Below are positions 1 through 64,000 of a DNA stretch of 64,000 nt, piece after piece. Position 1 is the stretch's first letter. Every line of letters starts with the position of its first letter. The DNA is taken from positions 15,500,001 to 15,564,000 of the forward strand of contig CM060731.1 of NCBI GenBank assembly GCA_030704615.1. Direction: 5' to 3'. The stretch comes from Takakia lepidozioides. Lineage: Eukaryota > Plantae > Bryophyta. Position numbers and translations under genes: made by a program. Under the pieces are notes generated by a model. It had not been told where the DNA came from. It saw only the letters and a program-made list of their open reading frames with translations, and ran no database searches.

Positions 1-19
1 TGGGTGTACTTCCTTTCAG

Positions 20-3000
20 ACTGGTCCCCACAACACACACCTCTGTTTGCCACAGGTATTACGCACTTTTGTCTTGTTTTGTACATGTCCTTGTCCTAGC
101 TATCTGTGGAGGTCACAGAAAGAGAGAGAGAGAATGTACTCACAAGACATTGTTTCCCGGTAGCCTTGTGGCCATTGACCCCGTGCCCAGTTTGAGCTGA
201 ACACAAAGGGACAGAAACTACCTTTCTCAGGAGCTGGCACCGGTAGTATGACTTACCTTGGAACAGACAATGGATCCGAGTTTGTCAGATATCCTCTAGA
301 AATCCCTTTACACAAGCATCAATCTGCTGTGTGTGATTTGCCCAATAACTAGGCCCCAAAAGGGCCTGGGCTTTTGGCTCAGCCCTCGAGAGCTGTTTAC
401 CTTTAAAGTTGGTAAACAGAGGCACAGGCACAAATCCCTTGATGGATTTGAAGAGGGCGTCTCTCTGGTGAGAGTACCCAGGACAATGAATCAGAAAATG
501 AGTATTGTCTTCAAGTTGCCCACACGACGGGCATTTGCAATCCCCCTTTCCTCTCTGCATCTGTTTGCTGTTCAAAGGTAGGCCTCCCGCCCTGAGTTTA
601 AATTTCAGTCTAGTGCCGAGAGTGGGTAAACCCTTGAGGTCATCCATGATGGCCTCCCCCATGTCACAGACTGGAAACAAGTTCAGGGAAGTTTTCTGCC
701 TAACTTCATTTTCATCAGACAATTTCCTGGCACAGACATGGCTTTTTGACACTACAGCCTCTAAGTCAGATTTATCCACCAGGGTCAAGATTTGCAACTT
801 CGATTCAGATCCTTGAGAATCTCTTCTACCCTCTTCCCTCAGGACTTAGCCTGTTTGACAGGGCGGTCCTGTTTCCAAGATGTAGAGTCGATTAACTTAG
901 GATATCTGGTGTTGGACATATGTTGCAGCTGACCCCACCATCTGACCTTGAATTCATCTCGTCGGAGCTTAAAGAAGGGATACCACACTCGCCTCGAACA
1001 GCCACATTAGCAGTTTTGGAGCATGCTGACATGAGCACCCCCACTTGAATGGATTCTAGAGACTTAGCCTGGTTGGAGTTATCAACGTACCCCCAGGCTG
1101 GCCTAATAATGCAGCAAAGCATGGTTTTTTTTACTTGAGAGTGATCCCTCTGCAGTGGAAAAAATTAGTGAGACCCAGCGCTTTGCGTTTGCCAGAGTGA
1201 AGAACTGTTTGAATATGTGCATCCCAATTACAGTTGGAGGAAAACTCAATGGCAAGGTCTGTGTAGGAAGGGAGGACATGAATCTCTTGGCCTCCCCACT
1301 GCCACTTGAGATTGCCTCCTCCCTCCCCTCGGTCGTTGAATGCCACCACTGCACATTTACTGACATTAGCCTCTAGCCCCCAAAGGTCAAAGTATCTCTT
1401 TGCGGAATCAATCAACTCATGAAGATTGGATGGAGTCTCCCCTATGCCTGCAAAGTCATCCGCAAACATAAGGGCTGGTCTTGTGGCATCTCCCACCCTT
1501 AATCCAAACCCCTCACTTTCCACATCCTCGAGGAGTTGATTGATGAAAACATTGAAGAGCAGAGGGGAGAGGGTAAATCCTTGATCTATTCCTTGGCCTA
1601 TGTCAAAGAAGTTAGACTTCTGTCCCTTAACAGTGACACAGCTTTGGTGTGAGCATACAAGTTTTTGTACCACTCTCCACATCTTTCCCTTGTTTCCAGA
1701 TGACCAGAGTCGGAGCCATAGACCATCTCTCCACACTGTATTATAAGCCTTTGACATCAGAAAAAGACAAAAGTGGGTTTCCCTTCTTTTTTCCTCCCTG
1801 GATAATCTGGCTTAGAGTGAAGATATGATCCACACAGCCCCTGTTTCTCCGAAAGCCGGCTTGGCCTTCATGGAAACAACCTCTAGACTCCAGATCAACC
1901 TCGAGACGAGTACTTATAACTCTGCAAAATGTCTTTCCAACTGCATTGAGAAGTGTGATGCCTTGACAGTTCCCCGGCTCTTCTCTGTCACCTTTCTTGC
2001 GTAGATTGACAATGACCCTGTTGCCAGCGAAAGGGGATCATTTCAGTCCTCCAGATAAGGTTAAAGAGAAGTACAATGGCCTCGATCATGGAGTCGCTAC
2101 CGCGCTTGATAAGCTCGTTGACTATGCCATCTGGTCCACCAGCTGTATATCCGTTTAAATGCTCAATTGCTTCCACAATCTCAGAAGAACTAATGGGAGC
2201 CCTTTGAAATATACTCAGTCATCAGGGCTGTCTTGAATCATAGGAACAGTTTTTCAACTGTGTCCTTCTATTCTTGAGAAGACCCCTCACTGTTGACCTA
2301 GAATTTCTGCCAAGCATACTGTAGTGAGTTTCAAAGGTTTTGACAATGTCAACTGTTGAAGTCACAACTGCACCCTTAGTAGTCCTCAGCGCTTGTACCA
2401 ACCAGAATCTCTTGTCATTACCACCATGGTGATTTGAGTTTATTTCACTGTATAACTTGTCCCAATATAATTTCTTCTGAGACCTTACAAGCTGATTGAT
2501 ATCTTTGCGGATCTGGTAATACCTACCACAACTTTTTGTTGACTTTCAAATTGTCAAACTCTTTATAGAGGACCCGTCTCTCGGCTATCTTGAGTTTGAT
2601 TGGTCCACCAATTAACAGCTGTACCGCAGACAATTAGTTTCCTCCCAATGATCTCGTCAGCCACAGAGGAGACGAAACTCTCCCAAGAATCCGCCGCTCT
2701 TTCAACTCAATTCTTGCATTGCCAGAGCGAGACTGAAGATCTTGGAGTGAATGGACAAAGTGAGGGAACGGTTCACAGATCTCTTGGTGTGGGGGAAACA
2801 CCTTTTGATCTCGGTCCAAACCAGGAAGAGGTACCCATATCAGTTCTGTCAATCAACACATTGGCAATCTGGGGAAACAAATTCTTGTCCACTATGATAT
2901 AATCCACAATGGATCGTTATCTGGCTTAGAGTGAAGATATGATCCCCACAGCCCCTGTTTCGCCAAAAGCCAGCTTGGTCTTCGTGGAAACAACCTCTAG

Positions 3001-6000
3001 ACTCCAGATCAACCTCGAGACGAGTACTTATAACTCTGCAGAATGTCTTGCCAACAGCATTGAGGAGCGTGATGCCACGGTAGTTCCCCGGTTCTTCTCT
3101 GTCACCCTTCTTGTATAGACTGACAATGACCCCCTGTCGCCAGCGAAAGGGGATCATTTCAGTCTTCCAGATAAGGTTAAATAGGAGAACTAGGGCCTCT
3201 ATCATGGGATCGCCACCGTGCTTGATAAGCTGGTTGACTATACCATCAGGTCCACCAGCTTTATATCCGTTTAAATGTTGAATTGCTTCCACAATCTCAG
3301 AAGAACTAATGGGAGCGTTATAAGCCATTGAAATATACTCCAGTTCATCAGGGCTGTTTTGAATCATAGGAACAGTTTTTCCAGCTGTGTCCCTCCATTC
3401 AGCAGAAGACCCCTCACTGTTAGACCTAGAAGTTCTGCCAAGGATACTGTAGTGAGTTTCAAAGGTTTTGACAATGTCAACCGATGAAGGCACCACTGCA
3501 CCTTTACCAGTCTTCAGCGCTTGTACTTGCTGACCGTTTTTCAGCTTGTACAAACGTTGAAGGCAACCAGAATTTCTTGTCATTACCACCATGGTGGTTT
3601 GAGTTTATTTCACTGTATAACTTGTCCCAGTATAATTTCCTCTGAGACCTAACAAGCTGATTGATATCTTTAGGGAGCTGGTAGTACCTCGCCCACAATT
3701 CTCTGTTGGTTTTCAAATTGCAGCACTCTTTACAGAGGGCTCGTCTCTCAGCTATCTTGAGTTTGATCTCATTGGTCCACCAATTAACAGCTCTGCCGCA
3801 GACAATTAGTTTCCTCCCAATGATCTTGTCAGCCAGAGGAAACGAAACTCTCCCAAGAGTCCACTGCTCTTTCGACTTCATTTCTTGCGTTGTCAGAGCT
3901 AGACTGAAGTTCTTGGAGCGATTGGACAAAATGAGGGAGAGCCTCTTGCAAGGCCTGGACATACTCAGCCTTGACCTCCTCATTATGGAATTTTTCTATG
4001 CGCCACTTCCGAATCGAACGTTTCACAGATCTCTTGGTGTTGGGAAAACACCTTTTGATCTGAGTCCAAACCAGGAAGTGGTCAGAGGTACCAATATCAG
4101 TTCTGTCGATCAACACATTGGCACACTTGGGAAACAAATTTTTGTCCATTATGATATAGTCCACAATGGAACGTTCCCCAGTTGGGATTTCCCACGAGTC
4201 CACTGCACTTGGTCACCTCTTGTCCTGTTATTCAAGGTCAAAAGCTGAAGCTCTTCCAGACAGTTAATTAACCATCTGCCATTAGAATTCAGCTCGTCCT
4301 CACCAAAAGGCCCAATGATATCGTCCTGACGGAGACCTTTGCCCACCCGGGCATTGAAGTCACCCAATAGAACCACCTGACCTTTGGCAAGGAACGAAGC
4401 ACAGTCCAGCTTTACATGTTCGAAGGCTTTGTCTGCGTCAACACTAAGGGTCCCCTCTGTGGGCATGTATACACAACCCACAAAGAGGTCCTTCGTATTC
4501 ACGCCCTTCAGATTCAGTTTTAGCCAGATACTATGCTCATACCTCAAACCCTTGTTGATAATTTCACAAATATCAAACAAGAAATCGCGGACAAAGAATC
4601 CAACCCCAATTTGGCCGCGTTTGGCAGAGGCTGCCTTGAGAGTACACATCTTACCCGTCCACTTATACCCATTGACATCTCTAACCAATTTATCCGGTGT
4701 TTCCCATGTCTCCTGACCAGCACAAATATGAATGTTATTGGCCTGAAGAACTTGTGCCACTTCGAGTTGTTTCCTTTGGTTAGTCAGCCCTGAGAAATTG
4801 AAAGTGCCCAGCCGCAAGCCAGCCCTTTGCATATGAATTGTTTGTCGTCTAGGTAGCTTGTGATTGTTCCTGGATGGCCAACCGTTCTGCAAAGGGGGTA
4901 CAGTTACCGCGTGTGTAGATTTTGCTCGTCTTGTGTAGACCTTGAGAATTGGTAAACCATTCAGGGTACCAAATCCATCAGTTACACGACGTATAGGCTC
5001 TGCACACTTAGGGACAGATTGTCCGTCTGACTGCTTGGGGACAATTACCCCATGTATAGATTTTGCTCGTCTTGTGTAGACTTTGAGGATTGGTAAACCA
5101 TTCAGAGTACCAAATCCTTCAGTTACACGACGTTCAGGCTCTGCACACTTAGGGACAGATTGTCCATCTGACGGCTTGGGGACAATTACCCCGTGTATAG
5201 AATTTGCTCGTCTTGTGTAAACCTTGAGGATTGGTAAACCATTCAGAGTACCATATCCTTCAGATACAGGACGTTCAGGTTCCGTACACTTAGGGGCAGC
5301 TTGTCCGTCTGTGTTTGGATTCAACCTCATCCAGAGCATCAAACCGATTAGAAACTCTCAAGTTGAAGTCCCTGCCCTTGGTTGTCTTCCTAGAGCGCCC
5401 CATTGAATCACCAATGTCTAAGACCGCTCTCCAGCCAGTCAAGGGACGAACTTCTTTAAGATTTAATTGATGTGGGACTCCATTAGAAGCACTTTTGGGC
5501 ATTGCAACCTTCAACGTACCCCTATTATCAAGTCTTCAGATGGAACCATTAGCGTTGAAATCCAAGCCTAAGCCAGAGCATGTAGTTTTAAAGGACACAT
5601 CGTCCATCCTGGGATTCACCCCAAAAACTACACATGAAGCCCTAGATTTGGCATAAGTAACCAATTCCCAGGAATCACCCTGAGTAGTGTTGATGTTGAT
5701 AGGAGATAGGATTTTCATTGTTTTCGCAGGCCATAAGTTTAAGCACAGGAACCAACCCGAGCCCAAGTGCCGAGTATGCTAGACAGAGCATACGACTGCC
5801 CAATTTGGGCGGAGGGGCTGCCCCCAAGCGGTAGGGGTCCGCTTGTTACCATTCAGAGATCACACTCCAGGGAGTTGCAGGGAATGGCCCGTGTAGGCAT
5901 ATTCTAAAGAGGGAAAGGCCCCAAGCTTTCCAACTAAATCCAATGCACTACCTTACCTGGAGCAAAGCGCTTCAGGTCGAAACAAAGACACGAGGTCACA

Positions 6001-6658
6001 AGGCCGGCATTTAGTCACAGAGACATTAATGTACTCCCGTATCAAGTCCACCCAATGGCAATAGGCTTCCTAGAGGACAGGGAGAGGAGGGAGAGAGAGA
6101 GAGATACTGAGACCAATTTGTCTTAGGGGACAGAGATGTTGAAAGGGAGAAAACACTTGACATGATGTTTTTGGAAAAAGACCTTGGGGCTGGTTCTAGA
6201 TGGCTGGGGGGACACATATCTGCTAGGAGGTTGACACCTGTTGGGTGGATCTGGGTTTGGACATGGCATTCAACAGAGCCTCGAGGTGGTGAAGAGATTG
6301 AAGCCAAGGCGTGCATTTTTTGTAGGGATGACTCATGAGTTTGAGCATGACTCTGACAATGCTGCGCTTGCTGCTTGGTCCCAAAGGTGTGGTGCTTTTG
6401 CCTTTTGCTCTATGAGGTTATGGAACTAAGTAGAATGATATTGAGAATGACTGACAAAATTTTGAGCAGCTGCCTCGTCTCACAGCCAGTTCCTTGTCCT
6501 TATTGTACATGCTGCAATGGATGTCTAATTACAGCACACTTTGATGATGCTGATGAACAAATGTTGTGGTGGGATGGTGATGGGATGGGCATGAGTGCAG
6601 AGAAGGCATTCAGGTGCAATTGGCATATGATGGACTACGCATACCTCTTGACTTGTGA
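20..6658 (+). CDS. 3' part of a metallo-beta-lactamase-fold (PhnP-like) putative hydrolase; exons 20-55, 6277-6386, 6601-6658; 5' exons lie outside the window
   Basis: GT-AG spliced exons translate to TGPHNTHLCLPQ|SLEVVKRLKPRRAFFVGMTHEFEHDSDNAALAAWSQR|EGIQVQLAYDGLRIPLDL*, the typical C-terminus of this family (H..GMTH..AxDG). The 6.2-kb intron holds a LINE. Confidence 0.85.
120..6013 (-). mobile_element. Non-LTR retrotransposon (APE endonuclease + RT + C-terminal CCHC; RTEX-like), frameshifted, intronic and antisense to the host gene
   Basis: APE motifs ([22 protein letters not shown]) at 3829-5342; RT motifs (NYRGITLL, QAGF, QGFTLSPLLFN, MFADD) at 1131-3592; CPSC..HFLIHC at 285-797; (CT)n 3' tail at ~120-133; candidate 8-bp TSD gtcacaga at 112-119 and 6014-6021. 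Confidence 0.92.
4905..5310 (-). repeat. 141-bp tandem repeat, about 3 copies, encoding 47-aa units upstream of the APE domain
   Basis: tttgctcgtc recurs at 4921, 5062 and 5203; unit translates to [47 protein letters not shown]. Confidence 0.95.
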
Positions 6659-7029
6659 GGCACCCCTTTCTATTTAATTATCCAATTTTTGCACAGCTCA
6701 AAACAGTGTGCCCTGGGAAGTCATTCCTTGACTATCAATGACAAAAGCATCTAACTACATTTTTTGCTGAATTGTGCCACTTGTCACTGGCATTTGGATT
6801 TTGACAAACTGTAGCAATTGAAGGTGGAAACATTGGGAGAAAACCATTTATTTTCTAATTAAAACAAGTTTGGTGGTAATCCTGAAGTTGCTTCTGCTCA
6901 CAATTCAGAGAGCGTCGCATTCAGCTTCCCATTCATACATTTAGATTCACACTTGTTTTCAATGGTCAAAGATATGGTAGTAAGCTGCGTAGACTAGCTG
7001 GATTACAGCTAGAAACAGCTTTTTGGGGA

Positions 7030-8100
7030 CATATTAAACTTTTCTTTTTCTTCCCTTAAGAAGGGAACAGAGGCCTGTTACTCAATTTAAAAACTCCTCC
7101 CACTCTGGCTTGCTATTTTAGGTTCTGTTTCGCTATTTTCTGTGCAATGTCCAACAGAGATCTCTGCCCGTCTCTCTGTGTTGTGCTGGGGATGATCTCC
7201 TTTCAGGTTTTTGCTGGTTCCTTGCTGCCTCTGATCTTCCATTTGCCTGTACCTGGACCTTTGGTGCTTGTTTCATGAGGTGGCGCGGCCCCTTACGGTC
7301 TTGGTATGTAACTGCCTTATGGCTTTTGGGGGTTTTAAGTTTGGGGGTTTTAATTTTTTTCCTTCAGCTTTTTATAAACGCTGCAAAGCATCCTTGCTGA
7401 AACAAGCGGAACTTATGGTGTCACGTCATCCATTTGGTGGACACCTCTTGCAAAGCATACCCAGATATTTTTTCAAATTGGAACATTGAGGCTACATCAG
7501 GTGGAGTATTGTTGTTGGTCCATAAGTAATATGCACATGACCTTTTATGTCATTTGTTGGCCTTGCCCTTTAGTTATGGACCATTCATGAACTGTGCTAA
7601 ATGGCCCTTAACCTTACAGCATAAGTTGTTCCCATGAAGTTTGCTGGGAACATACTAGTTTTAAAATAATCATATAGGTTATTATACAACTATTGTTCAT
7701 TATTAAATTACTTCAGATCAACTTGGTCTGTTTTTTCTTTTTAAAAGAAAAGGAGACAGAGGCCCTTTTAATCAATTGTTTTTCAAATTAACTCTTAAAA
7801 AACGGTTCCCAAAAAGGTGGAAAAAATAACCACCGTGGAGGCCGGAAAGGCTCACTGCGTGGAGACTTCCCCGAAACCATAGCCTACAAGCTATCTGAAG
7901 AGCTAGGAAAACATATAAGGAAGAAGGCAGCTGGTGAAGAGAGGAGAGAGATGGGGAGATTGAAAAGGAGAATGCTGATAAGCAGCCGAAAAATGCAAGT
8001 CTAAAGAGAAGAGAAACCAGATTGTCACCTGGCAGGGAGCAAGCAGTAGGCTGCAAATAAATCCCGCTGCTATTCACTAGAACCGCAATTGAGTTCTAAA
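7030..8100. mobile_element. Short retroelement 3'-end remnants (poly-T runs followed by a shared ...ACAGAGGCC...TCAATT motif)
   Basis: Near-identical motif after T-rich runs at ~7040-7090 and ~7730-7780. Confidence 0.4.
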
Positions 8101-8459
8101 TTTTGTAACTCGAGCCTTCTTGTGCCTCCAGTTGAAGTCCCCGTCATCTCCATCACCAGGAGACATCCCAAGGAGCGGGAGTGGAGACTTGCCAACATGA
8201 CAGGTAGATAGGTTCCGAGAGTGTCATTTTTGCCCCAGGACTGCTGACATTGTACCAACACGACAAGGACAAAAAATCATACACGATAATTTGCTTTTTA
8301 GTTATGAAGGGGATTGTATTTGAATTCAACCAACCCCCTCTTATTTCCAAATGTACGGGATATAAAATGCACGTATTCCATATAATCCTGCGAATGCAAA
8401 GTGTCATCGCAGATATAGATGAAAGAACAATGCAACACAATTTTTGTTTTCTTTTTACC

Positions 8460-8640
8460 CTCATGACTTGCTTCGTTTGGAGGATGGAGGGGATGAAGGT
8501 GGTTGTTGACTTGCTTGGTTTGGAAAATGGAGGAAACAAAGATACTTGTTGATTTGATTAGTTTGGAGGATAGAAGGGATGAAGGTACTTGTTGACTTGC
8601 TTAGTTTGGAGGATGGAGGGGTTGAAAAGTCATGATGGAT
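8460..8640. repeat. Degenerate tandem repeat (gacttgctt.gtttggaggatggagggg units)
   Basis: About 4 imperfect copies visible. Confidence 0.7.
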
Positions 8641-8797
8641 ATCAGTCAGATTCATCAAATACTTAATGTGAGCAGCATTTTAATTGGACGATTTTTCATT
8701 TCGATTACGCCGATTCCAAACGGAAATATTGTTGGAAATTTGGACACGATTAGTTTTGGGTTTTGCATATTCATTTAACATTTCGGTTTCATGTTTA

Positions 8798-8877
8798 TAG
8801 ATAAAAGACTCCGGCCATGGCCGGCGTAACTAAGAGCCACTTCGCCTTGCGGCTACTGCCCCCTTTCGGAGGTGGGC
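8798..8877 (-). mobile_element. 80-bp 5'-truncated retroposed 3' end with a 10-bp TSD; homologous to the 3' UTR of the RLE-LINE at 29.5 kb
   Basis: TSD ttcatgttta at 8788-8797 and 8878-8887; shares aagactccggcc..ccggcgta and cggctactgcccc..ggtgggc with 29532-29588. Confidence 0.8.
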
Positions 8878-8889
8878 TTCATGTTTACA

Positions 8890-10280
8890 TGACAAGTATA
8901 TGTTTTGTTGTAGTTGCAATTCGTACATTGGAGATTAGGTCATCATGTTTTATGTCTCCACCAAAATTGTGAGTGTAAAGGTGTCTATAACTGGTTAGGG
9001 TCGTCTTTGTTTTTGTTTTTTTTTTGTTTTTTTTTGGGTGCCAATCCGTTATATGTTGGTACAGTATTCAGAGTTGGCAAAAAGTCAATATTTGTGGGTT
9101 CCACTATCGATCTCAAGATTGATGGTAGAATATCATTATCTGGTAGACCATTCAATATGTCGTTCTCAATTTCAATATCTTTATATATTTTATTATTATT
9201 TTTCAGCCATGCTAACCATGTCGTTATTGCAAATCTATGTACGTATAGCAAATTATAAATTTTTTACGATATTAATAAATGGATGTGAAATATTGACGAA
9301 GTGAACGGCAACAATATCACATAATGAATCTAACGGTGGTGCCAATTTGTTGTACAACTCGGATTTTGAGCAAAACTTACCAAACTTTCTTGTAAAGCGC
9401 GTTGTCTTGTCCACCTTTATTTACATAGCGTAATTTGAACAACAACACGACAACGATATCTTGCTATTAACGCTTCTTCAACCATGGTTAACTTTGGCAA
9501 AATGTCGTGAACTTTTCCAAATGAAGATGGTACATGCACTATTTGATATTCCTCATTTATCCAATAACAACCCATTTAAATTCGTCCAATTGCTGTTTTA
9601 CGTATTTTATCGATTCTTTTGGAACATCTTATAAGAGAATTTGTTATTTGAAATGATTTTCTACTTGTAGATTTTGCCATTTTTTCCATATGTTTTACTA
9701 TTTTACTTTTTAATTCATTGATTTTCCATTTCAACATAGTAGAGGTTGTTATATCTTTGCTGCAAATACAACAATACATGATAGTGAAAGTCACATTGCT
9801 AATGTATTCGTTACAGTTAGATAAACAAAATAAATTATTTTGTAAGCAGATTCCTGGTGGGAACAGATTATTTTTTGGTTTTTCTTTTCAGGGCAACAGT
9901 ACATTTGCTCTCGTTTTTCTTTTTGAGTTTTTTTTTTTTTGTCATTTTTGTTTGTAATATATTTTTGAATTTGTGTAACACATATTTTATCTTTGATCAA
10001 TGGATATTTGTTTTTTTGGAATGCATATTTTGCCATTCGTTCAACATTTGTTCATTTGGATCGGAAGTTCGTTGAGATTTCATTTCCGTGGTTTGTTGTG
10101 GATTTTCAAATTTATATTTTCCCTCGTTTAGCATTTCTTTCATTTGGATTGGAAGCTCCTTGTGAAGAATCAACACCTGCCACCTTTCGCATCACAACAT
10201 CACTTATATGCGCGATCCGTTGCGGCCATGAGCTAAGTCCGTCTGACAAAGCTGCTCCCTCACAGGGTGGTTGATCTTAT
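8890..10280 (-). mobile_element. Degenerate Helitron-associated coding fragment (DUF6570-like)
   Basis: AT-rich; minus-strand pieces LPKLTMVEEALIARYRCR..FKLRY..SFAQNP and LAWLKNNNKIYKDIEI...LNGLP, typical of the region upstream of the Helitron Rep domain. Confidence 0.65.
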
Positions 10281-10899
10281 CCCTTCCCTTGCATAGACTT
10301 CACAGATCTCCCTTTGACATGAATAGTAGCACAAACAGGAACTCCCAAACCGCCAGAGAGCTAAGCCTTATGACCTCATTAAAAATGATAAGTTATGTAC
10401 AAACATACATGAGTTTTAGTGCACAGTGAATATGAGCTCGGTATTTGTGGCAATTTTTGCTCTCCAGCACTATTGTGGGGCCTATAATCTTGCTAAACCT
10501 TGTGATTTAGTACAGACACTTAAATACAGGAAGGGCCCACTTGTCAAAAGACGAAGGTAGTGAGGGGGAGAGAGAAACATAGAAACAAAGCACTTATTGA
10601 AAAGTCCCTATAATTGTGGCTTTGACGTAGTGACGACGGTGGGTAGGCCCTTAAGGTCATCCTTAAGATCCTCGATATTTTCAAAGTTGGTGAACAGAGG
10701 TACAATAACCATGTTCTTGATGTTCCTAAAGACGGACACCATATGGTGAGAATACCCCCACTTGTGTTAAGTGAAAAATACATTCACATAGCTTGTCTAG
10801 GCAAAGAAAGAAAGAAACAAACCATCAAATTTATTATAGATGGGAATAAAATGTCATTATATTATTGGTGGTCAGGTTGCAGAATCCATACACAGGAAC

Positions 10900-13474
10900 A
10901 ATTCAAGGCCGAAAGAACAGAAACGGGAGATTCCATTCGAAGCCAAATGTAACAAATTCTACAACAATTAGTTTGAATCCTGACCCTGGTTCTCCTGTGA
11001 TTGATGTGATGATAGATGTTGTTGTCATCACCGGTGTCCAGGTGGATGGAGGCTCCAGTGTCAATCTAATGAGTGCTAATACAATGAAGGAACGTGGGTT
11101 GGGTTAGCTGTAATCTACGCGCTTGATTTTAAGGATGGCTGACCAGAGCAGCTCGTCATCGTCTTATTAACTCCATCCGTCCAACTATTTTGACGGATGT
11201 CATCCATCCATTTTAAATAAATAAATAAAGCACCAATGATATAGGTTAGGTGCATTTAAGCACCGACACCTAGTTAAAATATTTAACTAATTCTTCCTAG
11301 AGTGTCCATTAATATAATATATAATCTTTTTATTTTAATCCGTTAGATCTATCCCCTCCATCTGGATGGACTAGATCAAGCCACGTGTTTATCATCCATT
11401 TGTTGTCATTGTCATCCATTTTATTTTTGTCATCCAAATTGTAATCTCTCATCCATCCGTTGATTTCATCCGTCTGTAACTTTCATCCCTCCATAATTTT
11501 CATCCATCTACCATCCTGGGACATGACCAACTTAAGTTGGTACATGGTCTGTTTTTAAGTCCTTATGAATGTTGCTTCTCATCCATGTTATTCATCCGTT
11601 TGGGAAGTAAGGATCGCTATCCTTGATCAACCAATATCCAACGGTTCACATTTATCCTTGTTTTCCCATTAGCTCCATTTCCCGTGCTATGTTGAGATCG
11701 GGGAGAGGTTCCCATGCTTGAAGTAGTGAGTTGTAGCGTTGTTCTGAGAGTCGTCTGCTGGTGAGATCCTCCAACAAAATAAGCATATTTTCCTACATTT
11801 GTTAACTTACAAAGACATCGATCCTGAATCATTCTTGGCGCTGAAGACTATTCATTGATTTCTAGATACTTCCATACCATGTAACTCATACCATGTAACC
11901 TCTAGAGTGTTGTCCGCAAACCAAAAGCCGAGTTCCTGTAACTGCCGATTCTTTGTCAGAAATTTCAAAGGTATGAGCCACAGGGCAGTCTGGCAGACAT
12001 CGCCACCACGTACTAACGGAATCAAACGCCCACCACTTCCGTGCATTTATGAGAGGTTGTACATTGTGTGCAGGACCAGCCGACATGTAAACCCATTCTT
12101 CCTTGATCTCTATCCGTTTGCGAGTCTCAAAGACGTCGTTGCGGCCGTCGTCGCCAACCACCAACAACGCATTCTGTCATTTCTTACAAACGTCTTTCAA
12201 CGGAAGATAGTACAAGCGAGACACCCTCGTGATGATAGCTACTCCGATTCCGCGCTCTCCTATTCTCCGCAAGGCAACTACTCTCCACACTTGTCATCCC
12301 TGAGTTCACTCCACGTCGATTTGAGCTATGCAGCTTCTGTGCTTCCCTCTTTGATTCCATGCACCAACGACATGAGGTTAAGAACCAAGCTAGAGATGTT
12401 TAATAGCGGAGACAAAGTCAGTGGAGCAGGCGAAACTCATTGCGGACATGAAGCAATAAGGATACCTTCCAGTAGTACCACCAGGTCGATGCCCAGAAGG
12501 ACAGGTACATCCTTGAGTTGCAGCAAACAATCACAGTACGAGAGAATGAGCTTTATGTGACTGACAATGCCTAGAAAGAGGCCAATAATCTGTCCGCTGC
12601 CTATGCAGCTCTGGTTGAACCTCATGCAAAGCGCATGGAGAGTTTACAGCAGCAGTTGGAAACATATAGACTCAAGGAGGAGCAGGATCTCCGTGGTGCT
12701 ACATAGGACTTGGTGGATAATCATCTTTTGCAAGAGTGGTTAACACATGATGTTGACAAATATTTGGAGAAACACCTCGAAGGCCCGTATATTTCCCAGC
12801 AAAGGCCGTCCGATTTTTCTTAAAGAACTACTTCTACATGGACAATTCCTCCACAGGGTTCTCCGCAGGAATGACTATCTCATTGGGGTTAGCAGATGTG
12901 CCTAGATTAAAAATTAGATATGGGTCTTTCTTTATCAATGGGGCACGATTATCGTCGGCAGAGTTTACCAATCGATATCCTCCGATATGGCTTCCGATTC
13001 CCAATCAGATTCATGTTGCACCATATAAGAAGGGCAAGCACCCTCCCATCTAAGAATAGCATCATCGGAATCATCATCAAAATTGCTAGGCCATGGATAT
13101 TCGCCTGGCCCCGCACAATGGAATATCCGCTTACTACGCATATATTTGGGATAAAGGAAGAATTTGAGTATTGGTGTCTGCTTCAGTGGCCAACCCTCCG
13201 CCAGCTCTGAGATAAACTCTGATTCTTCCTCCTGAGTCTCTCCATGGTAAGCCACTGGATACATCTGTAAAACAATCTTATGCTTCCCTTTGCCCAGGGT
13301 CAGGGTTCCTTTTCCCAAGTCATTCTTAGCCTTAGATTGGTATAGCCATGGCCTCCCCAACAAGATACGATAAGAATATGCTGATACATTCAATCGAAAG
13401 ACGATATAGTCAATACGATACTCCATCTCAGCCTTAATCATGGGATAGCTGGCGGAAAGACCGAACAGGGACAA
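10900..13474. mobile_element. Rearranged Ty3/Gypsy fragments; aspartic protease pieces in opposite orientations
   Basis: + strand 10980-11150: VQVDGGSSVNLM...LRMADQS; - strand 12965-13440: YRILLGRPWLYQSKAKNDLGKGTLTLG. Confidence 0.75.
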
Positions 13475-14984
13475 TCAGTCTCTTTCACTGAGCTTCCTTC
13501 ACTCTCTCTCGCGCTCTCTCTTCTTTCTTTCTTTCTTTCTCTCTCTCCTACTAGTCTCCCTTGCCAAAATTAGTTAGTTTAGTAGAACCAGAGGAAAAGC
13601 CTTTGTTCAAAGTGTGGCGCCTAGCGTGGAGTTGAAAATAATAGTAGGAACGGCGTTGTAGCTTATCGATCTCGGTTGGTTGATGAAGTCCAGTTGGTCG
13701 GAGAGTGTGAATCGCTCCCTCGTTGTATTCTGGTGGAAGCGAGTCCCGTTGATAATTTAATAATTTTTTTTCCTTGTATTATCGACATCTAGATTTCCTT
13801 CAAATTATCTAAGTACATATTCCATCGTCACTCTGATCTGAAATTTGAGCCAAAAAGTGAGAGATCGAGAATAGACGAGCATGGAGTAGAGAGATGTGGA
13901 GGGCGAGAGAGCGAAGGTGACGGCGAGTGTGAGTGCTAATAGAGTTTCTTATATACAAGTTGTCCTCAAGAAACAGGTCAGATTTAATTCTTCTAGTGTC
14001 TTAACTATAATCGTGGTGAAAGGTCAGGTAGGCCAAGCGGTTGGGATGCTCGTGTTTGTCAGAACGTCTGTTGAAATTCAGTCAGTCGTCTCTTTCAGTA
14101 TTCTCTTGTCAGGGGCTTATGTGTGTGCATATGAATTACGAATTTGAATTCTTTTGCCGCATGTCTGTCTGTGTATAGTGTATGTACAATGTATGATATG
14201 GATGATGGTTGTCTTGGTGTCTTAAATGCTAATGTCGTAGAGCCAAAATCATCAGCGAGAAGTGGAGTTCCTCTTATGTTTTTTTCTACGTTTGGTGACT
14301 GATCTGCGTGCAGGGTTGAACCATGAAGTGCTTGTGAATCTTAGTATGATCAGATTTAGAATCTTGTTGTATATGTTCTCTGTACATTTTGTTCCCTCTT
14401 GTGCATAAAAGAAAAATTCGTCTCGGTTGATCTGCATTCTTTTGGAGAAAATAGTCAACTTCGTACTACTGGTGCGAGTTCAGCGGGTGTGAAAAGACTT
14501 CTTACCTACATGTACTTTTTTTTTTGTACTGTAGATTTCTAGTTTTATACAACTTTCACAAAGTCGCGGGATCTTGTATTCTTCGCCTCAGTTCTTGATA
14601 CATGGTTCAGCCAGTAAAGGATAAAAAGAGGATAATATGCCTGCTCCATGACTCTTTTAAGGAAATTCTCTGCTACGTGAAATTACGACAAAGAGAAGAT
14701 GACGGTGCCTACTATGCAAGAGTTGTTTTATGGTAGAAATGAATCTACATGGATTGTAACCGATGCTTCCCTTCCACCTCCCATGATCTCTCCCACTGTA
14801 AAGGTTCCTTCACAGTGATATATTGTGACATACCTTCCCCCCGACCAGTAGGGATGCAACCGTTAAAATAACAATTTATTATTCGGTATGACCCTTGGGG
14901 TGTGAAGAGACACCATAAAATGTGCTCCATTCGGACGTTATTTTGTTAAAGTAATTAATGCAATATTATCACTTGAACACATGA

Positions 14985-15385
14985 ACTTGGGATTAGTGGT
15001 TAGGGAAGTTGTATCCACCTCATAAGGTTGAGGTTCAAATCCCCCTTCTTGCATCTCTATTTGTAGTTAGTTTTTTTTTGTTTTCTTGTGTTTATTTTCA
15101 TTGGATAGATCCTAGGAATGAATATTAAGTAGTTAGATTACTACTTGTACTATCACAAATCCACCTTGGTCTGTTGGTTAGGGACCTTTGTTGCATCGTC
15201 GATGTTGGGGGGTCAACCCTCGCTTGTTATAACTTAGTTGGTTTTGCTTATATTTAAAAACCCTTGAAATAGCTCTATAAGTAATTAGATAGGCTAATTG
15301 GTTTTGAATGGTTCTTGATGGACTTATTGCTTAGGGGTTTAGCTCACACCTCCGAGGTTGGTGGTTCGAATTGCTGCCGCACTGC
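14985..15385 (+). repeat. Three degenerate tRNA-like (Pol III A/B box) units
   Basis: A-like/B-like pairs at 14988/15032 (GGTTCAAATCC), 15167/15210 and 15319/15363 (GGTTCGAA). Confidence 0.5.
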
Positions 15386-15989
15386 TCCCTCTAAGCAGTT
15401 TTGATTCTCTCTTTTTATTTCGGTTATACTAAGATTGTTTTGTTGGGCTGATCTTTTCCTTAGAATGATCTAATTGCTTATCTATTCTTGACTCACATAA
15501 ATTAATGGGAACTAGTTAAAACTAAGTAAATCAATATCCCTATCTTTTAAACGTAAATATATACATAAAATCCTTAAAAAAAAATTTAAAAAATAAAGTT
15601 GGTTGGTTGAAATTAAATTTTGTTGTTTGCTTAATAACTAATAGTTACACTAGGCTATCTCTTTATATATATATATATCCCGAAGTAATTATACATTCGC
15701 CTTACTTATTTCTAGACTATTGTTTTCGTAAATACATCAAGGAGTTAGCACTAACTGTTGGTTACAAATTACAAACGTAAACACTTATAACATAGAAAAT
15801 TTATAAATCCACACTAGTAGCACCCTTGGAGCTAAGCGACGCCTTCGGGACCTAACCTGGCTATGTCTAACACGAACCTTAAATTAAGTATGCAACTCTT
15901 AATGGGGTGCATTAATGGTTGACAAAATGCTAGGACTTCAAAGGACTTTGTCTAACGGTTGTGTCTTTACATAATTGTCTCTTGACTAA

Positions 15990-17690
15990 TCAAGAATATT
16001 CTACGTTCTAATATATATATTCTAACAAGAACATGATGTCTAACCAACATGCTCCATGGAGAGGAGATATAGTTGGTGAGGAGCCTAAGAACCCACTTGG
16101 CCAAAAGCGCATAGATCTGAGCTTGAGGGTCTAAAATGCCGAGCCCCCCATGCCTTCTTATTTTTAACAATCTGCTCCCAACAAACCAAGGCTCATTGGT
16201 TGGGAGAAGCTTGCATTGCACCCTAAAGGAAGTTTCTCATGATCAAGGATTTCAGAAGCTTGACAATCATAAAGCCATGAGACCATATAGAAGCAACAAA
16301 CCAAGTGGAGACCAAAAGAACCTGATTAATAGCAAGAGCCTGACCTGTGATCGATAAATTTAGAGAGCTCTAGTATGCTAATTTTCTTTTCAACTTAGCA
16401 ATGACAGGAGCGCAGCGCTGCTGATCATCTAAATCATGGCCAATAAGATAACCGAGCACAACATAGGCCTAACCATCCTTAAGCCAAAGAAGGCCAAGGT
16501 CCTAAATCCACAGAGCACAGTGAGCTACCGAAGAGAAATTCTTGAGCCTGGACATGATGCCAACTGATTTATTCCAGTTCACCTTGAGGCGTCAGAGGTC
16601 GAGCAAAAGAAAAACAAGGGCGCTTGAAGGGCGCAACTATTGCAGAAGGGGTATGTGTGCAACGTTTGTCTCAAATTGCTGTTATGTCTCTGATTCTACG
16701 TCTGGAATTGTGCGAAAATGTATTGGGATCGTGATACCGCTCAGAATTTCCTACAGAAATTGACACGGGCCTCTTGTGTAACACGATCGATCAGGGTGGG
16801 CGGGCATGATGCTGCAAGATCGGAGCAGCTTCATCTCCCGCAGTTCCTCATCTATAAATCTCAGTCTCTGTCCGATATCGGGACTGAGTGACTTACATTA
16901 GAGAGAGAGTTGTTGTCAATGAAAAGAACCGTGTCATCTGCATAAAGAGATGCTTTGATGTTGTGGGAGGGGTTAGGGATCTGGAGACTTTGAGGCCTTC
17001 GATGATAGTAGATGCCTCTAGAAGATGACCACGGCCATAAGCTACCAAGGTCCAGGAGAAACAGAAAGAGTGCTAAGAGGTAGCATTGTTGCACTGACCT
17101 CTTGAGGGGGAAGAAAGAAGAGAGGGCCCCATTAACAATGACTTTGCTAGAGGCAGAGTGGAGCAAAATATGAATCCAGGACAAGAAGCAACCATAAAAG
17201 CTAGATTTGGCCAGAGTCCCCAACAGAAAGTCCCAATTGACATTATCAAAAGCCTTATTTTAAATCCAACATTAGGAGTGACAGGGGCTGATCAGCCTCC
17301 CTTGCCTGATGAAGGGCCTCAAAGGCAGGAGGACATTATCCAGAATCATCTGGGTTTTCTGAAACTAGTATGCTTAGGACGGATTAATAAAGCAACGGTT
17401 GAAGCCTCAATGTCAAAGTCTTAGCAATGATTGTAGGTGGATTTTAAGAGGGTGATGGGGTGGTAGTTAGTAACAATGTATCGGTCTCCTTTTTTTAAAG
17501 AAGAGTAATGACACCTTGAGAGAGCTGAGAGGACATAATTTCTTTAGCAAATATATCATTAGCTATAGTATTGAAAAGAACTATCTAGCAAATTTTTGTC
17601 TAAGTTAATCGGCTGTAGCCTCAAAGGACATAACACTTAAGCAACCAATCAGATGTTAAGAGGTACATCTAGTAGTGACTCTTGCAGTCG
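15990..17690 (-). mobile_element. L1-type LINE RT fragment (degenerate), interrupted at ~16600-16870
   Basis: Pieces SSKVIVNG..KRSVQQ, SLYADDTVLFI and GGLGILDPQAQ..LLAKWV. Confidence 0.8.
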
Positions 17691-17729
17691 AATAGGTAAG
17701 AGCTCGGGGGAGAAGAACCATAGTTACTA

Positions 17730-20700
17730 TGGTGTCTTCGTGGTTGGGATGAGAGCTTCTGATTAATAAAACACATGGTGTTTTCTAGTGTATAATTCCT
17801 ATATCACGGTAGCATACTTTACGACATGTTATCAGAGCTTTGCAATAAGCCTCTATGCAAAATAGGATAGACAATAAAAGAAAAATTATATGAAGGACTA
17901 AAAGTCTAAGTAAAATTTGCTATGACCTCCATGTCAATGGATGCTCGTCTCATTGATAAATTAGATGGAGATAACTTCCATGTGTGGAAGATCAAAATGA
18001 AAGTGCTCTTGAGAAGGGAAAAGGTCTAGACCATCGTGGATGGATCAGAGCTTAGGCTAGCTCAAAGATCACCATTACTCCTTCCTGCAATAGGTGCAGG
18101 GAGTGTAACAGATTGGGAAGACAAGGATCTGAAAGCATTATCCACGATAATATTTTATTTGTCGAAAGATTCACAGATTCTTCATATAGCTTATGCTACA
18201 TCATCAAAAACAGGATGGGATCAGTTAGTGGCAATATTTAAAACTAGAGATGCGACCACTAAAATGTACTTAGAAACGTCGGTTTCATTAATATTGAAAA
18301 TGGCAGAAAGTGATAGCATAACTGATCACATTAGTGCATTTAGTAATCTGGTCGACCAGCTCGCTAGTGTTGGAGTAGCAATCGATGAGGTTGAAAAGAT
18401 ATTAACATTGCTTAATAGTCTTCCTCCCTCATGAAGTATCCAGAGTAGCTAACGGAAATCAGCCCGGTCTAGCATTTCAACAATATCTAGGATATGTGCT
18501 GAACGAGGAATTGAGGAGAAAGTCTACCATAGGCATTTCATCAACAGAGTCAGCTTTGTACAATGGAAAGAAGTCTTTCACCAAAAGGAGGTAATAATCC
18601 ATTTGTTGAAGTAGGCTCTAGTTGAGGTGGCTCATATGGTGGTCCTCAACCAACCAAAAAGAGACTTGGTAAGTGTTTCTACTGCAAGAAACCCGGACAT
18701 TTTGCAAAAGAATGTAGGATATAACAAATAGCAAAGAGAATTTATTAGACCGAGGAGCTCTCCTCCCAACCATAGAAGCCTCATGATCCAGAACAAGATG
18801 ATCGGCTTCACCCTCGAGCTCAAAGTTTACATAGTGCAAAAAGCTCACATCTTGCGATCACAAACACACCTATTTAGATCTATCCGTTCAAATCCAAAAC
18901 CAAGAGTCTTAATTGTTCAAACCTCCTAGATGTGGGGGGTGGTACTGCGTGAGCACAAAAGACGTGAACATAGCGTGAGCACAAAAAAATCACCACGTGA
19001 GCAGAATCACGGCTATGGGGGTAATATGTATATCAGCGCAAATACAAATAATAGGCAGACATAAGGACTTTACTACGCTAATAGGCAATACATGGTATCT
19101 GAATATAACTTAAACTTGAAGAATAGAATCCATGTGCACATGTCAGATAGCTCGAACCTCTAGAAAATCCAACATGAAATATTTGATGGCATAAAAACGA
19201 CCGAAAGGGAATTATTCCAAAATCCATGAAGAGGCAATGTAATCACAAAATGCATAAAATCAACAAAAAATATTAGTATGTATCCCTTAACTCCTTCAGT
19301 GTAGCCTACGAAAATGTACGCTTCACTTTTTGAATCCAATATTTGTCTATTCTCTTTTGGGATATGAGCATATGCTCGACACCCAAACACCTTAGAGTGT
19401 GATACACTTGGCTTCACACTTGTCTACACTTCTCTTGAAGTCATTCCCGAGATTGCTCTTGTAGGGGTTCTATTCTGAAGGTAGGTTGCAGTTCCCACTA
19501 CTTTTGCCCAAAAATAATAGGTGTCATCATCTAATAACACATATTGAGTAGGAGAAATAGTTTGTATGTAAGAAAATTATCTCTGTCCGGGGTCATATGT
19601 TGTTGACGCCCCAAAACCTACATACCATTTGTCACTTTGACCAAAAGAAGCTGAAAGGGAGACTACAAATAATACAACACCGTCATTCCTAGCCATTTTT
19701 CTAGTAGTTACAGTTGCTTATGAAGTATTGTCTCCATTTTTCTTTTCCTTCGCTATTCGTTTTCTGCAGTCCTTATCATATGACCAAGTTTCTTACAATA
19801 GAAGCATTTTATTTTAGACTTCTTTTTATATCCAGACTCACTAGATTCTCCTAACTCTTGTTTTTTAGGGGACTTCCAAGATTTTTTTTTATTACCAGAC
19901 TTTTCAGAGAATAATGCCTTATCTACTCCTGTAGATGTTGCCTTTCTTTCTTATTTCCTCTTTGAGTAATAGTCTTATGACATTATCCACCAATAGGTTG
20001 TTTTGTCCTGTTAGTGACACTACAAACCCGTCATAAGATTATGATATGACCCAAGCAACACGACTGTTGCATGTTCATCTAAAACCTTAGTGCATACTGC
20101 TTCGAGTTGTCTTTTTAAGACATTGAAGAAACTTGAGTGTAACTCTCTGTTTCACTCATTTTTAGACTGTAAAAACGAGTAGTGGCAAACAAATTTGACG
20201 TGACGTCTTTAGTCTCAAATATTGTGGCAACTTGTCCCAAGTCGCCATTGCGGTGGTAGCACTAGTTACCAAGTGCATTTGGTTATATCTCAGACTTATT
20301 ATAAGACTTGTTCTAGGGCCCTTTGATCTTTCCTGTCCCATGCAGTTTGACCATTGGTTGTGGCTAGCCCCACTAAAGTGTCGTCAATTACTGACCACAA
20401 GTCCTTGTCTAGGAGGATCATCTCTATTCTAATTTTCAAGTATGATAATTAGTTCCATCAAACCTATCCTCCAGAGTCCACTCTAGCATCTAACGTGTTA
20501 AAGTTAGATCCATGGTTGCCTAAATCTGAAGGAGGTGATGACGTCATGAGAGTCTACTCTCACTAATTACATAGATGGAATCTCTCTCCACTCATCTGGT
20601 CCTAAGACCATCTCTCTCTTTGCTTCCGATCTAAGCTAGCTCTGATACCATATAACAAATAACAAAGAGAATCTATTAGACCGAGGAGCTATTCTCCCAA

Positions 20701-21160
20701 CCATAGAAGCCTTATAATCAAGAACAAGATGATCGGTTTCACCCCCGAGCTCAAAGTTTACACAATGCAAGAGACTCACCTCTTCATATCACAAACACAC
20801 ATGTTTAGATCTATCTGTTTAAATCTAGAAGAACCAAGAATCTTAACTGTTCAAACCTCCTAGATGCTACTAACTAATAGTAACACCTAATCTGAGTATA
20901 GACTAACTACTTATTCGCATAGCTGATGAAAAGAATGGAGATTAGAAAAATATACAAGCTAATAATATCTCATCATTATTCATGATAGCCTACATTTCTC
21001 AAACCTCAAAGATCAATATATGGTATGTTGCTGGGGCAATACAACATGTGTCACCAAACAAAAATTAGAAAAAGTATTTCTTGGTGATGATACAAGTCGT
21101 CAAATAAGAGAGAAAGGAACTGTGTCAATTAAGCTTCAAAATGGATAAGTAAAGCACATC
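17730..21160 (+). mobile_element. Ty1/Copia element (outer): PBS, gag, zinc knuckle and protease start, split by a nested element
   Basis: PBS-like tgttatcagagc at 17827-17838; gag KLDGDNFHVWKIKM...LLNSLPPS; CFYCKKPGHFAKEC at ~18674-18715; coding resumes after ~20920. Confidence 0.8.
18720..20919 (-). mobile_element. Nested, internally deleted Ty1/Copia element with both LTRs
   Basis: LTR copies at 18720-~18930 and 20651-~20919; PBS (gctctgatacca on +) at ~20639-20650; degenerate gag at 19700-20600; integrase/SH3 piece FGCRAYAHIPKENRQILDSKSE at 19260-19520. Confidence 0.85.
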
Positions 21161-21164
21161 GCGG

Positions 21165-22863
21165 ATGTTAATTGATGATATAAAGTATCTAGTTTCTCAG
21201 TGCGTACAAATTCCAACATGGTATCCGAGCTAGGATGACAAGGTGTCACAAGTCCTAGGTTGTCACATTGAGACACATGAGAGTTGACTAGGAATAAATA
21301 GAAATGTAGAGAAAGAGTTGACATAATGTCAGGGCTAGCACAAGCTTTAGTGGCCCTGCTGGCACATGTAGTACTTTTGGTGCTACTGGTGGTGGTGTGT
21401 CAAGAGTAAAACGCTTGTTTGTTTGTAGTAGTAAATTTTCCCTGAGAATGCATTACACTATCAAACAATTTCACGGAAATTGAAGTTGGAAAGATGTTCA
21501 GATTCTCAAAAAGTTTCACAATGGAATCATTCAAAGGAGGTGCCTGAGAGGCAAAGCCAGTCTGCACTTTTGGGATGTGAGATACAGCTTCCAACTGCAT
21601 TAGTGGATGGCCTCAGAAATGGTAGAAAGGTCACCTCCGCGCCAAAGAATCTTTCTCTCTCTTTAAAGAGGAAGTTAGGCGGTCACTATAATCCCAACTT
21701 GAGAGAAAAAGATAGATTCAATGGTTCTAACTATAAAGAGTGGAGCACTAGAAACAAACATATTTTAGAAGAAAATGAGTTATGGGCATAGTGGATGGAA
21801 ACGTACCCAAACCTAATTTAAATGCACCACAAACACATATAAATGCATGGATTGTGGGAGATAGAAGAGCAAAGAATAATATAATGATTGATGTAGATAA
21901 TAACCACTTACATCACCTTCGGGGAGTGATAACAGCTCAAGAAGCATGGGAACAACTTGCAAATGTATTCCAGTCAAAGGTTTTAGTGTCCAAAATATAC
22001 ATAATTAGAACTTTTTATGGATGAAGAACGGAAGAAAAGGATCCAGTAGAACAGTATGTCAATAGTTTTCGCACATTTAGAACTAAGTTAGCAACTATAG
22101 GCATTGTCTTTCAAGAAGAAAATGCATCTATAGTTTTATTAACTACTCTACCAAAGAGTTATAGAGGGACGGTACGGTACAAGCACGACGGAATGCTGTA
22201 AACCTCACTTTGAATAAGGTAGTGAGTGCACTCCTAATGGAAGAGTCAAGTTAAAAAAAATCTGAGAAATGAGACAAACGAAAATGTTTTATTATATACA
22301 CGTGCGCAATTCAAGACGAAAAAGGATGTGACGTGTCACAATTGTCGGAAAATGACACTTTGCTTGAGAGTGTTGGAAACAAAAAAGGAAGAAGCGAGTC
22401 TTGCGAAGTTGTATTGAAGACTACGAATTGAAATTAAGGAGCTGAGGAAATAAAAATATGAAGTTTGGACCTCGCGAAGGTACAACAGATACGGACCACG
22501 AGAAGAAGCTTGCTATAGTGACTTCCTTGAAACTCAGAAAATTTCAAGTAGCTTCAAGATTTACAAGATGGACTTAAAATTCTTAAATGTTTTGCTACAG
22601 GGGGACTGCTGCAAAGTTGCAGCTTCAACATTCAACAAAAAGACACAACTATTGGGGTGTGATTCGAAAAGTCACATAAGTCAGATATCATAGGATATCT
22701 CAGAAATTTGGAGAACTATAAAAGAGAGCTGTATCTTTCACAAAATTACATATACAAAGATATATATATATATATATTAGATATGAGAGTTTCTATATAA
22801 TTAATAAAGTATGTAATTGATGATATAAACTATCTAGTTTCTCAATGTGTACAAATTCCGACA
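21165..22863 (+). mobile_element. Gag-only, Copia-like LTR element (TR-GAG-like, non-autonomous)
   Basis: Truncated 5' LTR 21165-21218, PBS tggtatccgagc 21219-21230, gag with zinc knuckle ~21700-22420, PPT 22599-22605, 3' LTR 22607-22863; no pol sequence. Confidence 0.8.
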
Positions 22864-22869
22864 ATAACA

Positions 22870-24360
22870 TCTGAGAAAGACAGGTTGTCAAAAGAGCTGA
22901 GCTTAATAAGGAGGAACTCCAGATTCGATATGAAAAACCTGAGGAATGGATTCATCGAAAGTAGCCACAACTGAAAATTTAGAGGGTAGAAGAAAAACCC
23001 TTGGACTTACAGAAGAGATAGAGGAAGAATCCACCCCTTTGTGCCTCTTTGCGGGAACGCCTGGGTGGGCCGTCCTTTAGCATGTACTTAGGAGCTTGGC
23101 CCCATCCCAGGTTTAGCCATTGCTGGGAAGGCGAAACGTCAGGTCGCCTGGAGGGGCCAGGGGTATCTTGCAAAGTACCCCATGACCGCTTAGCCCCATT
23201 AGGACGCAATGAGGCAGGAACAGATGTACGAACCGAGCCATGAGCGTCAGGAATGCCTGCCAAAGGACAAAATGCCATAACATGACCCTCACGGTTGCAA
23301 CCATGACATATAACCCTAAGATATTCTTCCTTCACAAGAACAGTTATAATAGAATCATCAAGTGTTCGAAGCTTGAGTGAAGGAGTGATACTGGCCGATT
23401 TGGGCATCATAACCGCAATGCGTGGAACACCACTGTCCAATAGGAATCATGATCAAGGAAATCGGCATGAATGCTCTGAGCATCAAGTTCCTCATGATCA
23501 GACATTGAAAGCACCAATATAAGCTTCGAAGTGAGTACTCGAAGAGATTTGAGATAATTGCCAAGGAGATAGGGTAGCGGGACCCTTGGTTTGCATGTGA
23601 CACCGCCTTTGTGCCCCCATTCCGTAGACCAAGGAAGAAGATGAACCTTGTAACTAGAACGCGTAGTGTTAAACTTCAAAGCACGAGCAGCATTCTCAGC
23701 CCAGTTTAACATAATCTCAAAGAAACTTCTACCCAGAGGATGACAAAAATGATGAGTTAAAGCCCCCATCAGCTCCAAGGTGTTCAAGCGTCCACCTGCA
23801 AGCCCATTTCCTATCTTTATCCGGCCCGGAAAATAAACAAGTATCCCTTGCTTGGAGAGCCTGGCAGACTGCGCCTTGATGATATCCAAGTGAAGGCCAA
23901 GCACTGGCTGCAAATCCTCAGTAGGACCAGCGTCCTCACTCCAGACCTCAGCCGCCTTGTCAGAAGATGAATGGGAGGAAGGAGGAGCATTCCCCAAAAG
24001 ACCCGGATCATGACGAACGTTCCTGGAAGAGGAGCCCCAATGCCTGGGCCTGTTATCTCTGAAGGGCCTAGGGCACCTATGAAAATCACCGCGAGGATGG
24101 GGGCCACAATAAACCGCCGAAACAAAGGAAGCCATGAGTAAGTAATCACAGAGAACAGCAGAACCCGAATCCAAGTAAGAAAAGTAGATCGACCAGAGCG
24201 GAGGGAAGGAAGAGGAATAATGTGAAGAAAAGCGAAAAGGATCTGAAAACCAGACAAGGGAGAGCCTAGAAATCTGTGAATTCATATTTGAGAGGTAACC
24301 AAAGCTAACAGAATGTAGTCTCATCAGAGAGTTCGTCAATGCAAGAGAATGAGACGAATC
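22870..24360 (-). mobile_element. L1-type LINE 5' portion / ORF1 fragment
   Basis: DUF4283-like segment (HPLGRSFFEI..LLPWS) and zinc knuckle CHGCNREGHVMAFCP. Confidence 0.65.
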
Positions 24361-24709
24361 AACCACATCCTGTATAGGAGTGACAAGCTGTTATAACTGT
24401 CCACTGACAATATGGACAAAATATATGTCGAACAGGAAGCACTGATGTAGACCTACAAGATAGGTATAATTGCCAAGCTGTGCCTGGTTTCACTGATGGA
24501 TTCAGACATTTCCCATCCATAATCGGCGTTGTAATATATGGTGGAAGGAATGGAATTGGTACCTAAGTCTCAATCATTTGGGAATCTTTGCAGCATTGGT
24601 AGAAAGTGTCACTTCCACTAACTTCAGGATTCCCTGAATGCCTAGAAATCCCTAAATTTTCTGCCCTAACATTTCAAGTGCTGCACTTTCTTTCATGCAT
24701 GGCAACTGT

Positions 24710-27700
24710 TTACCAGTAATCTCCACAAGAACAAACCCCATCTTGAAAGTGGTGAAAACGGTTGGCATCCCGTACAACGACTACTCGCCCAACAATCTTA
24801 GAGATGAACTTGGTGGCAGTGTGGCAGTCACCACACACCCGAAGGTTTTTGATGATGCGGATAGGTGTCTGAGGGGGAGTGCTGATCAGCCCAAAAGCAA
24901 TGGCCAGCTTCTCACTGTGGTGGCAAAGAGAAAATTCCTTTTGCTCCTCCTCCACGTCATGCAATACAAAGCGATTGTCAGGCACATACCCAATCTCCTT
25001 CATCTTCCCAAACAACCTTTTTAGCTCAGCCTGGATTTTCTCAATCTGTGGATGTGATTTGTCTTCTACAACAAATCTATGCACCTGGTCATTCACCTGA
25101 ATGGAACTGAGCCCTGGCTCCTTTCTGACAGCTCTGTCCTGCATCATTTTTCTCACCTTCACAGTATCATCCCATCTGCCAGCAGCAGCATAGATGTTCG
25201 ATAGCAGGACGTAAGTTGCAGCGTGCTCTGGATCCGACTTGAGAAGGCATTTTGCTGCACGTTCTGCTACCTCCACATTGCCATGTATTCTGCACGCACC
25301 AAGCAAGGCCCCCCACACTCCAGCATCTGCCTCAATTGGCATTTGGTTAACAAAGGCCTCTGCCTCATCCAATTGTCCTGCACGACCAAGAAGGTCCACG
25401 ATGCAGCCAAAATGTTCCACTGTAGGAATGAGCCCATGATCTTGACTCATGGAATCAAAGTAGTAACAGCCTTCCTCCACCAAGCCCACATGACTACATG
25501 CAGAAAGAACACACATAAAGGTGATAAGATTTGGCTTTAAGCGTTGCTGTTGCATTTGTTCAAATAGTCGCAGGGCCTCCTGACCACACCCATGCTGAGC
25601 AAGTCCTGCAATCATAGAGCTCCATGAGACCACATCTTTTTCAGCCATATTGTTGAACAGTTCACAGGCAACTTTTACATCCCCGCATTTGGCATACATG
25701 TTAACAAGTGCATTCTCCAGAATGATGTCAGACGCAATTCCGGCTTTCATGATATCAGCATGCACCTCTCTGCCCTTTTCCAAGGCAGCCAGGCTGGCAC
25801 ATGCATTGAGAACAGAAATGAATGTGACCTTGTTGGGTGTCACCCCTTCTAGTATCATTTGCTCATACATCTCAAAAGCCTCCCTACCACACCCATGCTG
25901 AGCATATCCTGCAATCATCGTGCTCCATGAGACCACATCTTTTTCAGCCATGTCGCTGAACACTTCATGTGCATCCTTCATGCTACTGCATTTCGCATAC
26001 ATGTTGACAAGGGAATTCTCCAATTGAATATATGGCGCAATTCTAGCTTTAATGATGTCGGCATGGACCTGTTTCCCTTTTTCCAGGTCTGCCAGGCTGG
26101 CACATGCATTGATAATGCAAATGAATGTAACATTGCTGGGCCTCACCCCTTCCCGTACCATTTGTCCATGAAACTCGAAAGCCTCCATATGATACCCATA
26201 CTCAGCATATCCTGCGATCATCACGTTCCATGAGACTACATCTCGTTCAGCCATGTTCTCAAACACTTGACGAGCATCTTTCATGTTCCCACATTTGGCA
26301 TACATGTCAATAAGGGCAGTCTCCAGAATGATATCTGGCAAAATTCCAGCTTTGATTATGTCAGCGTGTAGCTCTTCACCCTTCTCAAGAGCACCCAGGC
26401 TGGCAAATGCATAGAGAATGCAAATGAAGGTGACGATGCTGGGTTTCACCCCTTCCAGTTTCATTTGCTCGTATATCTCTAAAGCCTCCCTACCACACCC
26501 ATTCTGAGCATATACGGTGATCATCGCATTCCATGAGACCACATCTCGTTGAGCCATATTGTCAAATACTTGATGTGCATCCTGCATGTTCCCACATTTG
26601 GCATACATGTCAACAAGGGCAGTCTCCAAAATAGAATCCAGGGGAATTCCAGCTTTGATGATGTTAGCATGGACCTCTTTGCCCTTTTCCAGAGTTCCCA
26701 GGCTGGCACATGCGTTGAGAATTCCAATGAAAGTAACTTTGTCTGGCAACACCCCCTCCTGTATCATTTGCTCATACATCTTGACAGCCTGAATACCGCA
26801 CCCATGTCTAGCACATCCTGCAATCATCGTGCTCCATGAGACCACATCTTGTTCAGCCATATTGTCAAATACCTTCTGTGCATCTTTCATATTCCCACAC
26901 TTGACATACATGTCCACAAGCGCAGTCTCCAGAATGATATCTGCCACAATTCCAGCTTTAATAATAGCAGCATGCACCTCTTTGCCTTTATCCAGAGCCA
27001 CCAGGCTGGCACATGCATTAAGAATACAAATAAATGTGACTTTGTTGGCTCTCACCCCTTCCTGTGACATCTTCTCATACATCTCAAACGCTTCCATACC
27101 ATGACCATGTTGGGCATATCCTGCGATGATCGCATTCCATGAGACCACATCTCGTTGCGCCATATTGTCAAACAGTTGACGTGCATCCTTCATGTTCCCA
27201 CATTTGGAATACATGTCAACAAGCGCAGTCTCCAGAATTACATCTGGAACAATTCCAGCTCTGATGATGTTTGAATGGACCTCTTTGCCCTTTTCCAGGA
27301 CTGCCAAGCTGGCACACGCATTGACCACAGAAATTAATGTTACCTTGTTAGGCCTCACCCCTTCCTGTACCATTTGCTCATACATGTTCAAAGACTCCAT
27401 ACCACACCCATGCTGAGCCCATCCTGCAATCATTACATTCCATGTGACCACATCTCGTTGAGCCATATTGTCAAAAATTTGATGGGCATCATTCATGCTC
27501 CCACACTTGGCATACATGTCTGCAAGGGCAGTGTCCAGAATGAGACCTGGTACAATTCCAGCTTTGATGATGTCAGCATGGACCTCCTTGCCTTTCTCAA
27601 GGGCTCCTAGGCTGGCACACGCTTTGACAACACAAAGAAAAGTGACATTGTCAGGCATCACCCTTTCTTCTATCATTTGCTCATAGATCTCCAAAGCCTC

Positions 27701-28565
27701 CCTACCACACCCATGCTTCGCATATCCTGTAATCATTATAGTCCACGTAAACAAATCTCGTTTATGCATTTTGTCAAACACTAGGCGTGCATCCACCAGG
27801 CTACCACACTTGGCATACATATTGACAAGGGTTTTGAGTAAAAAGATGTTTGTCTTGAATCCAGTTTGGATAATGTTGGCATGCACCTGCTTTCCCATTT
27901 CAAGGTCTTCAATTTTGATACACTCCCGCAAGAGGCAGACATAAGTTTCAGAGTCTGCTGAAATGCCTTGTTTATTCAAAATGTGCAGGGCCTCTTTCAA
28001 TTGACCTGTCTGACATACTGTCCTCAAATCCCCGCAACTGCCAGACAAGCTGATGTTGACTGCATGACCAGATTGTGGCTGACCCTGTACCATGGCAGCT
28101 ACTGCTGCTTTCACCCAGGGAGGGGTCGACCTACCCTCAATCCAAAGGACTTCATTTATGCGCTTATGTCTGAAGTCTGGTGAATTTGGATTTTTCTGTG
28201 AAAACCACCAGTTTCGACCTGAGCAGCTATAGCTGTTACCACAGCCTGAAATCGACTCTGGTATAACCAGCAGTGCTCCGAGCATCTTTTATGTAACACG
28301 CAACAACCATGAACAAACGATTCATAGCATAGTACGGACTGCGTTAATCGTTTGTTGCTAACAAAGTCCAAAACTGTCCATAATTAAAGGGACTGGACCT
28401 ACAATCCAGTAAACAAAACACCATCATGCCAGCTTCAGTCACAAACCTCCTTGAGAGACAATTTTGACGTTCTAGCTAGCCTCACCTTATCAACCCTGTT
28501 GTCCCACCATTGTGAAGGATCTGAGAAGAACTCCTGCCAGAGTCGTTCCTTTCTCTTTGCTTGAT
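24710..28565 (-). CDS. PLS-class PPR-DYW protein (organellar C-to-U editing factor) with an N-terminal OSB-type PDF motif; exons 28565-28486 and 28195-24710; true start unresolved
   Basis: (L-S-P)x7-L-S-P2-L2-S2 (26 motifs, 303-bp period), then E1, E2, PG box, HSEKLA, CGDCH and terminal DYW. GT-AG intron at 28485-28196 joins in phase 0. Confidence 0.93.
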
Positions 28566-29520
28566 CTGTGGGGATGAAATACAAGACCATGAGAACTTCC
28601 CTCAGTGGTCACTGGCGGTTGACGCTTGCCCTGCTCCAAGGGTCCACAGCAATAACATCTGTGGTAATACCTCTCTGCATTAATTTCGAATTATTGCTCC
28701 TCTCGAAGCTTGCAACGGGATTTCAAGGCCAGGCGCGACGAGTCCTTACAGAACTCTCGCCCTTCTGGGTAGACCTCCAAAACGGGGTATGCCACAAGCA
28801 TTATGGTTCAAACAAGCAATGCACATAACTACCAATCTCACTCACAAACGATGAGTAGAAAATGAAAAAGTCTACGGCAAAGAGAGCTGTGGACTGTTTT
28901 CTTGACCGAGATAGGCTGCAATTTCTGCTGGGATGGGTCAAGCACGATGTGGAGCCTGGATCGCTCCCATTTGAAACACAAAGTAGTGCGTCGAAATTTC
29001 CCTGTCCATACCTTTCTTCTGCATCCCTGGATGTTGGAGATGCGGCACAGCCCTCACTTGCAGGTGAGCGCGGCCCGACATTGCCCAGCTGGGTACCCAT
29101 TTCAGCTCCACAGAATGGCCCGCACACCTTTTCCATGATGTGAGGCTTTCGGGCCCCTCACGGAAAGGACACGACAGGGCCTTGGGTCCCTCTCTCTGCG
29201 AGCTCAGCACATTGGCGGAGCGCACTGTCATTCCTGTCTGTGAAAGAGAAGAGAAGAGAAAGAATAGAGAAGACAAGAAGAGAGTAGCGCCACTTACATC
29301 AGTTGTAACCGATTTCACTTTAGAGAATCTGTTATGAAACTGAAACATAGCGATTCTTCAGCCTAAGGTAAGGTGTGGTATTAGGCGATTATATATATAT
29401 ATATATTTAGAACAGGGGTTTATATTCTATTTTCAAAAAACTTTACAGTGGCCCCTAATACCTAGGTCAATATCCCGCAAAGGCTAGTACCTATTGACAA
29501 GCCAATACTTGTGCAATACC

Positions 29521-30140
29521 GAGAGAGAGAGAAGACTCCGGCCGAAACCGGCGTACCTCACGGCTACTGCCCCTCTCGGGGGTGGGCCCTATAAAAAAAC
29601 AGGTGTCCATGGACCCGAGGTAACCGGGGGAGAGTGGTACTTAGGGTAGCGGTACCAGGGTATCCTAGGGTACCTTGGGGTACCGAAGAAGGATTGGCTT
29701 CGAGCTGCCGTTTATTGGTAATAATAGCTGTTAGGGAGGTGAGGCGCGGTGAGGTGAATAGCTTTAAAGCATTTGTGGATCGGGGGATAGGGATTTTAAG
29801 AGTATTGTGTAACACGTTTATACTGGCGTTGTGGATGCCGCCTTTAGTTCCAGCTGTGATGACTGATAAGGGACCTGTGTGCCAACCACGCTGGCGGAGA
29901 GCGAGAATGAGAGAGACATATTTTTGTCGTTTCTCTAAGATGGAGGAGGCTGGGTATCGGTCATGACAGTCTGTGAATTCAATGAAGTGAATGGTGAGTG
30001 CTTGGGAGGGGGCAGTGGGTAGAGGGGCATTGATTGGTAAGCCCTGAAAGAGAGAGATGACTCGGGCCGGCCAGGTTGAGAAGGTGATGTCATCTTCATG
30101 TCAAATTTGTCACAGAGGGCTTGTAAAGAGCTTTTCAAAT
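29521..30140 (-). mobile_element. 3' fragment of a restriction-like-endonuclease (RLE) non-LTR retrotransposon, possibly Dualen/RandI-like
   Basis: Translates to IHFIEFTDCHDRYP....EKRQKY..LI..LRQRGW..GPLSVITAGTKGGIH (E..K..KY core of RLE domains), followed by a GC-rich hairpin 3' UTR and (CT)n tail. Confidence 0.65.
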
Positions 30141-30254
30141 AAGCAAAGAACGTTGTCCCCTGTTATTAGAATAGTTTTAGATTTTTTGCTTTTGTAGCCT
30201 AGTCTGTTCAAGTCTGTTATTACATGATGGCTGCTCAGCTATCTACTTGTTGGT

Positions 30255-32665
30255 TCCACAACAAAATCTGAGATTAGTGTACCTCAGTCACCAGTGCACA
30301 AAGGAAAACCTTTGCATAAAAAAATGGTCGAACCCTCCTTGGGTGAAAGCGGAGCTGGCGACCTTTATACTTTGTCAAACATATTCTGCTTATGATTCTA
30401 CTGTTGATGTACACCTTGGCGCTCAACATCAACTGTCTGAACGAGACATTCATACATGGACGAAGATGATGGCAGGTTGTGTCAAGCATGGACATGTTGA
30501 GGAGGCTCTCAAAATCTATGAGCAATTGCGACACGAAGGCGTGACACCAAACAGGGTCACATTCACTTGCGTCTTCAATGGTTGTGCCAGTGTAGGAGCC
30601 CTAGAAAGGGGCAAAGAGGGTTTATGCTGATATCCTTAAAGCTGAAATTGCATTTGATATCATTTTGGAGAATACCCTTATTGACATGTATGCCAAATGT
30701 AGGAGCATGAACGATGCACATCAAGTATTTGATAATACGGCTGAATGGAATGTGGTGTCATGGAGTGTAATCAGTGCTGAATGTGCCTAGCATGGTCATG
30801 GTATTGAGGCCCTGCATCTCTTTGAACGCATGCAACAGTAGGGCATGCAGCCAAACAGTATCACTTTTATATATCTTCTCTCTGTGTGTATTCATGTGGG
30901 CCTAGTGGATGAGGGCCTTCACTACGGTTGTCTGTCTCTTGCTTAAGTGCATCAAGATGAAAGGTCTGGAAACTGGAAAACAGGTGCACACTCATATTAT
31001 CCAAAGTGGGTTCACGCCAAGGATGCGAAGGGAGTTTTCAACACTATGGTTGAACAAGATATTGTGTCGTGGCACGCAATGCACAGCAGGGACGTGGGAT
31101 GGTGGCTTTGGAGACCTATGATCAAATGATGGAAGTTTACAATAACCGAACATCGGAGAGTTCTAATGCAGGAGGGATCTGTGGCAATAAGAGCCTCCAG
31201 GAAGAAAGAGTAAAGCCCAACCACATCACATTTGTGCGCATTTGCAAGCCTGGCAGCCCTGGAAAAAGGCAAAGAGGTGCATGGTTGCATCGCGAAAGTT
31301 GGAATTGTACCAGATGTCATTCTGAACAATACCCTCGTGGACAGGCATGCCAAATGGAGGAGGCATTTCAGCAGATTCAGATACGTTTGTCTGTCTCTTG
31401 CTTAAGTACATCAAGATGAAAGGTCTGGAAGCTGGAAAGCAGGTGCACACTCACATTATCCAAAGTGGATTCACGCCAAGTGTTTTTCTCCTCAACACCC
31501 TTGTCAACATGTCAAACCTGTGAGCTTTGGAAAAGGGGAAAGAGGTCCATGGTGACATCGTCAAATGCTGGAATTGTACCAGATGTCATTCCGAACACTG
31601 CCCTAGTGGACATGTATGCCAAATGTGGGTGCATTAAGGATGCGAAGGGAGTTTTCAACATTATGGCTGAACGAGATGTGGTATCATGGAAGACGATGCT
31701 TGCAGGGTATGCATAACAAGGACGTGGTATGAAGGCTTTGGAGACCTATGATCAAATGATGGGGGAAGGGGTGAAGCCCGACCACATCACATTTGTGTGC
31801 ATTTGCGATGCGTGTGAAAGCCTGGCAGCTCTGGAAAAGGGGAACGAGGTCCATGGTGACATCGTCAAAGCTGGATTTGTACCATATGTCATCCTGAACA
31901 CTGCCCTGATGGACATGTATGCCAAATGTGGGTGCATTAAGGATGCAGAGGGAGTGTTCAACAATATGGCTGAACGAGATTTGTTGTCATGGAATGCCAT
32001 GCTGGCAGGATATGCACAGCAGGGTGTGGGATGGAGGACTTGGAGACCTATGAGCAAATGATGGGGGAAGGGGTGAAGCGCGACCACATCATGTTTGTGT
32101 GCGTGTGCAAGCCTGGCAGCCCTAGAAAAGGGCAAAGAGGTACATGGTTGTATCGACAAAGCTGGAATTGTACCAGATGTGATTCTGGACAATATCCTCG
32201 TGGACACGTATGCCAAATGTGGGAGCATTGAGGATGCGGAGGAAGTATTCAACAATATGGCTGAACGAGATTTGGTGTTATGGAATGCCATGCTGGCAGG
32301 ATATGCACAGCAGGGGCGTGGGATGGAGGACTTGGAGACCTATGAGCAAATGATGGGGGAATCGGTGAAGCGCGACCACATCACATTTGTGTGCGTGTGC
32401 AAACCTGACAGCCCTGGAAAAGGGCAAAGAGGTGCATGGTTGCATCGGCAAAGCTGGAATTGTACCAGATGTGATTCTGGACAATACCCTCGTGGACATG
32501 TATGTTTAATGTAGGAGCATTGAGGATGCGGAGGAAGTGTTCAACAATATGGCTGAACAAGATTTGGTGTTATGGAACGCCATGCTGGCAGGATATGCAC
32601 AGTAGGGGCGTGGGATGGAGGACTGGGAGACATATGAGCAAATGATGGCGGAAGAGGTGAAGCGC
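30255..32665 (+). pseudogene. PLS-PPR pseudogene mosaic, paralogous to the PPR-DYW gene, with a decayed PDF motif
   Basis: KENLCIKKWSNPPWVKAEL then P/L/S motifs with stops and frameshifts; the first-L motif GISADSDTFVCLL..GKQVH occurs twice (~30930 partial, ~31360); no E/DYW. Confidence 0.9.
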
Positions 32666-33349
32666 AAAAAATGTATCTTTGGATATACGGTCATTATCTA
32701 TTATATCAAAATGCTAATGTCCACCGTAAACAATAAAAACTTGGACATGTGTGTAACTTCAAATAATATGGAAAAACAAAATGTTAATGCGGAGAGGCAG
32801 ACAAAATAAACGATCAACTCCGGAACAAATATGCATTAAATAAAAGACCACCAAGATTTTTCATGAAACCGTGGCATTAAATCAAAGTCCAAACTATTTG
32901 AAATTTACACCAATTGCATAAAGATGAAAAAGATATCATATAAACAACATTCATAATCCAAATCCAAATCTGCTTATTGTATCAAAATGAGCCACATCAT
33001 TAGACCGGTCAAATGAATCTTGAAATGAAATATAGAAAAAAAATACAGAAAAATACAGAAATACAGAAAAGGGGTTCCACTCCCCCTCACTTCTTGGGCA
33101 TAGATAGAGGTAGCTGCATCAAACAATGAAATACATAGATGTGACATACAAAGATATAAGACCATGGGATGACCCACCCCTTTTTGTACCAATTGAACGT
33201 AGTTCTAAGAATTCGTTGCTAGTATTGCGGAGCAACGTGAAGCAATAATACTTAAGAGTCCAAGTTGGTTTCATGCTGTGGTGGGTAGCGTGATGATAAG
33301 GTGATAGTGTTTCAAGGCGTCGGGGTTCCGAGTTCGATTCTTGATGGGG

Positions 33350-33570
33350 AGGCTCTTGTAGTGTAACCCGGGTACCAGTCCAAATCTGTGCAACCCTATG
33401 TAACCCCGGCCTCTCATGCAACTTTAGTTAGTCCATTTTATACCTAGCCACATTTGGACTTAGTCAAATTTCGAGATCAAGTGTGGGTTACACCGATTGG
33501 AGTTACACTCTATTCTGTTTCACCTCGCGTGGAGTTACACACATCGTCGTGTAACCCCGACTTGAGTTTC
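33350..33570. repeat. Cluster of GTAAC/GTTAC motifs in both orientations (possible DNA transposon subterminal region)
   Basis: gtgtaaccc, gggttacac, ggagttacac x2 and gtgtaacccc within about 200 bp. Confidence 0.4.
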
Positions 33571-33684
33571 CTTCGGTTCCATGTCATTCTCAAGAGAGGG
33601 TGGGGAAGATTTGACATGCCATAAACCGGCATACCTACCTGTCGGAGGTTGCATGTGTGCATTCAGTTCTTACATTATTTCTAC

Positions 33685-33965
33685 TATGGTAGCCTGTGCC
33701 GTTGGCCCAAGTGTCCAGTGTCATCTAAGTCCAAGTGCGTCTCCTATGTCGAGGCCCAAATGCGATCTCTAGGATAGCTTGTGCTGTTGGCCCAAGTGTC
33801 CAATGTCATCAAAGCCCAAGTGTAAGATCTCCTATGTCGAGGCTCAAGTGCGACCTCTAATGTAGCCTATGTCGTTTGCCCCATATGTGAAGAATTGAAA
33901 TCTAAGATCAATAGATCCTAAGATAGCCCGTGCCGTTGGCCCAAGTATCCAATGTCATCTAAGTC
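33685..33965. repeat. ~85-bp tandem repeat, about 3 copies
   Basis: tagcc.gtgc.gttggcccaagtgtcca.tgtcatc recurs at ~33690, ~33775 and ~33923. Confidence 0.8.
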
Positions 33966-35099
33966 ATTCAAGTCTAATCAGTTTTTTCCAACAGAGCCTA
34001 CGACCATATTTGAACCGGAGACCTTTCCCTTTAAATCTCTCCAGTTGAGGCTCCAACCACTATCCAGGAATGCCCACTTTGCCATTTTTGCTATTTTTTG
34101 TGAATTTCCAGCGACCAAAAGTACTTGGAATTTGACATCTCCCACACCGCATGTCCAAAAATCGTGAGACCAAGCCCGTGCACCCCTCCTCGAGGGCTTT
34201 CCAACGGTATCAAGCACCAGGGCTAGGGCCTTGCGGTTCGGGACATCTCAACGTGACAAAACAAACAAAACAAACAAAACAAACGTCTCTCGCTTCATAT
34301 ATTGATTATCTTCCGGTCAACTCTGGTTATTTTCTCCTCTCACTATAATTAAGGGGCCTTGAGGTATTTCCAAAAAGAGAAAAAAAAAAACCGTGGGTTA
34401 TGAAAATATCCAAATAACTGCCCAACACGGTGTGCATTCAATCCATGCTTCAACAAGGTCACTTGGCAATCTCGTGTAGTCAAGGTAAGGTCGGTGTGTG
34501 AGGCAAGTAATTGAGTCAAGCATGTGTGCACAAAATTTCATCTCACAATATGCAGATTTCATCCTTTGTAGACCAGGTAGGTGAATCTGTGAACAATTAT
34601 GCTGGCTATACTTCTTTTGCCATCCAATAGCCATCTATGCTAAAAGCAAAGTAGCCATGCCCAATGCCCCCTATAAACAGAAATAGCCTGAACAGAAATT
34701 TTTGGCTAAACCCCAGCCATTCCTCTCTAACCAAATGTAGTCAGTGGCTACATCTAGAAAACTCACCAAATTCATGATTCAAGTTCAGCAGAGATGAAAA
34801 TAATGCAACAACGGTGATAAAAATATGCCCAAGTCCTAGAGATACAAAGGAAGCGCTTCTTTGCTCCAAAATGATGAATGCTAGTTGAGTGCGAGACCCT
34901 AGTCCCAGTCGAGCTCACTAGCATGCCCAACCACCCGAGTGCCCTGCATGTGGGCCCAAGTTGCAAGGCAAACTCAATGATTATGCAAAATCAGGAGCTG
35001 GAGTTAAATGGGGCATACGTGTGAATGACATCTGATAAAATTCCAGCTTTGATGATGTCAACTACTTCCCCTCTTTCCATATATTCCCACAATCATGAC

Positions 35100-36300
35100 T
35101 GTTTTTTGACAGTTAGCCCTACCTTTTTTGTGACATGTCAATTTTTTTTTTGACTTTCACTGTGACAGACAACTTTGAGAAAATGCCTTTCATATGACAT
35201 GTTGACAGATTTTTGACCTTTCACACAATTTTGTCATATAAATACGAAAAATGAAAAGAAGTGTGAACTTCTTACAACTACAATTAGTGAAGCTCCAGTC
35301 CGTGAATACATATGGTATAGTCTTTACTATTTTCATGGGTTCTAACCCAAACATGTAGCATTCGTCCCAATTATTCTCTAACTATAAGACTTTAGCATTT
35401 TTAACCTCTTCATAGCCCCAAGCCTCTCTTCTTTGAGAGAGATTTTCTTGGCTTATCAATGAGCTAAGAAATACGATATGCCAGTTGATTGTAAGTTTGT
35501 AGGTAAAGATTTTGAGTCATGCAAGATGGCCGTGCCGAATTAGGTGCAGTTGTTTGAATATGGCGCCTCCTCCACAACAAATGCTTGAGAAACAGGATCA
35601 GGAAAGGGACTCTAAGAAATTTCTGGCATTGTTGTGGCTGTGGGTACACTGTGTAAGGGAGAACAAGTCAAACAGACACGTGCACGTTTTGACCCAGCAA
35701 TTCATTTCGGCCGCCAAACTCCAGTACTTAATTGTGCATTTAACAAGGGTGTATCAAGAGTAAAGACCTAGAAACGGGAAGTAACGGGAAAGCAAGTGCA
35801 TGCCCACATTATCCAAAATGGATCTGAGCCAAATATCCGTCTACTCAATACCCTTGTCAAAAATAAAATAAAATAAAAAAATAAACCTAAGAATGGAGGC
35901 TAGAGCACGTAGAGGAAGCAAAGAGGGAGAGCCTAGAGGTTTAAGGCTTAAAACACAAAGGGCAACTGGCCTTGGTGAGGCTCCCCTAGGTGGACTTACT
36001 AACAAAATTGCTTATAACTATGAGTAATCAGTGGCAGTGTACCTTTCAGGCTTTGTGAACCTCTCCGAGGTGGGCTTAGTAATAATTATCAAAAATTTCT
36101 GCCTTTCTTTTGACAGGCTTTTTTTTTTTGACTTTCACTGTGACAGGCATTTTTTTCTCAATGCCTTTCTTTTGACTGGCTTTTTATTTTTTGACTTTCA
36201 CTGTGACAGGCATTTTTTTCTCAATGCCTTTCTGTTGACAGGCAGATTTGTTTTTTGCGTTTTTTTGCCTGTCAAATGCCTTGTGACAGGTGCAAAAATC
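35100..36300. repeat. TGACA-rich repeat blocks at 35100-35240 and 36100-36300, including a ~60-bp tandem duplication
   Basis: tttttttgactttcactgtgacag at ~35145, ~36123 and ~36187. Confidence 0.65.
35730..35860 (+). pseudogene. Short PPR gene remnant (first L-S motifs)
   Basis: CIKSKDLETG..KQVHAHIIQNGSEPNIRLLNTLV matches the first L/S motifs of the intact gene. Confidence 0.7.
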
Positions 36301-39104
36301 AGCCTTGCCCACAATGCCTACAACTAGAAATCAAGCTAATTATACTGTTTCTTATTGACTTGTGGTCTAGCCCCCAATAAGGGCTCAGCATACTGATGAC
36401 CGGGCACCGAAGCTTAAACTTGTTCAAGAAAGTGTTCTTCTCATCTTCTTTTTGCAATCGTTGTACTACAAAATCCGGGGTTGCCACTCGACAGTTTGCA
36501 GGACATTACTGCTGCTCTTACCTATGGAGCCTTATCCAATGCATGTGCTTGAAGATCTAGTGTTAGAGCACTAACCTTAGACCTTCAGTCAAATGCTTTG
36601 TGTAGCCACTCCCATGCTTGGCTATTGAAATGGTACAAGCCTAGCATAGTAGGCGGCCTAGCATAGGACAAGTCTAGCCTAGTAGGTGGTCAGGTCAGAT
36701 TTTGCAAAACAGGTGTCCAGACATGATCTCAAGCACATAAACGCTTGATTCCTCCTTGTCAATTATCTCCACAGGCACATCATCTCCATTGTGCTACATA
36801 TAGTAGCCATAGACTGAATGGCAAAATCTAAGATAAAAAAACAAGTGCTTCTGTCCATGCTGCTGGTGACGACACCACAACAGGACTCCCCGAGATATCC
36901 ACAATCAGCCCGACAATCTGGTGTCCCAGTATCCTCCAGACAATGCCAAAAGCTCTGGTGCTCCTTGGTTCTGGGGTGAATACTCAATGTTTGTGTAGAG
37001 CTTTATTGACAAAATCTGGAAGTCAGAATCATTGGGTGGTGGTAATGACCAAATATAACGTGAGCGCATTTAACCCAACATCCTACTCAAGAAAAGAAAA
37101 CTGATAATCTTGCTCCGTTAGTTTGTTCAATCTTCTTCCACAGTGTTGCAGATAGTTGCAAACTGAGGACTTGAACTTGACTACACATGATTACAGGTTT
37201 CCCCTAACCAACCTCCTATGGTGCCTGCTACGAACCTATTGTGGCAGGCAGCTCACAGTTGACAAAAGAAACTATGCTCGGTTTTGCCACTAGCTCGATT
37301 TTTCCAAAATGGTGGCAACCTGAAACCTGAAGTTAGTCATCTAGCAAGTTTTTAAATTCAGTAGGGGATCCACAACGGTGAGTAGAAGCTAGCAACAACT
37401 AATTAAACAAAGGTGCTTCTCAACAGACGAATGTAGTGGCTGTATTTAACTCAGCATCTCATGGTCAAGAAAAGAAAGCTGATAAAAACCACGGATCTTG
37501 TTCTGCGAGTTTGTTCAGCCACCAGCCTCATCTTCCACAGGGCTTGTGGATAGTTGCAAACTCAGGACTGGAATCGATCACAATTCAGTAGTTCTAAAAC
37601 TAAATCCAAGCATTGAAAGCAACAAAGCTTCATGATGCATCGGAAATGTCACCTAATCATCATGGTGTGGTGTCGGTGGATATAGAGGGTGTAGTGGCAA
37701 CTCAAAAGCTCTCAATCTTAATGCAGGCAAACAAAGCAAAAAAGCTTAGTAGTACATCGGAAGCTGTACCTCATCAATCAATGTGAGTGTGGTGTCAGTC
37801 GACAACTAGAATGCAGTGGCAGTATTTCACTTGCGGATAGTTGCAAACTCAAGACTGGACTGACATAAAACAGGAAGGAAGTCCAAGGCTTACCCATCCA
37901 TGGTGGTGAGTCCAACTAGACAGTCATGCAGTATTGTAAGTAGCTCGCTCTGTTCAACTCAGCACCTCAAGAGTAGTGAAACTGGGATGCGGGGGTCCGA
38001 GTTATACCCTTCAACACACATTGCGGCGGCCCATGATCCTGTGCATTGATCCAAGCACGAACCCTAGATGGATGTTTCCATCCACAACAGTGGAGGCTAA
38101 AACCCTAGTTTTGGCGGAGCACTGAGCTTGCATCCGCCATGGCGTCCGTAAGTGCCCTCTACCTGGCATTGTCGATGTTGGAAGAAAGCCTTGAAATGAA
38201 CTTGTTATCACTTCTGGGTGACCTCGAGCAGGCCTGCGATTCAGTGCAAGTGCCACGTTGGTGGTTGTGATAGTGCCGAGGGACTGACGAACATCTCTAA
38301 CTTACTGTGCTGCACTGTGAGGCCCGAAATCAGTCTGCGGAGGAGTCCAATTGCTACAGTCATGATGGCAACCTTGCCTCGTTATTGCAGGCAGCGTTGT
38401 GGTATGTTGACATCAACGGTGCCTTGTTATTGCCAGCCCTGGTTTCGCTAGCTACCAGTTTCATGAGTAAACGATGCTGGAAACCACAAGAAAGGACAAA
38501 CGGCCGATATTTCAAACAAGTCTCCAGCATGCCTCTTCTGGATACACGCATACATTCATGGAAAAGCCAGTGAGCCCAAGGTGATGACATAGATCAAGGA
38601 CACCAGAGCAGTGAAGTGGTTATCTTGATAAATGATTTCAATGCCATGTTTTGGAAGGGCAGTGAGCAATCTATGGGCCTGCCGCATGAGAGCAGCTGCA
38701 ACCTACCTTGGCATTTGAAGACCCTTCATCACTGACAAACTCCATTGAAGTGTGGATATTGCAAGACAACAAATGTAAGTAGATCTGGTGGAGTCAGTGA
38801 AAGGAGATGAAACATTCACATTTGTCTTCACATTTGTCTGTTCAGGGTGTCAGGCAAGCAAATTAAGCAGTGACCAGGCATTGATTCCTGCTGTTTGAAG
38901 AGCAGTATCGAGCGATAGGAAGCTGAAACATGCGTGGCATCTCATCTCGGAGCTCACTTGGTATCAGCAAGAAGTCAAGGCTGCATTTCCAACACATTGT
39001 AAATGAAGGAGATATTCAATCGACATATCCAAAGAATAAGTACCCTTGTGCCCAAAAGAACCATGGAGGGGGGTGGACTTAACATGTCCAGCCTCCTACA
39101 TGTA

Positions 39105-39929
39105 TCAAGTCTTCAAGAGGAAGACATCAACATTGTCATGAACACCTTGGAAGAGCATCTCTCCATCAAATTTGACAATCTTCCTCTTCTTGGCAGCTCG
39201 GAGGGTTCCCACCAATGCCTCAAAGAGGTTCGCACACCTGTCATCGTTGAATAGTGTTCCAAACTTCACCTGTGTGGAGTCACATGTACACGAACATCAT
39301 GCAATGACAGAAAGCAACCCTTTACAACTTCTGTCTTGCAAACAAGGATATGGCCACTGGTGCTACCATCAGAATGAGGTTACTTCCTCCTGCCCTCATA
39401 CAAGCAAAACCTCTTACAACTCTGCCATACCAAATAACGCCTGCAGAGGCATTTACAAATTTAGACCTGACTCAATTTCTTTCTTGCTTTAAAGTGCGCT
39501 ACCCTCAATCAGATTGATTCCGTATCGATGCCACATGCATGGGCTAATGTAAAGCACAGTAGAGTATCCATAGCTTGCTCTAGCACATGAGAATGACAAA
39601 ATGCACTTCGGCTGCAAGTAGCATTGGCTGCTGCCAGGGCTATCTTAACACGGGACGTTGACAATCTGTCAAATAACCGATCTAGTCTGCAGCCGTGGTT
39701 GGCATGGACAGCTTGAGAACTGATCATTACCATCAAAGTCTAACGCTTGTGCTAGGTCTCTGGATCAGATCATCAAACCTGTTGAGCTTCATCGAGCACA
39801 ATGAATGCGAGGTTGGAGAACGCTGAATGAGAAGTTAAGAGAGCATACAGAAATGGAGCCATCAGGCTGCTGGCAACCCAGGCGAGTGATTTCTTCCTTG
39901 AGACGGCCTATCTCCTCCTCCACGTTCAT
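39105..39929 (-). CDS. ABRACL: Costars-family protein (ABRACL-like), 81 aa; exons 39929-39849 and 39269-39105
   Basis: MNVEEEIGRLKEEITRLGCQQPDGSIS|VKFGTLFNDDRCANLFEALVGTLRAAKKRKIVKFDGEMLFQGVHDNVDVFLLKT*, with a GT-AG intron. Confidence 0.93.
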
Positions 39930-41011
39930 GATCCCCATCCGGCACGTGCTCTTCTGATACGGATGACAGCGAGAAGACGATTTCAGAACGAGTGGGACGA
40001 GGGGAAGGCTGTTTAGCTCATCGCCGGAACTCGCCCCTGGAGGCTTGGACCAAACCACAGACTTTCAGGTAGCTTAGACATCCTCCAACCCTAAGCAAAA
40101 AAGTGTAGACGGGCACACATTGTCATGTTCGATCGTGGCGCTTTGACGAGAATTCTCCGAGCACAAGACGATGACATTGGAATGGACTCGGATGCCGGAT
40201 GGGGTGTAGCAGCCGTTGGCAAAGAGCCTCTCACTTCAAGTTAAGATAATCAATGTTTTACATTTGGTGGCCGAGTGCTAAATGCATGTCCACCTGATGA
40301 ATCATGAATGCTTGTGCGGGCCCTCCCAAGCCGATGCAGTGCAAATATGTACAGCTCTTCCTACCAACTTGCTGCGGGTTCTTGCACAAAACCTTAATAG
40401 CAACAAAGGTGATGGCTGCTCCGGCCCTGACAATCATCAGCTCCAATCAAATGTGGCTCCTGTTTGGCACTACATGTGAGTCATGATCCACAGTACTCAT
40501 CTGAATACATTCTGCGTGTTCTGGCCATGAGATGCCGAGACATTGATAGAATACGCATGCAACGTGACATACCCAGGTGACCTTCAGAACTCTTCATCCT
40601 TCCGTTCACCAAGATGCCACCGCTTGAAAATGAAATCACTGAAATCACTAACTATCACTGAACCCACTAGCAGGACAGGAATGTCAAAGAAACAGTCAGA
40701 TAAAGTGCACAGGCCGAGCAGAGGAACCCTTGAGAGGATGTGAGGCACATGTCACGTGATGCCTGAGCGAGAAACTTGAATTTGCAATAAAATGTCATAG
40801 CAACAAGATGAAATCTAGTCAATCATCTATAACCCGCATGTTGAATGTCAGCTGAAATAATTCAAAAGGAACCAACAATTTACAATCATAAAACATCCTC
40901 TGGACATGATACGCAGTGTATCCAATTCCAAAGAACTTCTTCCGCCATTTGCATTCTAAGCTTTCTGTGACTCCTTCCTGTCTCCTCGTACAAAGATCGT
41001 CTTTAAGACAA

Positions 41012-42571
41012 CTACACTCTAAGCTTCTGTGATTCCCTCTTAAGGGCATTGGCTCTGATTAAACTACCAATGGTGTTGAACGCCAGTTTGATATCATCCA
41101 GTGGGTTGCCAGGCACCACAACCTTGTATAAATAGCTGTCAAAAGTCATCTTCTGAACATAGTCATCAGCGCACATCTCAACAAATGCCTCCCGAGCAGG
41201 GTTGGATCTGTAAAAGACCTTCTGAAGGATGTCGAGTACCTTGTAGGTGGCCCAGTACTTTTTATCCCACTTGTCGAGATACACTCTCAAGTCCGCCTCA
41301 TTCACCATCCTGGTTCCATTAGCCGAGCCCTCAACAATGGCCTCTGCACACATGCGCCCAGACTTTGCTGCGAAGTAAATGCCCTCCCCTGAGCATTTGG
41401 TAACATACCCAGCGGCATCCCCAACCAAGGCTACTCGGTTGCTGGCCCGACGAGGCCTGGGGTGCTCAGGGATGGGATGAGCCTCCACTCTGATGATCTT
41501 TCCACCGGCAATCTTATCTTTGGCCCGATTGCGAGTGGCAGTCTGATATTTCTTAATTGCAGGCTTGTTGATCACAGTGCCGGTTCCCACAGCAACGTGG
41601 TCGCACTTGGGGAAAACCCAGCCATAGAAGTCGGGGGAAACATCATCTCCAACATACATCTCGGCCAAATTCTCGTAGTACTCCATCTTATCTTCGGGAA
41701 TTTTGATTCTCTCTTGGAATGCAATGGCATAGTTATACTCTCCAGCATCAATGTCTTTGGCCACTCTGCTGTTAGCACCATCTGCTCCAATGATGGCGTC
41801 AACTTCCAGAACGGAGGGGGTTCCCACCTTAGATGTCCCATCGAACTTAGTGTAGTGCAAAATGTAGGGGCTATCATCATCCTTCGGAATCTCCATCCTC
41901 AAGAACAACCCGTTAATAACCTCGGCCCCGCTTTCAGCAGCCCGCTCCCGAAGAAAAGAATCGAGCACCTCCCGTCTCACCATCCCAATGTACTCATCGT
42001 CATTCAATGTTCTCCCCACGTCCACGGCCACATTCGAGGGCGAAATCATTTTCATCTTGGTAACCTTGCGGTCAATGATTTCCGGAGGAAGATCAAACTC
42101 GCCAACCATGCATAGAGGTATAGCTCCACCACAAGGCTTGGCATTGTCGAGCTTCCTCTCTATCAGGAATGTCTCAATCCCACCCTTGGCAAGAGTTTCC
42201 GCGGCACAACCCCCAGCGGGACCTCCACCCACAACAGCCACTCGAAGCTTGCGCCCCTCCAGTTTCGTGCTCGACTTCCCCGCATAGACCGTCAGCGTCG
42301 TCCGCCTCCCCCGTGCTGCTCCCTCACCGTGGTCCACACTCTGGAGACCCTTAATCCCCCAGGCAGAGCCCGCAGAGAGGGGAGAGGCACGCAATCCATC
42401 GAACGCCCTGAGAGCCTGCCTCGAAGACGATCCCCGGACATGTCTGCTCGCGCCATCCGCCTTCAGAGCAAGTTGGGCTGCATCCGAAAATCTGCAAGCT
42501 TGTTCGGAGGACTGAGAGGAGAGAGACGAAAGGGTCGAGCCCACAACTGCGGCGTGCGGAGATGCCGCCAT
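41012..42571 (-). CDS. CHLP: Geranylgeranyl diphosphate reductase, chloroplastic; single coding exon
   Basis: Ser/Ala/Arg-rich transit peptide, then LRVAVVGGGPAG, KPCGGAIPLC, GDDVSPDFYGWVFPK and GDAAGYVTKCSGEGIYFA. Confidence 0.98.
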   Translation of the reverse strand: MAASPHAAVVGSTLSSLSSQSSEQACRFSDAAQLALKADGASRHVRGSSSRQALRAFDGLRASPLSAGSAWGIKGLQSVDHGEGAARGRRTTLTVYAGKSSTKLEGRKLRVAVVGGGPAGGCAAETLAKGGIETFLIERKLDNAKPCGGAIPLCMVGEFDLPPEIIDRKVTKMKMISPSNVAVDVGRTLNDDEYIGMVRREVLDSFLRERAAESGAEVINGLFLRMEIPKDDDSPYILHYTKFDGTSKVGTPSVLEVDAIIGADGANSRVAKDIDAGEYNYAIAFQERIKIPEDKMEYYENLAEMYVGDDVSPDFYGWVFPKCDHVAVGTGTVINKPAIKKYQTATRNRAKDKIAGGKIIRVEAHPIPEHPRPRRASNRVALVGDAAGYVTKCSGEGIYFAAKSGRMCAEAIVEGSANGTRMVNEADLRVYLDKWDKKYWATYKVLDILQKVFYRSNPAREAFVEMCADDYVQKMTFDSYLYKVVVPGNPLDDIKLAFNTIGSLIRANALKRESQKLRV

Positions 42572-43132
42572 CGCTGCAGCTCCTACAAGCTGCGGTCTCG
42601 CAGCTCAAGCTCAAGGGGATGCTGCAGAGCATGCAAGATCCGTGGGGTGGGTTGGATATTTGTGTACCATATCACCTTTCCTCCACTCATTCACCGCCAC
42701 CTGGACCGGGATCCTCTAGCAGATTGGGCATTGGTGGACTGAGAGCAGCCTCTTGTGAATTTGCACCCAAAGACACTCTGATGTCTAGTAAAAGTAAACT
42801 CACAATAGTGTCAAGGTCATGTGGATTCATGCTGTTTTCAATGGGCTTTTGCTATGGCTGTGAGACTGTGTGGGCACTGTGGAATGAGGTGCATGTGCTT
42901 TTTGGCCACTTGAGAGAGCTCAAGCAGTAAGTAGTCCATTTCTTAGATCAGGTGTGAAGGTTGGCAAATATTTCAACAATTTCTTTGCAATGGATTGGTT
43001 TGAACTGGCACCTCAATCGCAATTGTGATTACTGGAGATTGTTGTTCTCATTATATACCTATGAATTTGCAGGATCACTGGCTTTGCTTCGATTTGAATC
43101 ATACAGCAAGAAATGAAACAGTTTTCCCTCAC

Positions 43133-43205
43133 AAGTGGGTAGCTCAGTTGGATCGTGCACTGAGTGCCACGCAGATGAGACGGGGGTGAAATCCTGCTAC
43201 ATTGT
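43133..43205 (+). other. tRNA-like remnant or SINE head
   Basis: A box TAGCTCAGTTGG at 43140-43151 and B-like GGTGAAATCC at 43185-43194; no convincing cloverleaf. Confidence 0.4.
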
Positions 43206-43767
43206 TGGGTGTGGTATGTTCTCCCCTTCCCTTGGCTAAAGAGGTTATTTTCTCCTCTCAATAAGGGGCCTGATTCTTGTTGCTCCCAGCAGTTTCCCTT
43301 TAGAAAAAGGAGAAAAACAACTTACCCATTGAAGAAGAGATGGATAGAAACATTTCCACAATAGACAGCTAACATACCCCATCTTTAGCCCAACCTGCCA
43401 TAATGAATCACACCTTGATGCCAGACCAATTGAATCAACTAGAGGGTCGTGTCTACATTCATCATTATTTGACATTCTTAGTGTTTGTCTCAACGGTCTT
43501 GTGGTGAGCATTGTGATCCCAACAAGTGGGAGATGCTTTCCCTGTGAGATACTTTGCGGCGTGCCCACAAGAGATGGATAAATTTACGGATGGAATTCCA
43601 GTGCTAGGTATGTCCTGTGACGAGGGGTGACTACAACCTAGATCACCCTTTTGTACAAAGACTACATGGTGCTTTTGCCAATCCTGGCAAGAAGCCCAGC
43701 TACCCCTAAGACTATTGGTCAAGCCAAATGGAAGGCAACGGAGGCATTGCTAGCCAGCAGCAGGCAG

Positions 43768-46700
43768 CTACATAAGCCCAAACCCTTCTGCATTATTGAT
43801 TGCTGTCATGAGCCGCTCTCTTAACTGCATCAGACACAGACATTCAGCCTCACCTTCAGGGTGAGAGATAGTAATTGCCCGAGCACAGCCATGCTTGCGA
43901 ACTGCGGGAGCATCAAGCCGACATACTCACTTCCAGTCATAACTTATAAAACAGACAAGATACACTTCTTCTCACCCAAATTGCCTGAAGGGATGCCTTT
44001 CACAGCCTGACAGAGTCTCTCTGCACCTAATCTCTCTCATGCGATCTGTACATGAACAGAGCAATTGCAAAAATAGTCAAAATGAGAATCAATCACCTTC
44101 TCTTTGCTGCTGTACTCAGGGAGCAGCAAATGGTTGAAGCACGTATGCGCTGTTGGTAGCCTCTCTGAGTCACTCCCTGGTAGGTCCAACCAAGGCACAA
44201 CACAAAGCAAATGGAAGGCAAAATTACTTCAATCCCCCAGAACAAGGTGGGGAGGAGGGATAAAAGGGTGACACCATACTGACAGCTACTTGACCTATTG
44301 CCTCTGGAACCAGTCCCCATCTGCTTAATCCACTTCCAGGATCCAGCACTTTGAATGAATAACCACAATCCAGGGTTGGTTCCTACTGTGACTGGATGGT
44401 ATGTAAGACTTTCTCACCATTTCTTGAAATCACAAAGTGAAGATTTGCAAGGCCCTTAATAGGAGCACGGTCGCTGCCCGTGACAAAAAACAACAGCTTC
44501 TTCTTGTTCTCCTGTTCGAGTGAATGTACCACCTGCAGAGTATAGAATTCGCCCCTCACCAACTATAGATGAAACAATATCTCAAGCGGACTTCAGCAGC
44601 ATGCTAGACACACAAGTGTAAATAGTCACAGAAGACAGTGTATTGTTGCAACTGCTAGTCTTACAGCTCCTTCTCAAGCGGCAGAAGAGAGAGGTTCAGA
44701 CCTCCCAGAAGTTTTGGATGACATGGGAGTCCTTCTTGTATCCATCCTCGTACAGTGTGCTATTCTCCCTGTATTCCATGAAACACTCAACTTTCCCATT
44801 TAGTGTAAATCCAATTCAGGGCAAGCAAATGACTGTATGCTACTTGATACAAGAGGTATTACTTTCAGCTCAAAGATAGCTAGGGTCAATATAAACGAAC
44901 AGCTCGTGACAATGTTGCAGCAAATCCATCCTATCACCCAGATCACCATGTTGGTGCAAAAGTTTACGGTAATGGAGCAAACTTACAAAGCATCAAAATC
45001 CAGGAGAGGGCTACCACAGATGAGCTGCTCAAGCTCCAATGGTTGAAAAAGCTGCAGTACAAATGGACATACCCATGGAGCTTTTCAACAAGATTGTGCT
45101 GAAAAACTGAATGTTGTGGTTAAACCTACATCATTCAGTACTCGAAAGCAGAAAGTGAGGGGTTTCCAGCAAAGCCTCCACAGGCCTTCGATAAGTTTAC
45201 ATTGTTTTTACATCTGTTCATATCACTGCATGGCACTAACCACAGATGTGAGATCTACTCAGATGTACCAACCACCCAATCAAACTCCAATGGCATGAAA
45301 GCTTAGAGAACATGCCCACAATTGCCTGCTGTTGACATCCACCAGTCCCAGAGCTGACTCTGGATCACGCAGCATTTATACTGGAGCCAACAAAGGCTGG
45401 GAGCCAAGGACGCCGACAACTTGCACCTAAGTTTAAAGGCCATTTGAAAAGTTGTCTAGTGTTATCACTTCTCTCTGATTTCCCTCTCCTTCCCAAAAAT
45501 AAAACAAAGTAAACCACCTTAAATCTTGAGGGACTAACAGTGACTTTCCCATACCTCTTCCATGACTAGCCCAGTCACTTGGAAGTAAGCCATTTAAGCA
45601 TGAATTCACACAAATAGCCAGAAACTGATTCCTGCTGGTCTTCTATTTTGGTTGCACCTCAATGACACCACATCAGGAAGAAACTTCTGGTGAATCCAAC
45701 AGATTCAAGAGCTTGCAAGAGAAGAGAATGACTCACCTCAAGAACTGGCCCCTTACAGAGTTTGTGAAAGCCCCGTTTGAATGCTTCAAATGCTCTTGCT
45801 ATGGAAATTTGCATGTAGTACTGTAAAATGAGCAATGAACAGAAAATCAGTGTCTGAATTTTATGACTCATTGACAGGTATCAAGGTCACCTTCCAAAAA
45901 TAGTGACACGACTGTATAAGTGTAAAGACTCGTCTAGGCTTCCAGGTTTGTCTTAGCCCATGAAAGGACAGATGAGAGGGAGAGACAGCCCTTGGCTGTT
46001 AAATTTTCATCAACCCAGGCTCAATGTTCCTTGCTCTGGCACCTGTTTCCAGCTTTGATTCCCCTACCCATTGTTTCTTCTGAACTTCCAGGGCTTCTTT
46101 GCCCTGCCACTTCCTGTCCTGTTGACTTTGCCTCCACACTGTCTCCTTTTTCAGGTTCAGGCTCACCACCTTTGCTTGTGGATGTCCATCCACCATCCAT
46201 GTACCCCAGGATTTCATAGCCTTGTCAAGGTGTAAGATTGCATGAGAAATGATGATCCTCCAATTTTTTCACAAAGATGTCTCTTCCTATCTTTCGAAAA
46301 CCCCTAGTTGGTGCTCAGCTAATGTTCCTCTCTTTCTTGTTTGTAGTATATCCTCAAAGATGTCAAATGGGAACTCCAACAATGTACCTTCACACAAAGG
46401 TCAACATATTCTTGCCGATTCTCGGCATTGACAGCGACATTGGCCCCATCTTCTTTGAGATCTACCGTCAGAATTTGCCCAAATATGTCTTGCACTGAGA
46501 CTTGAAAGCTACGTAGGAAGACTCCCTGTGACATGCCCCGACAACAGAACTTTTCAGTTAGTAAACGAGCAGGTCTGTACCAAAGATACAAGGTTGTTAT
46601 GTGTTTCATGGGTCAAAAAAGTGCAAAGATAAAAACCTACCTCCACATCCCCTTTGAAGCTCAGCAGTTGCTCCAACCCCTTCGCTAGCTGTGGGCTCAC

Positions 46701-49700
46701 CTGGATTGCCATCCCACAAATTTAAACAACCATACAATATTAACTGTTCTATCATCAATTCACAGAATGAGAAATTCTTAGCTTTCCCCGACAACGAAGC
46801 GTATGCCCACCAAAAACGTTTTGCCATGGAGTTTCGTAGCAATTGGCAATTCGGTGGTATTGGGTAAATCAGTCAACCATATACATATGTGAACTGCATA
46901 CATACCCCAGCCAAGTCCTCAAAGGTAGCAGCCTTGCCAAGCAATTTCTTGTAGATCACATTTGGAAAGCGAAGTTCCAGAATATGGCCATTGTATATGG
47001 CCAGCCCAAGCAGTATGCCCACAAGCTCATACTCCATGTCCATGTCCAATGGTGACGAATTGAACCAAAATAACCGTGTCTCCTCATTGTAGGAAAACAT
47101 ACCATACTGTCCACATTCACAGCCTCTGTGGAGTCAAGGGCAGTCTACAGAATGCCAACTCACTTCCTCCATTTCTCTCCATATCTTTCCCCATCTATCC
47201 AGAGTGATGTGGATAGTCTCCAACAAGTCTCAGACATTAGTGGAATCAAGGAAGTATTCCTGGCAAATAGAATGTACACTCCAAGGACTTTAGTCCACTG
47301 AAATGACCAACTCGAACTGAATAACAAATAATTATGGCTAAAATTGAACAGTACAAGTCAATCTGGTTTCTGGTTTACAACTAGTAATAGACGTGTGTTC
47401 GATTGCTACCAAGAATCTTAAAACCTGGATAAAGGACAAGCGAAGCAAAAATGTACCTTGGGATCAAACACTTCACGTACAACAAGCTGGAAAAACTCCT
47501 TCTGTACTCCTCCTTCATCAACCCCTTCTTCTCCAACAAACTGAACCTGCAAGTCCCCGAGAAATGTTTACATGACCACCGTTCTGTGAACTTCGACAAC
47601 AAGTCCATAGCCTGTGGCACTGTAGCAGAGAGCTAGCAGTTTGAGGGCTTCCAAACACATCAGAGCCAAACTGATGACAAAGAACAGTTATACTCAACGT
47701 ACCTTCAAAGGTTTCTTCAGGTCATCCGACTGGCCTTGTACCTGAAATGCAAGAAAGGCAAGAGCTTTTAACTCTTTCATTGGCTTTAGATAGGTGGGAG
47801 ATGTGCTTAAGAAAACCAATCTGCTTTGCACAAATAAACGCTAGAGTTCAGAACAGTGGCACCTACAAGTAACTGTATTGACAACCAAAGGTATCAATTG
47901 TTAGCAGCTCAATGCAATCTCCCTAGAAGTCAAGAAACAAAGAGAAGCCCTAAATGGCTGCTCAGTTACAGAAGGGCAGCACATGCAGGTGCTCAGGTAA
48001 CACTCATAACAAAAAGCATTCTCCAGCAGTCCCATGTCTCCCCCAACCCAGGGAAAATATCTAGGTTCTATTCATCCCCAACTCCCAGAAGAAAATTCAC
48101 TTCCAACTTGATAGTACAGAAAGTAGGATATGCACCAGGTTGAAAGTGCAGCTCATGGTGGCCAAGGCAACTATTCCAAAGTACATTGGGAGATTAATCT
48201 ACAGCACCAAGAGGACTAGGTTTTCTGGTGGAGGAGAAAGAGAGAAAGAAATTTCTTTAATCCGCAGGAGGCAGAGGGGGGCAATGGGAGGGACAAAGAC
48301 AATAGGAGCAGTGGGTGCCACTAACGCATGAGAGTCCAGTACACTAAGTCAACGCAGCCAGACCAGACCCTCTAACCTGTATATACTGCACTTTTACACC
48401 TGTAACATTTACTGATCCCTGGTACTCATCAAAATTTCTATCCCTTACGTCCAACAGATTCAAGAACCCCAACATAAGTGCACAGCCGGAACTGTAACAG
48501 ACTTTCACATCAGTGAAAAAATCATTACCTGGACAATGGTCTCTTGAACGAGATTATCTCTTTGGACACGCAAAATCAAGTAGGGACAGGTGGCACCAAT
48601 AAAGATCGACCGCAGCACAGCGTCCTCAAACTCATGTTTCATCTGACCTTTGGCATCCAAGTGCAATATCTTGCTTTTGCTTGAAGGGTCATATACAAAA
48701 GGGTACCTACACAGTGATATATCACTCCTGCAACCAATGAAGGGGCAATGAGAAGGTGGTGATGAAGAGTCTGGAAGCATGAAAGCATACACACCCATAA
48801 ACCCGCACCTGGTGCATAAAGACACAAGGGAAGACGGATACTCTGTGTATGTGTTAGTGTTTGAATACTAATGTAGGGAGAGCACTGCAAACACTACTTT
48901 CTGGACTCTGATGAACCTAGATAATCCTTTCTTGATAGCCAAAGAGTGCACATTCCAACTTCTGGAACAGTGCATAACTAAGTTGACAATAATCATAACC
49001 TAACAATGCGGTCATTTCAGAGAAAGAAGGAAAAAGGATGTTCAGGAGGAGCCCCAGGCACAATGTGACAAGTAGAAGACAAAAAGAAAACCTTAAGCAG
49101 ATCAAATCCCAAACATTGCTCCGGGACAGAGATCTGCAATATACCAATCTGCTTGCCGCCATTTCTTAAAGTCATCCTTGATGTCAAAGTCTTCATTGTT
49201 GACAGCATCATTGTAGAATGTGGTGTAGCTTAAATGCTGGATTCTTTCATTTACTGAGTCTGCAAACTTCTGTAAAGGACTCCCATCTTGACAGACTTCC
49301 AACCAACCACTGGACCAAGGATCAGACATCGTAATTATGAGCAAAACAGCAACGTTTTCTTAGAATTTCTTTCTCAATCATGAGAAAATTGTGAGAAAAC
49401 TTTCTAAGAAATTGGCACTGCCGGCTCTGAGAACAAGCAAACCTAGCTGCACTGCTGAAACACATTTCACTGAATCAAAACCTTGAATACACAAATTTCC
49501 TGTCTTTTAAATTATAGATTTCTGCACCTCTTCAAAGTGTTCCTCCTTGTATCAAACTAGTAGAATATGTGGATTTTCTAGCTGGATACAAAGGAAGCCC
49601 AATACTTGGACACCCAGCATGACAATAGGATTGACTTGGCGTGACTCATAGAGCTCAATCGTGATGAATTGCTGCACCACTCCTACCAGCCGCTCTAGCT

Positions 49701-52700
49701 GCTCCTCATTGTACCTGGTCACAAGTGCATGTTTGCACTCAGAACTGCAATATCTTACAACGAGTAGACAAGTGAGGTCTTAAAATTCAAATTTGTTCAA
49801 GTTGAAGAGCTTGATAGGCATACCTTTCCATAACTGAAAGGAGGCTGCTTCTGGAACTTGCGGGCAACCCAACCATTACTTTCCAGAGCTTCGTGAGTAC
49901 GGGGTAGTAGTCGGGGTCCATGAAAAGCCTATTCTGTGGACTCGCACACACAATGCAACTCAAATCATACACTTGCAGATAGGCTTTAAACGTAATTCAG
50001 ACGCCCGGATAGGAAAGTTCCAAACATATTCAAACTCTCATAACCTGTTAAGTGACCAAAATACTAAAACTGACACTTGTTCAAAAGGTAAAATAAATAT
50101 TCTGGGGACTCTGACCTTGCTTGAAAACAAAATGCATGTGTGGGGCAGAACAAGAAGCAGCACTCGTGCTCTAAAAAGCACGCGACTTGACATCTCTCGC
50201 CCTCTCTGTCCATTCAGCTTTTCGTGCTCAAAGAGAGCCGAACAGCAACTATGGCTGTTCGGGGCAAGTTTGGCATACCACCCTTGAGCTCTTGAAATGA
50301 TGAGTTCAAGATCAGATGGTGGGGTCAGGTGAACCGCATCCCTAATACCAGATACCCTAAAATGATCGACTCTATTTCTTGGAGGCATCCTGTTAAACAG
50401 GCCAAGTCCTGGCAGAACAAGGTAGAGGAGATTTTTGGGCATCCAGAAGACAATATCCACCTCTGTTGACCAACTTTCAATATCACGAGGCAGAGCCCAA
50501 CGCCCAGGGTCTAATTGCTGGGCAGCTGACACACAGAAGATTGATGCTTGTGTGAAGGGCTCTTTCTAGAGGAAATCAATCCCAGGATGGCCGATGTGTC
50601 CTTTAAAACTACCTGCTCCAGCTTAGGCTTGGATTATGTGGCTAATGGCATCATCTCGAGACTTGATAACAGAGGTACTTTGAAGGCTCTATGTGTGCTG
50701 AGTCTGAGCGTCATGTGACTGAAAGGATATGGTACTCTGAATGGTTTGCCAATCCTTGAAGTTTACACAAGACGAGCAAAATCTACACATGGGGTAATCG
50801 ACCCCCCCTCTGCCGATCGGCTGGCCGTCCAGGAGCAATCATAGGCTACCTAGACGGCAAACAATCCATATGCAAGGAGCTGGCTTGCAGCTGGGCACTT
50901 TCAACTTCTCGGGGTTGACTAGCCAAAGGAAACAATTTGAAGTAGGACAAGTTCTTCAGGTAAATGGTATTCATATCTGTGCAGGGCAAGGGACATGGGA
51001 AACTTTGGACAAACTGGTTGGAGATGTCAATGGATGTAAGTAGTTTGGTAATATGTGTGCACAGCCTCTGCCAAGCGTGGTCAAAAAGGTGTTGGCTTCT
51101 TTGTCTGTGGAATCTTGTGTGACAATTGAGAAACGTCAACAAGGGTTTGCATTATGAGCACAGTATCTGGCTGAAACTGAAATTGAAGGGCGGCATCATT
51201 AGGAAGGACCTATTTGTGGGTTGTGTTTACATGCCCACAGAGGGGACCCTTAGTGCTTACGCAGACAAAGCCTTCGAAGACGTAAAGCTGGACTGTGCCT
51301 CGCCAAAGGGCAGGTGGTCTTATTTGGTGACTTCAATGCCCGGGTGGGTAAAGGTCTTCATCAGGATGATACCATTGGGCCTTTTGGGGAGGACGACCTG
51401 AATTCTAATGGGAGACGGTTAATAAACTGTCCGGAAGAACTTCACCTTTTGACCTTGAATAATAGGTCAAAGGAGACCTAGTGAAGTGGACTCGTGAGAA
51501 AGCCCAAACTGGGGACGATCCATTGTGGATTATATCATAGTGGACAAGAGATTTGTTTCCCCAGAGTGCCAATGTGTTGATCGACAAAACTGATATTGGT
51601 ACCTCTGACCACTTCCTGGTTGGTCAAAAGGTGTTTCCCCAACACCACGGGATCTGTGCAACGTTCAATTCGGAAGTGACACATAGAAAAATTCCAAAAT
51701 GAAGAGATCAGGGCTGAGTGTGTCCAGGCCTTGCAGGAGGCTCTCCCTCACTTTGTCCATTCGCTCCAAGATCTTCAGTCTCGCTCCGGCAATGCAAGAA
51801 ATGAAGTCGGAAGAGCGGTGGGTTCTTGGGATGGTTTTGTCTCCTCTGAGGCTGACAAGATCTTTGGGAGGAACTGATTGTCTGCGTTCGAGCTGTTAAT
51901 TGGTGGATCAATGTGATCAAACTCTAGATAGCCGAGAGACGAGTCCTCTATAAAGAGTGCTGGAATTTGAAAGTCAACAAAGGAATGTGGGCTAGGTACT
52001 ATCAGATCCGCAAAGACATCAATCAACTTGTAAGGTCTCAGAAGAAATTATTTTGGGACAAGTTATACAGTGAAATAACTCAAATCACCATGATGGTAAT
52101 GACAACAGATTTCTGGTTGGCCCTTCAACATCTGTACAAGCCGAAAAATTGTCAGCAAGTACAAGCGCTGAGGACTACTAAGGGTGCAGTGGTGACTTCA
52201 ACAGTTGACATTGTCAAAACCTGTGAAACTCACTACAGTATCCTTGGCAGATGGCAACCCCATGATAGAGGCCCTTGTACTTCTCGTTAGCCGAGCCGGG
52301 GAACTATCGAGGCAAATGCAGTTGGCAAGATATTCTGCAGAGTTAGAAGTACTCGTCTCGAGGTTGACTGGAGTCTAGAGGTTGTTTCCATGAAGGCCAA
52401 GCTGGCTTTCGGAGAAAGAGGGGCTGTGTGGATCATATCTTCACTCTAAGCCAGATTATCCAGGAATTCTTGGATGTCAAAAAGGCTTATGACACAGTGC
52501 GGAGAAATGGTCTATGGCTCCGACTTTAGTCATCTGGAAACAAGGGAAAGATGGGAGAGTGGTCCATAACTTGTATGCTCACACCAAAAGCTGTGTCACT
52601 GTTATGGACAGAAGTCTAGCTTCAACGACCGAGGGGAGGGAGTAGGTGATCTCAAGTGGCAGTGTGGAAGCCAAGAGATTCCTGAAGCCTACCTTTGAAC

Positions 52701-54970
52701 AGCAACCAGATGCAGAGGGGAAAGGGGGATTGCAAATGCCCGTTGTGTGGGCAACCACAATGGGCAACCTGAAGACAATATCATTTTCTGATTCATTGTC
52801 CTGGGTACTCTCACCAGAGAGACGCCCTCTTCAAATCCATCAAGGGATTTGTGTCTGTACCTCTGTTTACCAACTCTGAAATCTCGAGGGTGAGCCAAAA
52901 GCCCAGGCCCTTTTGGAGCCTAGTTATTGGCAAATCACAGATTGATGCTTGTGTAAAGGGATTTCTAGAGGATATCTGGAAAAGTCGGATCAATTGTCTG
53001 TTCCAAGGTAAGTCATACTACCTGCGCCAGCCCCTGACAAAGGTAGTTTCTGTCCCCTTGTGTTCCGCTCAAACTGGGCGCGGAGTCAATGGCCACACAG
53101 CTACGGCAAACAATGTCTTCTGAGTACATTCTCTCTCTCCAGACCAACCAGGACTCTGCTTCCAAGGGATTGTCATAGCCAACATTTATCGAGAAGTAAA
53201 CTATTCTCTCCCTCTTTAACCCAACCCTAGCCCTCCAATTTGCATGAAGCAATATTCAAATATTGATGTCCATGGTACCAACCTCAAGCATGATAACAAT
53301 CACACCAAGAATAGAGAAGGTGCAAGGCAAGTTGTTGTGCTGCAAGGACTCTAGTAACTGTGCGAGTAACACATCGATTGCCTTTACAACCGCATCCTTC
53401 ACATCCACCCACTCCTACAAACCATCATCACCCATAAACTTCAGGTATCATGTGGCCATAATGTAGTTACAAGAAGCTTATAAACCTGTGATGTTGAAGA
53501 ATATAGAATGAGAACAGTCAGCCAGCATAGGTGACCAGCCATGTCAATGGAAGGGCTACTCGGAGACAGCAAGAGAACAGGAACAAACCAGGAACTTATT
53601 CCGCTTGATTAAGGCCACAGGGGCTCATGGGACACAGAAGAACCACTGACCAAAAAGAAAAAAGCACTAGAGGTTCTACAAAGACAGCGCAGGTAAGCAC
53701 ATGAGCACTGGGGTCTTCATGGGAAGGGTTTTTGTTAGGGACAAAGAATCACTAAAAAGACTGTCTTTCCTGGATCTTGCAGTGACGTACCGACCGAGAG
53801 AAGAAATGCTGTTCCATCTGGAAAATCTGTGAAGAAAGTTAAAATGAAAAACAATATTAGAGCCCACCCCCAACCTGGGGCAGTACCCTAGCTTGCTAGG
53901 GGACATGGCTCTTATTTATGTTGGCTTCAGCCAGAGTCTTCTCCCTCTGCTGTTCAGTCTCCAATGTGGGGGTGGTACAAATTGGATGGCTCAAATCCAC
54001 ATCAGATATCTTACTGCATCTTCCTGTCTCAATCCAGAGTGAGACAGAGAGACAAGACAGACAAGATGTATTATGTCCTACAGAAGTCCAAAGGGTCCAT
54101 GGGACACAGTACAACAACACAGGAGAACCACATTCACCAAAGAACAAGTCCAACCCAAACGTTGCACAAAGGAAGACAGCAAGAGGGGGGGAGGGAAATG
54201 GGAGGTGTGACACACATCTGATAATTAGGGTGTCACACTAACAAAGAGCTTACCCAAGGAAAGCAATGGAAATTACCAGTTTGATCACCCCGTTGTAAAA
54301 TGTCACTAGTGCATGTAAATCCACACCTGCCAGTATACCAGCACAATCCTAGGATTGTCAATCTTCCTATCTTTAAACTGTGTGCATTAAAGGTCACCAA
54401 AGAGCTCTTATTTTTTGCCTAAGCTTCTTCTTAGCAACGACCCACCAGCGTCCTCCAGAGTATGATAGGTAAGATGACAAGGGAAACTAAAACTGGTTAC
54501 TGGTCCCTGTTAGATTTTGTTTGCAAGACAAAAATAAAGGAGAAAGAACTGCAAATCCATATCCCAGAGACACAATCACAGAATTCAAAACAATCCAACC
54601 CATTCTTGTCTAGGGGTGAAAATTAACATAACAAACCCTAGCTTTCAATGCTCCTATGCAAAAAAGGGTAAGATATCAACCACTTAAGAATCAAACACAC
54701 AAGTCCAGCACTCCAGAACTTACGACTTAGGGCCTCCACTACTTTTGTTTCCTTGTCGGCAGTAGATAGAGCCATGTCGTTTTTACTTGAAGAATCAAAT
54801 GGTGGGAGGAAGCACATGCTCAGTACATCAAGAGACGAAAACGTGGCCTTGATCATCGTGATCAAGTCTCGGTGGTTGCGTGATGCTCTGGCTGATTCCA
54901 AAGTTTCCATGAGTCTTGACAGTTCTTTGGAAGGCTCCACAGCCATGGCTGCAGAATCCATCAAATCCAC
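43768..54970 (-). CDS. HECT E3 ubiquitin ligase (UBE3A/HECTD2/HERC-like), about 18 exons; 5' end uncertain, possibly extending to ~56.8 kb
   Basis: Approximate exons: 54970-54725, 54326-54278, 53414-53283, 49934-49824, 49714-49590, 49260-49145, 48728-48529, 47742-47703, 47546-47457 ([19 protein letters not shown]), 47107-46906, 46701-46642, 46525-46388, 45820-45737, 45051-44987, 44768-44702, 44533-44418 ([11 protein letters not shown]), 44176-44097 (LPTAHTCFN, catalytic Cys), 43824-43768 (EGFGLM*). Confidence 0.92.
50230..50575 (+). mobile_element. Older, diverged 3' fragment of the same LINE family as 120-6013
   Basis: Aligns to the reverse complement of ~850-1020 and ~290-335 (gtcagatggtggggtcag; gattgatgcttgtgt.aaggg). 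Confidence 0.8.
50576..53140 (+). mobile_element. Internally deleted second copy of the RTEX-like LINE, in a HECT intron and antisense to it
   Basis: Collinear with the reverse complement of 5617 to 125 with many deletions; same 3' end (aacaatgtctt.tgagtacattctctctc). Confidence 0.92.
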
Positions 54971-57900
54971 CTGTCCTTACAACCCAACTCGCATTGTCAA
55001 TTGATTAAACAGTGACTGCAACACATCTGATACAGTTTGATTTGGAAAATGCAGATGTTTGAACATTCCAAAGCCCTGGGAAATTATTAACAGAATTGAG
55101 CATGAATCAAGTCCTAGGATGGGAGTGCAAATTCAACTAACCCACAGGCCACGTATGCTCTCTCTGTCTCTCTATCCTCCTCTCACGTCATAAATTTCTT
55201 TCCATCTCTATCTTGACCCACTGTCAGGCGCTACTAGGTCAAACGAACACCATCATCAATAAAGCACCCTTTTGTTAGGGTTTTCCACTTCAATTGCAAA
55301 CAAGCATAACCCTAAAAGAGACGGGTTCTAAATTTGACAAGTATCATGAAGTCAACCACACCGCAAAGCATATGGCTGACATAACACACAATCATAGAGT
55401 GCCACCATGTATCAGACTAGAAGAGAAAAACCACAAGCATAACTGCATACCAGCACTGGGTGTAGCTTATGAGGCTAGCGCCACCGCTTCATCATGAACA
55501 CCTTCTTGCCCTGCCAAATTTCCAGTCCAACCAACTAACACATGCTTCAGGTTGAAAATCTCCAACACCCACAACAGTTGCACTAAAATTCTAAACAGGT
55601 TGCCGAGCATTATGAGTATTTAATACAGTTCATTCATCTGGCACCACACTTGCACAAAAGCAATCCTTCCCTGCAATCGGTAGAAGACTAACATCAATAG
55701 CATCTGAATGTCCTGAAGCACCACCCAATCTCGCGGCTCACAGGCCCTGCATACAGCCGCTTTCTGCATCTTTCCTTGGCATACCTCTGGGGTTTGGGCT
55801 GGTTACACTCTACTCTAGGTGTAAAGCTCGAGAAGAGCTTAACCTAACAGACGTGTCCCCAGTCTGTGTCAGCTCAACGACAAGGCCCCTGGGGCGGTTG
55901 AGACTTGGATCATCGACTCATTTCATCTGGCAAAGGGCGATCTGCAGGGCTATTTATGGAATCAAAAGTAACTTTGATTTTGATGTTAAATTGCTGAGGT
56001 TTCCTTGCTTCCTGAAGCTTCCAGATGAGGCCTGAAACATACGCCTTCATTATGAGATTCAAGGAAAGACTTTGGAAAGCCTGCTGCATGGATATAAATT
56101 GTTGAGCAACAGACATCTAACACTCCATTAAAATTCAACTGCAGTGTAAACCTAATGGCACTAGTCAGCTTAAGAAGCTAAGCGATTACATGAATTCTCC
56201 AAGTAACAGAACTCTGGCGAAGAAAGCGCAGGGACAGGCATGCGCAGGGACAGATTGGCAGAGACCGACAAGCGAGCACGAGAAGAAAACGGAAAAAATG
56301 GGTAAGACTGATTTCAAACACATTAAAGTAGATCACTAAATTGCAATCCCCATACCAAATCCCCCGAAACTATCGAATCCCAAACGAACGCGAGCTCAGC
56401 ACAAAGATGTAGAAATCTTCTACCAGAGAACGATGCACAAATTCTCGGTTGAGAGAATTCAGCTTTGATGGTGTACAGCGGGGAAGGTGAAAGATTAGCC
56501 ATCACCGGTTGCCAATTCCTTCAATCTCAGGCATAATACTCCGCAATCAGACTTCCAACAGTAGGAGAAAACACCCCACGATCCATACCCTACCTGTATC
56601 ACATCACTGCCCTCCCAATCACAGTCACAATCCCTTCACGGCTCAGGAATCCAATCCGCCATTCACAAAAATCCCTGATCACAAACCCCCTCACGTGCGC
56701 TCTTGCCCCCGCTCACTTGGAACCGGGTCCGTGTTCCCATTGGCCCGGCCCGCCTTTTCAACCTTCTACAGAACGGTACCGCGAGTTCGCCACGCGCCAA
56801 CGTTTTAGAAACAGTTGCCCGACCGCGCCCGTGACGAATCTGCGAATACGACAATTTCAGAGCGGAATCTCCCACCCGACTGCCACCTGGGACCAAGACA
56901 GGGGCTTGGAATATTTGTCATCCATCCACCCGATTTTTCGTCCAGAAGCGCCCGCCGTTTGGGCGGGCCCCCCTGCGTCGATGCGGGAATCTTTGGGCCC
57001 TGAGTGCATGCACCAGCTCTATCGCTTCCTTCTGGCGCCGTCTCCGAATCTCATCATTTCAAGCACTGATAAGGTGGGTGCATGCCTCGGGAAGAACCTT
57101 ACCTGCGAATTTCCTCGTAGCGGTGAAGGATGCCGAGAAGGGAGATGGATCGGAATGAGGAAGAAGATGAAGAAGAGCTTCGTTGCATCCCCAGGGAGCC
57201 CGAATGGTCTATGGGACGTGCAGAATTACAACGGAAAATCAAGAGAGAGTGTAAGAAACCTAAACGGTGGTCGGGAGGTGGGGAGATTGCAAGATAATGT
57301 GTAGAACTGGGTAACTGTGTGTGCCCGGCACTAAATTTGGGGACTTCGTCACTGCAACTGCTTTGGAGGGGGAGAGAGAGAGAGAGAGACTGTGTTTGCG
57401 TATTTGCATAGGTAAAAGGATAGGGTTTTGATAAACCTAAGGGCTTTACGAATGAAGGGTAAGGCGGGGCGGAGGGGCTGGCGGGAAGTAAAGGACTTTG
57501 GTTGCTGTAACTTGTGGCCACTCTGCATCCGGTTTGGATGGAGTCGGAAAGCGGAAGAGGAGGATTGGGGTAGGAGGAGAACAGAATGGCCCACTATAAG
57601 CACATTTCATCTGTGGGATTTACTTCTAAAACTGAATGTGAAAGGAGAATCAACGACATCTTTATCAAATCTCCATCTGATACGACATTCATCGTGGAAT
57701 TAAGGTCTACAGAGGTTCTTAGCTCTGAGACGCCAGTGCCCAGCTTTCGGCAGTAAACACTCAATGATATTGTGATGCGCGATTTCAGACCAGGGAAGAA
57801 AGAGGTGCGTTAACAATGCTAAGGGAGAGCTTTGACTAATGAACCTAACGTCCCAAGCCCAGGTTAATTTACATACACACGCTCGCATGTTGTCACAATG

Positions 57901-58108
57901 GCATGGCAAGTAATCTAATGGCTGGGTGCTAGTGTGCCAATTTTCGAACCCACCTACTGTACTCCTTGATGGGATGACCAACATCGTCTCCCCATGGTTC
58001 ATATCTGAGTGCACAAGTTTATACAGTGAGAACTACAATTTCATTGTCCTTCCATTTTGTATGTGACAAAGTGCTTGCCATCACGTATATGCAGGCATTG
58101 TTTTGAAA

Positions 58109-61100
58109 ATGGAGGCATCTGGAAGGACGGAGATGGCGTGGGTAGCAGTACTCTTAATGGTGCTACTTGCCCTAGTCCCACAGGGTGCTGAAACAGGTTA
58201 GTGGTACGCATCCCACTGGGTGAGCGACTCCAAGGCTCACAATGTAGATAATTGAGAAGCGAGACATTTGAGTAGGATGAGTGGTGATGTTTGGTCAAGG
58301 TTGATCGAATATACTAACTGTCTCGTTTTCAAGATGCGTTTCAAGTCTGCCATGTGGTTGATGGTTGAAGTCTGCCATGCTGTTGATGGTTAAAGTATGC
58401 TTATGTGAATATCATTGAGCACTACCGATGAAGACCATCTTTGATTGGGAGCCCTGTAAAGTGCTAGCCTTGGGGGACAGCACATTTACATTGATAGGTG
58501 GACATTAGACATCTGAGAGCATCTCTTTGGTCACTCTTTCTTTTACTTGCATGAGCTTGGAGACCCGCACTAGAGTGGATTCCTGCATTGAATTCAAGTC
58601 TTAGGAGACCACTCCCTTGTCAAATTCCATCTAAGATTGTGTAGCAGGTAATTATGCTTACAGTGAAGGGAAAGATCATGGCATGCCACTGTCACAACCG
58701 CCATGAGCCACCTAGGCAGTGGATAGAGCTCTTATGAACGGGCCCACTGATAGCAGCAAGTAATGGGTGGTCTGCAGAAATGGCAATAGTGGAGAAGCAG
58801 AAGGCAAACAATTGTCTGTATAATAGGACCTTGGCTCTTATGCTTGTGGAATATGCATTTGCGGTAAGCATACCCTTTGATGGGTCCCTTTTCCTTGTTA
58901 TTATTTTCAAACAAGTGTCGTAATGTGATTGACTTCGTTTACAAAGTGGGACACGTGTTTGTGTAGGTGTACATTTTGAACGAGACTTCACTCCTCGCTT
59001 GGACATGTTCTCGATGCCAGGGGTTGACACAGGTGCGCCTGACATGGGTTTTGTTGGCCTCAGTACTGGGCTAAACCAAGGTTGGAATTGCAGAAGTTGT
59101 TTCCATGATGTGGCCAAGGTCATGGACAGGAAGCTTAATTAGAAAAAAAAGCAAATTATTTTATTGCTGTGGTGATGCTCATTCACAATAATTCTGCTCT
59201 TATGGGGTTTAATGAAGCCAACGATTGAAAAAGATAAAGACCTTTCAAGGAGGAGGTTGTGTTGCAGTTGTTGTGCCAAATGCTCATGGCACAGCTTTGA
59301 TAGCAAAAGAGCAAGGTACACAGCAGAAGTGCAGTTAACTTTGGTGTCAATTGTCTGTTATTTTGCAAAATGACAGGGATTCAAGATTCATACACTAGTT
59401 GTGGATGTTCAACATTGCCTCCAGGTAAGCAACTTTCTGCTGGGTCTAATTCATCTTTTGCTTTTACAACAATAATATGGGGGCAAGCTTCCGCTAGACA
59501 CCAAGAAGAGAATCACCAGTTGTGCTGATTGTGGCTCATTCACCAGACCTTCCATTGTTCAGAAGAAGTCATGCCACTTGTGTGTGTGACATGTCTGTGT
59601 GTGTTCTTGCTTGCAAAGGAGGAATAGCCTCATGACAATGCAGTGTTTAGATTGGGGGGCTGTTTTTGGTCACATATTAGGGTAGATTTGTCTCATCAGG
59701 AAATGTCATGATGGTATAGGCCTTTGTTGGAGTGGCGGAAGATTTGAATGCCATTGTGATTGCTTTTCGTGGCACCCAAGAAAAAAGGTATTTAGTGTGC
59801 CCACCATCACGCAGGTTGCCAGTAGTTGTACAAGTAACCAGTGAGCTCTCATGGGCAGTTGGTTTGGTAAGATACTATTTTTGATATTTCTCACCAGGGC
59901 AGGTCTCCCCCCAGTGAAGAGCCTTAATTCCACCTTGAGATTCCTGTGTGTTTTCCGTTGATCATAGCCACTTCCGTGAATGAAAGAGAGACAGGCTGCT
60001 TGGCAAGCAGTTGATGTATATTTGAAGTAAACACTGCAAAATTGTCTTTCAGTGTGCAGAATTGGGTGGAGGACTTGCGTTTTAAGCAGCTTGATCTTAA
60101 CTATGCAGGTGTCACTGATGCTATGGTGGGCATTGTGCTACCTTCTCTCCTGCTTCCCAGATCTATGTAAACAGACATAGATGCACAGTTTACCTTTGTT
60201 AATTTCTACATAGACTGGCTCATGTCATGATATTTGGTAAGAAAAATCCATCCTATTAATAGCATGATCGCAATCTGAATGGCTGTCTTATGGTAGACTG
60301 GAGTCTGAAGTTGCCTAAAGAAAGGTGGTATGTGAATGTTATCTAATTTGACATTATTTCAGCTTTTCTAATCCATTAGCAAAGTTTGAATGTTAGAAAC
60401 AGAGTTGTAGCTCATGTTTGCCTTCATGTCAGGTACATTCAGGGTTCTATATGGCATACCACAATACCACATTGCGCGGACGCATAGTTACCTCTGTTCA
60501 AGCTATACAACAGGAAACGGTGGGCCTCAGAATTATGGTTACAGGACACTCAATGGGAGGGGCCATGGCATCCTTTTGCGCACTCGATCTTGCTGTACGT
60601 TTTCTCACTGTTACCAGATTGGTACCAGATATTTCTGCATGCAGCTGGGCCCACTTGCCGCTTCATGCAATAAGATTTTACAAAGGACATTCAATCCTCC
60701 GTGCTTACATGTTTGACTGCTGTCGGTTGCCTCATCAACCCCGCAGGACCAGTTCGAGTGGGCGCAATTCCCTAAGACAGTTCCTCGAACCTCGCATAGA
60801 CAAGGAATTCCAGATAGCTCAGAAGAAGGGCCTATCACTAGAAACAGTTAGTCAGTTAGTTAGTTTGTGAGTAGAAAAACTGAAGGCCAGGTTCTGCTTT
60901 AGTGGGGAAGCCAGTTTGGGTTCCTCCACTGATTTTAAACACTTTTCTGGGGTCGTATCTGACCTGTCCAACTCCTGAGGAAGTTTTTATTTTCCTAGCT
61001 CACCTTCTAAAACCAGAGAACATGAGTAAGGATATCTCAATTTATGGCAAACTAGTGGTGTGTGCACCGGTTTAAGTAAACATCGATGGAGATGACAGCA

Positions 61101-62300
61101 GCTCCCTTATTTTCTCAACTTGAACAATATATTTTCCTTGCAGGCAAACTATGGCATGGAAAACATTCATGTCATCACGTTTGGGCAGCCACGGATTGGG
61201 AACTCTGTGTTTGCAGCATTTTACAATGAGCTCATCCCCTGGAGCATTCGAATGACACACGAACATGATGTGGTGCCACATTTGCCTCCCTATTATCCTC
61301 ACATGGGCCAGCGCACTTACCATCACTTTGCCACAGAGGTATGTTCATGTGTATTTCCTTTCCTGTATCCTGAACTTTGCTTTAAATTCATCACTGCCCC
61401 AATTCAGTTGTGATCAATTTTGATATGAGCACTTTTGAGGACTTCTTGTTCCATAAGTATGATTTGAGTAGTTTGTTGAGATCGTACATACTCAAGGATG
61501 AAATAAAATGTATGTATGTAGTTGCATGTTATATACCCAGTCTTGGGCTGTTCTGGAATGATCCCCAATGATGGTTTTTCCTGGCTTGAGGTGTTCAGGA
61601 TCGAGGGATGCTTTGGCTAAGTTGAATGCAGGTGTGGATCTTCAAGATTTTCATAGGACGTCTGCAATATGAATTCGAGTGTATTTGCGATAGTTCTGGG
61701 GAGGACCCTACCTGTAGCAGGTTGACTTTCAAGCATGGCTTTGCAAGGCATTCTCTCCCTCTCTCTGTCGCTGGGCAGCCGTCAGACTGACATCCTATTC
61801 GATCCTGTAGCCAAATAGGATATGCCCTGTCCCACAAGCAGCAATCTGATTTTCTAGGGGTTTCTGAAGTTTCAGGAGGTCTTTGAGCGTCAAGGGAAGA
61901 GCAATTCGTGATGAACCCACCATACCAATGAAAGATTGTCTTGAAGATTGCATCTGCTCCCTAATTATGGCTACTCCTTCAATATGCTTTTATCTTGTAA
62001 GTGGCAGCAGTCAGTTGTGTTGAGATGGCGTGATATGATCAAGTTAGTCTGGGCAAGGTGGCTAGCTTTCACTTTTTCCCACAGAGGGAGTGCATCAGAA
62101 AACAGCTACAGAGCAAGAGGTAGAAAATGGGGGTCTAGTTTACTCCATTCTGGATTCACTTTGAATGTTTTTGTTCGGTTGACTCTCTCTGCGTTGTTGT
62201 TGATGTTTGCAGATCCGTCTCAGGCAACAGCATATCTGACCATTTGAATTACCTTGGGGTCTATCTCAGGGCCAAGGACAATCAAATGGACTCAGTCTAA
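58109..62300 (+). CDS. Secreted class-3 lipase (alpha/beta hydrolase), about 10 exons
   Basis: Signal-peptide exon 58109-58196; approximate further exons 58778-58863, 58967-59032, 59377-59424, 59720-59787 (IAFRGT), 60053-60125, 60433-60594 (TGHSMGGA), 61144-61338 (TFGQPR, DVVPHLPP), 61632-61720, 62213-62300 (DHLNY..stop). Confidence 0.93.
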
Positions 62301-64000
62301 TGGCCTCAGTCTGGCAAAGGGAAGATCTTACAATTCACATAGTATCTACTAGTCCACAAATCCCCTTCAAACCTCAGTGTGCCTGTCAATCCCTGGAAGG
62401 CCAGCCACACAAGGAGTTATTGACACGAGCTATTGACACGAGCACTTGTAAGTGTGACGCTCTTATTCCTAATAGGTTGCTAGTTCCCTCATCTCTTGGA
62501 TTTTCTCTGTGGTATTTTCCTGTGGATTCCATGGCTCAAGCAGCAGCTGAATCAACATGTCATATCATTCCACTTCATATTGTTGGTCAAATCTCGACGA
62601 AGAGCAGCCATGATGTTCCTCTTCAACTGGGGAGTTGGGAGGGACGTGAGAACTTTACCATCTGCGAGATCCAACCTTGTCGCCAATTGCGGTTCTCCTT
62701 TGGCAGAACGCACCTCAATAGAGGCCCCCACGTCACTAATCTCACAGGTATCTCAGTTACAGAAGTGTGGGTGCATACCGTGGGATGCAACCATTTCACT
62801 ATGCATGCAAAGTGAACACTTTTAACTTTACATTGTTTTCCATAAGCACAATGAAATGGATACCCTAGTTCTTTCATTTATGTAAATAACATGTAATGTA
62901 ACCCTAAAACAAAAGACGTTCTTCACAACAAGAAGACCAAGAAGACCACTGTAACCTTTGATGTCTGTCGGAGTTGTTAGCCATTGTCCAATTTTAACCA
63001 ATAAAACCATTGGTCGGTTTAAGTGCTTTCTGCTCTTTGTAGCCCTCCCAGACCTTGTCAAACTTCCTAACCTATCAAAATTGGCCAAAGAGGAAATATA
63101 GCAATCATCAGCTTGACACGGTCTGAAAGTTCCACAGATACAAAAGCTCGAACAACAATTCAAGATTGGAATGCATCTTGAGAGGCCAGAGAGCCAAGAA
63201 TCGGAAGAGGCCAGGGTTGTTCGACCTAACAGAAAATATCGGTTGTTTCGTAAGGTTAGCAGAGATGACGTTTCCACCGTAAACAACTTGAGTCACGTGA
63301 CTGACCTCCAAACCGCTTCCGCAGTTGCTTCTTCTCGTCAGGATCTGCAATGATTTCAATTTAATGCTCGACCCCTCTGATTTCCTCAGCTCTGATCTCC
63401 CCTGCCACTCTCCGGAGCTCACCTTCCGCTTCTGGTCTCAACTTCCGAATCGTCCATGATAGTGTCCATCTCAAGAGCTCAAGAAGAGAATACAAGGTTC
63501 GCTCCTTTCCCTGCTCTTTCTCCATACCCTGAACCATAAAACCCAGGTCCGACAAATCTGAATTGAAAGACATACGGTGAACTAGCATATTTTGGAGCAG
63601 AAGTGTCCTTCGGTTGCATAAGGAAAAATGATCTCAGACGGCAATGCATTTGATCGTTATACATATCAGGTCTTTTGAGCATGTCAACATCCAGAAAGAC
63701 TTTCTTCACAGAAAGAGAGATTCATCTCATAAAAAGAGGATTTGAATGCATAGCGAGCGGTCAAAATTTTCTGCTCCCACCTCACGCAACACCTTCACTT
63801 CTGGCTTGGGGGCACTCAAATCACACTTATATATAGTCCCTGATAGTCCCTGCGGTCAAGAAGCTGCTGAAGTTGAAAAAAATATCTGAGTCTTTGCGCC
63901 TTCCTGAGGTATCAATCACCGTACCAATCTCTCATGGAAAACGCCACTGCAAGGATCCTGTTTTTTGAAGGTCACGAACCTGAAGCTGGTGCTTAACATC

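Follow-up and report, generated by a model that had tools for sequence, protein, structure and literature searches.

An intact PPR-DYW gene with a spliced front end

The window analysed here is a 64,000-nucleotide stretch of Takakia lepidozioides contig CM060731.1 (positions 15,500,001 to 15,564,000 of assembly GCA_030704615.1), and all coordinates below are positions within it. On its minus strand lies a gene whose body is intact and transcribed, and whose front end carries a small PDF module familiar from the OSB proteins, binders of single-stranded organellar DNA. We consider it probable that this is an expressed nuclear gene for an organellar C-to-U editing factor of the PLS-E1-E2-DYW (PG) type, whose single N-terminal PDF domain is split over two exons. 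Its features are given from the stop codon towards the 5′ end, with the basis of each call in parentheses.

24710-24712, minus strand: stop codon (direct reading)
24713-25120, minus strand: DYW cytidine deaminase domain, PG type (Pfam DYW_deaminase, 1.1e-43, full profile)
25121-25324, minus strand: E1 and E2 motifs (Pfam E_motif, 6.1e-20; boundaries read by eye)
25325-28057, minus strand: PLS-class PPR array, 27 motifs (Pfam PPR families; 101-aa register; 303-nt repeats)
28058-28090, minus strand: probable linker from the PDF domain to the first PPR motif, short and Gly/Ser/Gln-rich (translation; composition)
28091-28195, minus strand: second half of the PDF domain, KNPNSPDFRHK..LWIEGRSTPPWVKAAVAAM, opening the large exon (OSB-only PDF profile; alignment)
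28196-28485, minus strand: 290-nt GT-AG intron, phase 0, cutting the PDF domain after DNRxxK (joint in the X1 contig)
28486-28565, minus strand: 80-nt exon, first half of the PDF domain, ..LWQEFFSDPSQWWDNRVDK (sequence read; OSB-only PDF profile)
28566-29348, minus strand: 5′ region with candidate starts (scan for phase-compatible donors; direct reading)

From 28195 the large exon is translated for 1161 codons without interruption. In the register of the translation its PPR array consists of nine PLS triplets, eight P1-L1-S1 units of 101 aa and one P2-L2-S2, that is, 27 motifs rather than the 26 counted in the first-pass annotation. Eight tandem DNA repeats of 303 nt lie within the array (25496-27918) and are still 61-79% identical, which sets it apart from described PLS-DYW factors; the specificity residues vary between the triplets, as a working array would show. 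Pfam matches to the window protein include PPR_2 (1.5e-139) and PPR (5.1e-125), with Eplus slightly below its 24-bit cut-off (22.9 bits, 7e-5). The E1/E2 motifs and intact DYW domain expected downstream of the array are present: besides the two Pfam matches listed above, the translation holds a PG box, HSE (HxE), CGDCH (CxxC) and a C-terminal ..CSCGDYW, with every signature intact.

With a PLS array, E1/E2 and a PG-type DYW domain complete in HxE, CxxC and terminal DYW, the protein belongs among the PLS-class PPR-E-DYW factors, and the same mechanism would be expected of it, the PPR code reading RNA and the DYW domain deaminating C. Described PLS-DYW factors pass directly from a transit peptide to the PPR motifs, whereas here a spliced PDF domain precedes the array.

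The first-pass annotation had proposed that an 80-nt exon (28565-28486), hidden from the list of open reading frames, joins in phase 0 across a 290-nt GT-AG intron to 28195, and both the sequence and a contig of a public run bear this out. Direct reading of the minus strand gives an acceptor ..ccccacag/AT at 28566/28565, an exon end ..GAT AAG/gtgagg at 28486 and a second acceptor ..ttttcacag/AAAAAT at 28195; the small exon is entered in phase 1 and left in phase 0. The exon translations, ..KERLWQEFFSDPSQWWDNRVDK for the first and KNPNSPDFRHKRINEVLWIEGRSTPPWVK.. for the second, agree with those proposed earlier, and the two PDF pieces, aligned with five Diphasiastrum motifs, meet exactly, leaving neither gap nor overlap.

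RNA reads over the 28486/28195 junction had been suggested as a check, and the exact joint is found in one contig of depth 9 from run X1, which its record marks as RNA only by a guess. This 348-nt contig covers 27887-28195 and then continues for 39 nt past the joint from 28195 to 28486, with one mismatch; the 290 nt that it leaves out are bounded by CT..AC on the plus strand, which is GT..AG on the gene strand. Within the intron, depth is 0 in bins 28244-28375 and 4.7 (X1) in 28376-28441. Paralogous contigs from two runs of two studies have joints at an almost identical place. The summed depth over exon 28486-28565 is very high, and stems from paralogous contigs; the locus-specific contigs are shallow (depth 4-9).

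Homology of the PDF domain

The spliced N-terminus had been likened to the OSB-type PDF motif, and profile searches in both directions agree. Neither half has a Pfam match, and Pfam holds no PDF model. A profile of PPR-borne PDF motifs retrieved 1154 proteins. Most of the top matches are 250-500 aa long and carry the motif in a C-terminal position; of those scanned, five OSB-type proteins score above the Pfam cut-off for an SSB/OB-fold domain. One bears the name OSB3. For the reverse search, a profile was built solely from OSB-type proteins containing the OB-fold, and was run against 2113 six-frame pieces. This HMM check, also proposed beforehand, returned the first half at E 6.6e-10 (profile positions 3-27) and the second at E 4.7e-12 (positions 18-62), the halves having been searched and aligned one by one, never as a joined sequence. 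The third, weakest and only other match among the 2113 pieces was a neighbouring pseudogene, a decayed paralogue standing head-to-head with the gene at 30247-32514.

The signature W..FF..P..WWDNR..K.NP..PDFKHK....LW.....P.WV, about 50 aa in OSB proteins, is present here, and in the alignment the PPR-borne motif retains all the nearly invariant PDF columns. Judged by its sequence, the motif shares its ancestry with that of the OSB proteins. No SSB (PF00436) match appears among the Pfam matches listed for the window protein, nor on two short N-terminal pieces; since the SSB-like OB-fold is lacking by this measure, we class the gene as one that shares the PDF module with OSB genes and is not itself an OSB gene. 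The two contexts differ further in that the PDF domain is N-terminal here and lies in the C-terminal half of OSB proteins, and in that its partner here is an RNA-editing enzyme and in OSB a DNA-maintenance protein.

The predicted fold is a compact helix-strands-helix domain (pLDDT 93.6). The ESM Atlas contains three PPR or DYW clusters with the same fold (TM 0.85-0.87), plus one SSB-family cluster. In the PDB no relative of the PDF domain was found by sequence, by Foldseek or by VIA-align (best Z 3.4), and comparison of the model with the PDB gave no structural match that hints at mechanism.

The 5′ end and the state of this copy

Phase 1 at the 5′ edge of the 80-nt exon means that the first two bases finish a split codon, so the gene must have either a coding exon further upstream or a start that reads through. 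Four in-frame start candidates were found: ATG 28590, unspliced; ATG 28680 with donor 28671; ATG 29136 with donor 29058; and ATG 29348 with donor 29012. The first two had been named in the first-pass annotation, and direct reading places an in-frame ATG at 28590 and the upstream ATGCAGAGAG/GT, earlier put at about 28671, at 28680-28671, where it is phase-compatible. An X1 contig is colinear across 28680-29024, and paralogous contigs link 29075-29167 with the WWDNR exon.

A decayed second-half PDF exon at 29160-29057 with a donor at 29057 was considered and rejected, the donor being CAA/GT at 29058 and the frame of the long ORF a misfit; blastn of 29160-29057 against the gene's own PDF exons showed no similarity. 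By blastx, 29223-29086 had a weak, non-significant likeness to a PPR P-L junction (E 2.5), and a short-protein-fragment search for an upstream exon returned a single uninformative 46-aa match.

None of the four candidates yields a clear presequence at this locus. Translation from them yields either a leader of 3-26 aa or an ORF that begins with a hydrophobic stretch resembling a signal, and since the best-placed starts yield only short leaders, the product of this copy might fail to enter an organelle. The copy could then be a retired duplicate, transcribed and intact in its body, having lost the first exon with its transit peptide, so that it is neither imported nor able to edit; the shallow locus-specific contigs and the decayed head-to-head paralogue would fit such a history. 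We regard this as unlikely, while giving it more weight than any other alternative, because the 1161 codons are uninterrupted, the DYW catalytic residues are complete, the intron is correctly spliced and the specificity residues differ among the tandem triplets. Moreover, longer isoforms of the Sphagnum and Diphasiastrum homologues have presequence-like N-termini, which makes a missed upstream exon plausible here.

A PDF-PPR family and the possible role of its extra domain

PDF-PPR combinations are found commonly among seedless land plants, as a large gene family and not as a singular event. The expectation that moss or fern proteomes hold similar, unannotated N-termini was well placed: Diphasiastrum complanatum has at least 75 PDF-PPR clusters with 1-3 PDF copies each, and Sphagnum and Adiantum have PDF-PPR proteins too, every one of them annotated as hypothetical. 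A YW ending is found in 25 of 74 D. complanatum clusters. Like the window protein, those of D. complanatum, Sphagnum spp. and Adiantum capillus-veneris combine the PDF domain with PLS-class PPR motifs and often E/DYW, and their PDF modules have the same exon structure. The window protein is about 41-52% identical to its best Diphasiastrum matches over the first 120 residues, and about 68% in the DNA of the PPR array; it has one PDF copy, whereas two is the commonest number in Diphasiastrum. The searchable literature yielded no paper that describes a PDF-PPR-DYW fusion, in line with the statement of the first-pass annotation that it knew of no functional description.

The PDF intron lies at an identical position in an OSB-type gene of the liverwort Riccia, where it is likewise in phase 0, in a Sphagnum PPR gene and in a Diphasiastrum PPR gene, and a Diphasiastrum exon for the first half matches the one here in its 80-nt length and in its phases. 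This position, common to OSB-type and PPR genes, suggests that the module moved, or was acquired, as a two-exon unit. A tree built from 139 PDF motifs requires 7 changes of the PPR label where shuffled labels require 13.6, and its supported branches imply no fewer than 2; the motif is too short for this tree to separate one origin from several. Among Diphasiastrum paralogues the median identity is 77% for the PDF domain and 71% for the adjacent PPR region, so that the domain appears only slightly better conserved than its neighbour, with no clear signal of extra constraint.

DYW-type PPR proteins from Physcomitrium edit in E. coli (PMC6397227). If the protein described here works as standard editing factors do, its PPR array would read about 27 nt of RNA, and its DYW domain would deaminate a C immediately 3′ of the RNA so bound. 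The PDF domain, on its short flexible linker, would sit at the terminus turned towards the 5′ side of the RNA that the protein binds. There it would add sequence-independent binding of single-stranded nucleic acid, which could raise affinity for the transcript or residence time on it, or, should the preference for ssDNA reported for OSB proteins be kept, could hold the factor at the nucleoid.

A role in RNA affinity is not the default, because OSB1 and OSB2 reportedly prefer ssDNA over dsDNA or RNA (PMC4166229). The PDF motif of OSB1 is moreover reported to suffice for ssDNA binding (PMC6963530), and the PPR-borne motif keeps its nearly invariant residues, so the domain might instead anchor the factor on ssDNA of the nucleoid or the transcription bubble for co-transcriptional editing. 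This appears rather doubtful to us, since the domain rides on an RNA-binding scaffold that already brings it near RNA, and its sequence does not separate a DNA from an RNA preference. Extended to the whole family, the idea becomes that PDF-PPR-DYW proteins act at single-stranded organellar DNA, held by the PDF domain on the non-template strand or on R-loops of transcribing nucleoids, that editing in seedless plants is co-transcriptional and, at the extreme, that some of these proteins deaminate DNA; we offer this as a speculation with a low chance of being right.

The PDF domain might also serve oligomerisation or the recruitment of partners, as in editosome assembly, rather than nucleic-acid binding. 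OSB2 is reportedly tetrameric (PMC6963530), many family members have two or three PDF copies, and the fold is small, compact and rich in aromatic residues, with no nucleic-acid-binding match in the PDB; the activity reported for the motif in the OSB sources cited is nonetheless ssDNA binding, and we find an interaction module improbable. That the domain brings single-stranded organellar DNA within reach of the deaminase, and the deaminase then mutates it, is suggested only by the juxtaposition of a reportedly ssDNA-binding motif with a cytidine deaminase and is very improbable indeed, the DYW domain being of the ordinary PG type, with a PLS array and E1/E2 typical of RNA-editing factors; we know of no such activity for DYW domains.

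Among programmable enzymes for RNA editing, those of the PPR-DYW type are understood best, and work to engineer them into tools is under way. A large natural subfamily with an added, putatively single-strand-binding module, which is widespread across mosses, clubmosses and ferns, points to a so far unstudied means of adjusting affinity, placement or nucleoid coupling, and provides natural material for comparing the binding and editing of the same protein with and without the PDF domain. The known range of the PDF motif now reaches beyond OSB proteins, and its conserved split exon looks like a clear case of exons shuffled between two kinds of protein, one for DNA maintenance and one for RNA editing.

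Gene structure and transcripts

The gene lies on the minus strand and its PDF motif is split by an intron. When the minus strand was read directly over 24710-28590, all exon and intron coordinates proposed for the motif in the first-pass annotation were correct:

24710-28285, minus: large ORF, C-terminal ..CSCGDYW, from direct reading
28565-28486, minus: 80-nt exon with the PDF first half, ..ccccacag before and gtgagg after, encoding ..KERLWQEFFSDPSQWWDNRVDK
Between 28486 and 28195, minus: 290-nt intron within the PDF motif, GT at its start and AG at its end
Starting at 28195, minus: large exon with the PDF second half from KNPNSPDFRHK, preceded by ..ttttcacag
25496-27918, minus: eight tandem 303-nt repeats, one PLS triplet each, with 61-79% DNA identity

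The 80-nt exon (the WWDNR exon) opens in phase 1, with two bases that complete a split codon. The two exons were translated, aligned and searched separately, never as one joined sequence; in alignment with five PPR-borne copies from Diphasiastrum complanatum they abut gap-free at DK/KNP.

Two public runs from the same organism but different studies were mapped as contigs to 27650-29600; the RNA label in the record is a guess. Transcripts across 28486/28195 had been proposed as a check on the splice, and one 348-nt contig of the first run (X1) has the exact junction: it covers 27887-28195, then 39 nt past the joint to 28486, skipping exactly 290 nt with GT..AG ends on the gene strand and one mismatch in total. 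Depth is 0 in the intron bins 28244-28375 in both runs and 4.7 at 28376-28441 in X1, with coverage on the flanking exons, as RNA would give and genomic DNA would not. Many more contigs in both runs, at 90-95% identity, have joints within a few bases of this one, and the WWDNR exon reaches a summed depth several hundredfold that of the contig specific to this locus; many expressed paralogues therefore share the split motif.

Pfam finds PPR families in the protein down to 1e-139, E_motif at 6.1e-20 and DYW_deaminase at 1.1e-43. The array holds 27 PPR motifs, one more than the 26 first counted: eight 101-aa P1-L1-S1 triplets, then P2-L2-S2. Within the eight tandem triplets the fifth residue of P motifs is T, N or S and the last D, N or S; S motifs carry T/D five times, then N/D twice. 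Judged from its repeats, the array grew through recent internal triplet duplication and its specificity residues have diverged since; such varied positions would be the expected look of a working array diversified after duplication. The DYW domain is of the ordinary PG type, with PG box, HSE, CGDCH and terminal GDYW.

The phase-1 start of the WWDNR exon leaves two options for the beginning of the gene: the in-frame ATG 28590, with the acceptor unused, or an upstream exon whose last base opens a codon. Start candidates, all on the minus strand, are:

ATG 28590: in frame if the acceptor is not used
ATG 28680, donor 28671: weak donor, three-residue leader, in-frame stop 15 codons upstream, phase-compatible
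ATG 29136, donor 29058 (CAA/GTGAGG): 26-aa leader, phase-compatible
ATG 29348, donor 29012 (AAG/GTATGG): 112-aa leader with hydrophobic start, phase-compatible

One X1 contig specific to this locus runs colinearly over 28680-29024. Contigs from paralogues link 29075-29167 to the WWDNR exon, mildly favouring the start exon with ATG 29136; a protein-fragment search for an upstream exon was uninformative. None of the candidates has a clear organellar presequence, as the first-pass annotation had also remarked of transit peptides, and a missing targeting peptide is the main risk for this copy. Contigs of both runs also cover 29036-29167 and 29498-29600 at 90-95% identity (X1 summed depth ~21 and ~71), marking perhaps an upstream exon conserved among the paralogues or else a repeat. 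Some of these contigs run from 29075-29096 into the WWDNR exon or 28180, across joints with non-canonical ends.

Relation of the motif to OSB proteins

Pfam has no model for the PDF motif. We built a forward profile from five PDF copies of D. complanatum PPR proteins and the two window pieces (as separate rows), and scored it against 1.84 billion proteins; 1154 matched at E <= 1e-3, of which 487 reached E <= 1e-10. The top matches mostly lack PPR motifs, are 250-500 aa long and have one to five PDF copies in the C-terminal half; 5 of 10 scanned have an N-terminal SSB/OB-fold above the Pfam threshold, and one match is named 'Protein OSB3, chloroplastic/mitochondrial'.

A profile of OSB-type motifs had also been suggested as a check. 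Our reverse profile, made only from nine PDF motifs of the five OB-fold proteins above, was run on all 2113 six-frame pieces of the window and matched just three. The best match is the opening of the large exon at E 4.7e-12 (profile positions 18-62), followed by the first-half exon at E 6.6e-10 (positions 3-27); the weakest is a fragment of a neighbouring pseudogene (E 9.4e-6). Since this OSB-only profile matches both halves, homology of the motif to that of OSB proteins is established. The same does not hold for membership of the gene among the OSB proteins, since these combine SSB/OB-fold and PDF and the gene has no OB-fold domain.

Other features in the window are:

30247-32514, plus: decayed PPR gene, head-to-head with the PDF-PPR-DYW gene
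41012-42571, minus: uninterrupted 519-aa ORF, Pfam FAD-binding (2.2e-10) and geranylgeranyl-reductase-like (4.1e-6)
4149-5342, minus: ORF whose endonuclease/exonuclease/phosphatase domain (1.3e-7) is of the kind that LINE-type retrotransposons carry

The decayed gene opens with a degenerate PDF second half, the third match of the reverse profile, after which its PPR motifs are scattered across several frames; no DYW terminus was found.

Fold and proposed role of the motif

AlphaFold2, given 139 motif sequences as alignment, predicts a compact, confident PDF model (pLDDT 93.6) with the order helix, two to three short strands, helix. No relative among solved structures was found by sequence, Foldseek or VIA-align (best Z 3.4), so nothing about mechanism can be read from the fold. 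Searched by shape, the ESM Atlas returned one SSB-family and three streptophyte PPR/DYW clusters (TM 0.85-0.87). It also returned two phage (Uroviricota) clusters of hypothetical proteins (~190 aa, TM 0.65-0.69 over 58-59 residues), possibly a distant fold relative or chance, given the 64-residue model, and a lead only.

The PDF motif of OSB1 is reported to suffice for ssDNA binding, and OSB1/2 to prefer ssDNA over RNA. The motif here most likely acts as a sequence-independent single-strand-binding accessory. Its target could be RNA or nucleoid DNA, or it might make protein contacts instead. The N-terminal PDF would be positioned on the 5' side of the RNA footprint, since PPR tracts bind RNA in parallel.

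Family spread and shared intron

Similar N-termini had been guessed for moss and fern proteomes; they are present in both and in Diphasiastrum. A word-based search with the Diphasiastrum PDF region found 75 PPR protein clusters from D. complanatum alone, with one to three PDF copies (commonest, two) and a C-terminal YW in 25 of 74; all are annotated 'hypothetical' or 'uncharacterized'. The best 150 profile matches include Sphagnum PDF-PPR proteins (one cluster, 39 members), whose longer isoform has a presequence-like N-terminus, and one from the fern Adiantum capillus-veneris with two PDF copies. Two further matches, P0055 (Coptis chinensis) and P0008 (Kingdonia uniflora), place PDF in other contexts: one protein of 1526 aa has three PDF copies before a kinesin motor domain, another of 1160 aa has 13 copies and a weak SSB match. 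Either could be a real architecture or an annotation fusion.

The intron is shared as well. A Diphasiastrum PPR gene (P0003) has two PDF motifs of two exons each, and its first-half exon (80 nt, phase 1 start, phase 0 end after K) agrees exactly with the window's in length and phases. The same phase-0 position after DNRxxK recurs in a Sphagnum PPR gene (P0171) and in a Riccia fluitans gene of OSB architecture (P0097; SSB domain and one PDF), where the flanking residues are nearly identical to the window's. Because OSB-type and PPR genes have this position in common, the simplest reading is that PDF was transferred between them as a two-exon module. In a tree of the 139 motifs the PPR-borne copies cluster (7 changes versus 13.6 shuffled), although not as a demonstrated single clade, and the motifs are too short for the number of transfers to be read from it.

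The first-pass annotation knew of no functional description of the fusion, and our literature search likewise found no paper pairing the PDF motif with PPR proteins. A 2026 paper on OSB evolution admitted only proteins with both OB fold and PDF, so PDF-PPR proteins would fall outside it; a survey of domain fusions in editing factors across the kingdom mentions neither PDF nor OSB. The Takakia PDF-PLS-E-DYW gene is shown here to be intact, transcribed and correctly spliced, and to belong to a large family in seedless land plants.
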